Origin: a virus
Taxonomy: Duplodnaviria > Caudoviricetes
Reading direction: 5' to 3' (one strand)
DNA length: 64,000 nt
IMG/VR virus record: IMGVR_UViG_2061766007_001346
Span: 96,001-160,000 of that record
How positions within the stretch are numbered: the stretch's first letter is position 1; every line of letters begins with the position of its first letter. Made by a program: the position numbers and the translations under genes. Shown here one piece after another: positions 1 to 64,000 of this stretch. A model generated the notes under the pieces. The model did no database searches, was not told the DNA's origin, and saw only the letters and a program-made list of their open reading frames with translations.

Positions 1-2
1 AA

Positions 3-470
3 CCGCACGTCAGTTGTATTTCCGATGCTACAGGTATTAAATATAATCGTAATAAATATAAGTTAGAAAACTTCTGGGGTACAAATGGTAACACAGGCGT
101 TCTTCCCGATAAAATACTTGTTATGGATGCAAACCACTATGTTTGAGATATGAATAGCTATATTGATCCCGCAGAAGATATTCCAGATTATGTTACACAA
201 GCTGCATATTATTCGTCCGTATACCAAACTGGAGTGGATGACTGATGGAATCTCGTAGACATTAGTACATTCGATGAAAATATGGAACCAGAAAAATACA
301 TTTTCTTTGCGTGAAAGATAAATGATCCACCTCAGGATCTTAGTGAAAATCATGTCGTTTGAAGAACACCAGTCGAGGAATATTATAATTGAAGCAATCG
401 TAGCAACGGCAGTTATATTATAAAAGATAATGATGATTTTTACGTATTTTTCTTCTACGTAGGTGATTAA
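3..470 (+). CDS. Hypothetical protein, 3' part (TGA=Trp)
   Basis: Frame 3 is open from the window start to TAA 468-470 if 5 TGA are read as Trp (...NHYVWDMN...DDWWNLV...); ends at a bidirectional terminator. Confidence 0.75.
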
Positions 471-476
471 AATAGA

Positions 477-510
477 AAACCCCGGCCAAATGGTCGGGGT
501 TTATTGTTTT
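477..510. terminator. Bidirectional intrinsic terminator
   Basis: AAACCCCGGCCA-AA-TGGTCGGGGTTT hairpin with A/T tracts between convergent genes. Confidence 0.8.
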
Positions 511-1757
511 TATGCAGATTGTACCGTTCATCCTGAAGGTACAATGAATTCATTTGTCGGATCTCATACCGCTTCTGGATTTCTTATCAATACTCCGTTC
601 GCAGCAGTACCTGTAAGTCAACCATACATAAATGAACTCGGATGTGGATCTACAGAAATAAACATAGCTTTCACACGATTTATCTTAGAACATCCTTTGA
701 ACATTTGATAATAACAGCTATATGCACCGGTTAAAGCTGTAGCAGGTAGTTCCGGAGACATAACGAGATTCGTACATCCTTCGAACATACTGAGATAACA
801 GCTTGATATAACGGTCGGAGCAAATTTAACGTTTACATCTTCTAAATTAGAACATCCGTAGAACATTTTATTGCAACAGGTATCTCCTGGAATTTCAATA
901 GTAAACTTAGGTCCGTGGACAAGATTTGTACACCCTTGAAACATATTGATATAACAATACTTCGATAATGTCGTAGCTGGCAGTTCAAAAGAAGCATCCA
1001 CTAGATTAGGGCACTGATAAAACATGCTATTATAACAACTTTGTGGTAGTACCGTGGCCGGAAGAACCAGATTACTTACATCTACAACACTCTCGCTATT
1101 ATAAAACATGCTGTTGAAAGCGCCTGCTCCAAGTTCTGAACCATCTGCATTTTCGAAATCTTCTCCAGCAATAAGTGACATGATGTTACCTTTAAGATTA
1201 AATCGAATTCCGGTACGACGCTCATCATGTAAAAACGTAAATCCGTTACCCTGCGCATAACTACTGCCAGTTCCTCTGAACTGTACGACGTCTCCATCTT
1301 CAACGACAAAAGTACTATAGTCGAATTCCGATGTCCACTCACCACCGTTTATTGAATATTCCACAGGATTTCCTTTTGTTATACATCATACACGTCCACC
1401 TACAATAAATTCTGCAGTAAATGGCATTTTTGCATAAGGATTCTCTTCTTCCTCTTCTCCATCTACATCTTTAAGTGTCCAATATTTTTTCCATGAGTCA
1501 CCAAACCATTTGTATATACCGTCTTTTCTGTTCCATAAATAATTTCTTGGTGGTACAGAGTTAAGATCTCCCCACAATATCTGTTTTGGATCTGCGGATT
1601 CACCTAAAGATTCTTCGATACCTTCTACTTTTTCAGAAACTTTCGTTTTCTTTCAGCCATTGGTATAGGTATATATACCGTCTTCTTTCAGCCACAGATA
1701 GTTTTTCGGAGGTATGCTATTTAAGTCAATTCATAATATTTGTTTAGGATTATTCAT
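510..1757 (-). CDS. BspA-like leucine-rich-repeat virion/surface protein (TGA=Trp)
   Basis: ORFs 1386-1577 and 618-1364 join in frame through TGA; LPATxLxxxCYxxMFxGCxNL repeats; C-terminus IVPSG[TGA]TVQSA matches the typical PSGWTV ending. Confidence 0.85.
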
Positions 1758-1775
1758 AATATAATTAAAGTCTTA

Positions 1776-2822
1776 TTACATAGATTTTATCGGGGTGGGG
1801 TCGTCTGCAGCACTTATGGTTCATGGCCAAACAACCGAAGAAGTATGTTTACATGGTCTAACAGTACATGCGCCATTTGTATATCCTAAATTTATACCAA
1901 TCTCAGGTTCACCTTGTTCAACTCTAAGCTGTACATAATATACATATTGTCCATCTTCTGTAGCCGTATGAAGTCTTGTACCATTGCTTCTAAATTCGTC
2001 GCCAGTTGCTCCAGTTGGTTCATAATATCCTAATAATGGTATGAAGATGGAATTTGAATTAACTTTGGATGTAAATAATATACCCTCCACGTTGTCTATT
2101 GTTTCAACGGTTTGTATCGTTCCACTAATCAGTTCTTCGAAATCATTCTTTTGTGGAGCCCCAAACATCTCCGCGTATAGCACATCTGGATTTGGCCATA
2201 ATGCATTTGCTCCAGTTGTAGAATACTCGTTTATAGGGTTGCATATACCAAAATAGAAAAATGGGCCACTGGCTGTAGAAACCTTCGCACCAACATTCAT
2301 ATCTGCCCATAAATTACCTGATGGTAGTCCCAAGTCAACTCAACCAACAGAAGTGTCGTACGGACCTATCATTTGTGAGAGCAGAATTAATTCTTTATTC
2401 TTAAGATATATAATATATGGTGTGTTTGTATCTGCATCGTAAGCTCAGGTCATATATTCAGCGGTGTCTTTATCTCCTAAAGTAACAACATTTTCTTCCC
2501 CCGGTTCGTAACTAGTTTGGTCAACCGGATAAACATCGTCCGAAGTAAATGTATGATTGAAAGAGTTTTCTATAAGTCTCTTGGCTTCCATTAGGAAATC
2601 GTAATCGATACCTACTTCCTTACCTTCCGCGCCTTCATTGTCGTTATTTCCTTCGCCACTATTTTCTTCGTTATTAGTATTACCTGATACAGCTCCAGAT
2701 TCAACTCAGGCCTTTTCTATATAACTATACTCATACATCTTACCATCCGATTTTACCCAGATGTAATTTTTCGGTGGTTCGTTATTATCTTCCCAGATGA
2801 TTGTTTTCTTTTTAAATTCCAT
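1776..2822 (-). CDS. Virion-associated protein with VDLGLPSGxLWAxxNVGA Bacteroidota domain (TGA=Trp)
   Basis: ATG 2822 is in frame with ORF 1821-2333 through TGA codons and ends at TAA 1776; shares an N-terminal IIWxDxNxPPKNYIW module with 510-1757. Confidence 0.75.
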
Positions 2823-2834
2823 ATATAGTTCTTA

Positions 2835-4106
2835 TTAAATCGTTTTGCCGTCTGGGCCAATGTGCAAATGAGCACCCGTAGCTCCAGTTCGTCTTTGCAT
2901 CTCTTTACTTCTTTCATCGAGTATGCCTCATCTATGTTCCCTCAGATAAGCACATACTCTTGGACTACCATATATCTTGGAAAGCAGTTCATCCCATGAC
3001 TGTCCTGCCAATGGCGTGATATCCATTGCATTACCGTGCGCATGGTGAGAAACCTTACCGGTACTTGTTCTCGCACCAGGTCTAGACACAGAAGTGATTC
3101 TGAACGAAATTCCTTCTTCGGCCATAAGATCGATAAGTTCCTTCATATTACCTAAGTCCATGTTTTGCTGTTTAAGTTCAACAGCGCCTCTATCTTTTTG
3201 TTCAGGAACTGTATAATGTCAATTTCTACTAAAATCGTCAACATCCCACGCTGATACGGATTCGACAGGAAAAGAATCCATCTTTTCAAATACCAACGGT
3301 GGAGTTTCATCGGGAAGTTCCGTTGATGGTGATGTACTTGCATCAAACATGTTATAAACTAAACTTCCTCCATTTGCATAAAATCCTTTATATACTAAGA
3401 ATTTCGAAACATGATTTTCTGGATAAGAATAATGTAACATTTCTTCTAAATTTTTAGGGTCTTGCTGTCATTTCACTTCTTCTCCCCAACTTGGATGATA
3501 TACACTCTTAAGCCCATGCCAGTCTCCTTTTTCGTCCGTATATCCACTCGGCAGATGATTTTTTTCAGGATCTTGTCTTCAAGCATCGATCAATTCCGGA
3601 GGAAGTTCCCTTATAGCAGCTTTCGTATCATATTCCGGATCTTCTGGGATTGGAACCATTCCCAACTTGGCATATTCCAAACGCTTCTGAATTTCAGAGT
3701 CCACGTTCGCCGGACGTGCGAACCTACGAGTAAAGATTTCTACAGCTCTTTCTAAGGAATCAGCCTGTTTGAAAGCGTCTGAATTCGCAACTTGGTCCCG
3801 CCAAGTACGACCGCTCCAGCCCTTCTTTTCCAGTTCGTTCAATAATACCGCTGTTTGTCTTTTGAGTTCGGCGTTTCTATCATTGCTTCCAATCCTATAT
3901 CTATCCGAATCTCATTGAATTAGGCCGTGCCATAATCCGTTTGAACTGATAGCGAGTGGATTTCCACTAGATTCACGTTGTATGTTTCCTAAGATCGCGG
4001 CCCTTTGATATACACCATATCCAGCTTTTTGTAATTCCGAATTTATGTATTCGAATACCTTGGTAGCTTTAGGATTTATTTTTGTGTAATCAAGTTCGTC
4101 TCACAT
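2835..4106 (-). CDS. Phage tail-lysozyme-like domain + peptidase M15-like domain fusion (TGA=Trp)
   Basis: One 423-aa frame; AAILGNIQRES...GLIQ[TGA] lysozyme motif; SHHAHGNAMD...HLHI zinc-peptidase motifs; the HLHI motif lies beyond a TGA. Confidence 0.85.
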
Positions 4107-4107
4107 T

Positions 4108-5364
4108 TTACTTATTTCTAATTAATTCGTATACTCAATTGGGGATAATGACTCCACCATTCTCATGTTTCCATTTTCTTGCATTGGCGGCAAAAGTTGC
4201 TCTCTTGCGTATTGCTGGATTGGAAGAATTCTTACCACGAGCAATGCATTCGGAAGTGACTTTTCCACCACAATAATCTGTAAATTTACCACGGTTCTCC
4301 TTCTTGATGTGAATTCCGGATTTAGCAGACAGAACACCACCCGCCTTCTTAATCAGACTTGCCGCATTTTCCAATCCTTCGCTCAACATTTGGATATTGG
4401 CGGAACCGGCGGTCCATTTGCCTAACTGGGAACCTTTAGAAGCCTCCCAGTAATTATTTGCAGCTTTCAACGGCTTTTCTAACTGTAGTACGGTAGAGTG
4501 CGGACCAAACTGTTTATCTGCAGCTTCCATTCAGTCGACAAGGGGTTCTCCCATAAACATCTTCTGCTCACCACCTTGATACACAGTCTTGGAAATATGT
4601 GTTTGAGGATCCACTATCGTTACAGGTACACCTCTTGTATATCCTGTTCTATATGGAACCATTCCGGGACCCAAAGCGGGCGGTGCGGATGCGGCAGGAT
4701 TTGTTTCTATGGCTTTCATCATAGCCTTTCTATGTCTGGCTGTAGTATTAATTCCCCGTTCATTAGCCAATCTTTGCAGGTATCTGGCCAAATAGATCTG
4801 GTTGGTTTTTACATCCGCTGCTTTCTGTGCTTGCTGTTTGGCCGATAAACTAACTGGTTCTCCGCTTTTTATATAATACGGTTTAAATTCTGTATGCTCT
4901 GGAACCACAACATCTTGTGTGAAAGTCTTAACCGCTGTTGGTGGTTCTTCAGTCGTCGCTTTAACTCTGGGTCTTTTTCCCTGCCTTACATTTTTGGAAG
5001 CGTCGACAGGTTTATTGATGCCTTCCGCAAATTCCATTCGCTTTTTTAAATCCCCTAATTCTCCAAAGGTTTTAATTTTCTTAAATCCGGGAGCAAATGC
5101 TTCTAACGCACTTTCTCCATTTTGCAGACCGGAAACCACATTCTTATATACATAGGGAGCCATCGCCTTGGTTAGTATACCGCCGGGCTGTGCGGCACCA
5201 AAAGCCAGATAATAGCCAGGATGTTCATCTACTAAGGGGTCACCTTGTGGCTTCCCTGCATATGCTTGTGCCGCTTTATTTTGGTCCAAAATTTCTCTAG
5301 CTACTTCATTACCGATTTGTTCTTGTGATTTCTCTCCAAGAAGACGTTTTAATCATTCCGGCAT
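4108..5364 (-). CDS. Hypothetical virion protein (TGA=Trp)
   Basis: ORFs 4531-5289 and 4135-4530 abut through one TGA; ATG 5364, TAA 4108; C-terminal IHIKKENRGKFT...RKRATFAANARKWKH motif. Confidence 0.75.
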
Positions 5365-5365
5365 A

Positions 5366-5569
5366 TTACTTTACAATTTTTAGTTTAACATTTCCATTTT
5401 CTAAACGCACGTATTTACCACCCTCGTTCTGAAGTTTTAATCAACGATTCTTGGGAGAGTCTTCTTCCGGCGCAACATCTAATATTTCTATAGTTTTGGG
5501 CCACTTGATAGCCATGATGCTGATTATCAGGCACAAAACGACAATAATTCCAATTAAAAAATATTTCAT
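5366..5569 (-). CDS. Small N-terminally anchored membrane protein (TGA=Trp)
   Basis: MKYFLIGIIVVLCLIISIMAIK..., one internal TGA, stop just before the next ATG. Confidence 0.6.
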
Positions 5570-5603
5570 GTTATTAGTTTTAAATTTAAATTTTATATCG
5601 CCG

Positions 5604-5651
5604 CGAATATACAAAAAAATTTTGAGATATGCAAAATATTTTCTATATTTG
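5604..5651. promoter_or_regulatory. Overlapping divergent Bacteroidota-type sigma70 promoters
   Basis: + strand TTTG (5621)-N19-TATATTTG (5644); - strand TTTG (5635-5632)...TATATTCG (5611-5604). Confidence 0.65.
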
Positions 5652-5752
5652 CAAGAAATTATGTGGATATCATAACGACATAAACTAAGAAAGAAGAGTT
5701 CCAGAGGATTATAATAAGCGTCTGGATTAAATTAATTAAATAATGTTAAATA

Positions 5753-7030
5753 ATGGGAAAATACAAAGTAAGAAAAGGCGATTCCTGGATAAGCATTGCT
5801 AACAATAACGGCCTCAATCTTAATGACCTGTTATACTGGAACGGAATCGACCCTATGTCCAGAGAACAATTGCCAATGATAAATCCTGGCGCAGAGTTAT
5901 ACATATCAGATCCATACAGATTGCAACCGTCAATGGTTACTGCACAGGCACCTCAGGACTATACAGAGTTCGGAGAGACTGGACAGGATTTGATTAATAA
6001 GTATGCATTGGCTGTAAGACAAGGTAAGTTAAAGTTTGATCAGGTACCGAAGGTATATAAGACCGCTGTGTATCAGAAGATGATTACAAATACTACTGAC
6101 AAAGCCGCACACACTATCTTTAATGCGGGCCTCAACACAGGTTTGGCCATGACAGATCCTATAGGCTACGGTCTCGCTCTTGCTTCGCAAAAAGGCGCGG
6201 CATATGTAAATGATGCTGCATCTGGAAGACATGAATATGGAATTGGAGATTTGTTAGATTATACACCTGTAATGGGTACACGATATGCGCAGGAGAACCC
6301 TGGAAAATCTATAATGATTGACGCTGGTACAGGACTCGCTGGTGGTGCTGCATTAAGAAATCTTCCGAACTGGATACGGTATGTGGCTCAGAATGGACGC
6401 GGAATGATGCAGAATGCCTTACGTACCACTGGTATGCAAAGACAGGTACAAATGCAGCCCGGTAATCAAACTTTCGGTACTGTGTATACATCTGGTGGAA
6501 AAGGTGTTGGTAAAACTGGCACAGTTCGTGCAGGACATGTTGGCGGATACCAACCGAACGCTAGCGCTAAAGGTACGTTTGGTAACCAGTCTTCTGGAAA
6601 TGCGACCAGATGGATTGCGCCGGATAAGAATATTCCTGCCGTACCGGTCAATCCCGTACCATTCCGTCCTGTTATGTCTCCGGTCTTCGTACCGCCACCA
6701 GTCGAATCGCCTGTGCGCGTTCCTACTCCGGAAAAACATATCTACGAACAGCAATCGTTCAACAGATGGCAGATGCCTAATCCTACAGGTGTTGTCGGAC
6801 CATATCAACCCGGAACTGGTATATTTAGCATAAGCGGGCACGCTCCTGTCGGAAATACCGTCGATCAGCAAGCCCTTACAAGAGAAAGCCTGAAATTCTA
6901 TCCCAATGACTATGCTCCGAGAATTGCAACATTCGTTCCAGAAAAGATTTCTGGTACACCATCCAATGTGTTCAGCGGACTTGGTATATTATATGGTGGT
7001 GAGAATCCTGGTAGTTTAATTGTAAAATAA
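5753..7030 (+). CDS. LysM-domain protein
   Basis: N-terminal YKVRKGDSWISIANNNGLNLNDLLYWNG...INPGAELYI. Confidence 0.85.
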   Translation: MGKYKVRKGDSWISIANNNGLNLNDLLYWNGIDPMSREQLPMINPGAELYISDPYRLQPSMVTAQAPQDYTEFGETGQDLINKYALAVRQGKLKFDQVPKVYKTAVYQKMITNTTDKAAHTIFNAGLNTGLAMTDPIGYGLALASQKGAAYVNDAASGRHEYGIGDLLDYTPVMGTRYAQENPGKSIMIDAGTGLAGGAALRNLPNWIRYVAQNGRGMMQNALRTTGMQRQVQMQPGNQTFGTVYTSGGKGVGKTGTVRAGHVGGYQPNASAKGTFGNQSSGNATRWIAPDKNIPAVPVNPVPFRPVMSPVFVPPPVESPVRVPTPEKHIYEQQSFNRWQMPNPTGVVGPYQPGTGIFSISGHAPVGNTVDQQALTRESLKFYPNDYAPRIATFVPEKISGTPSNVFSGLGILYGGENPGSLIVK

Positions 7031-7031
7031 C

Positions 7032-9269
7032 ATGAAATACAAGTTTAAGGACGGCGGTGTCGTAAAATTGCAAAATGCGTGAACAACAATGCCCAATCCT
7101 GAAGATTCGATACGTCGTGCATGGGAAACACAGGCCCAAAGAGAAAGAGAGGCAGCCTTCACGGACTCTTTGGGCTATATTACCCAAGGCGATGGTAAGA
7201 AACGAAACGCTCTGACATGATGAGCACAGGACACTGCCAAAGGACAGGAAGCCGTACGTGCATTAAACACACTTAAATGAGCTGCCGACAAAGGTCTTAT
7301 GCTTGCCGGTGGAAACTGACTCCTAAAAGGCCTGAAGGCAAAGAAATATCTGACTACCGCTGGAGAACTTGTCGGTGGTGCTGTAGGTGCGGAAGGACTG
7401 AATCAGGCTGGAAAATGAGTAGATAATAAATTGGGAACATCCAATCCGTTCCTGGATTTCCAGAAACTAGGAACGTTGTCCGGAGTAATACTTGGTGCTT
7501 CTGGAGCAAAGAAAAGTTTGCAGTGAGCTGCCGGAAAGGGAGTCAATCTTCCCGCCAGCAATATGGAATTCAATAACTTAAGGACACAATATCTTAATAA
7601 TACTGCAGGAAGGGCAAAAATCCAGACTCCTAACAAGGGCTGGGAGAACTATTCCAACTATGATGTTTATGAGAACGCGTTCAAAAACAAACCGTCAGTC
7701 GATTTATCGGAACCGATAACAATGGATGAAGCTAAAGCTTCTGCAAGTCGGTGATTAGGTGATAGAATTCAACTTGGTGATCCAGAGATACTCAAGGATT
7801 TACAAATAGCTCCGAGCAGTACTCCAGAAACAGGATATATTGACTTCTACGATACATCGAAGCCTATAAACAAGTCGTTACGTAAGACGTTCTATGCCGC
7901 TCCTGATGGACAAGGTTATAGTTACGGCAGACCTGTAATACAAGGCGTTATGCACAGAACAGTCGATGGTACCGAATATCTGGAATATCCAAGAAACAGC
8001 AATATCAGATACTATCTCGGTAAGTTCAAAACCGAAGGAAAAGATCCTACCTTAGTACACATAGGCCCGCCAAATATGGATGGTACTGTAATGAAGCCTC
8101 GTCCGGATCCGTTACGCCGTGTCGATCAAGATTTTCTATGATGGCAGAGAAACAATCCGTTCTGGTCGAAAGGTGAAATTACCACTCGAATAAACGATGT
8201 GGTCCCGTCCAAATCAGCAATCGGAAACGTCAATTCAGACTATCCAACTCGATTGACAGGTGCAGTGGACTTAGCAGATCCGAAGCTAAATACCGTACAG
8301 ATGCAATACAATCCACTAACCAAAACGTTTGGTTGGATGAAGTATGTGGTTCCCAAGGAATTCGAACCTACACCACAAGAAGCGGCGACAACATATCACT
8401 GAGATCCGCGGGCGAAAGTAATGAGCAGACCGATAAGCGATGCTGAATTAGCCGGAACACCTAGAGGTGAGAGAAATCAACCGGCACCAAGACATCACAT
8501 TCCGATATCGTTAATCAATAGGTCGAATTCATACTTGCCGATTGAAGGCGACAGTTTCGCTCTCGAATCACCAGAAGTATCGAAACGTCTTGCTTCGGTT
8601 CACTTTACCATAAACGAACCTGTAACTGGAAACAGCGGCGGTAGTTGAGATTCAGCATCCACCACCCTCTTATTCCCGTATGGGAATCTTCGAAAAGTTG
8701 CCGCACCGATAAATCTGGAACCAATGGATACGTTCTTCCCGAACTATAATGGTTTGCGTTTCAGTACGAAGGGCGCAAAAGTCTTTACTGGAGATAGAGC
8801 GGTACACGATTATTACACACAGCACGGTGTAGATTCGAAGTTCTCGGAGGAACTGGAAGCGTTGCTTAGAGAATATAACGCGAAGAATGGTGTTGCTGAT
8901 AAATATCTTGCCGAACACGATTGGCTTCCGGATGAAGAATACTATAAATTACATAAGGCTGAAACAGATGTGTCTGATAAAATTCAGCAAATGCATTTCG
9001 ATTTTGTAGACCAGAATGCGGAACGTCCGTCTCTTGAAGATGTTCATAGATTAGAACAGATTGAAGGATTAAAAACCGGTGCGGATCCGGTTAGGTATGA
9101 TGGTATGGCTACAGACTTACAAAGAAGACTGGGATATACATGATTCAGTGCCCCATCTACACACTGGGCGTTAACTATGTACGAACCCGGAGAAGATCTT
9201 TCAAAGTTGCCGAAAGGAATGCAAGATTTCGTGAGATGAATATGGGCGCACAAAGCCGACTATAGATAA
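7032..9269 (+). CDS. Large hypothetical (virion cargo-like) protein, 745 aa (TGA=Trp)
   Basis: ORF fragments 7563, 7950, 8199, 8421 and 8724 all share one frame, separated by TGA; ATG 7032 to TAA 9267. Confidence 0.8.
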
Positions 9270-9270
9270 T

Positions 9271-9309
9271 AAAAAATCCCGAGCAGCAATGCCCGGGATT
9301 TTTTGTTTT
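9271..9309. terminator. Bidirectional intrinsic terminator
   Basis: AAAAATCCCGAGCA-GCAA-TGCCCGGGATTTTT between convergent genes. Confidence 0.8.
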
Positions 9310-12300
9310 ATTTATGTAATGGGTTCTTAAATCTACCGCCATTTCTGATCATATCGGGTGTAACCGTCCTACTAAAATTAGAGGCCACATCATTAAATAG
9401 ATGTAATAGAAAATCATCCGTATATCTGTCCAAAAACATTACTTTCAGACTATCTTTATCTTTAACAGTTCTTCGCATTACATCAAGGTCGTCCTTAGAA
9501 TACTTATATTGCGGAGATTTTCCGAATTGTTTTAATATCTCATTTCTCCTCGAATAAATTTCGGTGGGATGATCCCAATAATCGGCACGGTCCGTTGGGA
9601 AAGCATTCTTCGACAGATAGTCTCCATTTTTCATAAAGTCACGTATCTGCACTTCCTGTGGCGCACCACCGAGAGCGTGACTTTGTTCGTGAAGGATAGT
9701 GCCCGGATGTCAGTTACCTTTATATATTTTAATTTCAGGATTGTCTCTATATCTAGGAGGGCGTTGTATGTCTGTTCTGCCGTTTGGAGCGATATAGGAT
9801 AAACCAGACCATCAATTCAATTGATCCTCCGATTCAACATGTCTTACATTTCCAGTAGAACCGGATCTGAATGAACTATATCCAGTATCTTTATAGCTTG
9901 TTCTGTATAATTGGGATAGTTGTCTGGACAATTCCTCGTTTAAACTGGGATAATAGGTACTATATACATAACCCGTAGGATCCGTTTCCGTCGTGAGATG
10001 AGTATTTAGATTCTGAATGTTTTTATCGAGCAAACCCTTTCTGTTAATCAATCAATGAGTTAGCCAATCCTCACCTTCTTTAATCATGTTCTGTTTTCTA
10101 ACGGAAAGGCCTTCCTGTCCTTTTAGGATTCCGCCTCGCTTTTCCTTAGAAATCGTAGCTGTACCTAGTCCTATAGGAGCTGCGGCACCAACATATTTCA
10201 TAGCTTCTCTAAACGATTTTATTCTTTCGGGAGTTAACAAATTCTTGTTTCTTAAAGATTCTACAAATCTCTTTCCATATCCACTTGCGTTCTCAATCGA
10301 TTCCACTATTTTCTCATCAGGTACCTTATCTATAATCTTATCTTGTAGATCAATGGAAATCTTTTTACTTTTATAATTCCCCAATAATTTTTCTCTTGCA
10401 TCAGCATTAAGTGTTACCATTTCTCCTCCAAGGTCACTCATGTCTTTAAACACATCATATTCGTTGCGTAAATTTAAGAAATCGTTTCCATACGCATCTA
10501 TGAGAAATCCCTTTTCTTTATCAGTTAATGGTAAATGTTGATCTACAAGATGTCTCAGTTCATGCGGAATAACATCTTCTGGATTTTCAGAGCCCTTAAT
10601 GGCAACATAGTCTTTACCCGTAGCCGCGTTCTTATCATAAAATCCAATTATTTTACTATTTAATCCTGCAGCATCGAACGTCTTATTAGGGAACGTGTTA
10701 TATGTTATGTCAATCAAATCATTAAATTCGGAGTCCGAAATATTTCTTCCGTTTCTGCGTAATCTTGGAAGAGTTGTGTTCAACAGTAGTTGTTTTGAAT
10801 TATCGCTTACTGGGAATGTTGTCCCAAGGTAATCTTCGGATACTGGCAATGCCGGTTCTTTTCCCAACAGAACGTCCATATAACTATTCTTCATTAGCTT
10901 TTTTCAAGTGGCCAAATCATTGAGCGATACATAATGTCCTTTGAATAAATCGTCTTTATACGGATTTCCGTAAACGGAGAACTTGATGCCCGGCTCATTA
11001 TACTGAAAATGTCCCCCAACGAAATCTTTGAACTTTTCCACATCGGGTTTACTTCCCAGGATTTGGATTCGCTCTGGATTTACATCGGGAACAACCAGTA
11101 CATCCGAACCAAATTCATTATCGGCGTTATTGTGTAACAGTACATCAGCTCCCTTCTTTTTCATTAAATCTCATATACCTCTTTCGGAATAATACGTGTT
11201 CCCACCATTGATTTTAAGAGGTTTAGAAGCATCTACTTTTACATGATACAATCCGTTATATTTTCCGGAATTGTATATATCAGAGAATATCTTCCTGTTC
11301 CTGTTGACAAAGTCATTGAATGTTTCCCCTTCCCGTACACCAAGCTGTTTCAAGAAATCTGCATTTGATTTATCTCCAGCTCCAAATTCAGCCTTATATT
11401 CGGATAACCATTTGCCGTTGGTCCCGCCAGTATCTCTTGTGAACTTTCCAGCTCTGTTCGGAATCTTTTCCCGCAATGTCGCAGAAGTAATTGGTTGAGT
11501 TTTCCAGGCGTCCGATGTATATGGTTTACCAAGGATTTCTTTCAGCGGTCAATACACTCGTTTATTCCAATGTCCAAAAGGAATTCCGATTCCGTCAACA
11601 TATTGCAGCGACGTTTCTGGCTGTAGATTGAAATACATATCGTTACGTCCTAGTGTTTCCGGAGCACCTGTGTTTATTTGTTTTGTTGATTTGGACAAAC
11701 CTTCCGACAAATCGGAATTCGTACCATGTGCATATGGTATCTGTACCTTAGACGCAGGAAAAACAGTATCATAATACTGTCTATACATCTGTTTCGATCC
11801 AATCTTTCTAAGTTCAGGATTTTCCATGAACAGATGATCTATTGTACGGTCAATGTACTTATTGTCAGCGGGTTTCGGAGCTTTATTATACACTTTATTA
11901 AAGTACTGCCCTCTCAAATCGGAAAACGTTTCTTTTGGTATTCCCATTGTAATACCATTTCCGGCGGCAGATCTTAACAGGGGATTTACAGCACCAGAGC
12001 CTAGTACATAACCACCAAGTCCTCCGGCGATACGCATCGTCGGACCGACAAAATTACTGGCAAGCTTACTATCTACTCAATCTCCGGCTTTACCCAGAGC
12101 ATTGGACGCAACATTACTGGCGGCCAAGCCACCAGCAATCCTGGCAGCGCCGCCTAACGCACCATATGTCGTGAATTCGGGAGCAAATAATACCGCCAGT
12201 TCTGGATGTTCCGTCTGGAGCGGTAAATCTTTATTGAATTTTCCACTGGCACGACCATCGGATTTGGAGGCTGCTTCGGCAAGTATCTCGTGCAATATCT

Positions 12301-12463
12301 CCTCCGATTGTTTATCATTCTTGAATTTTATACGTCTCTGGCCAGTATCGATAGGGAAAATCTTGACTGATGTATTGTCTCTCTGCGTTTGGACAGGCTC
12401 CACTTCGGGTACCTTGCCCGCCCGTTGCAGTTTTATTATCTTGTTGTCAGTTTTATAGTTCAT
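9308..12463 (-). CDS. Large multidomain protein with two HExxH zincin-like motifs, 1051 aa (TGA=Trp)
   Basis: Seven listed ORF fragments share one frame; HELRH and HEQSH motifs. Confidence 0.8.
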
Positions 12464-12485
12464 ATCAAGGTATTTATAGTTCGCG

Positions 12486-12517
12486 CAAATATAGTGAAAA
12501 AAATTGACAAAAACAAA
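12486..12517 (-). promoter_or_regulatory. Bacteroidota-type promoter for 9308-12463
   Basis: TTTG-N20-TATATTTG on the minus strand. Confidence 0.6.
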
Positions 12518-12525
12518 ATAATTAT

Positions 12526-13257
12526 CTAAAATTCATACTCTTTTTCAAAATTTACATCCTTGGAAACCTTCAATAATTCATTCTCCTTCTTTAAGTTCTT
12601 ATTCTCCCGAAGAGCCATTTCCAACATGCGTTCCAGATTGGTGATTCTGTCCTCATGATTATCAACCCTTTTATTAATGTAAAGAATGGCCTGTCCAATC
12701 TTATGCATATCAACCGCCTTGGCAGGAATGTTGAAACCAGCGTCATCCGTCAAGGAAGTGGCTATCTCAGTCATAATCTCCTTCTCCTGCAGAGACTTAT
12801 TATAGTTCTGAACGGTTCTTAACGGGATGTTCAGATTGTTTGCAATCTCCTGATTGGAGTATGTGGTAACTGCGTAATCCTCGCTTTTAAAAGATTGCGA
12901 GTGCAGGCCTATTAAATAGGCCTTTTCTTCGGGAGTTATCTTCTTATTATCAAGGAATTCCGGAGTAAACCGTTCGAAATTCTTGAGCAATTCCTTGAAA
13001 CGATACATGTCTGACTGGCCTTTCCTCTTAATGATCTCAATCAAACCCTCTTTATGTAATCTCTTAATACTCGTCCTAATCGTGGGGACAGAACAATCAC
13101 ATGCCGTGGCAACTGTGTTCAGCGATGGTCAGCAGCATTTAGTGTCCTTATTCATATACCTTCTAATGTTAGCATATACCAGATAGTCAATCGGTTTCAA
13201 TGTCTTTCTTTCTTTTACAGGATCTGGTACCTGTATGTGTTGTTGAGAATGTTCCAT
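12526..13257 (-). CDS. Tandem winged-HTH protein, putative replication initiator (TGA=Trp)
   Basis: CC[TGA]PSLNTVATACDCSVPTIRTSIKRL matches the HTH_36-type xWPS motif; second HTH (YSNQEIANNLNIPLRTV); C-terminal coiled coil; TATCTTTG promoter at 13291-13298. Confidence 0.75.
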
Positions 13258-13345
13258 ACTATATATATTATATTAATCATCTTTCGAATGCAAAGATAAT
13301 AATAATTTTTGACATATGCAATTTTTTTCTCACCTTTTCTCGGTA

Positions 13346-13422
13346 CGCAAAATTTTATAGGGGTTGACGCAAAAAATTATATAGGTTCGCGCAAAATCTT
13401 ATAGGGGTTCGCGCAAAATTTT
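13346..13422. repeat. Four iteron-like direct repeats, 22-bp period (putative origin)
   Basis: CGCAAAA at 13346, 13368, 13390 and 13412, the first three continuing into an (A/T)TATAGG(GG)TT tail; AT-rich flanks; sits at the strand switch. Confidence 0.75.
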
Positions 13423-13628
13423 TCTACTAACTATATAATATATATAAAGAGAACTATACTTAATGGCTGGCGCCAAAATGAAAAATTGTGTGTTATGAGA
13501 GGGAAAGAAGACTCAGTAATCAGCACCCCCTGCCAGTATCATTGGGGAAATGAAATTAAATATACCAATGACCGGGGTAGGGTCTAAGTTTTCAAAATTG
13601 TGATTTGACAATCAATACCAAGCATCAT

Positions 13629-14060
13629 ATGCAACTCATGTTCAACCCGAAGGAGAAAAAGACTTACATGGTCAAGGGTCTTGGTGAGGCCCGCTCCTTC
13701 CGTATCGTCGGCGAAAACGACGCATGGAAGCCACTCACGTTTGAGGTGTGGAGTGAACTCGTACCTCTTCGTGATGGAAAGAAAGAATCTCATTGTTACT
13801 GGTCCTTACCGGATGACGATGATGCGTTCTACGATTTCCTCCGCCGTGAGTACAAGCTTCGGAGAGAAGGATTCTACACATCTAACTCGATCCAGATTGG
13901 CAGAATTCAATTCTCACTCTATCGCACTCACAACGAAGTTGGTGAGTCGTACTTCTCGACCACGGCCAAGATGCCGCGACACATTCTCGTCGGAATACTC
14001 AACATCATCGATGATGAGTTCTACGAATGGATGAAAACCCAAGAAAACAATAACGATTAG
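13629..14060 (+). CDS. Early hypothetical protein
   Basis: First ORF of a tightly packed + strand block. Confidence 0.7.
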   Translation: MQLMFNPKEKKTYMVKGLGEARSFRIVGENDAWKPLTFEVWSELVPLRDGKKESHCYWSLPDDDDAFYDFLRREYKLRREGFYTSNSIQIGRIQFSLYRTHNEVGESYFSTTAKMPRHILVGILNIIDDEFYEWMKTQENNND

Positions 14061-14062
14061 CA

Positions 14063-14401
14063 ATGCTTCTCGAGTCTTTCCATCTTGCGATCAGCGAAAA
14101 GCTGGGATGGGGCGACATGTCCGCCGAAATCGCAATGCCTGCAATCAACGGGATCATCACGAATTACCTCAACATGATCAACGAGCGTACAGGCGATGTT
14201 ATCAGTCCAGAAGACGCTGTTCCTGCACTTCTGGAGAACTATACCGCAGACCAGATCTTTGGCCTGCTGGGTGACGATGGAGATCTCAATTATCTCGGTT
14301 CTGACAAGGAACGAATGTTCATTGCTCTCCGTGATGAAATTGAGGTATGGATGAAGATGGGCAATACTTTCGAGGAAGCCCGTAGAGAATGGGACGTTTA
14401 A
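14063..14401 (+). CDS. Acidic hypothetical protein
   Basis: ORF, tight packing. Confidence 0.7.
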   Translation: MLLESFHLAISEKLGWGDMSAEIAMPAINGIITNYLNMINERTGDVISPEDAVPALLENYTADQIFGLLGDDGDLNYLGSDKERMFIALRDEIEVWMKMGNTFEEARREWDV

Positions 14402-14413
14402 TGTGCAAACATC

Positions 14414-14812
14414 ATGAGAACGTACTGCGTATTCCAACTCTGCGACAAACACGGCAACTCACGCCTTGTTGATCGCATAACCGCAAGTGTCCAGGACGGC
14501 ATCAACATGTATGTCGATCGGTGCCGTTTTGGCGAAGTCCTGTTTCTTCCCGACCACAATGAGAAGAAGGACATGCCTGATTCACTGGTATTCTTAGAGC
14601 CCGAGGCAATCACACCCGCCGATATCGAGTGGCTCAGAAAGAACCAGGATTATTACAAGTTGCCTATTAAGGAGGCGATTCAGCGTTATGCCGACGAGGG
14701 CCATCTTGGCATCTATCGTGGCATTTGTGTCAAAGTTCTACACGGAGAAGTCATCGTGAAACATCTGTTTCTTGTTGAACTTCGACACGTCTATGACGAT
14801 ACTATCGTTTAA
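14414..14812 (+). CDS. Hypothetical protein
   Basis: ORF, tight packing. Confidence 0.7.
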   Translation: MRTYCVFQLCDKHGNSRLVDRITASVQDGINMYVDRCRFGEVLFLPDHNEKKDMPDSLVFLEPEAITPADIEWLRKNQDYYKLPIKEAIQRYADEGHLGIYRGICVKVLHGEVIVKHLFLVELRHVYDDTIV

Positions 14813-15152
14813 CGCAAGCGAAGCAAACATGTGCAGATTCATCAACATCAATCTCGAACAGAGATTAAGAAAAACGATCAGTTTTCAAGAACTTGTTGAA
14901 TTTGGGGCTCCGTGGTGGTTCCGTCTTGTTGTAGGTGAACAACTCACCGTTGGTTATCGAGATGATTCAGAAGTTAAGATTGTGTGGAAAGGTTCTATAT
15001 ACACAATTTCTTCCCAACACAGTCTTGCCAAACAACTGTCCAAATTTGACGTTGGATCAACTGTAAAGGTTGTTGAACGTACAACGGAACGGTACAAGCA
15101 TGATGACAAAACGTGGATGCGATTTGTTCACAAGTTTGAAATCGTAAAGTAA
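14793..15152 (+). CDS. Hypothetical protein
   Basis: ORF overlapping the previous gene end. Confidence 0.65.
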   Translation: MTILSFNASEANMCRFININLEQRLRKTISFQELVEFGAPWWFRLVVGEQLTVGYRDDSEVKIVWKGSIYTISSQHSLAKQLSKFDVGSTVKVVERTTERYKHDDKTWMRFVHKFEIVK

Positions 15153-15173
15153 TTCCCGATTCTCTCAATTCAT

Positions 15174-15332
15174 ATGGTAGATTTGAAAGTTGGAGATAAG
15201 ATAGACTTCGTTGATACAAAACACGTTCTTATAAACGGAGTCAAACACAAAATAGTTATTAAGAAACATCCTCTCCTTACAAGGACTGGTATTATGTTTA
15301 TAGCTTATTGTGAGTTTGTAAAAGACCGCTGA
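15174..15332 (+). CDS. Small hypothetical protein (52 aa)
   Basis: MVDLKVGDKIDFVD...; its TGA stop lies within the hammerhead core. Confidence 0.45.
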   Translation: MVDLKVGDKIDFVDTKHVLINGVKHKIVIKKHPLLTRTGIMFIAYCEFVKDR

Positions 15333-15403
15333 TGAGCTAGTGAAATTCTAGCGAAACGATGCCCAAGTAGGCGAAAGCTGAGCACTTGGGTTTAAGTCCG
15401 GTC
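15324..15403 (+). ncRNA. Type I hammerhead ribozyme
   Basis: GACCG-CUGAUGA-GCUAG(UGAAAUU)CUAGC-GAAAC-...-GUC^CGGUC; stem I GACCG/CGGUC; distal stem III GCCCAAGU/ACUUGGGU. Confidence 0.8.
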
Positions 15404-15452
15404 ATATGATCGAAACATTAACTCATTTATTAACATCTAATTTAAAAGCCTT

Positions 15453-15845
15453 ATGGAAATTTTCGCAAAGGAAGGCTGGGGTATCCTCGCCGTGTCTGCC
15501 AAACTCAACATCAACGACCAGATCATTCTGTGTCAGGTTCTTGACAATCTTGATCGTTTCGACGGTTTCGTCGAGAAGATCGACGCGTGGGACAAAGAGG
15601 CAGAATGTCACACGCTCCAGGAGCTTAATGAAGAGACTGGCTGTTGGGAGCCGTCTCAGTGGGCCAAGGACAATCCTCGTCCTGGTGACCCGATGGAAGA
15701 AGCTCACAAGATGGGCTTCGATCCAATGGAAGAGCAGCGGAAACTGCGCAAGTTCTGCCGTAAGCTCTGCCATATCAAGCTTGGTGAGAGCAACATCTTC
15801 GACGATGAGGCCCAAGAGGCCAAAGTCGAGAAGGTCGCAAAGTAA
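15453..15845 (+). CDS. Hypothetical protein
   Basis: ORF with strong codon bias. Confidence 0.75.
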   Translation: MEIFAKEGWGILAVSAKLNINDQIILCQVLDNLDRFDGFVEKIDAWDKEAECHTLQELNEETGCWEPSQWAKDNPRPGDPMEEAHKMGFDPMEEQRKLRKFCRKLCHIKLGESNIFDDEAQEAKVEKVAK

Positions 15846-15851
15846 CAATCT

Positions 15852-16076
15852 ATGGCACACGTTGTCACACTCTCAGAACAGCTGGAAACCGTCACACAGG
15901 CAATCCGGCCTCTCATCGATCGCCAAGAAGGCGATGACCCCGAAGGAGCAAACGGCCAGTGCAAAGCTGCAATAGCCGAATGCGAAGCTCTCGTAGCCAT
16001 GCTCAACGAAGTGAAATCACAGATTGAGTATGAGATTCTTGAACAGTGCCCAACTCCAGATCCTTACTGGGATTAG
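15852..16076 (+). CDS. Hypothetical protein
   Basis: ORF, tight packing. Confidence 0.65.
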   Translation: MAHVVTLSEQLETVTQAIRPLIDRQEGDDPEGANGQCKAAIAECEALVAMLNEVKSQIEYEILEQCPTPDPYWD

Positions 16077-16079
16077 CCT

Positions 16080-16415
16080 ATGTTACCAACATCAACTCAA
16101 CACAAGTCACCCGAGCTTCTCGTGAGTCTGCGTGTCTGCGAGACAAGCGCCGATAAAGTGAGAAATGCTCGCACCGTTCCTATGTACGAACTCACCATCA
16201 AGGATATGGGTGGTGAGTTTCCGCGTGCAGGCATCAAGGTGTGGTTGGACGGCAAAGTCATCAACGACTACGAGCTGTCTATCTTCGCCTCGCCTGGTAA
16301 AACTATGACGGTCGACAACTTGGTAGATCTTGCCAAGCGACTGGTTCGTGAGTTTAAAGCCGATCCTGCCAATCTTGACAGATATCAGGACTGGCAAGAA
16401 CGTTACATTCCTTAG
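16080..16415 (+). CDS. Hypothetical protein
   Basis: ORF, tight packing. Confidence 0.7.
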   Translation: MLPTSTQHKSPELLVSLRVCETSADKVRNARTVPMYELTIKDMGGEFPRAGIKVWLDGKVINDYELSIFASPGKTMTVDNLVDLAKRLVREFKADPANLDRYQDWQERYIP

Positions 16416-16539
16416 TATTAAGAGCACGTACACAACAGCTCCTCTATAAATGGGGCGCCTTCGCGGTGGGGCGATATACGAACCGACGCACCTGTGCGTT
16501 TAAAACAGGATATGTCAAACACTAATAACTAATTGTTCT

Positions 16540-17088
16540 ATGGCAAAGAACATTGAAGAGGTCGTGAAAGAGGCCTCTAAGGATGTCATTTTCGACTTCA
16601 AGCAGGTTGGGGAGAAACCTGAGGAATTCTCCGAGTGGCTCGAATGTGGCGAGAAGGGTATTCCCTTCGAGTTCTTCGATGGCGAGATCATCACGCTGCC
16701 GCCCTTCGACAAGATCCGGATCTGGGGTCGTCGTGAGAAGATTGGGAAGAAGACCTTCCCGATTCTCTACACTGCGATCGAGTCCGATCGTCAGGGTGCG
16801 ATCGAGATGCCTCTCTCTATCCTGAGACGCATGCCTGCCCTCAAAGATGAGATTTCCAAGCTTATGGAGGGCAATGTGCTGGGAGCACCGCTTCTGTCCA
16901 AGATGTCCGACATCAAGCGTCTGGCCAAACTCTCTCAGCTTGCTGGCGAGGGCATGATCCGCGTCACTGACGCTCCGTTCCACACCAACGACTTCGACCA
17001 GAATGGCAAGGTCATCCGTGACAGTGCCGAGAAGCCTGAGTCGGAACGTCGTCCGCTGATGTGTCACCGGTTCAACCTCGCTTCCTAG
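16540..17088 (+). CDS. Highly expressed hypothetical protein, paralog of 17198-17866
   Basis: Strong C/T-ending codon bias; shared MAKN, FDF, LSxLxR and RLAKL motifs. Confidence 0.8.
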   Translation: MAKNIEEVVKEASKDVIFDFKQVGEKPEEFSEWLECGEKGIPFEFFDGEIITLPPFDKIRIWGRREKIGKKTFPILYTAIESDRQGAIEMPLSILRRMPALKDEISKLMEGNVLGAPLLSKMSDIKRLAKLSQLAGEGMIRVTDAPFHTNDFDQNGKVIRDSAEKPESERRPLMCHRFNLAS

Positions 17089-17108
17089 TCACCACCAACT
17101 CTCGAGTT

Positions 17109-17140
17109 AAGCCCCGTCAAAAACGGGGCTTTTCTTTTTC
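17109..17140 (+). terminator. Intrinsic terminator
   Basis: AAGCCCCGT-CAAAA-ACGGGGCTT followed by TTCTTTT. Confidence 0.8.
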
Positions 17141-17197
17141 GTTTGGGAACTAAGGCATAAAATAAATCCGAAAGCAAATAACAAACTCCTTATAAGT

Positions 17198-17866
17198 ATG
17201 GCAAAAAACGTTACTATCAGCGGCGCCATTCCTGAGATGTATCAGGAGGCACAGCGCCCCTCGGAGTCTTTCGACTTCGACGAATTGAAAGGCGTAGGTG
17301 AGCCTTTCGGTGGATTCCTCACTCAGCAGGGTGACATCTGGCAGTTTGCTTCTCTCGAAGCGTATAAGACTCGTCCGGAACTCCGTCGCAAGCAGCGTGT
17401 CCAGCGTGACCTGCGTACTGGCGAGAAGCCTCGCTATGCGTTCTTCGTTCTGGCCACGCGTACCCGCGGTGGTGTCACCACTAACGAGTGGTTCTCTCTG
17501 AGCTTCCTCAGCCGCACCGATTCCGACCAGCGTCCTGTCAACGAGAGCTGGTACAAGGCCGGTGGCCACGAAGCCCGTCTGGCGAAACTCTGCGAAATGG
17601 GTGCGATCAAGGTCCTCGACGACCTGAAGATTCGCGTTCCTGTCTTCCAGGGTGGCCGTCCCAACCGCGTTCCGACGCTCGATCCTATCACCAAGGAACA
17701 GCTCGTCGACCAGTACGGCACCGCCGTCACTCACGTCGAGACGAGAGAGCAAGATGCGCATCATGTCACTCCGGTCGGAGGCGTAGTCGCAGAACTCGCC
17801 GCTGCCGCACCGGCTGACAATGCCGCTCCGGTCGAGGCCGCGGCTCCCGCCGCTCCGCAGGCGTAA
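17198..17866 (+). CDS. Highly expressed hypothetical protein with Ala/Pro tail
   Basis: Extreme codon bias; paralog of 16540-17088. Confidence 0.8.
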   Translation: MAKNVTISGAIPEMYQEAQRPSESFDFDELKGVGEPFGGFLTQQGDIWQFASLEAYKTRPELRRKQRVQRDLRTGEKPRYAFFVLATRTRGGVTTNEWFSLSFLSRTDSDQRPVNESWYKAGGHEARLAKLCEMGAIKVLDDLKIRVPVFQGGRPNRVPTLDPITKEQLVDQYGTAVTHVETREQDAHHVTPVGGVVAELAAAAPADNAAPVEAAAPAAPQA

Positions 17867-17869
17867 TGA

Positions 17870-19105
17870 AGCAGTGATTTCCTAATTGTGTCACCGTGTA
17901 TGGATTCATGCATGGTGGCACAATTAAATCACCTTCGGGTACGTTCTCACCAGATAACTGAGATATGTATCCAGACGCTCGCGGATTCTGGCTTCTAAAC
18001 CTAGACAGGAATTTAATCTTCGGATTCATTCCTTATAGGTAACACACGACTTAAAGAGACTTGTGGCTGTCTCATCGGGGGTGATGCCTATTCCCCCATC
18101 CTTTTTTAAGGCATCGAAAGACCAGATAGATGCGTAGCCGTATCATACGGATTATATATGACCTGGTTGTCACTAGCGAATCATTTCTCGCGACGTGAAG
18201 GAACACCGATCCTTGGCGAAAACAGCCTAAATTCAGGCGTGGATGACACACGTAAACTGGTCAGTCCATCCTGGCTTAATAGGGATAGTCTTGGGGAAAC
18301 GAACTGACGGACCAGACTTAAAACTTCCCAACATCGAGCGGCTCTCAAATTATGAGAGGGAGACTCACGCAAAAACATCCAGTAGAGCCCGCAGAAGAAA
18401 GGCTGTCCGTCCCTATACGCTGAGGTTTGACGGTCTGAAGGGGTGAAAATGGCAGTAAACCCTACACAACGGTGACGCCTAGTCCGTTCAATCTTTTAAC
18501 ACTGGTTAGTTAATCCAAGCCTGTATGGTATCATGCTACAGGATCGCTTCAACGAAAGTCTGGTATAAAGTGAAGTTAAATAATCTGGTCCAGAGGGTGT
18601 GGTTGGGCACCAATCCTATGCATCACAAAATATACGCGTGTGTTTTATGGTGCTATGCTAGTATACCGAGAACGTTTCCAATCAAAACGCTTATCGGACA
18701 CGTTTTTTTAGCAGGACTCCCACGGCTACTATTGAAGCCATGAGCTGAATCCTCAAACCTGGTAGGAAGGTAAAAGAGTGAGTTTTGGTGTAAGTGATTC
18801 ACTCATAGCACATCTATCCACGCACAGACTGCCAGGTTTTCCTTGAACACATTATTTTCAGTTTCATTTTTGTGCTAGGACAATCCTAGTAGTGGTTTGG
18901 TATCCCTCAACCTAGTATTGAGCAGTATATTCCACATTAAAAAAGCATCCCAAAAGGGCCCTATCCAATCTCAGGAGACCTGACAGTCTTCTGAGGTTCT
19001 ACGAGTTGGTGTTTTGACATAATTAAACTGCCTTTGCTATTCCGTATTGCTGTGAAGTACTATGGAAGAAAATAAAGCCCTGTGAATAACGGGGCTTTAT
19101 CTTTT
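17870..19105 (+). ncRNA. Large structured non-coding RNA locus (one or several RNAs), unassigned
   Basis: No credible ORF in code 11 or code 4; about 20 stem-loops with G-U pairs and UUCG loops; ends in terminator ATAAAGCCCTGT...ACGGGGCTTTAT-CTTTT. Confidence 0.65.
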
Positions 19106-19382
19106 CAAAACATTGTTTATCAATGCGTTGGCAGTGTGTGAGATTGGACACTCAATCTCTTCCTTGTTTCCTAACACTCAACTTACCTCTCAAAAATGCC
19201 GAAAATATTGCCTTTCTGTACGTACATTATAAAAAATGCAAAAAACTTTTGTTTTTAACATTTTTATTACTATTTTTGCACATTCTTGCAACATTTTGTA
19301 TGATTTTGCATCAATAATGATAAATAATGTATACTGAATGGTTATTATACTAGTGCACTATCTTATTAATACACTAATTAAC

Positions 19383-19586
19383 ATGCAAACTCGTGGACTT
19401 AATGTCATCAGAACCATACAGGTTGAGGTGACAAACAAGAAAGGTGAGACGAAGATGGAGAAAAGACATCGTCTGTTTCACGTGCGTGTAAACGCAGGCG
19501 TACCAAGTGATCATCGTATGCTGACAACAGAATATCCTGCTGTTTTGGCGTACATGAAGTACAAGAATGAAGGTTCCGACAGTTAA
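19383..19586 (+). CDS. Hypothetical protein
   Basis: ORF after an AT-rich leader. Confidence 0.55.
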   Translation: MQTRGLNVIRTIQVEVTNKKGETKMEKRHRLFHVRVNAGVPSDHRMLTTEYPAVLAYMKYKNEGSDS

Positions 19587-19875
19587 CGATTTGTCATTTC
19601 GGGAGCTTACTCCAGGGTTGTTTTGTGCCAAACATCGTTTCAATAACGGCTATGCCGTAATAATACGTTATGGCAAAGGTACAGCAACAACAGTAGGTGC
19701 TCGATATGAGATACAGATCGTTCCGTCACCACCTCAAGGACATCCGTATTTAAGTGATGATATTGTAGGATATTCTACAGCAGATGATGTCAATATGACG
19801 CTGCAAGAAGTATCTCACTTAAAGACCGTTCAAAATCAAACTAACAATGTGACGAATCCAAAATTTGATTGGTAG
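19567..19875 (+). CDS. Hypothetical phage protein
   Basis: FNNGYAV...YEI...DDIVGY motif. Confidence 0.65.
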   Translation: MKVPTVNDLSFRELTPGLFCAKHRFNNGYAVIIRYGKGTATTVGARYEIQIVPSPPQGHPYLSDDIVGYSTADDVNMTLQEVSHLKTVQNQTNNVTNPKFDW

Positions 19876-19931
19876 CATTCCGCTACCGCTGTGGACTGAG
19901 TACATTAATCTTTTTTATCTTCTATTTGTAT

Positions 19932-20270
19932 ATGTTTTATAACTGTAAGAGTGATGAGTTGGATTTTGTGCTGTATGATGATAAACCTCATACTGTAGAA
20001 GAACTGACAAAGGATTTCGGAATACAAGCCGATATTCAGCCAACAGTCGATCCTGACAAGAATCTACTGTTTGTGTCGTTAGATGAAATGATATTGACCA
20101 ATCTTGGTCTGTTCAAGAAGACTACGCTGAGTAAACTCAATTTCAATTCTTTTAATGAGTTGGAAAATGAGCATTTCCTCATTGAGGACAAGAAATCAAA
20201 GTTGTCTGCATCTAAACGACAGATGGTGGAACAAGTATACTCCGATATAGCTAAAATGTTTAATGAGTAA
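19932..20270 (+). CDS. Hypothetical protein
   Basis: ORF. Confidence 0.6.
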   Translation: MFYNCKSDELDFVLYDDKPHTVEELTKDFGIQADIQPTVDPDKNLLFVSLDEMILTNLGLFKKTTLSKLNFNSFNELENEHFLIEDKKSKLSASKRQMVEQVYSDIAKMFNE

Positions 20271-20414
20271 GATTCCTTCTAACCTATCGGAGTAGGGAGA
20301 TTATAAGACCAAGCGTTTGCTGGTATTGCCGCAATGTAAGTCTTGGCTTTTCTCCCAAAGTTTTCCATTGTGTTTTCACTCTAAAAAGCACATGTTATTT
20401 TAAACAGCTAAGTT

Positions 20415-20654
20415 ATGGCAAACGAACTTTACGGAACTTATTCCGTAATCTCGAACAAGACTGTTCGTCGAAACGAGAAGAAATTCTTCCGTTGGAAGAG
20501 CAAAGACAAAGAAATTCCTGGTCGTGAGATGGTTCAGACCAATCGTGGGTGGTTCATTGATGGACATCACGTCGATGAGGTATCTGTCGAACGTTGGTTC
20601 GCTCTCACCAAGATGGACCGTAACTGGTTCAATAAGAAGAAAAACAGGAAGTAA
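20415..20654 (+). CDS. Small basic protein
   Basis: ORF, K/R-rich. Confidence 0.65.
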   Translation: MANELYGTYSVISNKTVRRNEKKFFRWKSKDKEIPGREMVQTNRGWFIDGHHVDEVSVERWFALTKMDRNWFNKKKNRK

Positions 20655-21135
20655 TTCCTGTAGGTCTAACGCTAGCACCTAAAGAAAGTAGCGACGCTCT
20701 TTACATTCTGCAAAGGGGCCTATTGTCGTTTAGTAACCTGCGCTGATTCCGAGTAGGGTTATTGATGGCTGCCTTAACATTCCAAAGGCCCCTTTTAAAA
20801 CCAATTTATCATGATTAATAAAGGCATCGAATACTATAGCGATAAAGGCCACACATTGGAGGATGCTCAGAAAAGATTCGGAACACACCACAAGAACGAC
20901 AATCGTGGTAGACTTCCAGGTCAGTCTGAGGATTTCATTCGTCCGATATGGACTCTTCCCAAACCGAAATAGTAATGAATCAAATTCTTTCATATGTTAC
21001 TATAACAGTTGTTGCGGATGGTCCCGATACATGGAGACAACTTCTTCTGGCAATAGCACTCGTATTATGTGCTTTTGCACTAGGGATGGCTATAGCAAAC
21101 GCTGTTTGGTTCAATGACAAATAAAAACGCCTATA

Positions 21136-21399
21136 ATGAGTAAAAGCAGTCTCCTTCCCATGTTTGGAATGGAATCTCCAAAAGAAGAATTAATTGATTT
21201 CAATGATCTTCTTAATCCAAACAACATTACTGAGATTTATATCGGTGCAATAAAAAGTTGCATCGCACCTGGTGGATATAGGATTTGGAGTTCTGTAAAA
21301 TTCTCAAAAGGTGGCGCAAAGTTCGAACAGGAGTTCGATCACTGCGGATCATTGAAAGAAGCATTTACGAAACTCTTTGAATTCTGTTCTAAGCTATAA
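21136..21399 (+). CDS. Hypothetical protein
   Basis: ORF. Confidence 0.6.
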   Translation: MSKSSLLPMFGMESPKEELIDFNDLLNPNNITEIYIGAIKSCIAPGGYRIWSSVKFSKGGAKFEQEFDHCGSLKEAFTKLFEFCSKL

Positions 21400-21727
21400 G
21401 ACTTATTTCGTCGGTGGGCTCACAAAGTAAAACTTTGAATTATTCCTTGAGCCTTTAATCCAAGTAACATTGGATAGTTTCGTCCTTTCTACATAAAGGG
21501 CTATGTAACGTTGCAGATTACAACGTTGGAGGGAGGCACCAAAGCAGGCCTACAAAGGGAATCAGAATTATTACTGGCAGAAGTTCCCATTTATCGGTGA
21601 TTACCTATTCCGATACAATAATGACGATTACTCGCCGCATTCGGCGCTATAGGTATAAAATCGTTCTACGAGTAATTGTGTTAACACAGACCGTCATTAT
21701 TTTAAGAAAATTCAAAACATTAGTAAT

Positions 21728-21961
21728 ATGGCAAAAATCAAGTATTCTTACGATGATACCGGGAAAGCAAATTTTTATACCCTGGTATCTGATGAAAAAT
21801 CCACTGTTCCTTCTTGTGGTTTCCACAAGGAAGAAGAAGCTGAACTTGCATTAGCTATTGCTAATGTTCTAGAAGCACACGGATTACCGACTTATGATTT
21901 TACAACATGTATTAAGTTCGTATTCCGTATACTGCGACTCCCCAGTGTTTGGGTAGAATAA
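21728..21961 (+). CDS. Hypothetical protein
   Basis: ORF. Confidence 0.6.
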   Translation: MAKIKYSYDDTGKANFYTLVSDEKSTVPSCGFHKEEEAELALAIANVLEAHGLPTYDFTTCIKFVFRILRLPSVWVE

Positions 21962-22284
21962 TAAAAACAACGACCACTCTTTCAGGCCCCTCCATTTTCA
22001 AAAATTAAACGTCCGTTACTGCCACATATAAAGAGGTAAAATACGGTAGATAGACTACCGGGTAATTGTGTAAGCAGGCCGTTGTTTTTAAAACACAAGC
22101 TTTGCCAAAGGCTATCGTAATAAAATTCTAAACATCCAAAGTCATTGATGGCACCCTGAATTTTACTGTATATCATTACTTTGCATAATTGGCGAGTATG
22201 ACCTCTGTCAGTTAGTGTTCTAGTAAAGTGGTTTACTGGTTTTATGGGTGTAAAATGCAAAACTGTTTAATTTAAACTATCACT

Positions 22285-22524
22285 ATGTGGAGATTATTTA
22301 TTATGCTTGTAGGATTACTGGCATTGGTATATTACATCATGGTAATCTTGCAAGGTGCGGGAGTGATTCAATTCACCAATCGAAAACTCACGCCTGGTAG
22401 AATGTTCATTCCGTTCTACTATTGGCTCGCAAAACCTCAAGAGCAGTCGAAACGCAAGAAAGACAAACTTGTTAAACCTATTAAACAAACAAACGAAAAT
22501 GAAACCGGTTCAAGTGAATCGTAG
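22285..22524 (+). CDS. Small membrane protein
   Basis: Hydrophobic N-terminus, upstream of the SPFH gene. Confidence 0.65.
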   Translation: MWRLFIMLVGLLALVYYIMVILQGAGVIQFTNRKLTPGRMFIPFYYWLAKPQEQSKRKKDKLVKPIKQTNENETGSSES

Positions 22525-23719
22525 CAGTATCTGGATCATAGTTACTGCTGCTGTCGCGGTGTTTCTTCTTCTGTTTATCCCCAAGATTGCAGAAGATGCA
22601 AACAAGTCCAAAAACTATGTTTGTCAGATGCCGCTTACCGGCGCCTATCATGTGTGGACCGACGGTGGTCTGCAGTGGCAGCTCTTCGGTAATGTTTCTG
22701 TCTATAACAAGACCTCTCAGGTTGAGTTCTCTGAACTCCGGAAGGATGAGAACGGTTATGTTGCAGAAGGAAAAAATCCTGCAGCAGCACTGACCTTCAA
22801 TGACAAAGGCCGCGGCATGATTGTTGGTTCATTCCGAGTGGTGCTTCCGAATGATTCGCAGAACATGCAAAAGATTCAGCGAGATTTCGGTAGTGAAGAA
22901 GCTCTCATCAACAATCTAGTCCGTCCTACTCTCTACAAGGTTGTTACCGCCTGCGGTCCTCTGATGTCGAGTCTTGAATCAGTTTCTGAAACTAGAACTG
23001 ACTTGATTTCGTATATTACCGACCAGCTTAACAACGGTGTTTATAAAACTCGTTCCATCAAGGAGGAAGTCACCAATGAACTTACAGGTGATAAAGAAAC
23101 ACGAGTGCGCGCTGAGATTATTTCCGATCCCAACTCGGTCGGTGGATATGCACGTCAGGAAGTTTCTCCATTCTCCATGTATGGTATTACGAGTGGACTG
23201 GTTTCCATTATCGACATCAAGTACGATAAAGCTACCCAAGACCAGATTGACGCTCAAAAATCGGCTAACCTGGCTGTTATTACCGCCAAGACTAAATCCC
23301 TCGAGGCTATCCAACGTACTGTCCAGATTACAGAGGAAGGTAAAGCAGCCGCTGAGAAAGCTAAGTGGGAGCAGGAGAAAATCAAGGCCGTAGCTGTGAC
23401 TGAAGCAGAACAGGAACGTGAAGTTTCCAAGCTTGCTGCCGAGAAGGCCGAATTCGACAAGAAACGTATCATTGCCGAAGGTGAGGCTGAGGCAGCCGCA
23501 AATAGGGCTAAAGTCGCAGCTGGCCTGACTCCTCAGGAAGCCGCTGAGTGGAAATACAAGACACAGGTCGGAATCGCAGAAGCTCTTTCGAAATCCGGTG
23601 TGAGCTGGGTGCCGAAGGTGATGATGGGCGGCAGTGGTAGTAGTAACAACTCTGCCATGGACGCCGTCGGTCTGAAAATGCTTCTCGACATTACCGAAAG
23701 CATTGCTGATCAGAAGTAA
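22499..23719 (+). CDS. SPFH/band-7 domain membrane protein
   Basis: N-terminal TM helix, SPFH core, Ala/Glu coiled coil (AEGEAEAAANR), WVPKVMMGG tail. Confidence 0.8.
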   Translation: MKPVQVNRSSIWIIVTAAVAVFLLLFIPKIAEDANKSKNYVCQMPLTGAYHVWTDGGLQWQLFGNVSVYNKTSQVEFSELRKDENGYVAEGKNPAAALTFNDKGRGMIVGSFRVVLPNDSQNMQKIQRDFGSEEALINNLVRPTLYKVVTACGPLMSSLESVSETRTDLISYITDQLNNGVYKTRSIKEEVTNELTGDKETRVRAEIISDPNSVGGYARQEVSPFSMYGITSGLVSIIDIKYDKATQDQIDAQKSANLAVITAKTKSLEAIQRTVQITEEGKAAAEKAKWEQEKIKAVAVTEAEQEREVSKLAAEKAEFDKKRIIAEGEAEAAANRAKVAAGLTPQEAAEWKYKTQVGIAEALSKSGVSWVPKVMMGGSGSSNNSAMDAVGLKMLLDITESIADQK

Positions 23720-24060
23720 TGAAACGGTTTATGATTTTACTGCTAGGATTTCTTTTTGTCTGTGGACTTTGTTCCGCAGACAAAAAGGATTCCGAACAAG
23801 GTGTTCTCGTCAAGAAGACGCTTATTGAATACCACCACAGTGAAAATTGTTCCGGACATGACTTTCTGATTGGAAGGATTGATTTCCAACAAGAAGGGCA
23901 TGACATGTGGATGTTCATTAAAGAAGGCAATAATGGTAAGTCTTATGATGATGATGACATCATCAACATTGAACATTCGCCAGATTGCAAATTATGCCAT
24001 CCCGAAGAAACTACTCCTATCGTCGAAGAAACAAAACCCTCAGACTACTGGGGCTGGTAA
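23719..24060 (+). CDS. Secreted hypothetical protein
   Basis: Signal peptide; HSPDC motif. Confidence 0.65.
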   Translation: MKRFMILLLGFLFVCGLCSADKKDSEQGVLVKKTLIEYHHSENCSGHDFLIGRIDFQQEGHDMWMFIKEGNNGKSYDDDDIINIEHSPDCKLCHPEETTPIVEETKPSDYWGW

Positions 24061-24072
24061 AAATAAACAATT

Positions 24073-24288
24073 ATGTACTCTGAACTCGTTGCCAAAAGAA
24101 ACAGCATTCTTGATCAGTTCAAGAAGGCTCATCAGGAACTTTGTGAAGTCAACACACAGATTGACGCAGAAGTGGCCGAAGCGAACAAGAAGATCGCCGA
24201 ACTCCAGAAGGAAACCGCTTCTCTCAACACTCTGAAGACTCAGAACGCCGGTTCTATCAAGAGTCTGAAGAAAATCCTTGGAGAGTAA
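24073..24288 (+). CDS. Small coiled-coil protein
   Basis: Heptad pattern. Confidence 0.65.
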   Translation: MYSELVAKRNSILDQFKKAHQELCEVNTQIDAEVAEANKKIAELQKETASLNTLKTQNAGSIKSLKKILGE

Positions 24289-24298
24289 TCTCCAACCC

Positions 24299-24691
24299 GG
24301 GCCTGTTCTGGTTTTGACCTATAACGTATTAATATTGACTTATGCAGGTAAATGTGCGCCAGTACCTTATAAGATGCGTGCAAACTATTAAATGCCAATA
24401 ACACTAATAGCAGAATTCGCAACAAGGTTGTCGATCTGCGCAGCATGTTTGGCCAGTCTCCGTTCACTGTACGGATGGCTGCTTAGTTTTCTTTGTAGTT
24501 CGTAAAACAAAGTGGTGGAGGTGAGCTTAGCTCACACCGATGCTGAGAACCGAGAGAAACTCAGGGAAGAAATCTCTCAATGAGTGATAGTGGAACCTAG
24601 CTCAATAAATACATGGTTATCCTAAGCATATAAATAAAGTCAATGTGGGTATTTTATAGACACAGCGGTTCGACTCCGCTCAGGTCCACCA
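24299..24691 (+). ncRNA. ssrA: tmRNA
   Basis: 5' GGGCCUG-UUCUGGUUUUGAC; 3' T-arm AGCGG-UUCGACU-CCGCU and CAGGUCC-ACCA with G3-U70; tag ORF 24394-24486 ANNTNSRIRNKVVDLRSMFGQSPFTVRMAA. Confidence 0.9.
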
Positions 24692-24692
24692 T

Positions 24693-24971
24693 ATGATTGG
24701 TGTATACATTCTTATCTCATTTTGCAATGTGTTCTTACACATTGTACGGTCCATTTTAGTAATAAAGTCTAGTAAGCTTATTGCTTCTCTGGCCAACTGC
24801 GTTTGTTACACATTTTCAGCCATTGTAATTAAATTTATTTTCGAAGTTGACCTTTGGGTTGCGATCGGGGTTCAGGCGACAACCAATTTCATAGGCTGCT
24901 ATGTAGCAATGTGGTTCTGTGAGAAGGTACTCGCCGAAAAGAATAACCGGTCCCATAGCTCAGCTGGTTAG
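24693..24971 (+). CDS. Small membrane protein (UPF0316/DUF5698-like)
   Basis: Three hydrophobic segments, IVRSILVIK...ASL pattern. Confidence 0.55.
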   Translation: MIGVYILISFCNVFLHIVRSILVIKSSKLIASLANCVCYTFSAIVIKFIFEVDLWVAIGVQATTNFIGCYVAMWFCEKVLAEKNNRSHSSAG

Positions 24972-25022
24972 AGCAGCGGACTCATAATCCGCCGGTCCAC
25001 AGTTCAAACCTGTGTGGGGCCA
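24949..25022 (+). tRNA. tRNA-CAT (Met or Ile2)
   Basis: Cloverleaf; anticodon arm GCGGA-CTCATAA-TCCGC. Confidence 0.9.
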
Positions 25023-25028
25023 CAGATT

Positions 25029-25101
25029 GGTCTTGTAGCTCAGCTGGTAGAGCACGACACTTTTAATGTCGGGGTCACGCGTTCGAACCGCGTCGGGATC
25101 A
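25029..25101 (+). tRNA. tRNA-Lys(TTT)
   Basis: Cloverleaf; loop CTTTTAA. Confidence 0.9.
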
Positions 25102-25115
25102 CAAAATCAGTAGTT

Positions 25116-25439
25116 ATGAAACGACTTATTACAATTTTATCACTGCTCGTATTATCGAGTATATTACTATCTGCGGGTATGTGGACAGAAGTAGAACGAA
25201 CAGAAATTCCATTTGGAACACCCGTTTATCGTTCTATAACTGAATCAGGTAATGTAAAGTACTGTTTCATACTACAAGGTATAACAGTACCTGTTTCAAA
25301 ATCAAACGCAGAAGCATTCGTTAAACGGGAACGTAGGTTAGAACTAGTAAAGTGGTATAATGCTTCCGATAGAAAGTACAAATATACTACCCGAAGACTC
25401 AGTGTTCCCAATCTTGATTTCTCAACTGTTTTTCAATAA
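25116..25439 (+). CDS. Secreted hypothetical protein
   Basis: MKRLITILSLLVLSSILLSA signal peptide. Confidence 0.6.
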   Translation: MKRLITILSLLVLSSILLSAGMWTEVERTEIPFGTPVYRSITESGNVKYCFILQGITVPVSKSNAEAFVKRERRLELVKWYNASDRKYKYTTRRLSVPNLDFSTVFQ

Positions 25440-25714
25440 TGAATGAACTTATGAACGGAATGAAGAAAATGTATGGTCTTCTTGCACCATTCCTTCTTGC
25501 CGCAGCAACTGGTAAAACCAGAATTACAGCGACTGAGAACGGAACGTATCGTACGAACAATTCGTACAAAGAGAACAACTCGCTTGAAGCAAAAGGTTTG
25601 CACACTTATAAGTGCAACGGATTCAAGTTTTATGCTCACAATGAGAAGGAAGCACTGAAGCGGGCCAAGCTTAGAGGCTATTGGAAACCTAACTCTTGCA
25701 TTGTCGAGGTATAG
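25439..25714 (+). CDS. Hypothetical protein
   Basis: ORF coupled by TAATG. Confidence 0.55.
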   Translation: MNELMNGMKKMYGLLAPFLLAAATGKTRITATENGTYRTNNSYKENNSLEAKGLHTYKCNGFKFYAHNEKEALKRAKLRGYWKPNSCIVEV

Positions 25715-25720
25715 CGAACT

Positions 25721-25794
25721 TGAAGCATGGTGTAATGGTAGCACTTGGGATTTTGGATCCCACAGTTCAAGTTCGAATCTTGATGTTTCAACCA
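25721..25794 (+). tRNA. tRNA-Gln(TTG)
   Basis: Cloverleaf with encoded CCA; loop TTTTGGA. Confidence 0.9.
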
Positions 25795-26168
25795 ACGAGT
25801 AACGCTACTTGTAAAGAAATTAGCGAAGTTCTTTGATTTGGAGCCTAAAGGGCAACTTTCTACTAACCGTGGCTCCCGTCTCATATAGGGTGATACCTAT
25901 GTGGGGCACCGAGTGAGTATGCAACTCTCGTCTGCGGACGCCAAATGCATGCCGTGTGGTTACATTATGTTAGTGCGACTAAACCGTAACAGGGCAGTAC
26001 GGAATGTGGTGTGACGCACCCAAATCATCACGCGAACAACTTTAAATATGTGTGTCGAAGACTTATCGTGAAACTCTATAGATTTTAATTAAATCGTTTA
26101 ATATATTGGAGGCACACATCATCGCTAGTAAACCTCATGTTTAAAGTTGTTCATTTTTCTTGAATATT

Positions 26169-26777
26169 ATGAAAATAGTAGATAATTGGAATTACTTACG
26201 TGGAAAGTTAGATTTCTCGGATCCTTCTATGTTTTATATGGTGCAATTGCAACAACGTAAGAAGGATGATGAAACCTTTCCAGCCAATAATCGGACCGTA
26301 AAGACATTCTTTATCGGTTCACTACAAGAATATGACGCATTAGAATCAGAGATAAAGAGATTATCTGATGAAACCAAAAGTAGGGTTTATATTCGTTTGA
26401 ACAGACGTTCTTATGAACACGTTGCATTGCAGGTAAATAAAGATCTTGCACAATTGTTGCAGGATAAGAATTTTCAGCATCTAAAGAATCTTGTTCCTTC
26501 TGCTGCTGGTAATGTCTGTTCTGAAAAGAAAGAAGATAGATTGTGGTTAATAGATGTTGACACAGATGATAAAGACAATTGGACAACTTTAGAATCTAGA
26601 ATTGTTCAATGGTTTGCTACATTCTATCGAGTGAATCTAATAAAATTCGAAGTACCTACTATACATGGTGTACATTTAATCACTTATAAATTTGATTCAG
26701 ACGCATTTGAAACAGCTTTTCCGAAAGTAGCAATACATAAGGATAATCCTACATTACTTTATTTCAAGCATGAATAA
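26169..26777 (+). CDS. Hypothetical protein with AEP/prim-pol-like motifs
   Basis: WLIDVD and GVHLI motifs (DxD...GxH). Confidence 0.55.
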   Translation: MKIVDNWNYLRGKLDFSDPSMFYMVQLQQRKKDDETFPANNRTVKTFFIGSLQEYDALESEIKRLSDETKSRVYIRLNRRSYEHVALQVNKDLAQLLQDKNFQHLKNLVPSAAGNVCSEKKEDRLWLIDVDTDDKDNWTTLESRIVQWFATFYRVNLIKFEVPTIHGVHLITYKFDSDAFETAFPKVAIHKDNPTLLYFKHE

Positions 26778-27243
26778 AATCATTTTTTTGGATTGCGACG
26801 GTGTTATCAATCATAATGCTTGGTATAAAGGCGCAGACTATTACAATAATGTATTTATAGACCCGGATATAGATCCGGCTGTTGTGAAAAGATTGAATGA
26901 TCTAACAGAACAGACTGGAGCAAAGATAGTAATATCTTCGTCTTGGAAAGTAGATGCTTATTGCATAACACGACTTGAAAAAGCAGGTCTTAATAACATC
27001 ATTGATGTAACACCGACGTTTGTATTTATTACAGGAGACGATTATTGTCGAGGGATGGAAATTCAAGCATGGCTAAATGCAAACTCTTGTAATAATTATG
27101 TTATCATCGATGACATACGAGATTTCTTTGAAAGTCAAAAAGAACACGTATATATTGTTGATTATCAAGTTGGATTGACAGATGAAGACTGCTTGGTAAT
27201 TAAGAATATGTTGTGTGCAAAATTACGTGACGCATTCGTCTAG
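26770..27243 (+). CDS. HAD-superfamily phosphatase (Swiss-army-knife RNA-repair type)
   Basis: IIFLDCDGV, ISSSW, YVIIDD. Confidence 0.85.
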   Translation: MNKIIFLDCDGVINHNAWYKGADYYNNVFIDPDIDPAVVKRLNDLTEQTGAKIVISSSWKVDAYCITRLEKAGLNNIIDVTPTFVFITGDDYCRGMEIQAWLNANSCNNYVIIDDIRDFFESQKEHVYIVDYQVGLTDEDCLVIKNMLCAKLRDAFV

Positions 27244-27299
27244 GGGTAGGACAGCAGATTTTCAGTCTGTCAGCGGGAGTTCGAATCTCCCATGCGTTA
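27229..27299 (+). tRNA. tRNA-Glu(TTC)
   Basis: Cloverleaf; loop TTTTCAG. Confidence 0.9.
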
Positions 27300-27303
27300 C
27301 AAT

Positions 27304-27388
27304 GGTGGGTTGGGTGAGTGGTTTATACCAGCTGACTTGAAATCAGCCGTACCGTAAGGTACCGTGGGTTCGAATCCTACATCCACCG
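27304..27388 (+). tRNA. tRNA-Ser(TGA)
   Basis: Long variable arm; loop CTTGAAA. Confidence 0.9.
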
Positions 27389-27394
27389 CACTAT

Positions 27395-28044
27395 GGCCTG
27401 GTGGTGAAATGGTAGACACTGGGGACTTAAATAATTTTTTCATAATAATCACTAGACATTGATTATGGTGATATTCGTCGTGAGACGCATATCACTGCTT
27501 AATGAAAAATTTGAGTGCACTCAGGGATAACCTGAGATGTAGAACCTCCCTAATTCGGTGAAAGCTAAAGTTGTATTATGTATAGCTCAGATTACAGAGC
27601 ATCAGTATATGGGGGTGAGAACCAAGGGAAGTCTCACATTACAATATGCCGATACCGAGCCAATGTCACTGACAATTTATCCCTGACAAGGATATTAACA
27701 ATGTTACTGCGAGTATATTGATTGTTAGACAGTGTGTAGAGACTATTACAGGAGGAACCTAAGTTGGAATTGTATATTTGCGGTTACTTCGGTTCAAGCA
27801 GATATGCATCTTGCAAGATTTCAATATGGTTAAGATAGAGTCCAGACCACAAATAAATACAAGTATGGGTAGTTTATATAAAACGAAGACAGTCAGAAAT
27901 GATGGGAGTCTTAGTTCTGTAGTGAGATTCTACAGCCATGTTCGCCAACACATTTATTGTGAATGTATTTAGTAGTGAAAACTATAGTGGTACAAAAATC
28001 CCCTGACCTGAAAGGTCGTGCGGGTTCGATTCCCGCCCGGGCTA
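27395..28044 (+). tRNA. tRNA-Leu(TAA), split by an intron (exons 27395-27428, 27995-28044)
   Basis: Exons join to GGGGA-CTT|AAAA-TCCCC, with a long variable arm and T-arm GCGGG-TTCGATT-CCCGC. Confidence 0.85.
27429..27994 (+). mobile_element. ORF-less group I intron in tRNA-Leu(UAA)
   Basis: P1 ACUUAAAU/AUUUGAGU; AAUUCGGUGAAA (P); CCGAGC (Q); GUAGAGACUA (R); AAGAUAGAGUCC (S); P3 CCUCC/GGAGG. Confidence 0.85.
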
Positions 28045-28061
28045 CAAATAATTAAAACACT

Positions 28062-28331
28062 ATGAAAGCTCGTATAGATAGAATTATTAACTGGAAGGGC
28101 AAAGATTACGCACATGTTGTTGAGGATACACTCACTGAGTTTTGTAGTCTTTGTTCGTTTCAAGATGTGTGCGAGAAAGTAGTATCGCACGAAGTACCAG
28201 TTGATGAATCTCCAATGAAGATTTGTCAAAACATTAGCGACGAACTAAACATTAATACAGCATTCTTTATGGATGCTGTAGAAGCTGAAGGTTACGTTCA
28301 ACGTGTTAATAAGATTGATAAAAAATTATAA
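28062..28331 (+). CDS. Hypothetical protein (Cys-rich)
   Basis: CxxC...C...C pattern. Confidence 0.6.
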   Translation: MKARIDRIINWKGKDYAHVVEDTLTEFCSLCSFQDVCEKVVSHEVPVDESPMKICQNISDELNINTAFFMDAVEAEGYVQRVNKIDKKL

Positions 28332-28415
28332 ATTTCTCCATAGGGCATAACGAGTTCTCGTTAATAATAAGGGAGGTTTTCATAATTTTTCCTCCCTTTT
28401 CTAAAATTTTATGGT

Positions 28416-28706
28416 ATGAAACGAATAGAAGAATTACCTAGGCGAATTAAAACCGGACATAATCAACAGATTTACGAATTTCGTATATATGTTTATCTTA
28501 ATGGTGATTTAGGTGTAGCCTATGTCAAACCGGATGATACTCGTGATAAGATTCTTGTAACTAACATTAAACCGAATCAGGCAACAGTAAAAAAACTAAG
28601 TCTTTTTCAAGTTAGTTCAACTCCGACACTTAAAGAAGCAATTGAAGAAACCCATAATAAAATCAAGTACTTTAAAGAGTTAGGAGCAATAGAATGTCTT
28701 ACGTAG
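28416..28706 (+). CDS. Hypothetical protein
   Basis: ORF. Confidence 0.6.
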   Translation: MKRIEELPRRIKTGHNQQIYEFRIYVYLNGDLGVAYVKPDDTRDKILVTNIKPNQATVKKLSLFQVSSTPTLKEAIEETHNKIKYFKELGAIECLT

Positions 28707-28963
28707 CAGTTCCATTTCCAGGATGTGGAAAATATCGATCTTTTACTAACATCGAGCAAGCGTTAACCTTTTATAGAGGTAACTTAAACTATCTTGCTTT
28801 ATTATCTATGGTGGCTAATAAGCCACCTTACGTGGTCATTGAACAACGGTATTAAAAACGCAGAAACAACACCTCCTTCTTCTTCATGATCGGTTATTCT
28901 GAATTTAAGCATACTCTGAGCGAATAGTAGTTTCTCTGCGTTCTACTATTCATTTTTACAACT

Positions 28964-29188
28964 ATGTTACCAGACCTTATTAAAGAAAAAGCACGTACTC
29001 TTTACCCGGAATTATTAGTTGTAGATGAGGTAGGAGAGTTACAAGATCGAAACGGTAACGCTCGTCAAGCGTATATCGATGGCTGTTTTATGACCCTTAA
29101 ACACATAAAACCATTACTCGTTAAGTCTAAAGAAGGACTTGTGAGAAATGAGGATTTAGAGTGGATTATATCATGCGACTCCCTGTAA
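28964..29188 (+). CDS. Hypothetical protein
   Basis: ORF. Confidence 0.55.
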   Translation: MLPDLIKEKARTLYPELLVVDEVGELQDRNGNARQAYIDGCFMTLKHIKPLLVKSKEGLVRNEDLEWIISCDSL

Positions 29189-29356
29189 TCAAAAAAGCTG
29201 GAGCATATCTTCAGTGGGCACATGGCGCAAAATATCTAGTAGGTAGAGGTAAACAATGGGATATGTGTGAAGATCTACCTAGCGCTATATGCTATTGGTT
29301 ATGGTGGTGTGGTGTTCCTCCAAGAATTGCGTTTATGTTTTTTAAAAAGCACAACA

Positions 29357-30238
29357 ATGATTAACTATCTTCCTATTAGCGAGTCATTCTTTGGCCCCGA
29401 TGGCATTACTTCGACTAGTGCGAATCATCTTGCCAATCTCGCCAAGCAAAGGTATGAAGCACTTGCTACTACTTTAGGTGAGATTAAGTTCGTAACTGAA
29501 AAGTTCGGACTTATTGGGCAACCTGAAGAAGCATTTGCCATTAGTAGCGTTGCTAATGGACAATGCAATGTCGAACTGTATATCAGTATTCTCGACAAAA
29601 TTTCTACCTATAAAGGTTTTATCGCATTCCTTCGGGAAGCTATCAAGCACAAACGTGATCTTGAACAGGATGCTGTTGCTGCACGCGATCCTGAAATAAA
29701 GAACATTCCCACCAAGGACTTTCCTTCTAAAATGGATGTTTCGGAGTATCTTCTCCGACTTCCTATCAAGGAAAGGGAACACTATCTTTCTCTCGAGGCC
29801 AAATGTGCAACATATGGTAAGTTCATTCATCCGGATGGACCGTTCTATATCGGAAGAAAGAAACTTCTCAAAGCTCTCGCTGAGCCTCGCCATGTCGATT
29901 ATAATGGTAAGGACACAATCATCAAGATTGTTGAACCCACCTATCCCATCGAACATGTTGACCAAGTTCTCGATCGTCTTCAGGCAATTCATCGTGCCGC
30001 AGAGGCTGAGTTTAATGGTATTAAATCTACCATTGAACAGAATATCCTGAAGAAGTATAATGATGACCTGGCCGAATATCGTAAGGCAAATGAGGAACAT
30101 AACGCTAAAATGCGTGCTATTCTTCTTGCCGAAGAAGAGTCTCATAAGGAGCGTCTCGAACTGATTCGCAATTTGAAAATCCAGATTCCGAATAAATATA
30201 AGGAAATCTATTACGAACTTACTCAAAAGACTAACTAG
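29357..30238 (+). CDS. Helical/coiled-coil hypothetical protein
   Basis: GITSTSANHLANLAK, FLREAIK and YGKFIHPDG motifs; long coiled coil. Confidence 0.8.
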   Translation: MINYLPISESFFGPDGITSTSANHLANLAKQRYEALATTLGEIKFVTEKFGLIGQPEEAFAISSVANGQCNVELYISILDKISTYKGFIAFLREAIKHKRDLEQDAVAARDPEIKNIPTKDFPSKMDVSEYLLRLPIKEREHYLSLEAKCATYGKFIHPDGPFYIGRKKLLKALAEPRHVDYNGKDTIIKIVEPTYPIEHVDQVLDRLQAIHRAAEAEFNGIKSTIEQNILKKYNDDLAEYRKANEEHNAKMRAILLAEEESHKERLELIRNLKIQIPNKYKEIYYELTQKTN

Positions 30239-30269
30239 AGACTGAGTGTTTACACGAAACTCTAGTGAA

Positions 30270-30465
30270 TACTGTATAAGGATTGTTATTACTTAACTTC
30301 TGTAAAGTTAATCAAGTTAATCAATCAATGGGGATTCGGTCCCCCCCAACAATGGTTCCCTGCCGAAACGTTTCCAATTTTTTCTTACGTTGTCCTAGTC
30401 CTCGCTGGCAGGGAAGTCTTCGACATTGCCATTGATTGTGTCTTTAGGACAGTTCTTATACAGTA
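30270..30465 (+). ncRNA. Structured RNA with 6-nt periodic tract
   Basis: 18-bp closing stem 30270-30287/30448-30465; internal stems; hexamer array 30392-30445. Confidence 0.6.
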
Positions 30466-30915
30466 AGCCTTTTCTTTAATCTCTGGCGGAGTGATTTCCA
30501 CCAGAGGTTCCAATCCAAATATTTGTGCTATGTTTCGACTTTACTTAGAGTACTTTAAAAAGTTTGGATCAGTTCGTAAGAAGAATTTTGTAATGAGGTA
30601 TTTCTGTATCGAGCGTGTTGATGATGGCGTTGGTGCCGACGATATACTGGATGCTCGTGGTTATACCTACGAAAAGTTTATTCTGGAATTGATCGATAGA
30701 AGAAGAGCGTATTTACTCTATCTCTAGAAAAACAAACCCTGATAAGTCAGTATAGAATGCAGCTTACTGATAAAACAGAGAGGCCACTGCATTAGGCTGA
30801 GGTGAACCATTTGTGTGTACATGCTAAAATGGAACTTCGATGGATAACTCCATTTAAAATTAACTTCCCGCGAACACTGGCTGCTGGTAAGTAGCGGGAA
30901 TTTAAAACGATTGTT

Positions 30916-31179
30916 ATGGTATTTCTTATATTTTATATTGTAAGTGTGTTGGTTTCAATGGGTATCTTTATAACAATGATTTGTTTGTTGTACAAATATG
31001 AAGATAAATTTCCTGATATCAACATAACATGCGTAACATACGGGTCACTTTGTATAGCAGTTATAATTACGATCGTTCCGCTTGTAAACGTAATAATCAG
31101 TCTAATGAAATTCGGTATATTTGTTTCACATTTAATACCTATGGGAGACTGGTTAAATAAAAGTCCATTTGATGAATGA
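30916..31179 (+). CDS. Membrane protein
   Basis: Two TM segments; ATGA overlap with the next gene. Confidence 0.6.
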   Translation: MVFLIFYIVSVLVSMGIFITMICLLYKYEDKFPDINITCVTYGSLCIAVIITIVPLVNVIISLMKFGIFVSHLIPMGDWLNKSPFDE

Positions 31180-31406
31180 AAGTTATATTAATTATACTGT
31201 TGATTATCTTGACTATCGGCCAAATAAGTGTTGAAATCGATATAGATGATACGCTTTGGGCCGAAAGAACAACGGATCGTCCCGTTTATGTTCATCACTA
31301 TAGCAAAGATGAAGGTGTTGTTTATTCTTATTCAGATGATGGATTTAGAAGGACAATGCCTCTTTTAAGATTCTTAACGACGTTTAAACGTATTGATGAC
31401 AAATAA
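31176..31406 (+). CDS. Small secreted/membrane protein
   Basis: Signal-like N-terminus. Confidence 0.55.
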   Translation: MKVILIILLIILTIGQISVEIDIDDTLWAERTTDRPVYVHHYSKDEGVVYSYSDDGFRRTMPLLRFLTTFKRIDDK

Positions 31407-32157
31407 AATAATTATTGTTCCAGATGTTCATTGCAGAAATTTCTATAAACCAGTTTTAAATGTCAAAGACACACCAATAGTTTTTTTAGGAGACTATATG
31501 GACCCTTATTCTTATGAAGGAACTAATGACCACGATGGTTTTGCAAATCTTGAAGAAATCATTGATTTTGCCAAAACAAATACCAATGTAACTTTGTTAT
31601 GTGGAAATCATGACGAATCTTGGATTTGGAATGCATTGGGATTCGAAAGAACTTCATATTATTGGTATCATGATTTACACACACTTTATAGGGAAAACAT
31701 ACAATTGTTTAAGCCATGCTTAAAAGTTGATAATGTGTTATTTACTCATGCTGGAGTTAGTGCGGGATGGATAAATACGATGAATCGTATATTTGAAATA
31801 AACGAAACAAACTTTACTCTAAATGAAAATAACATTGTTTCCTATATTGGTAATGAATTTGAAAAAGAACTTCAACGAGATGGAGTACTTGGGAATTTTC
31901 TAAATCGTGATCTAGAATCGCCAATTTTCTGTGTAGGTCGTTATAGAGGCGGTTATGCTCCACATGGAGGACCGTTTTGGAATGATTTTGATGAGTATCG
32001 TGATCCAGAAGGATGGAATACCATTCAAATCTTCTCTCATTCACAAAGAGAAATCACTGGTTCTATAGGAAATAAGGGTAATGGTTATTGTGTAGACTCT
32101 AGAGCTATTTTTGAACTGGATATGGAAACAAAGGAGATAAAACAGATTAAAATCTAA
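31393..32157 (+). CDS. Calcineurin-like metallophosphoesterase
   Basis: DVH, GDYMD, GNHD, THAG, FSHS motifs. Confidence 0.9.
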   Translation: MMTNKIIIVPDVHCRNFYKPVLNVKDTPIVFLGDYMDPYSYEGTNDHDGFANLEEIIDFAKTNTNVTLLCGNHDESWIWNALGFERTSYYWYHDLHTLYRENIQLFKPCLKVDNVLFTHAGVSAGWINTMNRIFEINETNFTLNENNIVSYIGNEFEKELQRDGVLGNFLNRDLESPIFCVGRYRGGYAPHGGPFWNDFDEYRDPEGWNTIQIFSHSQREITGSIGNKGNGYCVDSRAIFELDMETKEIKQIKI

Positions 32158-32167
32158 TCTGTTTAAC

Positions 32168-32240
32168 GGGGTATTAGCTCAGTCGGTAGAGCACATGCTT
32201 TGCAAGCATGGGGTCGGGAGTTCGATCCTCCCATGCTCCA
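32168..32240 (+). tRNA. tRNA-Ala(TGC)
   Basis: Cloverleaf; G3-U70. Confidence 0.9.
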
Positions 32241-32382
32241 CAAGATGACAATATTATGGAACATTGTTATGATTGTTTTTGGTCTGAGACCTGTGAATTA
32301 TTTAATTTAATGTACCCATCCGAAGAACAACTTCTAGAAATGGAAGAGTGTGGCGGCTGGATGATTACTGTTGCTGCATAAT

Positions 32383-33066
32383 ATGAAAGTTTACGGAAAT
32401 AAAGGATTGGAAATTCTATTTCCAAAATGTGAGTACGTAGAGAATATTAAAGATGCTAAGGTCGTGTATCTTGTTACAGATACACAATTCGCAACGAGGA
32501 ACGATTCTTATTATTTTCCTGTTACTAACGATTCGTTTGGAACTTATGGTTCAACGTACGATCGTTATGCTGAAATCAAGAAATTGATAGAAGCTCGAGA
32601 TAAGGAACCTCATAGAGAAGTCGCTTATAATGAAGATTTAAGAGGACAACTCAATGAAATCCTGGCTCAGATGTCTCAGGATCAACTGCTTATCGTCTGT
32701 GGCGGTTTTGCTGGAGCGTATGCAAGCTTACACGACCTTACCATTGGTGTTACCGATAGAAACCAGATGGCATCGTACTCTATTAAACTTGGTGGGTATA
32801 TGTATAATGTTGTTGGAAATCAGGCTTCTGTTATCTTAGCAAACGGTAAAGCTGGCACTATTATTGCTAAATCGGAGTCTCATCTAAAGACTTTTTTGAA
32901 AGGATTTGATACGAATACGGTTAATCAATATGGTGAAGCTGAAATGATTTATTTCAAACCAGCTAATGGACCGAAATGTGTTGCGTTTCAGTTTTTTCCT
33001 GATTTCTACCCTAAAGCACCAATCATACCCAAATTAGTCTCACGAATTAAAAAGTATATTCAGTAA
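32383..33066 (+). CDS. Degenerate class I glutamine amidotransferase-like protein
   Basis: N- and C-termini resemble 43602-44240 (PKCVAFQFFPD); catalytic His-Pro-Glu absent. Confidence 0.55.
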   Translation: MKVYGNKGLEILFPKCEYVENIKDAKVVYLVTDTQFATRNDSYYFPVTNDSFGTYGSTYDRYAEIKKLIEARDKEPHREVAYNEDLRGQLNEILAQMSQDQLLIVCGGFAGAYASLHDLTIGVTDRNQMASYSIKLGGYMYNVVGNQASVILANGKAGTIIAKSESHLKTFLKGFDTNTVNQYGEAEMIYFKPANGPKCVAFQFFPDFYPKAPIIPKLVSRIKKYIQ

Positions 33067-34457
33067 TGTGTGGAATTTATGGCATAATTAATAAGGACCC
33101 AGAAACCTTAGACTATGCAACATTTTGCTGCCTTGGATTAGCTAATGATCTAAGAGGTGGAGACAGTTGTGGTATATTTTTTGATGGTAAAACCGAGTAT
33201 GGCATCAAAGAAACTGCTAGATTTGAAGACTTTTTCTGGGAAAGCGAACTGTTAAATAACGCCGGTAAAGTGCAAATTGCGATTGGCCACGATCGTAAAG
33301 CAAGTGTCGGTGGTATTAGTCTGGCAAAAGCCCATCCAATTATCATTAATGATCAGGACGGCAATCCTAAGTTTGTTCTGGTTCATAATGGTACAATTCA
33401 CAATTATCTTGATTTGGCGAAGGAATTTATTCCTGAAATAGATTGCAAAGATTTCTCTGATTCTCAGGTACTTGCGTTAATTCTCTATCATAAGGGATTT
33501 GATGTATTATCTAAGTATATGGGTGGCACTGCGTTCTGTTGCGTTCATTATCAAGAAGGTAAACCGATTGTATTTCTTTATAAAGGTGCGTCGAAACTCT
33601 CTCGTTCTTCTAAAGAGGAAACCGAAGAGCGTCCACTGTATCTTGCTTATTCTCCTGAGACTGGTGAACTAGTATTTTCTTCTATATTGTCTTTCTTGTT
33701 TGTACAGAGAGACAATACTTCTCTTATGAAGAAGAATGTAGTTTACAAGTATGAGGACGGGGTACTTGAGGAATACAAGATTATCGACAGGTCTAACTGT
33801 GTTCAGACCAAGGCAAAAGAAGAAAAACCCAAAAGCGAACCTAAAGTTGTAAGACCAGAAAAGGTTGCAAAAGCCAATGTTATCTATAAAGGATCTGATT
33901 CTGAAGAAGAGGACGAGTACATTTACCTGGCTAAAGATCATGTAAATAATCTTTATAACTTTGGTGGTAAACCACTTCATGGTAAGTATATTATCAGTAC
34001 TTTTGGAAGAATAATCGAAGATTGTTTTGGCAGAAAACTTCCCGCTGGTATGTATCCAATCTATTTCTATCAAGGTATTCCTTTGGTTTCTTCTGAAATA
34101 TTCGGATATCTCGAACATCTCTGTAAGAAATCAATATTCAATACTCCTGAAGAATTTGCAGCATGGTATCAGAATTTGATACGGTATTATAGTCTCGATC
34201 GTGTTTATAATGATCAAGGAGTCTATTATATTGCAACTGCTGTTGATGATAGAAAACCGTTTACGGGATTACTTCAAATGATTGGTCTTGCGCAAGGACT
34301 ATGTATTAAGAACGGCTACTCTACTCATGAGTTTCACAATGGCCAGCCGTATGAGAGTATTTATAAACGACTCTATCCCAATTTAGACTATAAGAAAGTA
34401 TGGAAGCAGTTAAAGCAATACACTCTTTCACAGGAAAGACACTCAGTTCGTGGGTAA
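33066..34457 (+). CDS. Class II (Ntn) glutamine amidotransferase, copy 1
   Basis: MCGI N-terminus, RGGDSCG, GHDRKAS, HNGTI, SDS, ERPL. Confidence 0.9.
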   Translation: MCGIYGIINKDPETLDYATFCCLGLANDLRGGDSCGIFFDGKTEYGIKETARFEDFFWESELLNNAGKVQIAIGHDRKASVGGISLAKAHPIIINDQDGNPKFVLVHNGTIHNYLDLAKEFIPEIDCKDFSDSQVLALILYHKGFDVLSKYMGGTAFCCVHYQEGKPIVFLYKGASKLSRSSKEETEERPLYLAYSPETGELVFSSILSFLFVQRDNTSLMKKNVVYKYEDGVLEEYKIIDRSNCVQTKAKEEKPKSEPKVVRPEKVAKANVIYKGSDSEEEDEYIYLAKDHVNNLYNFGGKPLHGKYIISTFGRIIEDCFGRKLPAGMYPIYFYQGIPLVSSEIFGYLEHLCKKSIFNTPEEFAAWYQNLIRYYSLDRVYNDQGVYYIATAVDDRKPFTGLLQMIGLAQGLCIKNGYSTHEFHNGQPYESIYKRLYPNLDYKKVWKQLKQYTLSQERHSVRG

Positions 34458-35623
34458 CAGTTGCTATTGACTACTATAATGGTGTTTTCATTAACGGTTT
34501 TGTCAAAAGGGGAGAAGAGCGAGTTGTAATTGTTCTTGATAATGGTAAGAGGTATACTACTCGTATCGCACCTCAGGGATTCGAGGGAAAATACTTCTGG
34601 AGTTCTCAAGACAATAAGTACGTTCTTTATCTACGGGGAACTAAATCGGATTTCATTGAGCTGAAATATATGCTTAAATCCGGATTTCCTTATAGGTTTG
34701 AGAAGAAATATGAAGCTGCAGAGAATTTTAGACTTTTTTCGGGAAAACAATCTGTTATCGTAAGTCACGAATTCCCTCTGGCTAAATATCTTAAGTACAC
34801 ATTTGGTATTGAATTTGAAACGTGTGTAGGAATTATTCCCGAGGAACTGTGTTTTCGAGACGGATTGATTCCATTACGTGATGGTTCAATTTCCGGTAAT
34901 GAATACTCTACTGTAGTCATGCGCGGAAATGAAGGGTTGTCACTACTGTATCAGCAGTTACAAACACTTCGCAAGTACACTCATTTTAATAAAGAGTGTT
35001 CACTTCACATGCATTTTGGTGGATACCCATTGGATCCCCAAAAGATTTATCAATTGTATCTTGTCTGTCTTAGACTCGAATCAGATTTGTCTGCAATTCT
35101 TCCGTTATACACTTTCTATACATCTAAGTATAAGCAAAGTGGGAAGGATTACTGTAACAAACTGAATAAGTATCCCAGTTTTACAGTTCTATATCGCAAT
35201 TTAGTCGGTTTAGAATATAATGGCGATTTAACAGTTCCTCATCCTAACGATAAAAATCGCGGACACAAGTGGAATATTGCAACTCGCTATTACTGGTTGA
35301 ATCTTATTAATCTTCTCTGTTATAAGTCTAGTAAAACCGTTGAGTTTAGGTTTCTTAGACCTACGTATAATTTGGAAAGAATTCTATTCTGGATTTATAC
35401 ATTCAACGCCATCATGTTATATGCAGAACAAGATGGAAATCCTTGTGATAGTCTAATCGAGATATATCGGCATATTTATCCAAGCGAGGTTGCCGATATG
35501 CTTGAAGAAGAGTATTATAAGCAATACTGGACTACTGCTCAACAAAAATCGTTGTACAACGATATGATTGGTGCAACAACTGAAATTGAGAACGATTTCT
35601 TCGGTTACGACAGCATCATTTAG
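34400..35623 (+). CDS. Amidoligase (COOH-NH2 ligase fold), copy 1
   Basis: FGIEFET, DGSI..NEY, CSLHMHFG, RY..LN, KTVEFR. Confidence 0.85.
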   Translation: MEAVKAIHSFTGKTLSSWVTVAIDYYNGVFINGFVKRGEERVVIVLDNGKRYTTRIAPQGFEGKYFWSSQDNKYVLYLRGTKSDFIELKYMLKSGFPYRFEKKYEAAENFRLFSGKQSVIVSHEFPLAKYLKYTFGIEFETCVGIIPEELCFRDGLIPLRDGSISGNEYSTVVMRGNEGLSLLYQQLQTLRKYTHFNKECSLHMHFGGYPLDPQKIYQLYLVCLRLESDLSAILPLYTFYTSKYKQSGKDYCNKLNKYPSFTVLYRNLVGLEYNGDLTVPHPNDKNRGHKWNIATRYYWLNLINLLCYKSSKTVEFRFLRPTYNLERILFWIYTFNAIMLYAEQDGNPCDSLIEIYRHIYPSEVADMLEEEYYKQYWTTAQQKSLYNDMIGATTEIENDFFGYDSII

Positions 35624-35823
35624 GTTAATAGCTACGCAGTTCTTGGGAGGAAAGCATTGATGGAAGATGCTCACGATGAAAGAGCGGTTCGATTTCCCTC
35701 CACTTCCAAGAGTAAAGCTGCAAAAATCGTATTTTTTAGTTTCCAATTTTATTCTTAAAAAAATTGGTGGAGCCCTTCAAGAAAATATCTTGATTGTAAT
35801 ATTAAACTTAAAAATTTAGTATT

Positions 35824-36102
35824 ATGACAAAGAAATTTTGGGCCGATTGGCAACGTAGAAGAGACGAAACAAAATCTATTTGGATACACGACCATTCAAG
35901 TTCGTGCTTCGTATGGAGACGACTTATAATTCCAGATAGGTTTATTTTGTTCGAGTTCAATAACGATGCTGTTAACATTGTTTACGAAACTGTTCGTCCG
36001 GTATTGGGTCCAAATGGAGGACATCACCATTCAGAGATTCAAAAAATCCGGTTACACCGAACAGATATTCAAACAGTGAAATTCAAGAAACGCAACACTT
36101 AA
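35824..36102 (+). CDS. Hypothetical protein
   Basis: ORF. Confidence 0.6.
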   Translation: MTKKFWADWQRRRDETKSIWIHDHSSSCFVWRRLIIPDRFILFEFNNDAVNIVYETVRPVLGPNGGHHHSEIQKIRLHRTDIQTVKFKKRNT

Positions 36103-36334
36103 TATTAGTATGAAAATACGAATAAAAAGAGAAGTGCCTCCCCTCACAGTTGAGTGCGAGCCTCTTGGATATTATTGGGAGGAAATTGATGTCACACCTG
36201 AAGAGTTAATCACTTTAATAAACCGAGGTGAAACTCTAACAGTATCCCAAGATAGTAATAATTAAAACACCAGGCTGCCTATTAGGTGGAAAGTATGGAT
36301 AGTTGCAGGTAAACAGTCCTGCTCTTGGGGCCTT

Positions 36335-36408
36335 CGGGGTGTGGCGCAGTTGGCTAGCGCATCTGCTTTGGGAGCAGAGGGTCGTGTGTTCGAGTCACAT
36401 CACCCCGA
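36335..36408 (+). tRNA. tRNA-Pro(TGG)
   Basis: Cloverleaf. Confidence 0.9.
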
Positions 36409-36491
36409 CAAATACTTGCTGAATGGATAATGCAAGTTCCGTAAAGTCGGACGGTCCGTAGGGAGATAGACCGATAGAGTCTTCCTGTTAA

Positions 36492-36564
36492 GCGAGAGTA
36501 GCTCAGTTGATAGAGCATTAGCCTTCCAAGCTAAGGGTCGCGGGTTTGAGCCCCGTTTCTCGCT
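36492..36564 (+). tRNA. tRNA-Gly(TCC)
   Basis: Cloverleaf. Confidence 0.9.
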
Positions 36565-36757
36565 CTAATCTTTTAGATACAGAGTTTCGTATCCAACAAC
36601 CTGTTTAAAAGTTAGAGTTCTGCAGGGACGATTCATAATCTAAAAGATTTACTCGGTTGAAATTAATATAATACTCAAAGATTATAAGGGCTTTGCAAAC
36701 CCAGACGAGCTGAGTCAGGAGAGTATTGTATTATCTTGCAAGATTTCAACCATTTAA

Positions 36758-36830
36758 GCGACAATAGCTCAGTTGGTAGAGCGTCGGCCTGAAGAGCCGA
36801 GCGTCACTAGTTCAAACCTGGTAGGTACCA
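36758..36830 (+). pseudogene. tRNA-Phe(GAA) with non-pairing acceptor stem
   Basis: D, anticodon and T arms are intact, but 5' GCGACAA does not pair with 3' AGGTACC. Confidence 0.7.
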
Positions 36831-36851
36831 CAATTTTAAATATAAACGATT

Positions 36852-37292
36852 ATGTGTTTAGTAATTAACGAGAAGTATCATAAGTTCTTTATAGGTCGCT
36901 TTCTCCCAAGATTTTCGATAAGGGATATTGTTATAAGTAAGGAACTTATGCGCTGGGGACCTACGCGATATACTACATTCTATATGCACACACCGGTTGT
37001 ATTTAAGAATGGAATCGCTTCTCTCTTTAGCGTTTTGAGACAAAACTGTACAAAAATTGGAACTGTTAATGTGTATGATATCGATCAAGGTATTCATGCA
37101 TATCGCAGAGAACTTGATTTTGCCAAGTTCTACAATTTTCGCGCTGTAATTCCAAAAGGAACGTTTTATTACATCGGAAAAGGTGGAGATATTGTTGCAA
37201 ACAGAATACGTATTTTCGAAAACGATGAAGCGTTTAGAAGATATATGTCCAAGAGACGTCGTGCTCCAATTTATGCCGATTCATTCAAGTAA
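36852..37292 (+). CDS. Hypothetical protein, paralog of 38555-38995
   Basis: MCL..., GIH.YR, IPxGTxxYxG...DIV. Confidence 0.75.
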   Translation: MCLVINEKYHKFFIGRFLPRFSIRDIVISKELMRWGPTRYTTFYMHTPVVFKNGIASLFSVLRQNCTKIGTVNVYDIDQGIHAYRRELDFAKFYNFRAVIPKGTFYYIGKGGDIVANRIRIFENDEAFRRYMSKRRRAPIYADSFK

Positions 37293-37298
37293 TTTATC

Positions 37299-37577
37299 AT
37301 GAAAAAGTTTATTATCTTAATCATTCTTCTTGTAATTGCAGCAACATCGTGTAAAAGTGATTATGAAACAACAATCACTTACAAAATCTATTATCCGAAC
37401 AACACGGTAATAAAGCATTACACCGAAACAACTTCTAAAAATCCGACATATCTTCTTGGTTCGGATAGAGGAAGCAACTATTTGTACTTCAGTGCAACAG
37501 GAATTGGCCAAACTAGAAAACTAGAAGATACTAGTGCACCAATTGAGGTTATTTCTTTTGTAAAAGTTAAAAAATAA
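37299..37577 (+). CDS. Putative lipoprotein
   Basis: Lipobox-like AATSC. Confidence 0.65.
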   Translation: MKKFIILIILLVIAATSCKSDYETTITYKIYYPNNTVIKHYTETTSKNPTYLLGSDRGSNYLYFSATGIGQTRKLEDTSAPIEVISFVKVKK

Positions 37578-37752
37578 GTGCTTCATTATGGAAAATCCAT
37601 TCAAACAGTTTCAAGACATTGGTAACGAGACTGTGAATTTAATTAATGCCAAAACTAAAGAGCAAAAGGAGTTACATAGTAAAAGATTGTTGGAGAAAAT
37701 GCCAAACATCAATCCTCTTATACTACTTATGCTCGAAGGATAATGGATTTAT

Positions 37753-37827
37753 AGTGCCGTAGTTCAGCCTGGTTAGAATATCACACTGTCACTGTGGGGG
37801 TCGCGGGTTCGAATCCCGTCGGCACTG
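37753..37827 (+). tRNA. tRNA-Asp(GTC)
   Basis: Cloverleaf. Confidence 0.9.
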
Positions 37828-37999
37828 CTCAAAAAAATTATACACGACATATCTGCACCCCGTCACTCATCCCTGCGTTGGCTGCGCATATAGATCTCGG
37901 GGCCCCGTCAGTGGGTAAAAAGGTCCTATTGGATTGTTCGTAATTGTCTAGCCAGCACGCGTATAATTTTTTAATTGAATTTCTGCTTAAAATAATCAT

Positions 38000-38344
38000 A
38001 TGAAACATACAGAAGAAGAACGCAATGCTATTTTTAGAGAAGTACGAGCGATTATGGATCTTGCAGTAATGCTTGGAACTATTGACGCTTGGTTCTTTAA
38101 TTGGGCACCGAATGATGCAAAAGACAAAGCTGAAGCAGAATCGGTAGTTAATAAGATACTTCCTAGTACCTGGCGGTTTGTTTGTATCCATGGCAATGGT
38201 ACAAATATAGGTAAGGGTTGGTTTGCCAATGATGAATATGACTTATATCTTTCTATGGAATGTTTTAGTAACGATGAGGATTTTATTGATTCGTATGAAG
38301 TTACCAAGAAAGAAGAATGTGCCTTTGGCAATATAGAAGAATAA
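38000..38344 (+). CDS. Hypothetical protein
   Basis: ORF. Confidence 0.6.
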   Translation: MKHTEEERNAIFREVRAIMDLAVMLGTIDAWFFNWAPNDAKDKAEAESVVNKILPSTWRFVCIHGNGTNIGKGWFANDEYDLYLSMECFSNDEDFIDSYEVTKKEECAFGNIEE

Positions 38345-38442
38345 TCTCCGATGCTATCATAACTATCTACATTCGGAAGTAGTTGTTATGGTAGATGAAT
38401 TCTACGTATTCCGAATAGCCGTAGGATAGTAGGAGATAGCTT

Positions 38443-38524
38443 GCAGCAGTGGCGAAAAGGTAGCCGCGCCAGCCTTAGGAGCTGGTGGATTAAGTCCGTG
38501 AGAGTTCGAATCTCTCCTGCTGCA
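38443..38524 (+). tRNA. tRNA-Leu(TAG)
   Basis: Long variable arm; loop CTTAGGA. Confidence 0.9.
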
Positions 38525-38554
38525 CAAGAAATCAGAACAATTAACATTAAAACT

Positions 38555-38995
38555 ATGTGTCTTACAATTAATCCTAAAGAACATGTATTCTGGTTCAATC
38601 ATTATATACCAAAAGTAGCAAAAAGAGACATTCTTGTTTTCAAACGTCTTTTGTTACAGACTAATGGACAATATATTACATCCTATAGAGCACATCCAGT
38701 AAACTTTGTTAATGGAAGGACTGTATTGAAAGCTACTATTGAAGTTGAGAAGTCTCGATGGAGTGTTGCTACAAAATGGCACAGAGATCGAATCATAGGT
38801 CCTGGCATTCATTCATACCGTTCTATGCGCTATTATTTTAATTATGCAATAATTCCAGAAGGAACTACATTTTATGTTGGACGTAATAACGATATTGTTT
38901 CAGAGAAACTTATCATTTTTCAACATTTAAATGATTATACAGAATATTGCGCAGAAAAACAAATTACCCCAAGACAATATAGGCAATTTGATTAA
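38555..38995 (+). CDS. Hypothetical protein, paralog of 36852-37292
   Basis: Shared motifs. Confidence 0.75.
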   Translation: MCLTINPKEHVFWFNHYIPKVAKRDILVFKRLLLQTNGQYITSYRAHPVNFVNGRTVLKATIEVEKSRWSVATKWHRDRIIGPGIHSYRSMRYYFNYAIIPEGTTFYVGRNNDIVSEKLIIFQHLNDYTEYCAEKQITPRQYRQFD

Positions 38996-39002
38996 ATTTG
39001 AT

Positions 39003-39077
39003 GGAGATATAGCTCAGTTGGTTTAGAGTATCTGACTTACATTCAGAGGGTCGTAAGTTCGAATCTTACTATCTCTA
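39003..39077 (+). tRNA. tRNA-Val(TAC)
   Basis: Cloverleaf. Confidence 0.9.
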
Positions 39078-39236
39078 CAAAACCTGTTTATATGGAAGAA
39101 TATTTAAGGAACGAATGGAGATTAAGTAACCACGTTAGATATCAACATCTGTTCGAACAGTGGTTTAATAACTTAACAAGGGAACAAAAGCTATATTATA
39201 TAGCTTATTCCAGAGATAAAAAATCGCCTTATACAT

Positions 39237-39674
39237 ATGAGGAAAAATAAAGTTTATCTTGCGTCTACATTTAATCTCGAGAAACGGGAGAACATGCAGT
39301 CTGCTATTGAAATACTTCGTAACGCAGGCTTAGAAGTTTATGCACCAGTAGAACATCAAATTCATAACGCTTGGGATTATCCTAATACAGAATGGGGATT
39401 AATGGTGTTCGAAAATGATATTGCTGCAATTCAGAATTGCGATATTGTCGTAGTACTTTCTTATGGTAGAACAGAAGATACAAGTGGTGTCACTTGGGAA
39501 GCTGGTTTTGCTTTTGGAATAGGAAAGAAAGTCATAATTGTTGAAATGACAGATAATATCATGTCACTCATGGTTGCTAATGGTCGTTATGCTACAGTTC
39601 GTGGTTTAGATGAATTGGCAGGATATAATTGGGAAACCATGTTTCCATTAAGAACAGAAACAGAACAAAAGTAA
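39237..39674 (+). CDS. Nucleoside 2-deoxyribosyltransferase / nucleotide N-hydrolase family
   Basis: VYLAS, D..AI..CD, SGVTWEAGFA.G.GKKV. Confidence 0.85.
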   Translation: MRKNKVYLASTFNLEKRENMQSAIEILRNAGLEVYAPVEHQIHNAWDYPNTEWGLMVFENDIAAIQNCDIVVVLSYGRTEDTSGVTWEAGFAFGIGKKVIIVEMTDNIMSLMVANGRYATVRGLDELAGYNWETMFPLRTETEQK

Positions 39675-39925
39675 ACATGAAGATCTTTTTAACAATCGTA
39701 TTTACGGTTATTTACATTGTAATTGCGATTCTCATTAGTGGTACTTTAGCATTTGATTGCCACGCAGAAGACTTACGTTTTCTTTCTAAGGAAAATGCAG
39801 AAACACTTATTAAAAATGCAATTCCTGTCGGTGTTGTATGGCCATTAACACTTGTTGTATTGTGTGTTTACAGTATGGTGAAAGTGTTTCGAATATTTAC
39901 TGAAATGTTTAGTAAATAATATAAA

Positions 39926-40000
39926 GCCGGATTAGCTCAGCGGCAGAGCGGGGGCTTTGTAAGCCTCAGGTCGAGATCTCAGAATTCTCATCCGGCTCCA
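39926..40000 (+). tRNA. tRNA-Thr(TGT) with atypical T-arm
   Basis: Perfect acceptor stem plus CCA; T-loop CTCAGAA lacks TTC. Confidence 0.8.
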
Positions 40001-40106
40001 CTTTATTATGGCGGTTGTAGTTATGGATTTTTCCAAAAACTTCCTAACCGTTTGGTTATTCACTATACACAGTATCCACAGTACTGTTTAAAATCTCTTT
40101 AACACA

Positions 40107-41183
40107 ATGGGTAACAAATTAATTGTTTACACTTCGAATCTCGGATTTACTCCGAAGACTCTTGCGGACGTTGTTGCATTCGCGAAAAAGAATTGCAAGT
40201 TCCGCATCGCTGAATGTGGTCTTAACGACTATCTCGCTTCTGTGAAGGCTGGTGACAACCTCATCACTAAGAAGGGAAATAGCATCTTCGTTATCCGGAC
40301 CTTCGATAAGTCCATTGAGGACCTGTCCGGTGAAGACCGCGCTTACATCGACGATCTCGCTCGTAACTACGATGTTAAGAAAGTTAACATCACGAGCGTC
40401 GCCAATCGTATCAAATTTGAGACGTGGTGCCGTGAGGCTCGGCCCCTTCTCAATTCCGAATCTGCCTCAACCCCTAAAACAACGAGTATGAACTCCATCA
40501 AGAATTTTGGCGAGCGCCTCAAAGCCAACCTGATCCCCACCGAGGCAAAGGATGTCCGTATTGCTATGGACGGTAACATTTGTGTTGCAACCTCTAACGG
40601 TTACGTAACCATCGACGAGAACTTCCACCTCACGTCCTATCCGGACGAGATGGTGATCAACCTCCCGGCTTACACCATTCCGAAGCCTGTCGAGCAGCTG
40701 AAGGTTGGCGATATCATCGCCCGTGAGAAGAGCTACGCGAAGGTGAAGGCCATCAAGGAAGGTCGCATCACTGTCGTTGGTTATACCGGTGCTGGTTCCA
40801 ACGTGTATCCGATCAAGGACTTCTTCCTCGGCCAGACCACTGTCCGTGTCGTGGTTTCCCTCGCTGGTAACCTCGGCGGCCAGATGAATCCGCTGATGCT
40901 TCTTGCCCTCTCCGACAAGAAGGACAACGACAGCCTGCTTCCCCTGATGCTGCTGTCCCAGAACGGCGGTGCCCTTCAGGCCAATCCGATGATGATGATG
41001 GCCCTCGCTGGTGGCGACAAGTTCGACATCAAGGACCTTCTCATGTACTCCGCCCTCAGCGGCCAGAACGCCTTCGGTAACCTCTTCGGAGGTCTCGCCG
41101 CCCCTGTCGCCGCTGCTCCGGCTGCTGCTCCTGCAGCTGCACCGGCTGTTGCTCCCGTCGAAACCCCTGAATCTGCTGAATAA
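40107..41183 (+). CDS. Highly expressed protein with Met-rich MNPLML/MMMM motifs and Ala/Pro tail
   Basis: Strong codon bias; first gene before the GATase/ligase cluster. Confidence 0.8.
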   Translation: MGNKLIVYTSNLGFTPKTLADVVAFAKKNCKFRIAECGLNDYLASVKAGDNLITKKGNSIFVIRTFDKSIEDLSGEDRAYIDDLARNYDVKKVNITSVANRIKFETWCREARPLLNSESASTPKTTSMNSIKNFGERLKANLIPTEAKDVRIAMDGNICVATSNGYVTIDENFHLTSYPDEMVINLPAYTIPKPVEQLKVGDIIAREKSYAKVKAIKEGRITVVGYTGAGSNVYPIKDFFLGQTTVRVVVSLAGNLGGQMNPLMLLALSDKKDNDSLLPLMLLSQNGGALQANPMMMMALAGGDKFDIKDLLMYSALSGQNAFGNLFGGLAAPVAAAPAAAPAAAPAVAPVETPESAE

Positions 41184-41229
41184 TTAACAAAAGAAGTACT
41201 GTGGATACTTCTTTTTAAATTATTAAGAA

Positions 41230-42868
41230 ATGAAGATTTATGTGGTTGGTCCAAGTTGGGATTATGCTAACTGGATCAAAGACGTCGAGTTTGTTCACAA
41301 CATAGAAGACGCACAAATCGTATTATTCACAGGAGGGGCTGATGTAAGCCCCTCCTTATATGGTTGTGCTAAAGACCCAACTGTCTATAGTAGTCCAAGG
41401 AGAGACGAGCAGGAAGTTCTCGCTTTCCGAAAGATGAGACCCGATCAGTTGGCATTTGGTACATGTCGTGGGTTAACGTCGTAGCTCACGTTAAATGGGG
41501 TGAATTGCTGGAAGACTGAGATGTTAATCAGCAGCTAAGCTTGGGCAGTGATGTCCTTGAAAGTTCAGAGACTAGAAACTGAGACTCTTTGAGTTGATAA
41601 TGTTTCCACGAGTACCCCACATTAAAATCATAGATCTTTATGGCTAATGAAATTAAACTAAACTTTATGAGCTACTGCTCGTATTTCGAAGCAAATGGCG
41701 ATATTCATGTTCCTCTTGGATCACATGCGTGTTTTGCAAACGCTATTAATCGAAAAACGATCAGAAAAGAATCTTATATAATCTATCTTTTTAAGGATCT
41801 GAAAGTTGCAAAAAAACATCAGAGTAATTTCTGTCCTTTAACAAAAGAAGAATTAATCTATCATATTAAACAAGCTAGAAGAATATTCAAATTTAACTAT
41901 AATGTTGAAGAAGAGCCGGAAGTACGTAGTGGGGTTGGAGTGTGTCCAGCGTTTAAAGTTACGTTTGACGTTGACGCCAATCATTTCTATCATAGGTATC
42001 TCTTAACTTGGTTAAGATATGCTTATGAGTTTCCGTACAATATGATTCTTCTAGAAGCGTTTCGTCTAAAGAAGTACGCTATTCCAAAGGAAACTCTTCC
42101 TAATCTATTTGTTCTTATAACAAATAGTCTCAAGGACTCCTATTATAGCGATGGCCATAGTATTGGTTGCTCATACGGCAAACACGATATGCTGAAAGAG
42201 GTAACTCTTAAAAAGAACATATCGGAACTCGCTAAACAGAATTCTAACTATGGTTGTTTGAATCAAATATATCCTAGAACAAAAAATAAGGATATTACAA
42301 AACTCACTCGGATAGATCTATCTTATCTGGATGTTGATCAATGGCTTCCTCTGGAAACTTTTGACAAACGTGTTGAGAAATATGTCAAAAATTATAAGAT
42401 TCTAAAAGGTACTAAGTTTTAATGAAGAGATAGTCCGAACTGGGCAGAATTGAATGTTCAGAAGTAGAGGATAAAGAGCCCCTACGATAACAAAATGTAC
42501 AATTCCTATGTGTACTGAATGGTGGTTTGCTTGTTCAAGATTGTGATAATCATGCTGGATGTAATCATGGAATTACTAACGGCAGAGAAACCTTTACAAT
42601 TACTTCTCTTCATCATCAAATGATTTATCCGTTTAATTTGAACAAACGTGATTATGATATTCTATATTGGTCTACCATAAAGCGTTGTTCTTATTATCAC
42701 GGAGACAAAATTAATCCTGAGCGTATTATTCGTGAACCAGAAATAGCTGTTTTTCATAAAGAAGGATTGCCTGTATGCCTTGGTGTACAGGGTCATCCTG
42801 AGATGATGAACTATGGCGAATTGCACGATATGTTAAACGACCTGATTTTGAAATATGCAGTACAGTAG
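41230..42868 (+). CDS. Class I GATase / peptidase C26-like, intron-split (exons 41230-41473, 42498-42868; 204 aa)
   Basis: Splicing restores GTCRG-T|TA-QFLCVLNGG; also FTGGADV, HHQ and GVQGHPE. Confidence 0.9.
41474..42497 (+). mobile_element. Group I intron (IA-like, with P7.1/7.2 insert) carrying an ORF in P8
   Basis: P1 CGUGGGU/GCUCACG with U-G at the splice site; GAAUUGCUGGAA, AAUCAGCAG, UCAGAGACUA, AAGAGAUAGUCC; terminal G 42497; P8 CAUUAAAA/UUUUAAUG encloses the ORF. Confidence 0.92.
41640..42422 (+). CDS. Intron-encoded protein, paralog of 42855-43601; no homing endonuclease motif seen
   Basis: Shared FxxYC, AC[FY], NxCxL, FxYNV, YEFPxN, NLF and Y..NY.ILK motifs. Confidence 0.85.
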   Translation: MANEIKLNFMSYCSYFEANGDIHVPLGSHACFANAINRKTIRKESYIIYLFKDLKVAKKHQSNFCPLTKEELIYHIKQARRIFKFNYNVEEEPEVRSGVGVCPAFKVTFDVDANHFYHRYLLTWLRYAYEFPYNMILLEAFRLKKYAIPKETLPNLFVLITNSLKDSYYSDGHSIGCSYGKHDMLKEVTLKKNISELAKQNSNYGCLNQIYPRTKNKDITKLTRIDLSYLDVDQWLPLETFDKRVEKYVKNYKILKGTKF

Positions 42869-43601
42869 ATTTCTCAATTATTGCACTGTTTTCGGTGGTA
42901 CACTGGATGGTAGAAATATTTGGGTAAATGGTAGAATTATGTGTGATGCTTGTTATCGACAACTTCTTAATAGAATGACCAATCGATCTAAAAAGTATCA
43001 TTCTGATATCTCCATAAAACTTTGTACGGATTCATATCAACCTCTAACTGCACGTCATAACAATCAGTGCTTTTTATCTAGAGTTCAGGTTTCTAGCTAT
43101 TTGCACCAATTAACAAAGATTTATCCGTTTAAGTATAATGTACGAAACGGATCGTATTATAATCATCCTTGTTATATCGTCCATCTTGATATAATGGCAA
43201 CTCGTGCCGTTACGACGATTATTGTGCAAAGCATTAAGAAATTATACGAATTTCCTCAGAATTACTATCTCGCACAAGCATATAAGATGCAACATCTGCC
43301 TAAATTTAGATTCGATAATATTCAGAATCTGTTTATGGCAGTTGCATCTTGTTATGAATCTGAAGGTGATAGAGATCATGTATTTGGAATTTGCCGTAAG
43401 TTCTTAACTATAGATCAAATGCGTAAGCGAATAGAACATATTACTTACGCACGACAACTATATCCTGACTATACTAAGTACTATAATCTGAAAGTACATC
43501 AAGTTCCAGATTATAAAACTGAGTATATTACGGAAAACGCACTTTTCGAAAAGCATCTTCCTCAGTATATTAACAATTATCGCATACTAAAAGCACGATA
43601 A
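42855..43601 (+). CDS. Hypothetical protein of the amidoligase cluster
   Basis: Paralog of the intron ORF. Confidence 0.8.
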   Translation: MQYSRFLNYCTVFGGTLDGRNIWVNGRIMCDACYRQLLNRMTNRSKKYHSDISIKLCTDSYQPLTARHNNQCFLSRVQVSSYLHQLTKIYPFKYNVRNGSYYNHPCYIVHLDIMATRAVTTIIVQSIKKLYEFPQNYYLAQAYKMQHLPKFRFDNIQNLFMAVASCYESEGDRDHVFGICRKFLTIDQMRKRIEHITYARQLYPDYTKYYNLKVHQVPDYKTEYITENALFEKHLPQYINNYRILKAR

Positions 43602-44240
43602 ATGAATGTTTTCGTTGTAAAAGGTGGGAAGAATTATACGAACTTTCTTCCTGATGCCACTCTCGTAAAAAAGATGGACACTGCCGATGTTATCATATTT
43701 ACTGATGGACCTGACGTTAATCCCATGTTATATGGTGCTCGTTGCGAACCTACCACAATGTATGATGGTAGCCGTGACATATCAGACATGGCTGTATTTA
43801 ACAATATTCCAAAGGATAAATTGGTAATTGGATTTGGCAGAGGTGCACAGTTTCTTACTGTGATGAACGGAGGAAAATTAATTCAGGAATGCAGATGGCG
43901 TGATGCTTCGAACATTTCACACGATTTGTTTGTAGAAACTAAGGATGGCATTTTTGTTTATCCGAAGATTCAAAGACATCACCAAGCACTGTATCCGTGG
44001 TATACTAAGCACAGGGTTATTGCATACTCTACTAACATCAAATATTATAGTGAGAGAAACGGTGAGATCGATTATCATCTCAACTATAATAAGGGAAATC
44101 CCGAGATTGTTGTCTATGATAATCCTGAAAAGCCGAAATGTATTGCCGTCCAATTTCTTCCTACAGTTTACGAAGAGGAACTTCTCAATTATCCACTTAG
44201 AGTTTTAGCAGAACTAATAAATGAGAATACTTGTCGATAA
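43602..44240 (+). CDS. Class I GATase-like pseudoenzyme
   Basis: FTDGPDV; GFGRGAQ (Cys replaced by Gly); VQFLPT (His/Glu lost). Confidence 0.8.
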   Translation: MNVFVVKGGKNYTNFLPDATLVKKMDTADVIIFTDGPDVNPMLYGARCEPTTMYDGSRDISDMAVFNNIPKDKLVIGFGRGAQFLTVMNGGKLIQECRWRDASNISHDLFVETKDGIFVYPKIQRHHQALYPWYTKHRVIAYSTNIKYYSERNGEIDYHLNYNKGNPEIVVYDNPEKPKCIAVQFLPTVYEEELLNYPLRVLAELINENTCR

Positions 44241-45018
44241 CATCACTGTTGGTTCCGATCCCGAACTCTTTATCATCAATACGAAAACTGGCAAAGTTGT
44301 ATCTTCTGTAGGACTTATTCCTGGTGAAAAAGGAAATCCTTATGTAGCTGACGACATGCCAGACGGGTTCGGGTTGGAAACCGACAATATTCTCGCCGAG
44401 TTCAATATTCCTCCGGTGAGATCACGACTGGATTTCATTAACAGTATCAATTACATGAAACGGTACATTGATGCATTTGTTAAGAAGATTAATCCAGACT
44501 ATGGAATTAAGTGTTCCGCATATGAAGTCGTTGACGCTGATCAACTGCAAAGTGATCAGGCAAAATTGTTCGGCTGTATGCCGGATTATAACGTTTATAC
44601 GGAATCCGAAAATCCTGCGCCTAAGGGCACACAAACAAATGGTAGATCCAGCGGTTTCCATATCCATCTCGGGTATGCCCGCAACAATGTCGATACGTCT
44701 CTGAAAATGATTCGTTATATGGACATGTTCCTTGGACTGCCGTCTATTCTCTACGATAAAGACACACGCCGTCGTAGCTTATATGGTAAAGCTGGTGCAT
44801 TCCGGCTGACGCCATATGGCTTAGAGTACCGTTGTCTGTCCTCAGCAATGTACGCCAATGACGAATTGATGGGTCTCGTTTGGGATCAATTAATGAACGC
44901 TATTGATGCGTGTAACACGGGTGCTCCACTTGCTGATTCTGGTCTTGTTGTCAAGGCCATCAATAATAGTGATGAGCAACTGGCTAGGACACTCATCAAA
45001 AAATATCTGATAATGTAA
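44221..45018 (+). CDS. phiEco32-like COOH-NH2 ligase type 2
   Basis: GSDPELF, DNILAEFN, FGCMPDYN, GFHIHLG, RRSLYGKAG, YGLEYR. Confidence 0.9.
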   Translation: MRILVDNITVGSDPELFIINTKTGKVVSSVGLIPGEKGNPYVADDMPDGFGLETDNILAEFNIPPVRSRLDFINSINYMKRYIDAFVKKINPDYGIKCSAYEVVDADQLQSDQAKLFGCMPDYNVYTESENPAPKGTQTNGRSSGFHIHLGYARNNVDTSLKMIRYMDMFLGLPSILYDKDTRRRSLYGKAGAFRLTPYGLEYRCLSSAMYANDELMGLVWDQLMNAIDACNTGAPLADSGLVVKAINNSDEQLARTLIKKYLIM

Positions 45019-45021
45019 ATT

Positions 45022-46410
45022 ATGTGTGGAATTTGGGGTATAATTAATACAGAATACGCACCGTTTGACTATAAAACGTTTTGTGTATTAGGTGTTGCAA
45101 ATGACAAACGTGGTGGAGATTCATGCGGAATTTTCATCGATGGAAACGTAGAATATGGTATTACAAAAACGGCTCTGTTCGAAGCATTTTATCCTGGCAG
45201 CAAGCTGCTGCGTCAAACGAAACGGTGTAAGATTGCCATCGGACACGACAGAAAAGCGTCTTCTGGTGGAGTTAGCCTCGAAAAAGCGCAGCCCGTTATA
45301 ATCAAGGAGAATGAGGAAACAAAGTTCGTACTTATTCATAACGGCACAATTTATAATTATGAAGAACTTGCGAAGAAATATATTCCAAACACAAACGTTT
45401 TCGGAATGTCCGATTCGCAAGTTCTTGCACAAATACTGTATCATACCGGATATGACGTATTAAAGGAATATCAGGGTGGTGCAGCATTTGTTGCAGTCGA
45501 TTATAGAAGTGGAAGACCAAGAGTTTTCCTATACCGAGGCGAAAGTAAGAAATACAGTACTAGTGCTGCGGCTGAAGAAGAACGTCCGCTGTTTTTGAAT
45601 TATAAGAATGGAAGGCTGGTTTTCAGTTCCGTTCATTCTTATATTCCAATTCTTGACGGAGGACGTTATTACATTCTCCCCGCCAATGAAATCATTGAGT
45701 ATCGTGATTCCAAGCTCTATATGATAAAGGAAATCGATAGATCTAAGGCAACTCAGGCAAGATGTGCAGTTACCAGTTATGGTTATGGCTATAACTATGG
45801 TGTTCCATCTGAAAATCGTTACTGGGATGACGATGAAGTTGCAACCCCTAATCAGAGTGTAGGAACTGGTTATACTCAGGGAAGTGCATATGTTAGACAT
45901 CTTCCTGGAAAGAATATTTTCGAATACAACGCCAGGCCGATGAGCGGTGGCTATCGTATGACCGGCTATGGTAGGGTCGTTACTGATCCTAAGGAGAAAA
46001 ATTCCGAGTATGTTACCATTAGGGAAGTTTGGTTCTATCATGGTATTCCAATGAAAAGTAAGAATGCGTGGGACTTTGTAACAAGAATGTTTACGGAGAG
46101 TCCTAATTCTTGGGAACCATTCTTCTCCAAAAACGAAAATTTCATTCGGTATTTGAGTGCAGATCCAGTTTATTTCGAAGATAATCACTTGTTACACGCC
46201 ATAGAACCTTTCAAATGGGAGAATTTCACTGGCGATCGACAGGTTTTATTCCAAGCAAGCATTGATATCTATGCTAATGGACAATTCGTGAGAAGAAAAA
46301 CTGGAGTTATTGGAGGCGATGCCAGTAAACAGTTTGATGCATTATTTAATGTCGAAGATAATACTGATTATGACGCATTATGGCAAGTATATCTACAATC
46401 GATTGCGTAA
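45022..46410 (+). CDS. Class II glutamine amidotransferase, copy 2
   Basis: MCGI, RGGDSCG, GHDRKAS, HNGTI. Confidence 0.9.
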   Translation: MCGIWGIINTEYAPFDYKTFCVLGVANDKRGGDSCGIFIDGNVEYGITKTALFEAFYPGSKLLRQTKRCKIAIGHDRKASSGGVSLEKAQPVIIKENEETKFVLIHNGTIYNYEELAKKYIPNTNVFGMSDSQVLAQILYHTGYDVLKEYQGGAAFVAVDYRSGRPRVFLYRGESKKYSTSAAAEEERPLFLNYKNGRLVFSSVHSYIPILDGGRYYILPANEIIEYRDSKLYMIKEIDRSKATQARCAVTSYGYGYNYGVPSENRYWDDDEVATPNQSVGTGYTQGSAYVRHLPGKNIFEYNARPMSGGYRMTGYGRVVTDPKEKNSEYVTIREVWFYHGIPMKSKNAWDFVTRMFTESPNSWEPFFSKNENFIRYLSADPVYFEDNHLLHAIEPFKWENFTGDRQVLFQASIDIYANGQFVRRKTGVIGGDASKQFDALFNVEDNTDYDALWQVYLQSIA

Positions 46411-47612
46411 CTGGTGAACGTATATATGTAAGTGATGCACACAGTGTTGTTGTCAACAAAATTGATGACTGTTTTATTTTTGGTTATACTACTACGCCAG
46501 TAAAGGTGTGCACATTTTTATGGCACGGCTCGCCACAAATGTTCAGCGTACCAGTAAAAAACCGTTGGGAAGTTATCTATGACAATCGCTTTGGATATGA
46601 AGTTGTCAATTTGGACATGTCCAAAAAAGATGCTATATTTGCAAAGTATTGTCGCGGTAGAAATTTTCCATATCATTTTAGAAAAGAATATGAAGCTGTA
46701 AACAATCTGGAAACATTCAAAGATCGACAGAAAGTACGTTATGATTTTGAATTCCCTATTGAGAATTTTATCAAGTACAGTTTCGGTTTGGAATTTGAAA
46801 CTTCCAATGGAATCATTCCAGAGGAAATATGTTTCGCGGATGGGTTGATTCCTCTACGAGATGGCTCCATTAGCGGTAATGAATATTCCACTGTAGTTTT
46901 ACAGGGGCATAAAGGTTTTAACCTGCTTTACCAACAATTGGAAACACTTCGTAAATATACTCGTTTTGATAAAGAATGTTCACTTCATATTCATTTCGGC
47001 GGTTTTCCATTAGAGCCTAAGCGAATTTTATCGCTTTTTAATCTTTGTTGTATAGTACAACGTTCCATTGCTGCACTTGTTCCGAAATATACTTTCAGAA
47101 CATCGCAGTATAAGAGTTCGGGAAAAGACTATTGTAATGCTCTCGGCAGTCCATATACTCGCTTTGAGGATTTCTATGCAGGTTTTACCGGACTTCGGTT
47201 CTTTGGTAGCTTACAGCAACCTCATCCATTGGATATTGATCGGGCTCGCAAATGGAATATTCCCCAGCGTTATTATTGGGTGAATCTACTAAATCTTATC
47301 TGTTATCGAGTCAATAAGACCGTAGAATTTCGCTTACTACGTCCTTCTTATAATCTTGAAAAGATTCTAACTTGGATGTATGTATTTAATGCAATTCTTG
47401 TCTATGCTGAAACACACGATGTTTCGGGTAATGAAAGATTAAACATCTTTCAGATACTTAAAGCTGTATATCCGGCAGATCTTTATGATATACTTGAAAC
47501 ACAACTTTACAAGTTAGAAGTGTGTGTCGCAGAACAAGATAGCATTTGTGATTATATTGGTATGAGAACCGATATCGATGATGAGATTTTCGATCCGAAC
47601 AAGATAATCTAG
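46380..47612 (+). CDS. Amidoligase, copy 2
   Basis: FGLEFET, DGSISGNEY, CSLHIHFG, KTVEFR. Confidence 0.85.
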   Translation: MASISTIDCVTGERIYVSDAHSVVVNKIDDCFIFGYTTTPVKVCTFLWHGSPQMFSVPVKNRWEVIYDNRFGYEVVNLDMSKKDAIFAKYCRGRNFPYHFRKEYEAVNNLETFKDRQKVRYDFEFPIENFIKYSFGLEFETSNGIIPEEICFADGLIPLRDGSISGNEYSTVVLQGHKGFNLLYQQLETLRKYTRFDKECSLHIHFGGFPLEPKRILSLFNLCCIVQRSIAALVPKYTFRTSQYKSSGKDYCNALGSPYTRFEDFYAGFTGLRFFGSLQQPHPLDIDRARKWNIPQRYYWVNLLNLICYRVNKTVEFRLLRPSYNLEKILTWMYVFNAILVYAETHDVSGNERLNIFQILKAVYPADLYDILETQLYKLEVCVAEQDSICDYIGMRTDIDDEIFDPNKII

Positions 47613-47654
47613 GAATCTTCTTAACTGTTGATGGGAAAAGGATAATATATGATA

Positions 47655-47678
47655 AGTCCACCACTTCGGTGGTGGACT
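47655..47678 (+). terminator. Strong UUCG hairpin after the ligase cluster
   Basis: AGTCCACCAC-TTCG-GTGGTGGACT. Confidence 0.55.
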
Positions 47679-47765
47679 ATTATTCCTTCTACGCGGTAGA
47701 AGTACTACAAGGTACACGAAGATGATGAATTTTAAAGTGTAACACAATGAAAGAAATTGATTTCT

Positions 47766-47972
47766 ATGCCTAAAGTTCCAGATTATGAATTGGAACATTT
47801 TAGCGATGATTCCGATTTTAGGGTTACTCAAAAAATCCACCGCAAAAAGAAACAGGTAAAAGAGCAGAAACATTTGGATAAAAAGAGTCATCGGGAGAAT
47901 TGAAAAAAGCAACAAAAAGCTAGAGAGTTGCTCGAAAGTAATTCCGATCCAGATGTTGAAGAAGAAGAATAG
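47766..47972 (+). CDS. Small charged protein (TGA=Trp)
   Basis: MPKVPDYE...REN[TGA]KKQQKARE...EEEE-TAG. Confidence 0.5.
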
Positions 47973-48276
47973 TAATATTCTTAGTGTCGGGTTGGACAGG
48001 ACTAACACTATAAATGGATGGAACCTGTCTGCGTATTTCTGTAAGTCAATAATAGAATGACTTTCAATCCAGTGGCAGAGACTGGTATGGTTCTAATTCT
48101 CAACCATTAAAAAACTGAGGAACTTTTAGGGTATAATTCGCGAATAGTACGGATAACGTAAGCTACACCCAGTCTTATGACTAAAAACGTATAAGTAGCA
48201 TATAAGAAATGAGTAGTTCTTATCCTGTAACACTGTAATCAGGTGCCTAACCAGACGGCATGGTAGTCTGGTTTAT

Positions 48277-48349
48277 GTTGGACTTGGCAGAGTGGTTATG
48301 CACTAGATTGTGGCTCTAGTTTACACCAGTTCGAGTCTGGTAGTTCAAC
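48277..48349 (+). tRNA. tRNA-His(GTG)
   Basis: Cloverleaf with G-1:C73. Confidence 0.9.
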
Positions 48350-48369
48350 CAAAAGTATTAATCTATAAC

Positions 48370-48442
48370 GGGTGTGTAGCTCAAGGGATAGAGCAGTGGA
48401 CTGTTAATCCATTGGTTATAGGTTCGAATCCTCTCATACCCG
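48370..48442 (+). tRNA. tRNA-Asn(GTT)
   Basis: Cloverleaf. Confidence 0.9.
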
Positions 48443-48449
48443 CGGCATT

Positions 48450-48523
48450 GCTCTCTTAGCTCAGATGGATAGAGCAGCAGCCTTCTAAGCTGCGGGTCAC
48501 AGGTCCGAGTCCTGTAGAGAGTA
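48450..48523 (+). tRNA. tRNA-Arg(TCT)
   Basis: Cloverleaf. Confidence 0.9.
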
Positions 48524-48545
48524 CAAATTTTTAAACATTAAAGTT

Positions 48546-48764
48546 ATGTGGATTGTAGTTGCATCAATTGTTTATCTAATTATGGGCCTTATCATTGGAC
48601 GATTGCTCCAATTACGTTACGGCTTCAATGTTGATGAAGATCCTACTCCTGTTTTTGGAGGAGTCTTTTGGCCATTGACATTAGTAGTTTGCTTATGTTT
48701 ATATTTAGGAGGTAAGATAATTAATGTGGTGGACAAAGTGTATACGCAAGTTACTAACAAGTAA
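48546..48764 (+). CDS. Small membrane protein
   Basis: Two TM segments, FWPL motif. Confidence 0.6.
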   Translation: MWIVVASIVYLIMGLIIGRLLQLRYGFNVDEDPTPVFGGVFWPLTLVVCLCLYLGGKIINVVDKVYTQVTNK

Positions 48765-49012
48765 CCTGCAAGTTGAAACTAAGAAGAGCCCAAGAACCAT
48801 CAAAGATTTAGATATTTTTGACGACGTTTGGGTTAGAGATGATGGCGTGGTTTATAAAGGCTGGGTCTTTGACATCAGTAGAAGATGTATAACAATTCTC
48901 TATAACCACGGCCAGTTTGATTACAAATTTCGTCTACCACGACCATTGGTAGTAGAATCTATTGAACAGGGCGATAAAGTACTTTATTGTAATGAGCCCG
49001 CAGAATTGTAGT

Positions 49013-49618
49013 ATGATAACAAAGTATAGCGGAGATAGGTTATTTTTTACATCTGACACACATTTCGGACATCGACATATTTTGGAGTTTTGCCACCGCC
49101 CGTATTCTTCTATAGAAGAACACGATGCGGCTTTAATCGAAAATTGGAACAGTGTTGTTGGTCCGGATGACTTAGTTTTTCATTTAGGTGATTTTGGTTT
49201 TGGTGGATTTCCATTCTGGAAAGAGATCAGAGATCAATTAAATGGGCATATTATTCTTGTTATAGGAAACCATGATTGGAAGAACTTAACTGCCGGTTCG
49301 AAACAGTTATTTGACGATTGTGTATCGCAAGCAAGAATTTTGGTTGATGGACAAACTGTCTATCTTAACCATTTTCCTTATTTGTGTTTTGCACATCAAA
49401 ATCCTACACACAAAGATTATTCCATTCAGTTATACGGGCACGTTCATTCAGGTCCTGTATCTAGTGGATCAGACATTAAGAGATTAGTTTATACCTTTCC
49501 CACACAGTATGATGTTGGCGTAGATAACAATGATTATACACCAGTATCTTGGAAAGAAGTAAAGGAGAAGATAGATAGAAATATTGAGTCATATTTGAGT
49601 CAATATTCGGAGGGATAA
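49013..49618 (+). CDS. Metallophosphoesterase
   Basis: TSDTHFGH, HLGDF, GNHD, HFP, GHVH, DVGVD. Confidence 0.9.
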   Translation: MITKYSGDRLFFTSDTHFGHRHILEFCHRPYSSIEEHDAALIENWNSVVGPDDLVFHLGDFGFGGFPFWKEIRDQLNGHIILVIGNHDWKNLTAGSKQLFDDCVSQARILVDGQTVYLNHFPYLCFAHQNPTHKDYSIQLYGHVHSGPVSSGSDIKRLVYTFPTQYDVGVDNNDYTPVSWKEVKEKIDRNIESYLSQYSEG

Positions 49619-49619
49619 T

Positions 49620-49650
49620 TTTGAAATCTGATGTATTTTTTGTATATTTG
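49620..49650 (+). promoter_or_regulatory. Bacteroidota-type promoter for the suppressor tRNA
   Basis: TTTG (49620)-N19-TATATTTG (49643). Confidence 0.7.
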
Positions 49651-49707
49651 TATAAATATACGATTTGGGGAATAATGTTTATGATGTATTTATAGTCAGA
49701 TATGTTT

Positions 49708-49778
49708 CGGATTGTCAGTTAATGGTAGGCTAGCGGTCTTCAAAACCGCCTGTCAGGGTTCGAGTCCTTGCAATCCGG
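49708..49778 (+). tRNA. Opal suppressor tRNA (anticodon TCA, probably Trp)
   Basis: Acceptor CGGATTG/CAATCCG, G73; anticodon arm GCGGT-CTTCAAA-ACCGC; short variable loop, so not tRNA-Sec. Confidence 0.9.
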
Positions 49779-49791
49779 CTAAACAATTATT

Positions 49792-49826
49792 GCCCCTACA
49801 TGAAAATGTAGGGGCTTATTTTTTTT
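49792..49826 (+). terminator. Intrinsic terminator after the suppressor tRNA
   Basis: GCCCCTACAT-GAAA-ATGTAGGGGC followed by a T tract. Confidence 0.85.
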
Positions 49827-50186
49827 ATTATGGAACAAAACGACAGAGATGAAACACTGAAGTTTGTGCTTCTATTCATTTTTTTATTTGCTGCATTTGT
49901 CGCAGTGGGATTATTTTATATTAAATTTTAAACATATGCTTTTTCTTTGGATTTTTCTCAGTATTTTAGCGTATATTTTCATTGGTGCAATATCATTCTA
50001 TACGTATCAATGTATTGCGTATGGACACACAAACCGGTGGGAAGCAGACGCAGATGACTTTCTTCTTATAATTCTATGGCCTCTTGAAGTTCCATGTGGA
50101 ATTATGTATTTAATCTACAGACTTATCGTAGGAGGTACTAAGGCACTTATTGATTATATTATAAAATGTATTAATAAGGAGTAAAA

Positions 50187-50381
50187 ATGTACTATGTAGC
50201 GTATTCTGTGTGAGTTGGTGATCAAGAAATAAACGATTATCTCATAGAAAGTATAGAGACTGCCGTTAACCTTGCAAGGGATTGAATAAGAGACGGTTAT
50301 GACGATGTGGCTGTTGAAGAAATAATCGTGGATGACGGAGAACAGAAACATCTCGCTTGAATTTACCTAGAACTAGATTAA
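50187..50381 (+). CDS. Small phage protein (TGA=Trp)
   Basis: YSV[TGA]VGDQEINDY...D[TGA]IRDGYDDV; fills the gap between flanking genes. Confidence 0.6.
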
Positions 50382-50780
50382 TAATTCAATATTATGTTAG
50401 CCGAACAAGTTAAACTCCTGTCTGCTCGAGGTGGGAATAAGATAGAAACAATTCTGTATGAAATCAATTTTCTTGCGGCCAAAGGTTGTACCAAGTGGAG
50501 CGGCGTTATAACAGAAGGTGTTTCCAAAATAGTTAATTTCTTTGAGTCGGAGGGTTTTACTGTTACTAAAAGTAAGATTTCACCTCTACTTATAACAATA
50601 TCCTGGAATGACTAAAGAAGATAAGAGAGAACAATACAAACCTCATAATTGGGGACTTTATGAGAATGATCAGTGTATAGGAATTTACAAATCACATAAA
50701 AGAGCTAAGAAAGCTAAATATTTTGCTAAAAGAGAAGCAAGAGCAGATTGGCTTGATTGTGAGTATAAATTAAAAAGATT

Positions 50781-51137
50781 ATGACATACGAACAAACAGA
50801 ACTAGTTTATAAAGACCTATGCAGTAGAGTTCCTTATGGAGTGGCATATCATTGGAAGGGAAAAACAACCGAAGATGATATGCCACACTTTCTCAACGGA
50901 ATGAACGAATGGATGATTTTTTATATTCAACAAGGATTTATCAAACCATATCTTCGTTCTATAGATGATTTGACCGATGATGAAATAAATACACTCGAAT
51001 ATCTAGAGTTTAGACATGATATCGAGGGTTATATGGAATTTGTTCTCTCGAAACATATCGATTGGAGGCATCTAATCGAACAGGGTCTTGCAATTCGTGT
51101 AACTTTAAAAAACGATCCTTATGACACAAGAAAATAA
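50781..51137 (+). CDS. Hypothetical protein, paralog of 51121-51540
   Basis: KDLC.R.PYGV...KPYLR...GLA. Confidence 0.7.
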   Translation: MTYEQTELVYKDLCSRVPYGVAYHWKGKTTEDDMPHFLNGMNEWMIFYIQQGFIKPYLRSIDDLTDDEINTLEYLEFRHDIEGYMEFVLSKHIDWRHLIEQGLAIRVTLKNDPYDTRK

Positions 51138-51540
51138 AGAACTACTGTTAAAAGACCTTTGTGCAAGGTTTCCTTATGGGGTGAAAGTTAATGCGGCGGA
51201 CAAATATATTAGTACCATATCATCAATAAACATCGGGACAATAGCGTTGATTTTTCTGAAAGACGTTGGTCCTGTATTCGGCATTGATGATGTCAAGCCA
51301 TATCTCCGTCCAATGTCTTCCATGACTGAAGAAGAATATGGACAGTATATGGAGTTTATTGAATGGTCCCATAATGACTACGACGGAACCACAATTACTT
51401 GCATCAACAAAGAACGGTTCCGCGAATACCTGAACTTCATCTATTCGCATCATCTCGACGACAACAACTTCATCAAAAACGGTCTGGCTCTTGAACTACC
51501 AGAAGGAATGTATAAACGAATTGATCATGACAACAATTAA
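51121..51540 (+). CDS. Hypothetical protein
   Basis: KDLCARFPYGV...KPYLRP. Confidence 0.7.
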   Translation: MTQENKELLLKDLCARFPYGVKVNAADKYISTISSINIGTIALIFLKDVGPVFGIDDVKPYLRPMSSMTEEEYGQYMEFIEWSHNDYDGTTITCINKERFREYLNFIYSHHLDDNNFIKNGLALELPEGMYKRIDHDNN

Positions 51541-51907
51541 AAAAGTATGGGTATATTCAATTACATTTTATAGTGTTGATGACGAATATGGTCATAAAGA
51601 CTGGCGTGGAACATATACAGAAATATTCCCATCTAAAGAATCCGCCGAAAGATTTAAAAAAGACTGGGAAGAAATAACAAACTTAAAATCATTAACTGAT
51701 ACTTGCTTTGAAGGTATTAATTTATATGGTTGGTATCAATATGATTCTTATGAGTCAGATATTCGTGAAAAAGAAGTTTTAGATTATTAAGATAGTAATG
51801 TGTGTGGTTAATGTGGTTTATTAATTGGCTCAAAATCTATTACCTCGACTATCGTGAATTTATTGAGAAAGGTCTCGCAATAGAGATAACAAAAGAAAAT
51901 AATCTAT

Positions 51908-52306
51908 ATGTTTAACAGAATAAAAAACGAAATCGAACGGCTTAAAAAGGAAATTGCAACATCAAATGCTATGGATACCAGACAGTTTCTTCTTGGAAGA
52001 ATGAGTGCGTACAGAGCTATGTATTCATTTCTTGAAAATAGAGGAGATACTAGTGATGCTGAAGCTGCTGAAAAGTATGCGTATGCAAAGTATAAAACTG
52101 GAATTGATGTCATAACATGTCTTGATGATTTTAAAGCCGGAGTTATTTGGGCTCGTGAACATCCTAACTCTCAAAGTCCGGATCAGGGTGAAATTATTAC
52201 TGGAGATACGGATCTTGAATATAGTGAAATTATCGATAAAGTAAAGAGAGCTATTATTAAAGTTGCTCCCGACGGTGATGTCATTGTTCAGGTTAAAAGA
52301 GGATAA
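51908..52306 (+). CDS. Hypothetical protein
   Basis: FKAG..W motif shared with 54300 and 56396. Confidence 0.65.
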   Translation: MFNRIKNEIERLKKEIATSNAMDTRQFLLGRMSAYRAMYSFLENRGDTSDAEAAEKYAYAKYKTGIDVITCLDDFKAGVIWAREHPNSQSPDQGEIITGDTDLEYSEIIDKVKRAIIKVAPDGDVIVQVKRG

Positions 52307-52624
52307 TCACTATGAGTACTATGATTGATGGCGTATGGATTAAAAAGTTTGTTACGCCAGAATTACTTGAAAAAATACGAAACGCTGACTTTGTCGAACT
52401 TCATCTTGAAACGAATGACGGCAAAGTTGGCGAAGTAGTAACTTTTTATTCAAAAGACGTATTGCATAAATATTATAAACCATAATGTATCAGTGCTGTA
52501 AAATGTGCAGATTGTCAAGTTACAAAGGACATTTCTGTGAACATTGGAACCGTAGAACGTCTGCTAATTATGGATGGTGTAAAGATATCGTCCTTAAAGA
52601 TAAATACAAGAAACAAGGTTAACT

Positions 52625-53047
52625 ATGAAATCTAAAGAGTTAATGATTGATGATTGGGTGTACATCCAACATAACGGAAAAGCGTCACACTACGGTAAGG
52701 TTACAGCTCTATTATCAAGTGGTGCTATTGAAGCCGAAATCAATGGAAATTTAGTATTATGTTCGTCAGTTGAGCCGATTCTTCTTACTCCAGAAATTCT
52801 AAAGAAAAATGGATTTTCTTATTGTATATTAAACGGAGGTTATTATCTTTATGCCGAAGAACTATACAGTAATCAGACGGTTGAAATTATTCTCTTCCAT
52901 GTAGATAGTGAGTTTAATAGTAGTCAGTTAAATATTTGTTATACAAATGATGATGATACTATACTTCATCTTATGGATTGCAATTTTGTTCATGAATTAC
53001 AACACGCATTTCGTGTTTGTAAAATTGATAAAGAAATAGTATTATAA
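52625..53047 (+). CDS. YopX-like hypothetical protein, paralog of 55036-55446
   Basis: LMI.DWV, PI..TPEIL.KNGF, VHELQHA. Confidence 0.7.
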   Translation: MKSKELMIDDWVYIQHNGKASHYGKVTALLSSGAIEAEINGNLVLCSSVEPILLTPEILKKNGFSYCILNGGYYLYAEELYSNQTVEIILFHVDSEFNSSQLNICYTNDDDTILHLMDCNFVHELQHAFRVCKIDKEIVL

Positions 53048-53409
53048 AAGAGTTTTAATATGGATGATAAAATTATTATCGAATCTTTCGTTAGTTGTGG
53101 AGGAAAGGGAACTGAATATATTCGTAAAGAAGCTCTTTTAGACTGGGCAAAAAAAAGAAGAAGCTAAACTTGATTCTGGAATCGCTTCCGATGGATTTAG
53201 ACTTGCTTTAACGATGTTAAGAGAAAAGATTAATTCGTTATAACAATGAAAAGAAAAGACCATAGAAAAAAGACCTGTTATTACTGTAAGTTTAACCGAA
53301 CTTGTAAAAGGTCTGATAGATATACATTCTATCATAATCTTGGTTGTCCGGATTTTGTTTGGCATAGTATCTTTAAATCATGGAACTATAATAAAAAGAA
53401 ATAATATTT

Positions 53410-53799
53410 ATGAAACTTAAGAAAATACTTAGTATTATTCGGTTCATAAAAGATTGTGAGTCGTGTCTTGTTTTAAGAGATGATTTACGATTATGGACTT
53501 TTGGAAGAAACAACCGTGTACTCCGGGATTATGAAGAGGTTATAATGAATACGAGGATCGATAAAGACTACATCGGTAAAGTGTATCTAAAAGGATATAT
53601 CGCTCGGCAACCCGATACAGGTGTAGTAAGATTCTCAGAAACCGTGCCATTTCTTACTGGTGATAGACAATGGATTAATGGGGATAGCTATCAACGTCGA
53701 TTTGAAAGACTTCCTGTGGAAGATCTTGATGAAACCCCGTATGAAGTTGAGATTACCCTTAAGATAAAAAATCCAGTGAAAAATGATAAAACAGATTAA
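53410..53799 (+). CDS. Hypothetical protein
   Basis: ORF. Confidence 0.6.
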   Translation: MKLKKILSIIRFIKDCESCLVLRDDLRLWTFGRNNRVLRDYEEVIMNTRIDKDYIGKVYLKGYIARQPDTGVVRFSETVPFLTGDRQWINGDSYQRRFERLPVEDLDETPYEVEITLKIKNPVKNDKTD

Positions 53800-54295
53800 A
53801 ACTTTTGTTGAACAGCTAAAGAATAAATATCCCAGTTGGCAATTAAAACTTGCTATGGACGAGCTTTTTTCCTTTCTTGATACGCTTAAAGAGCCGATTG
53901 ATAAATGGTCAAATAAAGATAGAACAGCAAGGGTAAAAGAAACTGGAGAAATTGTACATGGGTTCACGGATGGACAAGGCCATTTCGACATACCTACCGA
54001 CCACAACGAGTTCATCAGATACAATCTTGACGAGTTGGAATTTGATACCCTCCAGGAGCAACCCGTAGATTGGCAGAAGGTTGCGGAAGCACACGCCAAA
54101 GACCAACCTCTTGGACAAGATAATGATGGCAACCTCGTTTACCTCCAAGAGCAACCTGTCTGCGAGGAATTAGGAGACGAGATAGATAGATTTCGTGAGA
54201 CGGAAGAATATCTTCTCGCCGAAAAAGCAGGAGAAACTGATGTTGTTATCGCCCGCCACTTCGCCAAATGGGGTGCGGAACACTCAAAGAAATAG
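53783..54295 (+). CDS. Hypothetical mosaic protein
   Basis: LQEQPV linker repeats, IARHFA.WG. Confidence 0.65.
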   Translation: MIKQIKTFVEQLKNKYPSWQLKLAMDELFSFLDTLKEPIDKWSNKDRTARVKETGEIVHGFTDGQGHFDIPTDHNEFIRYNLDELEFDTLQEQPVDWQKVAEAHAKDQPLGQDNDGNLVYLQEQPVCEELGDEIDRFRETEEYLLAEKAGETDVVIARHFAKWGAEHSKK

Positions 54296-54299
54296 AGTT

Positions 54300-54887
54300 A
54301 TGAGCAAATACATTGACGCAGACAAACTGATTCACGACCTTGAAGAAAGGATATTCGCTTATTCAAAAGGATATGCAGAAGGAGATGACAATAGAAAAGA
54401 TGCTATTGAAACTTTACTAAAAGATGTAAAGTATCAATACTCTCTCCAGCAGGAGCAGCCGGAAAAGCCTGTTCCGAATGACCTTGAAGAAGCAGCGGAA
54501 ATAAATTTTGACGAAGCCCGTGCTTTAACAGAAGGTTATTTGTACTTCCTCGCAAAAGGACTGAAAGAAAACCATCCTCGCCCCATTGGACCACATTGGT
54601 TTTGTGAATACGCAAAAAATAGATTCATCGCTGGGGCGAAATGGCAGAAGGAGCAGATTATGAAAAGCCCCCTCGTCTCAATAGGTAATACCGCAAGTGA
54701 AGAACTCCAACGGATTAACTATGAGAATGGCAAGAAGGATATGAAGGAGCAGATGATGAAGGATGCGGTGGATGCAGAAGTGTGGAACTATGCTTCCAAT
54801 GAAGATTTAAGGGCAATTCCAATTTGGGGAATAAATAAGTTCCGTCATTTGAAGGATGGAGACAGGGTTCGCATCATCATCGTGTAG
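54300..54887 (+). CDS. Hypothetical mosaic protein
   Basis: MSKYIDADKL, FIAGAKWQKEQ, GDRVRIII. Confidence 0.65.
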   Translation: MSKYIDADKLIHDLEERIFAYSKGYAEGDDNRKDAIETLLKDVKYQYSLQQEQPEKPVPNDLEEAAEINFDEARALTEGYLYFLAKGLKENHPRPIGPHWFCEYAKNRFIAGAKWQKEQIMKSPLVSIGNTASEELQRINYENGKKDMKEQMMKDAVDAEVWNYASNEDLRAIPIWGINKFRHLKDGDRVRIIIV

Positions 54888-55035
54888 GAGGACTGACGAT
54901 GCAACTGAAACGGGAAAAGGCATACGAGCAATACTTGTATGAGGTTGATTGTTTTGAAAGATGGGGGAACACGAACACCACCACCTTTGAGGAATGGTTG
55001 AAAATCAAAGGTATAACTATCGAGGAGGACTGATT

Positions 55036-55446
55036 ATGAAAGCAAAAGACTTAATGATTGGAGATTGGGTTCTCCATCACAATAGTGGATGTATAGATGC
55101 TATGAACGATACAGCGCCATACGATGAAGCGATTCGTATTGAGCAGAGCGATTTTGAACTTGACGAGTGTTTCTGGAGCCGCCTTGATCCCATCCCCATC
55201 ACTCCTGAAATCTTAGAGAAGAATGGATTTAAGAAGGCAAGGTTCAATGACAATGAGCCGAGTGGATTGTGTGGTAAGTGGTGGAGTAAAGATGGGCTGA
55301 TATTGGTAAAGATGTTTGAGTTGACTCTTATGGGGATTGTTTTTTCAGTATCTGGTAGCAATTCAAGAATAAGCAACATCCGATATGTCCACGAACTCCA
55401 ACACGCTCTCCGGCTTTGCGGAATTGATAAAGAAATTGAGTTATGA
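55036..55446 (+). CDS. YopX-like hypothetical protein
   Basis: Paralog of 52625; its TGA aligns with the paralog's TAA. Confidence 0.7.
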   Translation: MKAKDLMIGDWVLHHNSGCIDAMNDTAPYDEAIRIEQSDFELDECFWSRLDPIPITPEILEKNGFKKARFNDNEPSGLCGKWWSKDGLILVKMFELTLMGIVFSVSGSNSRISNIRYVHELQHALRLCGIDKEIEL

Positions 55447-55506
55447 AAATCAGTGACAGGATAGTCCGCAAGGTCGTTCGGAAACTATACAGATCTTGTA
55501 GGGCAG

Positions 55507-56073
55507 ATGACAACAATTGCAGGGTATGTGGTAATTATGTTTGCCCTCATGATAGGGCCTACGAAATTGAAAATTGGTGGAACAAAAGAAATAGACAAAG
55601 CCGATATGGACTTTATATTCCAGCAAGAGGAGAGCGAGGACGAGAGGATAAGGAAAGACCTTATCTACGATATAGAAAGGCTCCCAATGCAAGGGGTTCT
55701 TACACATCGCTCGACAAGTGAGTATATTGCCTACCTCGAAAAGCAGAAAGAGCAGAAGCCCGCAGAGGTGGAACAAAATCCTCTCGTCAGGATGCTGAAG
55801 GACAAGAAGGCAATCACGGAGGACATCCGCAACGGTATTCCAACCAAAACCATCGAGAAGGAGAGGAATGTTAAATTCGCTACTCCGGTGGATGTGAGCC
55901 ACACAGAGTGGAGCGAGGAGGACAAGAAGAATCTTAAACGGGCAATCCAGCAAATGGACTTGCTTGAAGAATATATTGACGATAGTCCTTTTGCGACAGA
56001 GGTAGCAAAACAATCTTCACTAGAAGTCTGCAGGTCTGTAAGAAATTGGCTCAAATCCTTCCGTCCTTCTTGA
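55507..56073 (+). CDS. WSEED-motif hypothetical protein (may read through the TGA)
   Basis: ESEDERIRK, LEKQKEQKP, WSEED motifs. Confidence 0.65.
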   Translation: MTTIAGYVVIMFALMIGPTKLKIGGTKEIDKADMDFIFQQEESEDERIRKDLIYDIERLPMQGVLTHRSTSEYIAYLEKQKEQKPAEVEQNPLVRMLKDKKAITEDIRNGIPTKTIEKERNVKFATPVDVSHTEWSEEDKKNLKRAIQQMDLLEEYIDDSPFATEVAKQSSLEVCRSVRNWLKSFRPS

Positions 56074-56395
56074 AAACTCTCCGAGAATGAAGAAAGTAGA
56101 ACAGGAAATAGATATGAGAAATATTAGATTAAATGGTCCTTGGTTTAAAGAAGGACAATGGTCTTTTGTACTTCTTCCATACATATCTCTTGTGCATTTT
56201 TACGATGACAACACCCTTTATATCGGCTGGCTTTTCTGGAGTGTAGAAATTGATTTGTGATATGACAAACGGGCACTAAAACAAACGAAATATGAGAATG
56301 TTAGTTGATAAAGCCTGGTATAACTTACAAACATGGGTGCGGAAAAGTCTACCGAGAGGTTGATAGGAATTTACAGATAAAATCTGAAAAATATT

Positions 56396-57115
56396 ATGAT
56401 TGACGAAATCTATAGAGAATTACAGAAACGTATATCACATTTTTCTGAACATCGGTCATGGTCCGATGATATAAGAGAAGACACTCTTAATGTTTTTAAA
56501 GCTTGGATTGATGATCTTTATAAGAAAACAACACCAAGTGATCTTGACGCAGTTGCAAAGCGATATGAATCTTTTTATGATGTAGATGATAGTCAATCAA
56601 GTCTATGTACTGCAAAAGGTGATATCGCAGATGCTTTTAAGGCTGGTGTAAGATGGATACTTACACAAGGTATTATTGAATTTGGTACAATGCGTACTGA
56701 TAATGGTCGCACACGTGTTTCCTTTGGTATGGGTTATGATCCATTTCGTCGCATGGGCGGCGAGTTTCAAAATGGAGATAAACTGATTGTGCAGATCAGA
56801 AAAATAGAAAATCAAGAAAATGATAAAAATCATGTAAATAATAGAGAAGCACCACTTTCATTTGATAGGACTAAACTACAGGTTAGAGCTATGCCACGTG
56901 ATGAAGATGTTGATGAAATTCCAGATTGGAATGATGCTGCTTTAGAACGTGTAAACGCTATGGTTCGACGTGCTCGTGCGGCTCAAGCTCAGGCTGCAAA
57001 TGATGCCTTACAGGCTGCAGTAAATGCTGAAGCTCCTAATATACCAGATGATGTCATGCACGAACATGTTAATGCTAATCGACCTTTAGATCAATTCCTT
57101 GAAAATCTTATATAA
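56396..57115 (+). CDS. Hypothetical protein
   Basis: ORF. Confidence 0.7.
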   Translation: MIDEIYRELQKRISHFSEHRSWSDDIREDTLNVFKAWIDDLYKKTTPSDLDAVAKRYESFYDVDDSQSSLCTAKGDIADAFKAGVRWILTQGIIEFGTMRTDNGRTRVSFGMGYDPFRRMGGEFQNGDKLIVQIRKIENQENDKNHVNNREAPLSFDRTKLQVRAMPRDEDVDEIPDWNDAALERVNAMVRRARAAQAQAANDALQAAVNAEAPNIPDDVMHEHVNANRPLDQFLENLI

Positions 57116-57118
57116 TGT

Positions 57119-57403
57119 ATGTTATTGAAATTATATACATTATTACTATGTCATTTACTTGGAGATTACTTTTTTCAAACTCCATTTCTAGCTGATACGA
57201 AGGGAAGAAATTGGTATCATTTATTTATTCACTGTGTACTATATTCTCTTCCCTTCTTTATATGTTTCGGACCGTGTTGGCAGTTATTTGTAATAACTAC
57301 ACTTCATTTTCCGATAGATGCACTTAAAGCAAGATATAATAAGATTAGTTATATAACTGATCAAATTTTGCATTATGCACTTTGTTTATTATATTTAGTT
57401 TAA
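57119..57403 (+). CDS. DUF3307-like membrane protein
   Basis: H.LGD..FQ, H..ID..K, DQ.LH. Confidence 0.75.
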   Translation: MLLKLYTLLLCHLLGDYFFQTPFLADTKGRNWYHLFIHCVLYSLPFFICFGPCWQLFVITTLHFPIDALKARYNKISYITDQILHYALCLLYLV

Positions 57404-57516
57404 TATTATGTTTGTTATAACATTAAAAGACATAATTGGTGTAATTGTAGTTCTTTTAGCTCTTCCAATTGCAATTTGTCTTAGTGATGCAAGTAACAGA
57501 ATAGACAAGAAATAAT

Positions 57517-57972
57517 ATGGATTATGAGAAAAAATATCATGAATATACTGCAGGAATTTTAAGATGCATTTCTGATATTACTGAAGAATATCCTGATTGT
57601 AATGGTTTTGAGAAATGTATAATTTCAATGCGAAAACAAGGCTGAACCTATGGACAAATTCAACGGTGATTAGGAATGCCAGCTAAAAAACAAATTCGTG
57701 CAGTATTACTCAGGTGAGCTCCAGAACTAATTGACAATTCTGTTAAGAAAGTTATTACTGTTTCTGATTGTGAAGCAGAACTATATAATATTATTTCTCA
57801 TATAGGTACAAGAACATTTAATATATGGGGTGACGATTGAGTCTTTTTTATAGAAGATAAGAAACTTAAATATACTGATAATATTGGTACATGTAATTTC
57901 TCTGATTGGGACATTAATTGTCAAAACCAAATATTAACCGAAATTAAAGAACAATTGAATGACGGATTTTAA
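57517..57972 (+). CDS. Hypothetical protein (TGA=Trp)
   Basis: 151-codon frame with 4 TGA filling an otherwise empty gap. Confidence 0.65.
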
Positions 57973-59023
57973 AAAATGTTATACTAGCAGTGCTGGATTT
58001 AGCTGTGAATTCCTCTTCAATGCTTTTTATTCTGCTATACCGAGTAAGTTTCAATATGAGATGGCCGATCCGGATTTCTGAAGAGATTGTGCTCAAATTA
58101 AGTTCGATCTCATTAAGGATTTATTTAAACAGGTTGACGTTGTAAGAATTGACTCATGGGTAGAAGCAGAAGAAGATGAAGAAGAACGAGGCGGTTCACT
58201 AGTGATTGCTGCAGATTATAGAGTAATTTATATACATCATAAAGGTGTTTCTATTTACTGGAACTCGATGAATGATAGAATCGAGGCTGTTGAAGAATTA
58301 GCACGAGAAATCTTTAGAAGAATTCCGCGTGAGGAACCTGAAACAAGTCTTTCAAAGATTCGTCTTATCAAGTATTGCAATGGTGATTATTATACGAGTT
58401 CTGTAGACGTACGCAAAGTTGATTTAGATATTAACGAATGCTATAACGACGACTTCATTCCTGTATATAACGACATTGTTAATTTCTTGAAGGAACCAGA
58501 AGGTGGTATTATTATTCTTCATGGTGCACCAGGAACTGGTAAGTCAAGTGTCATTCGACATTTATGTAATACCTATGAAGGAGATTATATTGTTGTTCCA
58601 AATAGTGTCGCGTGTCGACTTGGAGATCCGGACCTAATAGATTTTATCACAACTAATAGAAATAGTACTTTTATTCTTGAAGATTGTGAGCAACTTCTCG
58701 AAGATCGTTCTGAAAATGCATTTAATAATGCCATTTCTACCATATTAAATATGGCAGATGGTTTACTTGGAGATGCTATTAATATAAAGTTTATATGCAC
58801 CTTCAATGCGGCAATCGAAAAGATTGACTCTGCGATACTTCGAAAAGGACGTTGTATTGCCAAGTATGAATTTGGTAAACTATCTTCTGATAAGGTAGCA
58901 CACCTGAATGAAAAATATGATTTACATCTTCCGGAAATAAAGGAAATGACTTTAGCTGAAGTATTTCATGCTCAAAAAGCTGATTATACGGAGTCATGTA
59001 AACGTAAAAAGATTGGATTCTAA
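57959..59023 (+). CDS. AAA+ ATPase (one TGA=Trp)
   Basis: GAPGTGKS, ILEDCE, LN.ADG, D.AILRKGR, KKIGF; ATG 57959 is in frame through one TGA. Confidence 0.85.
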
Positions 59024-59262
59024 TGGAAACAACTATTATTATTTGTTTATCGCTCGCATTAGTAATCGCAATTGGTATGATTATCGCCATTGAAGTTTAT
59101 TATCGAAAGATAAATAAGCTTATAAACTGGGTGAAATTTCAAATCACTGCGAATACAGAACTAATGAAAATGAGCGGTAATAATTACGAACAAGGTCTAT
59201 TTAATAATGGATCTAAAACAGCATATATTGATGTCTATAATAGACTGAAATCATTTAATTAA
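59023..59262 (+). CDS. Small membrane protein
   Basis: N-terminal TM helix. Confidence 0.6.
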   Translation: METTIIICLSLALVIAIGMIIAIEVYYRKINKLINWVKFQITANTELMKMSGNNYEQGLFNNGSKTAYIDVYNRLKSFN

Positions 59263-59343
59263 CAAACAATAATTTTAGTTCCATAGATTTATCAGAAAAA
59301 CAAAAGATGATTTTAATTTTAGATTTGTTGGTCCAAATAAACT

Positions 59344-60906
59344 ATGGATAAAAAATTATTAAACGGTACAGAAGCAAAAGAACAGCTTCTGGAGGGAATG
59401 AAAATTCTCGAGGAAGCTGTTGGTTCTACATTAGGACCCAAAGGACAGTGTGTTGTTATAGATGATTATTCTGAAGGAAAACCTTTAGTGACTAAGGACG
59501 GTGTTACCGTAGCACGTAGTATTGATCTTAAGGATAAATTTAAAAACCTTGGTGTACAATTATTACGTGAGGCGAGTATTAGAACCGTCGATATGGTTGG
59601 AGACAGTACCACTTCAACAGTTGTTTTAGCATACGAACTTATAAAAAGGTGTACGGAAATGATTGATAGATACAATCTTAATCCCATTCTTCTCAAACAT
59701 ATGTTACAGGAGCCATTCCAACGTATTATTGAGAGTGTCCGTACACAAGCCATTCCTGTTACAAATGATGATTTACAGCAAGTGGCTACAATTTCTTCAA
59801 ATAATGATACAGAAATTGGTAAACTAATTGCTGATGCATTTAAGATAATTGGTCGTAATGGTGTGATTACTGTGGAAGAATCTCCCAATATTCATACTTA
59901 TGTCGATACTATTACCGGAATGCAGTTTGACAGGGGATATGAGTCTCCTGAATTCTCAACAGATTTTATTAAGCAACAGTGTGTTTTAGAGAATGTTCTA
60001 ATTTTTATTACTGATCAAAAAGTTCAGTTGATGAGAGATATTGTACCAGTATTGGAAATTGCAGTTAAGCAACATAAACCAATTCTATTAATCGCGACAG
60101 ATTATGATGATGAAGTTATTCAGAATCTACGTATTAATAAACGACAGGGTCGTATTCAGGTTTGTGCTGTAAAGGCTCCGTCTTATGGTGAATATCGGAC
60201 AAAAATTCTCGAGGATCTTGCGATTCTTACAAATGCACAAGTTGCAACATATGAATCTGGTATAGAACTATCAAAGGTCACAATCGAAATGCTTGGTAAG
60301 TGCGAGAAGATTATTGTTACAAGAGATTCTACTACTATTATCGATGGAAAGGGCAGTAAAGAGCTTATTGAGGCTCGTGTGGCGCAAATAGATGCCGAAC
60401 TGAATCATTTGTCGGATAGTTTAGATAGAGATTTCTTGAAGGATTTTTATGCTCAAAGAAAAGCAAAGTTAACTGGTGGCATAAGTTGTATTCGTGTAGG
60501 TGGTATGACGGATTTGGAAATGCGTGAAAGAAGAGATCGTATTGAAGATGCTGTCTGTGCCACTAAAGCAGCGATTGAAGAGGGTGTTGTTCCCGGTGGA
60601 GGTTTATCCTTTATTAATGCTTATTTGAATACAAAGTTTGAAGATGAAATTGTAGATTACATTTGTCAAGGTTTGTATTCTATATCTAAAAAGATTTTAC
60701 AGAATTGCGGTATCGAAGGTGATTTATCTTTATTTAAAGATAGGGTTGGTTTTGATGCAAATGCAATGAAAATGTCTGACTTAATTGACGCTGGTGTAGT
60801 TAATCCGGTTAAAGCAGACAGACTCGCATTAGAAAATGCAATTTCTGTGTTAAATCTTTATTTATCATCTAGTTGTTTAATTATAAACGAAGAAGTTACA
60901 TTTTAA
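59344..60906 (+). CDS. groL: GroEL-like chaperonin
   Basis: STLGPKG, TKDGVTVA, GDSTTS, GMQFDRGY, AVKAP, EEGVVPGGG. Confidence 0.95.
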   Translation: MDKKLLNGTEAKEQLLEGMKILEEAVGSTLGPKGQCVVIDDYSEGKPLVTKDGVTVARSIDLKDKFKNLGVQLLREASIRTVDMVGDSTTSTVVLAYELIKRCTEMIDRYNLNPILLKHMLQEPFQRIIESVRTQAIPVTNDDLQQVATISSNNDTEIGKLIADAFKIIGRNGVITVEESPNIHTYVDTITGMQFDRGYESPEFSTDFIKQQCVLENVLIFITDQKVQLMRDIVPVLEIAVKQHKPILLIATDYDDEVIQNLRINKRQGRIQVCAVKAPSYGEYRTKILEDLAILTNAQVATYESGIELSKVTIEMLGKCEKIIVTRDSTTIIDGKGSKELIEARVAQIDAELNHLSDSLDRDFLKDFYAQRKAKLTGGISCIRVGGMTDLEMRERRDRIEDAVCATKAAIEEGVVPGGGLSFINAYLNTKFEDEIVDYICQGLYSISKKILQNCGIEGDLSLFKDRVGFDANAMKMSDLIDAGVVNPVKADRLALENAISVLNLYLSSSCLIINEEVTF

Positions 60907-61148
60907 TGGAAACTATTAGATTGAAAGGTCGATATGGTTACACGCATGTGCTGACACATCTTAATGGTAACCTTTGGCAGTTTCAATGTGATCCCAAGTC
61001 TACCGGTACGTACCGTATTATTGGTACACCGCCTAGTGATATAAAAGCGTTTGACCCAGAGGGCGGACCGTTCCTGTCTGTTGAAGACAAAATTGGAAAT
61101 TATACAATTAAATCCATTTCAGATAATGGAATTTTTGAATTAATTTAA
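60906..61148 (+). CDS. Hypothetical protein
   Basis: DPEGGPFL motif; TAATG coupling. Confidence 0.6.
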   Translation: METIRLKGRYGYTHVLTHLNGNLWQFQCDPKSTGTYRIIGTPPSDIKAFDPEGGPFLSVEDKIGNYTIKSISDNGIFELI

Positions 61149-61149
61149 T

Positions 61150-61524
61150 ATGATTGTAACAAAATATTATTACTCCGAGCCGGTTGCTGTTCGACGGCTT
61201 CCCATGCTTATTGATTCTAGTGGTGATGTAGTTGCAATAGCAGAACATCTTACTCCTAAAGAAATTCTTGTACTTCCTCGTATCACAGTGGCTTCCGTTT
61301 ATGACACGGATACCAGAATAATGGTTTTTGGTGTTGCCGCATGTTCGCCAGAAGATCAGTTTGTAAAAGAAATTGGTCGTAATCTTGCAAAAGAGCGTGC
61401 TTTATCTAAACCAGTTAACAAAGTCGTTGTTGCACATCGCGACAAAGTAGGAGAAATTTCAAGAAGATACGCAGATCAACTGATATCCAAGCGCCTTAAG
61501 AAGTATGTTCGTTTTGGTGTTTAA
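61150..61524 (+). CDS. Conserved phage hypothetical protein
   Basis: G.A.CSPED.F...IGR..A..RA. Confidence 0.65.
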   Translation: MIVTKYYYSEPVAVRRLPMLIDSSGDVVAIAEHLTPKEILVLPRITVASVYDTDTRIMVFGVAACSPEDQFVKEIGRNLAKERALSKPVNKVVVAHRDKVGEISRRYADQLISKRLKKYVRFGV

Positions 61525-61685
61525 TGGTGAATTTCAGTGTGACTATCCAAATGAATTTTTAGAAGATTTAGATAAATTGCGTGAGAAACACAAGGTTGAC
61601 TATTTTGGTAAAATTATTACGAAAGATTTAGGAAAGTATGTTGACTTCCAAAAACAAGAAGATACTGTTGTAGAAGAAGATCGAC

Positions 61686-62183
61686 ATGCAGAAGAATCCT
61701 AAATATACAGCCTATGTAGATGGAAGTTATCAATCCAGCTTAAATACCGGTGGATACGCTTCAATTATATGCTGTAATGATTCTATCATTCAAGAACTTT
61801 ACCAAGGTTTTTTACATACAAGTAATAATAGGATGGAATTACTTGCTGTTATTGAGACATTGAAATTCTTTAAGAACCCTGTTAATATAACGATAGTGTC
61901 TGATTCTAAGTATGTTGTAGAAGCAATAACTCGTGGATCTGCCAAAAAATGATTTGACGAAGGCGACTATACAAAGAAAAACCTGGATTTGTGATTCGAA
62001 TTATTAGATTTAATTGATTACCACAATGTAACATTTGTCTGAACAAAGGGTCACGCAGATAATAAGATGCATAATCGTGCCGATAAACTCGCTGTATTTG
62101 CGGCACGATGTCTAAATTTATCAAAAGATGAACATACTAATTATAGTAAAGAAGGTCGGGAATCATTGGTATCCCAATCTTAA
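61686..62183 (+). CDS. rnhA: Ribonuclease HI (TGA=Trp)
   Basis: YVDGS, NNRMEL, SDSKY, KK[TGA], KNLDL[TGA], FV[TGA]TKGH, NRADKLA. Confidence 0.92.
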
Positions 62184-62493
62184 GCACGACGATCCATCAG
62201 AAATTGCGTTATCTCCTAAGATTGATAAACTTTTAACTCTTCTCGATAAGAATGATCTTGGAGAACTACACTTTGTATTGGCTGAAGTACATAGTTGGTT
62301 AAGTCCAAATACTATTCAGTTTGATGATAGCGATATTTGGCGATATCTTAACACAAACGACGATTTTGATTTAACAGTTTATATCGGGGATCACGAGTTT
62401 GAAGTGTCTTCTTGTCTGATTGATTTGTTTGAATCTCAGTTTAATACAAATTTTCACAAAAATCTCTATAATATCTATCAAGATATTATTTAG
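62128..62493 (+). CDS. Hypothetical protein
   Basis: ORF. Confidence 0.6.
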   Translation: MNILIIVKKVGNHWYPNLKHDDPSEIALSPKIDKLLTLLDKNDLGELHFVLAEVHSWLSPNTIQFDDSDIWRYLNTNDDFDLTVYIGDHEFEVSSCLIDLFESQFNTNFHKNLYNIYQDII

Positions 62494-62528
62494 TGTTTTA
62501 CTGTAAGATAGTTCATTTACATTAACAT

Positions 62529-63008
62529 ATGAAATATAGAACACAAGAACACGAAACAACTGCAAACGACGGTGTATTAGAATTACTACAGATAGAATAC
62601 GACTGGATGAGTATTCTTAATTCAGCCAAACTATTCTCTTATGCTAACGGATATCCGAAACATGAGCGTTTTGTAAACAGATGTATCGATAGTCTGCAAA
62701 CTTGTACACAAGAAACGCTTAAGTTTCTATACTGTAGAACTGCTCCGTTTACAGAAAGTACTATTCCGGAAATTCAGTATTTTGATAAACTCGAGGAAGC
62801 TTTTGGGGCATTAGCAGAAGAAGAAGACAATTACTTCAATAAGGTTGCAGATCTGATTGTATATGCACAGGAAAAAGCCGACGGTGAATTACTTGCATTT
62901 CTTCTTCCGAAGGCACAAAAAGAACATCTAATGTGCAGAGCTTATGAAGCTGTCAAGAATGGCCAGGATGTACTACAACTAAGTAATGATTATAACATTC
63001 CGTGGTAA
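62529..63008 (+). CDS. Ferritin-like helical protein
   Basis: Four-helix pattern resembling ferritin; ferroxidase residues are poorly conserved. Confidence 0.45.
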   Translation: MKYRTQEHETTANDGVLELLQIEYDWMSILNSAKLFSYANGYPKHERFVNRCIDSLQTCTQETLKFLYCRTAPFTESTIPEIQYFDKLEEAFGALAEEEDNYFNKVADLIVYAQEKADGELLAFLLPKAQKEHLMCRAYEAVKNGQDVLQLSNDYNIPW

Positions 63009-63297
63009 ACTGCTAGCGAAACAAGACGACTTCTATATAAACTATGTCTTTCAAAATTTAGACGAACGTCAAAACAGTCTATTAAGATATATTACTGTTA
63101 CACGATTGCCTAATTGAAATGGGGTTGAACCCGAAATTGGAGAGACTGGTTTTTTAGAATGCGAATTTGTTGATGCTGGTGAAGAATACTATCAGAGAAA
63201 CACAGGAAATTTAGAACAGTATAGGTATACTAGCTGTTATTTCCTCAATTTTATAAAAGATAAAGAAAAAGTAGAATATAAAGAATATAAATTTTAA
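62986..63297 (+). CDS. Hypothetical protein (TGA=Trp)
   Basis: ...TRLPN[TGA]NGVEPEIGETGFL... to TAA 63295. Confidence 0.65.
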
Positions 63298-63301
63298 AGA
63301 T

Positions 63302-64000
63302 ATGAGTGATCTTGCAGAGAAATTAACGGAAGCAATTAAAAATAGCGAAAATATAATTACTAATTGGGTTTGAAAAACAAAGAATGGTGATAGCATTAAG
63401 CTGGTAGATATGAATGAAGCCGAATTACAGAAGATTTATAATCACACCCTGGACATGCTGTACAGAAAGACTGATTATAAATTTGGTAAACTGGAAGTTC
63501 GAAAGAATATTCAGAAAATTCATACTAGTTGTAATGCCGAACTACTACATAGATATATTCAACATGAATTATCTATTGATGTTTTCAAAACTAACAAAGA
63601 TATTCTGGACTTTATTAACCGATTTAAAGAACAAAATGGTGTTACGAATGAGTCCAATATTACTGTAATGTTTGAGGGTCTACCGAAGGAATTCGAGACA
63701 CTGACCATTGGTGATTTATTAAAAGCTTGTTTAGATTCGCTGGAACCGGTAAACAGAAGGCTAATTTCTAATGACTTTATAATGTCGCTTGGAATTTGGC
63801 TTACCGAATCAGAAAAGAAAGATTTGACTGAATATGATGCCCGTGGTAAACTAAGACCATGGCTTCAGGTAATGAAGGAACGGTTATTCATTACAGGAGG
63901 ATTCTTTAAAGTTATTCCTACTGGTCTAACTTATTCCGAATTACGCAGTCTTCTTAGTCTTGAATCCAGATCTCGTGTATCTGGAATTCCCAGTGATACT
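63302..64000 (+). CDS. Hypothetical protein, 5' part (TGA=Trp)
   Basis: MSDLAEKL...NWV[TGA]KTKNG..., open to the window end. Confidence 0.7.

Follow-up and report, generated by a model that had tools for sequence, protein, structure and literature searches.

The window analysed comprised 64,000 nucleotides of an uncultured phage with a genome of 177 kb (positions 96,001 to 160,000 of IMG/VR record IMGVR_UViG_2061766007_001346). Downstream of two genes encoding proteins of 182 aa and 222 aa lies a stretch of approximately 1.2 kb that, on balance, was read as a small TGA-recoded gene (17866-18042), the third of the operon, followed by an island of non-coding RNA (18043-19103). Loci in related phages are designated by L numbers. 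The features of the stretch were as follows.

17866-18042, + strand: small gene of 58 codons and a TAA stop, readable only with TGA as tryptophan
17874-17932, + strand: conserved long hairpin in codons 3-23 of the small gene (inverted repeat I1 and covariation)
18043-18198: spacer, unalignable with L003 (identity 0.43)
18077-18116, + strand: weak terminator-like hairpin, then a T-run (pattern scan; this phage only)
18199-18262, + strand: 5' domain, common to six lineages, with covarying pairs
18199-18485, + strand: core domain (RNAalifold consensus and conservation with L003)
18520-18611, + strand: three conserved hairpins (consensus folding of the window with L003)
18755-18839, + strand: 3' domain with outer helix, inner stem and conserved loops (covariation among the window, L003 and L004)
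18969-18994, + strand: hairpin CTCAGGAGAC / GTCTTCTGAG of the 3' tail, where conservation is poor (MFE fold)
19069-19103, + strand: terminator-like hairpin of A-tract, GC stem and T-tract (inverted repeat I3, 15-nt arms)

An AT-rich, promoter-like spacer follows the unit, with G+C content falling to 0.30 at 19100-19399. Neither the DNA nor the two upstream proteins found a match in a collection of cultured phages. The upstream proteins had no match in Pfam or PHROGs, a pattern scan of viral contigs with an upstream protein yielded no relative, and a fold search with the 222-aa protein gave no match at E ≤ 0.001. An earlier note on this DNA had described the two proteins as paralogs, which they are not detectably (BLASTP E 0.5), and had proposed that they bind the RNA, a suggestion left unsupported by proteins that have no known fold and are not demonstrably paralogous.

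Scanning of both strands bore out the claim that the stretch is devoid of ORFs under the standard code: 17867-19105 contained no long ORF under table 11 or with any single stop codon reassigned. The further claim, that no credible ORF exists even with TGA read-through, was wrong, as 17866-18042 is a conserved gene of 58 codons when TGA is read as tryptophan. The small gene opens with an ATG that shares bases with the upstream stop codon TAA (TAATG), and its tryptophan codons are in-frame TGA at 17875-17877 and 17959-17961 and TGG at 17989-17991. Fourteen lineages keep the gene, each with an ATG, one to three in-frame TGA codons and a TAA or TAG stop. Conservation across 12 aligned sequences was codon-patterned with exchanges between TGA and TGG; tryptophan column 43 held TGA in seven sequences and TGG in five, and column 54, an invariant tryptophan, was divided equally (seven of each). 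Substitutions per codon phase were 11/7/32, an excess at third positions (chi-square p < 0.001), and this frame alone gave BLASTP similarity between lineages (E 1e-18 to 1e-36). A protein library of 1.84 billion entries contained free-standing homologues of 52-74 aa. The AlphaFold model of the small protein has five strands (pLDDT 91.6); no match was found in Pfam (E ≤ 10) or PHROGs (E ≤ 0.1), and fold searches gave weak OB-like matches only (Foldseek E ≥ 0.5; VIA Z ≤ 5.6). It is almost certain that 17866-18042 is a genuine protein gene under TGA=Trp.

Other readings of the small ORF were discarded. It is not a frameshift extension of the upstream protein, since it has its own in-frame ATG in every lineage and lineages differ in the frame it occupies with respect to the upstream stop; 'fused' database proteins (P0014, P0015 and P0020) were out-of-frame over-calls across the upstream gene. 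An intron interrupting the gene was rejected, there being no conserved second exon and no matching intron model. Metagenome matches to the small-gene motif in L021 and L023 were attributed to chance.

Recoding of stop codons in gut phages has been described, with a proposed part in the timing of late genes (10.1101/2021.08.26.457843, PMC10879173). As in recoded phage genes (TGA=Trp, table 4; phage suppressor tRNA), in-frame TGA stands here at conserved tryptophan positions and the phage encodes its own tRNA(UCA), of 72 nt at 49708-49779 of the window, labelled 'SeC' by ARAGORN. Judged by its anticodon, this tRNA is a candidate cognate suppressor for the TGA codons of the small gene. The present case differs in that the recoded ORF is only 58 codons long and stands last in its operon, after two large genes that are without TGA, and in that a conserved hairpin starts two codons past the first UGA. 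A genome-wide map of TGA use drawn from longest ORFs was too noisy for use.

The core of that hairpin is a 20-bp stem with arms at 17883-17902 and 17907-17926, and an outer stem (17874-17879 / 17927-17932) is kept less well. Among 11 distinct relatives, 91.4% of core-stem cells were paired and both sides had changed in five pairs, whereas the same stem moved along the alignment as a control was 28-46% paired. Read from the opposite strand, the many U-G and G-U pairs would turn into A-C mismatches. The long G-U-rich stem reported at 17874-17932 is therefore real and covarying; however, both this stem and a UUCG-capped multi-stem, the first two stem-loop features that had been taken as non-coding, lie inside the small gene.

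Past the small gene, conserved structured islands alternate with unalignable spacers. The first spacer contains the weak hairpin at 18077-18116; an internal terminator at 18077-18107 had been suggested to split the locus in two, but the hairpin is weak and has no counterpart in L003. The 5' domain consists, in order, of AGGAACACCGATCC, hairpin Pa (18215-18217 / 18225-18227, of varying length), CCTAAATTCAGG and hairpin Pb (18237-18241 / 18249-18253), and was recovered in six lineages (the window, L003/L004, L175, L012, L018 and L022). Paired cells amounted to 97.9%, with both sides changed in five of eight pairs against 0-1 in slid controls, and a G-U pair in five of the six sequences indicates the + strand. 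A model of this domain (R1) found a single copy per genome. Motif scans with AGGAACACCGATCC (viral contigs) and AGGAACACCGATCCKTGG (viral and genome contigs) returned chance matches in unrelated coding DNA only.

Within the core, AAAAACATCCAGTAGA, GGCTGTCCGTCCCTATAC, CTGAGGTTTGACGG, AAGGGGTGAAAATGG and CCTAGTCC are highly conserved. Identity to L003 ranged from 0.64 to 0.84, compared with 0.43 in the flanking spacer and 0.80 in neighbouring protein genes, with substitutions per codon phase of 25/31/30. A long-range closing helix is proposed between AGGAACACCG (18199-18208) and CGGTGACGCCT (18470-18480); it is invariant, and covariation thus neither supports nor refutes it. The 5' and 3' motifs of the core lie approximately 520 nt apart in L018. 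Folding of 18194-18490 was no better than that of shuffled sequences (z 0.03 on the + strand, 1.05 on the − strand), and the description of the locus as almost entirely stem-loops was accordingly overstated. Of two specific pairings put forward in the earlier note, the nearest relative does not retain CTGGTC/GACCAG, while the TTGGGGA/TTCCCAA helix forms, with one compensatory change, but as an ordinary helix rather than a pseudoknot.

The hairpin block comprises stems at 18520-18542, 18559-18563 / 18590-18594 and 18596-18600 / 18607-18611. The window and L003 are 56% identical here; the structure conservation index (SCI) was 0.88 against 0.20 ± 0.12 for 100 column shuffles (consensus-energy z −6.0), the reverse strand scored lower than the forward (0.66), and differences in the stems were compensatory. 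The outer helix of the 3' domain pairs AAACCTGGTAG with CTGCCAGGTTT over 11 bp (18755-18765 / 18829-18839). This stem, already singled out from the sequence, proved real: eight of its 11 pairs covary in an alignment of the window, L003 and L004 registered by hand, two with three pair types, and three G-U but no A-C pairs occur. SCI for the domain was 0.81 against 0.28 ± 0.12 (z −7.15), with consensus energy alike on both strands, and its loops conserve TTT.GTGTAAG.GAT and CACGCAC. The segments 18606-18750 and 18842-18990 are unconserved. In the 3' tail, the sliding window 18948-19043 gave a z of −3.1 on the + strand; identity to L003 was 0.47 and homology is doubtful. The predicted final terminator corresponds to the terminator-like hairpin at 19069-19103, to which alone weak Rfam matches aligned, by virtue of its shape, and an equivalent hairpin stands at the end of the L003 gap.

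Folding energy offered little support for a structured RNA. Against the null result for the core, the whole of 18110-19105 (996 nt) reached z −3.1 on the + strand and −2.7 on the − strand, based on 20 shuffles only. Pairs of the window MFE fold were kept in L003 at 26-41%, compared with ~36% for random pairs, and in two-sequence alignments the count of compensatory pairs from RNAalifold fell within the range of column shuffles. Covariation among homologues was thus found in the 5' domain, hairpin block, 3' domain and small-gene hairpin but not in the MFE fold of the region as a whole; most of it comes from two or three lineages (the window, L003 and L004), the 5' domain and small-gene hairpin being sampled more broadly. 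The argument that G-U pairs point to a + strand RNA was upheld by the presence of G-U without A-C in the helices and by the higher forward SCI of the hairpin block. Complements of nine conserved motifs (≤2 mismatches) sought across the 177 kb genome gave no convincing antisense target. From the covarying helices, we consider it likely that 18043-19103 holds a genuine conserved structured RNA.

No Rfam family matched inside the stretch at E ≤ 10, and none reached its gathering score, when 17700-19400 was searched. This agrees with the earlier observation that hallmarks of RNase P and group I/II introns are absent. Likenesses to RNase P and group I introns (P7/S) seen by eye failed checks of helix order or of covariation with L003, and these, together with a likeness to the central domain of 16S rRNA, were dropped because Rfam was empty at E ≤ 10. 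No tRNA or tmRNA was detected in 17867-19105 (ARAGORN; Rfam RF00005/RF00023). A decayed tRNA at ~18845-18925 was considered and rejected, BLAST of the L003 tRNA against 18831-18960 yielding 5-6-mers only.

Two classes of large phage RNA invite comparison. GOLLD occurs in phages and prophages, often by tRNA islands, and is conserved in its 3' region but variable in its 5' region (PMC12286853); ROOL is a rumen-originating, ornate, large RNA of ~581 nt (PMC5737381, PMC12286853); both were recently shown to form RNA-only cages (PMC12286853). Like GOLLD (RF02032), the window RNA is a large non-coding phage RNA on the gene strand whose relatives have adjacent tRNA genes; the window gap itself has no tRNA, while tRNA-Asn lies within 7 nt of the homologous RNA in L003 and L004. 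It differs in giving no match to the GOLLD covariance model (E ≤ 10), in lacking the motifs of that model (UCAAAAG loop, GCUCGCAAGG, GAGUAAU and CUCAGCC) throughout 18043-19110, and in being shorter, at ~640 nt, than many GOLLD RNAs, which exceed 800 nt. With ROOL it has in common the size class, the rumen/gut phage setting and the tRNA neighbourhood of its relatives. The ROOL model, like the rest of Rfam, matched neither the window nor the scanned loci of relatives, and in place of the multistem junctions and pseudoknots of ROOL the features identified in the window RNA are hairpins and helices. As regards phage ribozyme and RAGATH loci, which relatives carry in the same gap, 17867-19110 is without a CUGANGA core on either strand, no ribozyme family matched at E ≤ 10, and covariance models of hammerhead, twister and HDV-like ribozymes found nothing in the stretch (E ≤ 10). 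A hammerhead-like core was observed elsewhere in the window, upstream at ~15324-15403.

A gene-free gap of at least 1 kb follows the same genes in every relative with a long enough contig; L180, a relative at greater distance, carries the small gene and lacks a long gap. The contents of the gap differ. L005 carries a GOLLD-like RNA at 8436-8823 (82.3 bits, E ~1e-21, full model) and a tRNA; L008 a twister-P1 ribozyme (E 1.8e-8); L012 RAGATH-33 (E 1.1e-6); L013 a type III hammerhead (E 4.3e-5); and L176 a hammerhead cut off at the contig end, sub-threshold Rfam matches in relatives all being below gathering scores. In L003 the tRNA-Asn starts 7 nt past the 3' domain. All of these RNA genes lie on the + strand. 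For the gap of L005, L006 and L019, the consensus fold had z scores between −3 and −7.8 across ~1 kb of the + strand and a weaker signal on the − strand, and profile searches detected no homology between the window RNA and this GOLLD-bearing clade. We read the slot as an exchangeable RNA-cargo site.

The earlier note had envisaged a new large non-coding RNA or RNA array. A new structured + strand RNA without an Rfam match does exist, but the first 177 nt of the locus code for protein, and the covarying helices at 18199-18262, 18520-18611 and 18755-18839 form islands rather than one ornate fold of 1.2 kb. We think this two-part reading of the locus reasonably probable; the RNA matches no described family and is common to the nearest relatives. 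That 18199-18839 constitutes one RNA of ~640 nt, made up of 5' domain, core, three hairpins and 3' domain, is put forward only tentatively, the spacers between islands being equally compatible with several separate elements in an array.

The following model is proposed. The third gene of the operon would encode a 58-aa small beta-barrel protein, made only when UGA is read as tryptophan. The RNA island would form the 3' part of the + strand transcript of the operon, ended by the hairpin at 19069-19103; co-transcription with the small gene is suggested because the 5' domain of L012 begins within the last small-gene codons and because L003 has no terminator between small gene and RNA. The ~640-nt RNA would then be freed from the long transcript by processing, the candidate enzymes being RNase III, cutting at the long hairpin, and RNase P, which in L003 would act at the tRNA after the 3' domain. 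The freed product may be a stable, abundant phage RNA of the GOLLD/ROOL kind and not a cis-regulator. A role like that of GOLLD or ROOL, drawn by analogy, is possible but doubtful.

Alternatively, the island may be a long 3' UTR in which independent cis-acting hairpins (3'-end stabilisers, RNase III/E sites or attenuators) serve the upstream operon and no free-standing RNA is made. Such an arrangement would be consistent with the absence of an evident promoter ahead of the RNA, the abutment of 5' domain and small gene in L012, the unconserved spacers, the unremarkable folding of the core and the strong terminator at the end of the unit. Stabiliser hairpins, however, need neither ~100 nt at 84% conservation without a codon signal nor conserved loops within covarying stems, and sister clades place genes for trans-acting RNAs (GOLLD-like RNA, tRNAs and ribozymes) in the slot. 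We hold this reading to be unlikely.

It is less probable still that the island is a decaying, functionless remnant of earlier RNA cargo, for example a GOLLD-like RNA and tRNAs. Cargo does turn over fast between lineages, the window lacks the tRNA of L003 and L004, and the two segments flanking the 3' domain are unconserved, but compensatory changes preserve helix pairing not only between the window and L003 but also between L003 and L004, whose aligned gap sequences past the small gene are 96% identical. The core, moreover, is as conserved as the adjoining protein genes, and the 5' domain has been retained in six lineages.

The discovery of one recoded gene in the first 177 nt raises the prospect of others, and table 4 ORFs of 41-90 codons are present in the remaining ~1.06 kb. 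Substitutions there showed no codon periodicity (25/31/30 and 47/48/50 by phase), translated comparison of the window with L003 gave equal similarity in several frames and on both strands, the residual ORFs had no PHROG match, and no single stop reassignment opened a long frame in any of 16 gaps (the window and 15 syntenic loci). That conservation of 18043-19103 reflects protein coding is therefore extremely unlikely. A DNA-level element (replication origin, packaging site or recombination hotspot) with inverted repeats acting as DNA is barely credible: an HTH_36/DnaD_N-like initiator gene adjoins the gap in several relatives, an AT-rich spacer follows and the 3' domain has a similar consensus energy on either strand, but no iterons or direct repeats were found in the locus, G-U without A-C pairs fits a + strand RNA and not DNA cruciforms, and the slot in relatives holds RNA genes, all on the + strand.

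Returning to the proposed free-standing RNA, a bolder extension, speculative and quite unlikely as a whole, would place it beside GOLLD and ROOL as a third class among the large RNAs of phages, swapping with GOLLD in one slot. Suppressor tRNA-dependent passage of the invariant UGA, two codons ahead of the hairpin, would control processing or folding of the RNA, tying its release to the genetic-code switch, and the operon proteins (182-aa, 222-aa and the UGA-gated OB-like protein) would be candidates for its partners or regulators.

For annotation, the locus illustrates that a short gene with recoded stops can pass for structured RNA, and the small gene offers a clean case of coding DNA under additional constraint as a 20-bp RNA hairpin. 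Among RNAs of bacteria and phages without an assigned function, GOLLD and ROOL rank with the largest, and we know of no genetic handle on their role. Related uncultured phages keep one slot after the same three genes, filled according to lineage by a GOLLD-like RNA, an unrelated structured RNA of ~640 bases, self-cleaving ribozymes or tRNAs. Such a natural swap in a single slot suggests that the RNAs concerned may be alternatives in function, and it points to the conserved neighbouring proteins as candidates; were the third-class reading true, the operon proteins would be the first candidate partners or regulators for an RNA of this kind.

Relatives of the locus were collected using the 222-aa protein (gene at 17198-17866) as the query, which yielded 12 related metagenome clusters; their contigs, together with contigs recovered by a nucleotide motif, represent approximately 14 distinct lineages. 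Across lineages, an alignment of the 150 nt immediately downstream of this gene was conserved codon by codon, some lineages having TGA where others have TGG. Reading TGA as Trp, positions 17866-18042 encode MKQWFPNCVTVYG...RGFW...IPYR, and the ATG overlaps the TAA of the upstream gene. The gene is kept in 14 of 14 lineages, with 57 to 75 codons, an in-frame ATG, one to three TGA codons and TAA or TAG as the stop. Comparisons between lineages by BLASTP gave full-length matches in this frame (E 1e-18 to 1e-36), whereas those in the other frames of the same DNA were short and weaker. Substitutions between the window and L003, a contig of the nearest full relative, were distributed 11/7/32 by codon phase. 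The invariant Trp column is TGA in seven lineages and TGG in seven, and a second is TGA in seven and TGG in five. Positions 17866-18042 are a real gene recoded with TGA as Trp, which contradicts the earlier note, where the stretch was held to have no credible ORF even with TGA read-through.

The virus record is 177,170 bp in length and rated complete (bases 96001-160000 are treated here). The window carries 15 tRNA genes according to ARAGORN and 17 according to Rfam, a GroEL-like gene, and the following.

24299-24691, + strand: phage tmRNA, scoring 67.1 bits in Rfam and with a tag of 30 residues according to ARAGORN
49708-49779, + strand: tRNA of 72 nt with anticodon UCA, labelled 'SeC' by ARAGORN

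The latter is most simply a UGA suppressor supporting the decoding of TGA as Trp in this phage.

The small protein was modelled by AlphaFold with five strands (pLDDT 91.6). Its resemblance to OB folds in structure searches was weak (Foldseek E ≥ 0.5; VIA Z ≤ 5.6 to NigD-like, RPA and SSB barrels), and the protein is therefore labelled a small OB-like barrel, with no function assigned. Free-standing homologues of 52-74 aa were found by profile search among 1.84 billion proteins. Three public proteins of 172-244 aa carrying the domain at the C-terminus (P0014, P0015 and P0020) were rejected as true fusions; they are out-of-frame over-calls across the upstream gene, arising because TGA was read through.

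The first two stem-loop features of the earlier note both lie inside this coding sequence, and the long stem is nevertheless real. A 20-bp hairpin (17883-17902 / 17907-17926) was paired in 91% of cells over 11 distinct sequences, against 28-46% in slid controls, with both-sided changes at five pairs and frequent U-G/G-U pairs. Covariation within a coding region indicates that the sequence is doubly constrained, as protein and as + strand RNA. The Trp codon just 5' of the hairpin (17875-17877) is TGA in nine of the nine lineages with Trp there, while other Trp columns are mixed TGA/TGG; this is suggestive, although the nine lineages are related and do not constitute independent evidence. The hairpin may serve both in processing, either as a site of the RNase III type or by stabilising the 3' end of the upstream mRNA, and in gating translation of the small gene.

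The remainder of the stretch is non-coding. No long open frames were found beyond the small gene under table 11 or any single stop reassignment in the window and 15 syntenic gaps, and residual ORFs had no match in PHROG. Codon phase was absent from the substitutions (25/31/30 in the core, 47/48/50 in the 3' part) and likewise in three closer pairs of relatives, and translated similarity was equal from frame to frame and on both strands.

Identity to L003 was 0.80 for the two protein genes, 0.43 for the spacer 18043-18198, 0.78 for the 5' domain, 0.64-0.84 for the core, 0.55 for 18491-18670 and 0.47 beyond 18670. The conserved elements are as follows.

18199-18262, + strand: 5' domain, comprising AGGAACACCGATCC, hairpin Pa (variable length), CCTAAATTCAGG and hairpin Pb
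up to 18485, + strand: core, with stretches approximately 84% identical to L003
18520-18611, + strand: three hairpins
18755-18839, + strand: 3' domain, an 11-bp outer helix around conserved loops

The 5' domain was found in six lineages with 97.9% of cells paired; both-sided changes occurred at five of eight pairs, against 0-1 in slid controls, and one pair is G-U in five of six sequences, indicating the + strand. The three-hairpin block gave an SCI of 0.88 against 0.20 ± 0.12 (z -6.0, at 56% identity), and 0.66 on the reverse strand. For the 3' domain the SCI was 0.81 against 0.28 (z -7.15), and its outer helix covaries at eight positions among the window, L003 and the related contig L004, with three G-U and zero A-C. 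Three compensatory pairs of this helix distinguish L003 from L004, even though the aligned part of their gaps past the small gene is 96% identical. A sliding scan of consensus folding against column-shuffled alignments located structure at 18427-18665 (z -2.6 to -4.9), 18726-18841 (z -6.2) and 18948-19101 (z -3.1 to -4.7), and none at 18030-18210, 18606-18784 or 18842-18990. RNAalifold closes the core by a long-range helix (18199-18208 / 18470-18480) that is beyond the reach of a covariation test because it is invariant; in the contig L018 the 5' and 3' motifs of the core lie approximately 520 nt apart.

Thermodynamic support for the RNA by itself is weak. The core folded no better than shuffles (z 0.03), and the z of -3.1 for the 996-nt remainder is based on only 20 shuffles. 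Retention in L003 of the minimum free energy pairs of the window was no better than for random canonical pairs, and compensatory pairs counted by RNAalifold in two-sequence alignments fell inside the shuffled range. Covariation beyond the hairpin and 5' domain draws on two or three lineages. The CTGGTC/GACCAG helix of the earlier note is not conserved, and the hairpin at 18077-18107, its possible internal terminator, is a poor terminator unique to this phage.

A gene-free gap of 1.0-2.4 kb follows the same gene pair in every lineage with a long enough contig. In L180 (4466-6783), a more distant, TGA-recoded contig, the small gene lies between genes for 183-aa and 194-aa proteins; an HTH_36/DnaD_N-like gene comes directly after, and the long non-coding gap is absent. 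The gaps of relatives were scanned with Rfam by E-value, and all RNA genes found were on the + strand.

L005 8436-8823, + strand: GOLLD, matched over the whole model, the motifs of the family included (82.3 bits, gathering score 150; E about 1e-21)
L005 about 8976-9050, + strand: tRNA (Rfam match 8976-9047, above gathering score), odd, anticodon unassignable by ARAGORN
L008 7318-7369, + strand: twister-P1 (E 1.8e-8)
L012 8426-8538, + strand: RAGATH-33 (E 1.1e-6)
L013 7307-7365, + strand: type III hammerhead (E 4.3e-5)
L176 1964-2015, + strand: type III hammerhead interrupted by the contig end (26.5 bits)
L003 8745-8817, + strand: tRNA-Asn (above gathering score)

All non-tRNA matches were under Rfam gathering scores; judged by E-value, the GOLLD and twister identifications are taken as secure; those of RAGATH-33 and the hammerheads are taken as probable. 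The approximately 700 nt between the L005 small gene and the GOLLD match may be the variable 5' region of GOLLD. The L005/L006/L019 gap gave a consensus-fold z of -3 to -7.8 over approximately 1 kb of the + strand, the - strand being weaker. The differing RNA genes and folded gaps across lineages mark the locus as an RNA-cargo island, with contents that are swapped from one lineage to another.

Rfam returned nothing for the stretch at E ≤ 10. The window RNA is single-copy, shares no motifs or profile similarity with the GOLLD-bearing clade, and was absent from the complete genome of a relative (G001) and from a set covering 185,579 species of bacteria and archaea, each by one representative genome. 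No cultured phage matched the stretch 17867-19110 or either upstream protein.

The upstream proteins of 182 and 222 aa, encoded on the + strand at 16540-17088 and 17198-17866, belong to no Pfam or PHROG family. They had been described as paralogs, but mutual similarity was undetectable (E 0.5). AlphaFold predicted the 222-aa protein with confidence (pLDDT 80.5); no PDB fold matched the model, and its fold may therefore be new. A strong intrinsic terminator separates the two genes (17109-17131, + strand; conserved in L003 6909-6937 and L012 5924-5949), so that the 222-aa gene requires read-through or its own promoter within approximately 66 nt. Further upstream, a hammerhead-like core is apparent at 15324-15403 (+ strand; GACCG CUGAUGAG CUAG..CUAG CGAAAC ... 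GUC CGGUC; stem III is long); Rfam returned nothing at E ≤ 1 over 15000-16600, this core included.

The proposal of a new structured + strand RNA thus stands in part, the first 177 nt of the stretch being a gene: the nearest relatives share a + strand non-coding region with at least three covarying elements and no Rfam match, in the slot where sister clades carry a GOLLD-like RNA, ribozymes and tRNAs. The elements at 18199-18839 would form one RNA of approximately 640 nt, whose equivalent in L003 (8114-8738) ends 7 nt before the tRNA. The RNA would share a transcript with the upstream operon, since its 5' domain runs into the 3' end of the small gene in L012 and no terminator separates the two in L003; processing would then free the RNA. 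GOLLD and ROOL are phage-borne RNAs of unknown function that occur near tRNAs and form RNA-only cages (PMC12286853, PMC5737381). The window RNA is a member of neither family, and is new within the loosely defined class of large, structured RNAs that phages carry close to tRNA genes. By analogy, once freed it may be a stable phage RNA resembling GOLLD and ROOL in action.

Follow-up and report, generated by a model that had tools for sequence, protein, structure and literature searches.

The closest described relatives of the arrangement reported here are contacts between the two untranslated regions of a single bacterial mRNA, of which only a handful is known (hbs, icaR and RNAIII), mostly unconserved between close species (PMC7821165). 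In Bacillus subtilis, a 14-bp pairing between the 5' UTR and the 3' UTR of the hbs mRNA shields the leader of this abundant message from ribonuclease (Braun, Durand and Condon, 2017; PMC5737220). The phage locus studied here resembles hbs in the predicted long-range pairing of both UTRs within one mRNA, and the protective logic that we propose for it is the same; it differs in that the hbs pairing is a linear duplex in a bacterial gene, whereas the phage contact would be made by two hairpin loops. Furthermore, the hbs pairing is not conserved in close relatives (PMC7821165), while the phage contact has been maintained, with co-variation of its loops, throughout a deep family. In the icaR mRNA of Staphylococcus aureus, an anti-RBS motif pairs with the ribosome-binding site, blocks translation and triggers cleavage by RNase III (Ruiz de los Mozos, 2013, as reviewed in PMC7821165). 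The likeness to the phage lies in a 3'UTR-5'UTR contact inside one mRNA, and the difference in the position of the 5' partner, which in the phage lies ~20-60 nt upstream of the start codon and off the start region. Two features of contacts of the hbs and icaR kind are found at the phage locus: both partners lie on the same transcript, as seen in RNA contigs, and relatives carry compensatory changes.

The geometry of the phage contact has its nearest counterparts among kissing loops. ColE1 RNA I/RNA II-type complexes pair through 7-nt loops in which every base is complementary, on stems of unrelated sequence, and are long familiar from antisense control of plasmids (general kissing-loop literature, e.g. 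PMC4872101); the rumen clade of the phage family, with TCCACAG and CTGTGGA, matches this description exactly; the ColE1-type partners act in trans, as an antisense RNA and its target from the same DNA, whereas the phage loops lie in cis on one strand, 1.1 kb apart. In the L5-L13 contact of the corrinoid (cobalamin) riboswitch (PMC10327014), a regulatory or terminator hairpin likewise supplies one partner through its loop. The riboswitch contact has both partners inside the 5' leader and depends on ligand, whereas the phage partners flank a whole ORF. In plant RNA viruses, kissing loops between the 5' UTR and a 3' CITE close the message and support translation. The plant-virus 3' CITE serves eukaryotic cap-independent delivery of translation factors on RNA genomes; the phage mRNA instead ends at a putative intrinsic terminator. 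Long-range pairing of 5' and 3' UTRs and kissing loops are both known. Our literature search returned no phage mRNA in which a 5'-UTR hairpin contacts the terminator loop in cis over the length of an ORF, a result that is not proof of novelty.

The window, a stretch of 64,000 nucleotides, comprises bases 96001-160000 of a 177,170-bp phage genome (single contig; 37.6% G+C) that carries ~18 tRNA genes and one tmRNA. The genome is a virus record, with bovine rumen and gut as sample sources, and a comparison of six large ORFs of the phage with PHROGs gave almost no matches. Within the window, the gene for P0001, a conserved phage protein of 358 aa (40107-41183, + strand), is bracketed by two small hairpins of the same strand. 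The 5'-UTR hairpin (40069-40087) has a 6-bp stem (ACAGTA, 40069-40074, with TACTGT, 40082-40087) and a 7-nt loop, TCCACAG (40075-40081); its last base lies 19 nt upstream of the ATG, and its predicted fold has an energy of -5.9 kcal/mol (z -2.4). The terminator-like hairpin (41189-41216) begins 5 nt past the stop codon and has a 10-bp A/U-rich stem (AAAAGAAGTA, 41189-41198, with TACTTCTTTT, 41206-41215), topped by the 7-nt loop CTGTGGA (41199-41205) and followed by a short T run (-7.9 kcal/mol, z -2.6). This stem is unusually weak, with G-C at 2 of its 10 pairs, and a consensus terminator scan made no call. The two loops lie within an inverted repeat whose upstream arm, AGTATCCACAGTACT (40071-40085, + strand), and downstream arm, its exact reverse complement (41195-41209, + strand), are 100% complementary. 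The earlier note on this DNA had described two hairpins with complementary 7-nt loops and 15-nt arms around the gene, and the sequence reads as it was written there; the gene that it called codon-optimized is indeed GC-enriched (53% GC and 64% GC3 vs 36% in the flanks).

The repeat is the sole perfect inverted repeat of at least 15 nt within 2 kb in the whole 177,170-bp genome, and its 15-mer occurs at just these two places within the window. The 15-nt repeat alone is nevertheless not significant, because about one third of block-shuffled genomes likewise yield at least one inverted repeat of 15 nt or more; in addition, AGTA/TACT tops both stems, which makes 8 of the 15 repeat positions automatic. 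A comparison of flanks is more discriminating: when the -90 and +80 flanks of ~247 ORFs are matched against each other, the longest Watson-Crick run has a mode of 6 nt, and this gene, at 15 nt, is the outlier of the genome, the next best values being 11 and 9. The 11-nt match, GTATTGCAAGA, belongs to a gene outside the window (genome 34572-35723, minus strand). An 8-nt TCCACAGA/TCTGTGGA pair at genome 161649/161698 lies within a coding gene and looks like chance. The core hexamers are not over-represented genome-wide (23 and 17 copies vs ~21 expected), and the motif changes between phages; we therefore rejected a genome-wide signal such as a promoter, a Chi-like sequence or a restriction site. 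A MITE-like cassette was rejected on the grounds that the 15-mer is confined to two places in the window and that the gene is conserved and vertically inherited in a deep tree.

A tRNA-like gene (39926-39997, + strand) lies directly upstream. It matches Rfam RF00005 with 48 bits and was not called by ARAGORN, even when the program was given the sub-region; on visual inspection, TTTGTAA is the sequence of its anticodon loop, and the T-arm appears atypical. A search of Rfam over the locus, at E up to 1, gave this tRNA as the only match and no aptamer. The tRNA-like gene may serve chiefly to direct processing of the downstream mRNA, and it is probably the processing site that creates the 5' end of that mRNA. 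Upstream tRNA 3' ends are seen in eight further loci (L001, L002, L005, L006, L022, L030, L031 and L036). In two of these, L001 and L002, the 5' motif begins 2 nt past the tRNA 3' end and would thus sit at the extreme 5' end of the processed mRNA. Between the tRNA-like gene and the kissing hairpin of the window, a first 5'-UTR hairpin, HP1 (40010-40052, + strand), is predicted with -14 kcal/mol (z -2.6); its sequence varies among relatives, and the loci of the rumen clade contain a counterpart in the same upstream place.

Two rumen metatranscriptome studies yielded contigs that start at 40004, 40020 and 40027, a few bases past the tRNA-like gene, at a place where a DNA contig continues upstream; as contigs, they show presence and not transcript share, ends, strand or abundance, and rare forms are dropped from them. 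They contain the 5' hairpin and the 3' hairpin in one piece (40004-40027 through 41475) and then join 41475 directly to 42500, skipping the intron in the next gene. Because they cross this splice junction, they represent true RNA, and for the same reason the intron is spliced in nature. The contigs begin 40-60 nt upstream of the 5' hairpin, and an N4-type hairpin promoter was rejected for this reason. They also continue past the 3' hairpin; read-through transcripts therefore exist in this phage, and not every transcript ends at that hairpin. Across four strains both hairpins are free of sequence differences, whereas the same 1.47 kb holds ~15 differing sites. The region that codes for the Ala/Pro-rich tail of P0001 (41091-41161, GCTGCTCCGGCTGCT repeats) draws many contigs of unrelated origin from metagenomes and metatranscriptomes, visible as spikes in depth and as loose ends; this pile-up is a low-complexity artefact and not a feature of the locus.

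The comparative analysis drew homologous loci and flanks from IMG/VR, JGI/ENA metagenomes and GTDB assemblies (n=58); further IMG/VR scans with L011, L024 and L046 contributed a single extra locus, L051, and the co-variation set left out the closest relatives, P0002 (93% identity) and P0003 (89% identity). A CCACAG-type 5' loop together with a CTGTGG-type terminator loop is retained in 24 non-redundant loci, the deepest branch being L046, at 38% protein identity. In most loci CCACAG lies in the loop of a small hairpin 27-58 nt before the ATG, and CTGTGG occupies the loop of a hairpin, rich in G+C and followed by a T run, 16-41 nt past the stop codon. The stems of these loci are unrelated in sequence, while the loops are conserved. 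Presentation in a loop on both sides is found in most loci, with 7-nt loops in the window and in the rumen clade; in the clade with the CTACAG variant (L001, L002, L024 and L027) the 5' motif lies in no clear hairpin and looks single-stranded.

The differences among the loop pairs are compensatory. L011, which is nested within an otherwise CCACAG/CTGTGG clade, carries CCGTAG/CTACGG, that is four substitutions, with two positions changed on each side, and CTACAG/CTGTAG is found in the four loci just named, which represent one or two clades. Position -1, immediately 5' of the core, is T-A, or A-T in two lineages (L001/L002 and L051), or C-G in two others (L020 and L043); it is also T.G in four lineages and A.C in none, and position +6, 3' of the core, is C-G, A-T or T-A. 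Of the 192 cells at positions -1 to +6, 178 pair; this value was never reached in 20,000 shuffles that exchanged the 3' partners (mean 162, maximum 175), and slid registers gave 57-106. Because a matching core hexamer was the criterion for picking the loci, tests on the core are circular in part, and since the loci are related, the shuffle counts overstate independence. Positions -1 and +6, which played no part in the selection of loci, also covary, the observed value being reached in 36 and 34 of 5000 shuffles, respectively. The count that we regard as firm is two or more independent double changes within the core, plus several at the flanking positions. The earlier note had proposed a search for compensatory loop changes across homologous loci, and had named a lack of conservation in relatives, together with loop mutations of no effect, as what would speak against a contact; the search was run and found such changes, and the complementarity is conserved.

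The distribution of the motif follows a both-or-neither pattern: nine lineages are without it on both sides, and among the loci with both flanks available none has it on one side only. The motif-less clades (L003/L015, L010/L017/L018, L004, L029, L037, L052 and L054) have a plain small 5' hairpin instead, so that the closing device looks to have been replaced by a plain 5' stabilizer. Since several clades do without the motif, the contact is dispensable. The 5' UTRs of L003, L015, L037 and L052 have a minimal hairpin with a tetraloop or similar (CCC-GAAA-GGG, CCC-CGTAA-GGG, GCC-GAAA-GGT, ...GTAA...), and the terminator loops of these four loci are unrelated to their 5' hairpins. The clades that lack the motif, like the frequency of long repeats in shuffled genomes, would suit an explanation by chance, or by shared descent without function, in which the 15-nt match is coincidental and the loop words are independent features of a stabilizer hairpin and a terminator. 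The coordinated double changes in at least two lineages, the co-variation of the two flanking positions and the both-or-neither pattern all contradict it, and loops that are kept while their stems drift are the opposite of what purely structural hairpins display. This explanation is already strongly disfavored, and we regard it as very improbable.

Co-variation alone cannot tell RNA from DNA, because an inverted repeat is also one duplex site in two orientations. The two copies of TCCACAG/CTGTGGA might accordingly be read as double-stranded DNA by a phage or host DNA-binding protein, such as a looping factor, an insulator or a recombinase, and would then change together as the specificity of the protein changes; such a site fits the co-variation and the both-or-neither pattern as well as an RNA contact does. 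A duplex site has no need of hairpins, yet the words always lie in the loops of hairpins with covarying stems. Among the irregular pairs inside the stems that a single transition separates from a standard pair, every one is of the G.U type on the + strand, 4 of them in 5' hairpins and 9 in terminators, and the A.C type is absent; the total of 13 is modest and includes related loci. The two copies often differ at position -1, with T in one and C in the other, which would pair as T.G, in the four lineages mentioned above. The homologous 3' hairpins have strong G+C-rich stems and T runs, and thus the form of ordinary + strand terminators. The core, moreover, is just 6-7 bp long, the rest of the genome shows no enrichment of the motif, and none of ~50 loci has the gene in inverted orientation. 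The G.U pairs without A.C pairs, the + strand terminator and the inclusion of the 5' hairpin in the transcript together favor the view that both hairpins behave as + strand RNA structures, and we consider a DNA site unlikely. An invertible DNA segment, a related candidate, was rejected: the gene has one orientation relative to its neighbors in the ~50 loci, and no recombinase was found among the neighbors scanned. The inspection for DNA inversion suggested in the earlier note likewise gave no strand-switch joints in DNA or RNA contigs, a weak result given that contigs drop rare forms.

Taken as RNA, the loops are predicted to pair well. Loop-loop duplexes range from -11 to -22 kcal/mol, and folding of the whole 1222-nt mRNA gives an MFE structure and a centroid structure that are each closed by the 15-bp 5'-3' helix. 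In most relatives just 7-9 loop bases pair; longer helices occur in the phage of the window and in L006, L022, L023 and L051. The general device would therefore be a kissing contact, and the longer helix of the window a local extension of it. That extension raises an alternative at the level of transcription, in which the 5' hairpin pairs with the nascent terminator, as in attenuation or anti-termination, and sets how much transcription continues into the next gene. The complementarity in the window runs 4 bp into each stem, a 15-bp duplex of -22 kcal/mol would outcompete the two hairpins (-5.9 and -7.9 kcal/mol) and melt the top of the terminator, and read-through RNA exists. Most relatives, on the other hand, pair through their loops only and have long G+C-rich terminator stems, so that pairing would not compete with hairpin formation; a loop contact over 1.1 kb would also be slow relative to termination, as judged from general kinetics.

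The gene that such a switch would control is not a constant of the family either. In the window it encodes a glutamine amidotransferase (GATase) and is split into two exons (41230-41475 and 42500-42868) by a group I intron of 1024 nt (41476-42499) with a 260-aa ORF (41640-42422). GATase follows P0001 in the clade of the window only; where this loop pair is found in other clades, the next gene is a different conserved one. Control of read-through into the GATase/ligase operon, which the earlier note had offered as the purpose of the pairing, is therefore unlikely as a conserved function, and we give a role in transcription little weight overall. What stands of the interpretation in that note is the loop-loop contact that closes the mRNA, which the changes on both sides support.

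We think it likely that the 5'-UTR hairpin and the terminator hairpin form a conserved intramolecular kissing contact, through which the mRNA is probably closed and protected. The complementarity and co-variation of the loops, the + strand character of the hairpins and the inclusion of the 5' hairpin in the transcript are observed; we infer that the loops pair in vivo, and what the pairing does for the message. The loops 5'-UCCACAG-3' and 5'-CUGUGGA-3' would form a long-range kissing complex of 6-9 bp, which in this phage could extend to a 15-bp helix, and the contact would set the 5' UTR, ~20-60 nt before the start codon, beside the terminator hairpin, ~5-30 nt past the stop codon. The likeliest gain from a closed message would be that an mRNA with very high expression is protected. 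If the 5' end of this mRNA stems from tRNA processing, as is probable, it would be without a triphosphate and open to 5'-end-dependent decay; tying this end to the 3' hairpin would hide both ends, by the logic demonstrated in experiments on the hbs mRNA of B. subtilis (PMC5737220). More speculatively, terminating ribosomes may be handed back to the start. A fully protein-free closed-loop mRNA, with the stop codon beside the start, ribosomes re-initiating on the same message and the ends hidden from exonucleases, strikes us as a rather doubtful possibility.

The same contact could in principle have the opposite effect. A kissing complex stacked between its two stems would make a long quasi-continuous helix, which an RNase III-type enzyme might cut, either trimming read-through transcripts or timing the decay of the message. 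Stacking a 6-bp stem, a 7-bp loop helix and a stem of 10-16 bp would give more than 20 pairs in a row. In S. aureus, loop-loop complexes between RNAIII and its targets are cleaved by RNase III. Cleavage of a loop-loop complex is also described for icaR, in the review cited above (PMC7821165). The contigs at the phage locus have neither ends nor joints at the hairpins and give no sign of the processing site that the earlier note had suggested, although contigs cannot show ends, and a device that promotes decay would be odd for a strongly codon-biased gene whose product is presumably abundant. We attach next to no credence to cleavage as the purpose of the contact.

An abundant product is what the composition of the gene leads one to expect. 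The gene is enriched in G+C and in codon usage in nearly all loci, with a median G+C of 0.43 vs 0.34 in the flanks, as would be expected of a very abundant product. Another markedly G+C-rich cluster in the window (15406-17866; genome 111406-113866), with 50-60% G+C vs 36% around it, has no complementarity between 5' and 3' flanks beyond 5-6 nt. P0001 has no family match in Pfam or PHROG; metagenomic contigs, up to ~180 kb in length, encode more than 300 homologues of it. Its distant relatives include a hypothetical protein of the crAss-like phage cr85_1, Gp39 of Bacillus phage G and a protein annotated as 'virion structural protein' in Bacillus phage vB_BceM_WH1; comparable flanking loops are absent around the cr85_1 homologue. 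An AF2 model of mediocre quality (pLDDT 59.6) shows P0001 with an alpha/beta domain at the N terminus, modeled with confidence, then a beta domain in the center that bears a weak likeness to KOW/Tudor barrels, and last a disordered tail, rich in Met and Leu, with Ala/Pro repeats at its end. A Foldseek search of the PDB with this model returned nothing below E 0.005, and a structure search of BFVD returned uncharacterized phage proteins only. It is a reasonable guess that P0001 is an abundant virion or assembly protein.

The loop-pair device belongs to a family of large phages of the cattle and human gut. Judged from its sequences, this is very probably a message whose two ends are in contact, something rarely seen among bacteria and their viruses. 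The contact appears to be maintained by compensatory changes across a deep gut and rumen phage family, with a minimal geometry of 6-9 complementary loop bases. This two-hairpin geometry would make the effect of end-to-end closure on a prokaryotic message directly testable, and it may offer a compact natural part for the building of stable mRNAs. The natural variants CCACAG, CCGTAG and CTACAG, together with the both-or-neither pattern, would serve as ready-made orthogonal pairs. If the protein-free closed loop with re-initiating ribosomes is borne out, these phages would possess a bacterial-virus counterpart of eukaryotic mRNA circularization and of the 3'CITE-5'UTR kissing loops of plant viruses.

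Follow-up and report, generated by a model that had tools for sequence, protein, structure and literature searches.

The window analyzed here, a stretch of 64,000 nt from the 177-kb genome of a large crAss-like gut phage, carries an amidoligase module whose genes all lie on the plus strand. The module opens with p358 (40107-41183), a conserved protein found at the module head in nine related loci as well (L005, L012, L014, L017, L023, L025, L027, L029, and L031; 44-89% identity by tblastn), for which no Pfam or PHROG match was obtained. It is followed by a class I GATase gene of the Peptidase_C26 type (C26A; exon 1 at 41230-41473, PF07722, E = 1.9e-5), which is interrupted by a group I intron; by X2 (42855-43601), a free-standing gene of 248 aa; and by C26B (43602-44240, PF07722, E = 3.5e-11), a class I GATase paralogue devoid of the catalytic Cys (GFGRGAQ), with Gly or Val at this position in five genomes. 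The module then continues with a phiEco32-like COOH-NH2 ligase type 2 (44221-45018, PF14395, E = 1.1e-11), a class II glutamine amidotransferase (GATase II; 45022-46410, PF13522, E = 8.6e-17, also PF13537), and an Amidoligase_2-like protein (46380-47612, PF12224, E = 2.2e-4, 21.6 bits vs. a cut-off of 22), the last of which shares 42-63% identity with its counterparts in relatives. Modules of the phiEco32 type are said to have been described by Iyer et al. in 2009 as the combination of COOH-NH2 ligase type 2, GATase II, Amidoligase_2, and GATase I. All four of these enzyme families are present in the window as one co-directional cluster, to which the phage adds X, a family absent from Pfam and PHROGs.

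The gene order p358-[X-C26]n-COOH-NH2 ligase-GATase II-amidoligase is shared by about 25 related phage loci, with X located directly upstream of C26, and most of the loci with this arrangement among L009-L031 are intron-free. All modules examined, including the intron-free ones, have their X genes at a constant place and show no presence/absence polymorphism, and each possesses one to three tandem X paralogues that are deeply diverged (about 25% identity).

Exon 1 of the C26 gene ends with TGT CGT GGG T (FGTCRG plus T), just past the catalytic Cys79, while exon 2 (42498-42868) starts with TA CAA TTC at 42498; the latter was delimited by tblastn and by alignment with unsplit relatives, and shows a weak C-terminal match to PF00117. 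Predicted joining of the exons restores the C26 reading frame as FGTCRG-L-QFLCVLNGG, colinear with 20 unsplit C26 genes, in which this segment reads G-x-C-R-G-x-Q-x-x-C-x-x-N-G-G. Without splicing, the frame of exon 1 meets a TAG at 41482-41484. The codon split by the intron is that of Leu82 (T and TA), the third after Cys79, in agreement with the first-pass annotation, which had placed an intron three codons past the catalytic Cys of a class I GATase. The same annotation gave the span as 41474-43601, of which the start is correct, while the remainder takes in exon 2 and the downstream paralogue in addition to the intron itself (41474-42497). As to which C26 paralogue serves as the host gene, the trees favored C26(0), with support of 89/92 for the C-terminal half and 91/79 for the N-terminal half (p-AU of the alternative, 0.16), and this probable assignment in the window can be regarded as moderately resolved.

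The intron (1024 nt) is IA2-like with P7.1 and P7.2, as judged from covariation and from two half-matches to RF00028. These halves scored 36.4 bits (E = 2.4e-7) and 22.1 bits, both below the gathering score because an ORF of 0.8 kb separates them, while the orthologue in L027, which occupies the same site but contains no ORF, reached 67.6 bits and thereby passed the gathering score of 50. Helices P1, P3, P4, P5, P6a, P7.1, P7.2, P8, P9, and P9.1 are readable in the window. In the 5' part of the ribozyme (41474-41628), which was read from the sequence and from pair counts, P1 (GUGGGU/GCUCAC) has its 3' strand, the IGS, at 41484-41489 and sets a U.G pair at the 5' splice site; it is followed by P3 (41496-41501), P4-P6, the 5' strand of P7 (41570-41574), P7.1/P7.2, P3' (41614-41619), and the 5' strand of P8 (41620-41628). 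The 3' part (42416-42497), delimited by sequence, RF00028, and pair counts, comprises the 3' strands of P8 (42416-42424) and P7 (42431-42435), P9 (42440-42461), P9.1 (42464-42485), and omega-G, the last base of the intron (42497). L005, L029, L024, and L031 share this U.G pair with the window, as well as the terminal G. Double compensatory changes were observed in 14/33 and 10/14 pairs of the ribozyme helices, and in 34/64 pairs across six ORF-deleted intron cores, where P7 (GACUA/UAGUC) is invariant and hence uninformative for covariation. On these comparative grounds, the ribozyme is well supported as real and under structural selection.

The P8 loop houses X1, an ORF of 260 aa (41640-42422), whose membership in the X family was established by BLASTP, the family profile, and the tree. 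The position assigned to it in the first-pass annotation stands, since the ORF falls between the two strands of P8, starting 11 nt past the 5' strand and terminating with a TAA inside the 3' strand, and the core helices are conserved despite X1 filling the loop. The GC content of X1 (33.3%) is close to that of X2 (33.6%), and the intron segment ahead of X1 contains no promoter-like signal above chance. X1 and X2 are the only copies of X in the genome, from which a free-standing X1 is absent.

Full-length paralogy of X1 and X2 was likewise borne out: BLASTP aligned the two proteins with an E value of 5e-12 and 22% identity, and the family profile recognizes each of them at about 1e-67 to 1e-70. 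The family comprises at least 134 clusters (representatives at 50% clustering), all of about 240-260 aa, with C31, E130, and Y248 as invariant residues and F32, N63, C65, L122, R126, Y129, P132, and H173 as near-invariant ones, every one of which is retained in X1 and in its nested orthologues P0103 and P0063. Neither X1 and X2 nor any of 79 family members matched Pfam or PHROGs, a sequence-profile search of PDB was also empty, and scans of viral contigs with X1, X2, and the X1 sub-alignment returned zero matches. The X1 structure was predicted by AF2 with a pLDDT of 92, and Foldseek produced no PDB match at E <= 0.001. A wide structure search gave a best Z of 4.3 with no nuclease on the list, and searches of ESM Atlas with X, by shape and by features, found no match above a TM of 0.36.

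The intron at this C26 site is shared by several related phages and carries different cargo in each group. It is empty in L027, holds an antisense HNH/EndoVII gene in P8 in L024 and L031 (phrog_3322, E about 1e-28), and holds X1 in the window, L005, L008, and L029. Homologous introns that are occupied by an HNH gene or by nothing show that X1 fills the slot taken by a homing endonuclease elsewhere. Free-standing genes of the X1 clade were found in L007, L009, L013, L014, L016-L020, L030, and L031. In the tree, the X1 clade (98/97) unites four nested and ten free-standing copies, and X2 forms a clade of its own (100/100); the nested X1 of L029 is unresolved with respect to the other three, and monophyly of the nested copies was not rejected (p-AU 0.23). 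L009, L019, L020, L030, and L031, in which C26 is unsplit or differently split, keep both a free X1 and X2, so that the comparison with intron-less relatives suggested in the first-pass annotation turned out in its favor. The order in L031 is p358-C26(0)-X1-C26A[HNH intron]-X2-C26B-ligase, and that in the window is p358-C26[X1 intron]-X2-C26B-ligase.

All four genomes with a nested X1 retain an uninterrupted ORF of 260 aa, and the copies differ among them by 43-58%. Identities of the window proteins to those of L008, L005, and L029 are 57, 44, and 42% for X1, 55, 52, and 30% for X2, 67, 49, and 32% for C26B, and 80, 75, and 68% for exon 2, respectively. Divergence of X1 in step with its neighbor genes points to old vertical descent and would not be expected from recent homing.

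Taken together, we suggest that the IA2-type intron in the C26 gene of this phage holds a relocated, vertically inherited operon gene, X1, in place of an HNH gene, a reading to which we assign a probability of roughly 75%. The first-pass annotation had already proposed that a member of the amidoligase operon is nested in the ribozyme, and the proposal gains from the free X1 orthologues in relatives, from the presence of X in every module, and from the homologous introns that are HNH-bearing or empty. Under this reading, X1 would have been free-standing beside the C26 gene in the ancestor and would have entered the intron, a few hundred bases away, in the window lineage, although direction and mechanism are our reconstruction; the move was presumably accompanied by loss of one neighboring C26 copy and of the free X1. 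The free-to-nested polarity is based on outgroup parsimony instead of a rooted tree. Once nested, X1 would be transcribed together with its host gene and might be translated from the pre-mRNA or from the excised intron, while the intron would lack an endonuclease and is probably immobile. Precise loss of the intron would also remove X1, and selection for the cargo may therefore keep the intron in place. Given that the X1 stop codon lies in the 3' strand of P8, ribosomes that complete X1 would have to unwind P8/P7, and X1 translation and splicing probably compete on a single transcript.

The strongest competitor holds that X is a new endonuclease family, with X1 as its intron-encoded and X2 as its free-standing member and the adjacency to C26 as a target-site association, comparable to that of mobE in T-even phages, where the gene is flanked by nrdA and nrdB. 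The P8 loop is indeed a position used by endonuclease genes, the X fold matches no solved structure, and the invariant Cys/Cys/Glu/His residues are candidate metal ligands. Furthermore, entry of a free-standing gene into the intron of an adjacent gene was reportedly proposed as the origin of mobile introns by Bonocora and Shub and by Zeng et al., both in 2009. However, X has no match to a nuclease family in Pfam, PHROGs, or the PDB sequence profiles. For X1 in particular, the claimed lack of an endonuclease signature was upheld; the HNH ORFs in L024 and L031 are picked up by the same Pfam and PHROGs searches, and tblastn with these two HNH proteins uncovered no endonuclease remnant in the window intron. 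Selfish endonuclease genes are typically sporadic in distribution, whereas the position of X is fixed in all modules examined and its divergence is congruent with that of its neighbors. Moreover, in L024 and L031 the intron is taken by a genuine HNH gene, with X as a free-standing neighbor. Accordingly, we consider an endonuclease identity of X improbable.

It might also be supposed that X1 was recruited as a maturase, which aids ribozyme folding beside or instead of its operon function. P7.2 is shortened in the window and L005 and lost in L029, in comparison with the HNH-bearing and ORF-less versions, which could mean a greater dependence on protein, and intron proteins with two functions are known (PMC3073962). 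However, X occurs mostly in intron-free genomes, and a maturase activity can therefore not be its ancestral function; the nested copies keep all family-invariant residues, and no RNA-binding fold was recognized, the KH-like matches (Z 3.8-3.9) being within noise. This recruitment is judged highly improbable.

Slightly less credible still is the view of the nested X1 as a decaying hitch-hiker, that is, an accidental duplicate that sits unexpressed in the intron and is heading for loss while X2 persists as a free-standing paralogue. An ORF that remains intact in four genomes at the divergence given above, with its invariant residues kept, argues against decay. X1 and X2 are separate ancient clades that are both retained in intron-less relatives, so that X2 is no replacement for X1, and the genome has no other X1. 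A fusion of twin introns, with exon 1 taken from the C26 upstream of X1, exon 2 from the C26 downstream, and X1 trapped between the halves of two introns, is not supported by the half-gene trees, in which both halves join the upstream copy, C26(0) (91/79 and 89/92); the chimeric C26 suggested by a tree without L031 was reversed once these data were added.

Beyond relocation, it is conceivable, though we hold it rather doubtful, that the intron has been domesticated as both a gene shelter and an expression switch, in which any one transcript could either be translated into X1 or fold into the ribozyme, but not both. With the sole X1 copy in the P8 loop, the phage could not lose the intron, which would account for the shelter. 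As for the switch, it would follow from the position of the last X1 codons in the 3' strand of P8, adjacent to P7. If this were true, the relative amounts of X1 and the C26 amidotransferase would directly reflect the outcome of a race in which ribosome and ribozyme compete. To our knowledge, a self-splicing intron that is fixed by, and regulates, a host-type cargo would be the first viral example.

Group I introns of phages are treated as selfish elements with homing-endonuclease ORFs. As a premise, the statement of the first-pass annotation that phage intron ORFs are normally homing endonucleases holds, with the qualification that cargo unrelated to mobility is known from organellar group I introns (PMC3073962). 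Previous study showed that crAss-like phages such as cr50_1 and cr1_1 possess group I introns with HNH ORFs, which were located via their endonuclease domains (Yutin et al. 2021, PMC7886860), and an X1-type intron would have escaped a survey of this kind. The HNH-intron regions of cr50_1 and cr1_1 share 75-77% DNA identity with the 5' core of the window ribozyme. The introns of L024 and L031 agree with that of the window in the C26 insertion site and the P8 cargo loop, and differ in that their cargo is an antisense HNH gene instead of a sense-strand operon gene.

The IA2 introns in td, nrdB, and nrdD (sunY) of phage T4 carry the GIY-YIG or HNH homing endonucleases I-TevI, I-TevII, and I-TevIII. 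The T4 introns resemble that of the window in belonging to subgroup IA with P7.1/P7.2, in interrupting a metabolic enzyme gene near catalytic residues, and in placing the ORF in a peripheral stem. Unlike the T4 ORFs, the one in the window is a paralogue of a neighboring gene and has free-standing orthologues. Parallels are also offered by the ND5-717 group I intron in mitochondria of hexacorals, which in Discosoma holds 15 genes in P8 (PMC3073962), and by the fungal mitochondrial rnl intron with rps3, in which a peripheral loop likewise contains ordinary host genes without a role in mobility or splicing. As in gene-housing introns, the window combines a cargo in a peripheral loop and an intact core with free X1 orthologues in intron-less relatives. 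However, those introns belong to organelle genomes, whereas the window derives from a virus of bacteria; in addition, its cargo comes from the neighboring operon, and ORF-less, endonuclease, and host-gene states all survive at one site, so that the replacement can be reconstructed. We know of no report from viruses of an operon gene as group I intron cargo, which is known in organelles.

The locus thereby offers a natural series for how a mobile intron becomes fixed and whether cargo can make it irremovable, and it also bears on the interplay of splicing and nested-gene translation. A practical consequence is that a gene built this way will wrongly appear as three independent ORFs in the output of intron finders and annotation tools.

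Finally, the X family deserves attention in its own right, with its confidently predicted fold, its constant class I GATase neighbor, and its place as a core component of widespread phiEco32-type amidoligase modules; homologues of the module ligase were found in 315 phage records. When the X profile was aligned by hhalign with those of p358, C26, and the ligase, amidoligase, and GATase II of the module, the probability stayed below 1% in each case, and by this profile comparison X is no detectable paralogue of any of them. PafA (Z 4.2, 173 residues), Dop (3.9), and McsB (3.8) were considered as relatives and set aside, as their scores fall inside the noise band. These three proteins share the glutamine-synthetase-like fold of carboxylate-amine ligases, a tempting coincidence in view of the operon. 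No longer or fused form of X was found, which is weak evidence. By sequence, X is recognizable only in crAss-like and other metagenomic versions of the module. X and C26 are not strictly paired, with gene numbers of 3:1 in L010, 2:1 in cr108_1, and 2:3 in L031, which weakens the idea of an obligate pair; one might guess that X partners the C26 amidotransferase, either in an accessory role or as the acceptor. In crAss phage cr108_1, structural homologues of X (TM about 0.7) are encoded by two genes between an ATP-grasp gene and a C26 GATase gene.

The C26 gene of this phage, which encodes a Peptidase_C26-type class I GATase, is interrupted by a group I intron of 1024 nt (41474-42497). Exon 1 (41230-41473; PF07722) encodes the N-terminal 81 residues and ends in ...TGT CGT GGG T, exon 2 starts at 42498 with TA CAA TTC, and the predicted join, FGTCRG-L-QFLCVLNGG, is colinear with 20 unsplit homologues (G-x-C-R-G-x-Q). 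Left unspliced, the exon 1 frame reaches a TAG stop at 41482-41484. P1 is formed by a GUGGGU/GCUCAC pairing with U.G at the 5' splice site, the last intron base is G, and RF00028 (Rfam) gave two separate matches, of 36.4 bits to the 5' part and 22.1 bits to the 3' part; the ORF-less orthologue of a related contig, L027, which interrupts C26 at this very codon, surpassed the gathering score of 50 with 67.6 bits. Covariation with orthologous introns from five other contigs was strong: double compensatory changes affect 14 of the 33 pairs of the 5' half, 10 of the 14 pairs of the 3' half and, in a joint fold of six ORF-deleted cores, 34 of 64 pairs. Both P7.1 and P7.2 were seen, indicating an architecture of the IA2 type. 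Boundaries, terminal bases, RF00028 matches and covariation thus confirm the first-pass annotation of an intron splitting a class I GATase with a CRG/L-Q join. A second group I intron candidate is present at 27462-27863 (RF00028, 36.1 bits, E 1e-8).

The intron carries an ORF of 260 aa, X1 (41640-42422), which starts 11 nt past the P8 5' strand (41620-41628) and has its TAA stop inside the P8 3' strand (42416-42424). It was noted at first pass as free of endonuclease motifs and as a full-length paralogue of the gene just downstream; indeed, X1 has no match in Pfam or PHROGs, and it aligns over its full length with X2 (42855-43601; BLASTP E 5e-12, 22% identity), these two being the only copies in the 177-kb genome. 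An exhaustive HMMER search with X2 as query recovered 134 cluster representatives of this family, X, nearly all of 230-270 aa, and none of the members had a meaningful Pfam match. C31, E130 and Y248 are invariant in the alignment, and F32, N63, C65, L122, R126, Y129, P132 and H173 are near-invariant. Nothing was found in the PDB with the family profile. The AlphaFold2 model (pLDDT 92, pTM 0.90), a five-stranded sheet followed by helices, had no significant PDB match by Foldseek and a best Z of 4.3 in an exhaustive VIA search, and in BFVD it matched four uncharacterised proteins (TM ~0.7, E 1e-7 to 1e-10), two paralogues each in the crAss-like phages cr108_1 and ctelJ1.

Genomic contexts were recovered for about 30 family members, and all of them follow one module, in which a conserved protein, p358, is followed by one or more X-C26 GATase units, a COOH-NH2 ligase type 2, a class II GATase and Amidoligase_2, indicating that X is a fixed module component rather than a sporadic insert. 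One X-C26 unit is present in L012, L021, L023, L025 and L026, and two in L014 and L017, while L010 has an ATP-grasp gene, three tandem X paralogues (4555-6711) and one C26, and cr108_1 (NC_055878.1) has two longer X-fold paralogues (83670-85571) between an ATP-grasp gene and a C26 GATase. The ATP-grasp (RimK-like) gene directly before the X genes in these two is absent from the window module.

Intron-less relatives do keep free-standing copies of both types, as the check proposed at first pass had asked: L009, L019, L020 and L030 share the order X1-type gene, unsplit C26, X2-type gene, followed in L009 and L030 by C26B, a Cys-less GATase paralogue. The full array is found in L031, namely p358, C26(0), X1, C26A, X2, C26B and ligase. 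In the window, L005/L006, L008 and L029, p358 is followed by the split C26 with X1 in its intron, then X2, C26B and ligase, and no free X1 was found in them. In a careful ML tree, four nested and ten free-standing copies form the X1 clade (98/97), and X2 is a separate clade (100/100). The nested copies of the window, L008 and L005 form a subclade (98/97); that of L029 was not placed, and monophyly of all nested copies was not rejected (p-AU 0.23).

The same intron is present at this C26 codon in L024 and L031, where its P8 loop holds an ORF on the antisense strand that is of HNH/EndoVII type (phrog_3322, E ~1e-28; phrog_3118 'HNH endonuclease', E ~1e-11 to 1e-12), indicating that X1 fills the exact slot of a homing endonuclease in sister lineages. 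The ribozyme cores are pairwise 62-85% identical, and no HNH remnant was found in the window intron. The ORF-less L027 intron (2238-2499) has no G at its only in-frame 3' splice position (...AAAAAUA/CU CAG) and may be a dead copy. Taken together, the free-standing X1 genes of intron-less relatives, the fixed place of X in the module and the HNH genes in the same slot support the original proposal that an operon gene is the intron cargo.

Amino-acid identities of the window to L008, L005 and L029 were 57%, 44% and 42% for X1, 55%, 52% and 30% for X2, 67%, 49% and 32% for C26B, and 80%, 75% and 68% for exon 2. X1 has therefore diverged in step with its neighbours, indicating that the nesting is ancient and has been passed on by vertical descent. 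This divergence, the retention of every family-invariant residue in nested copies and the X2-like GC content (33.3% vs 33.6%) argue for X1 being a functional gene under purifying selection. As for how X1 entered the intron, half-gene trees do not support a merger of two intron copies, one on each side of X1. A grouping of the window exons with C26A was not rejected (p-AU 0.16), and both exons group with C26(0), the copy that L031-like genomes carry between p358 and X1, in separate trees (N-half 91/79, C-half 89/92), which agrees with the place of the host directly after p358. Whichever C26 is the host, L031 has one C26 gene more than the window lineage, in which X1 appears to have shifted by a few hundred bases.

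To our knowledge, no phage group I intron housing a non-mobility gene has been reported, and our literature search found no case. Organelle examples are documented, such as the ND5 intron of Discosoma, whose P8 contains 15 genes, and rps3 in fungal rnl introns (PMC3073962). The window intron resembles the former in housing a gene apparently unrelated to mobility in P8, but it belongs to a phage, and what distinguishes it is that endonuclease-bearing, empty and operon-gene-bearing states all survive at one site. The 177-kb record, of which the window is bases 96001-160000, is rated complete, and 18 tRNA genes and a tmRNA lie in the window. Since the intron core shares 75-77% DNA identity with regions of crAss-like cr50_1 and cr1_1 annotated 'intron-encoded HNH endonuclease', it is probably a large member of the crAss-like phages, of the Zeta or Epsilon group, both of which are reported to be intron-rich (PMC7886860). 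The main crAss-like survey found introns via endonuclease domains (PMC7886860) and would therefore have missed this one.

The stretch from the 5' splice site to the start of X1 showed no promoter-like signal above chance, so the template for X1 translation is probably the operon transcript or the excised intron. The P8 loop is taken up by X1, whose end lies within the P8 3' strand and only a few bases away from P7 3', and ribosomes terminating on it would have to open up the core of the ribozyme. Translation that runs from intron ORFs into the core is known to interfere with splicing in T4, and it is thus plausible that making X1 and maturing the C26 mRNA are traded off against each other. It is also reasonable to suppose that X1 expression is coupled to splicing and that the intron has become too costly to lose. 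A hairpin, AAGAAGTACTGTGGATACTTCTTTTT (41186-41216), lies between p358 and C26, with only 14 nt separating it from the C26 ATG, and L005 has it too. Transcription of the operon may therefore continue from the p358 gene, which is GC-rich (53%). The hairpin was not called by a terminator scan.

X is constantly positioned directly upstream of class I GATases and has been duplicated along with them, and in five genomes the divergent X2 is paired with the Cys-less C26B. We therefore tentatively suggest that X might be a partner subunit of the amidotransferase, serving as acceptor, accessory or scaffold. X and C26 gene numbers are not strictly equal across phages, profile-profile comparison of X with other module proteins was negative, and no fused forms of X were found. 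In C26B (window 43602-44240, L005 7968-8615, L008 1585-2226, L029 8956-9594, L031 10108-10731), G-F/I-G/V-R-G replaces G-x-C-R-G in all five genomes and X2 always precedes it, which looks like a conserved pseudoenzyme/X2 pair.

The amidoligase module is also an intron hot spot. Whereas the window has an uninterrupted COOH-NH2 ligase gene, inserts of 0.26-1.1 kb, some with faint LAGLIDADG matches, divide that of relatives at either of two different codons, which follow about residue 145 and about residue 118 (L005 9034-10050, L029 10013-11034, L017 6795-7921, L014 6702-7670, L016 2340-2603). Finally, a second, reduced module without an X gene lies 6 kb upstream (32371-35623) and consists of a 231-aa ORF without a Pfam match, a 463-aa ORF and a 407-aa ORF; its counterpart in L005 (494-3036) encodes GATase II and amidoligase.
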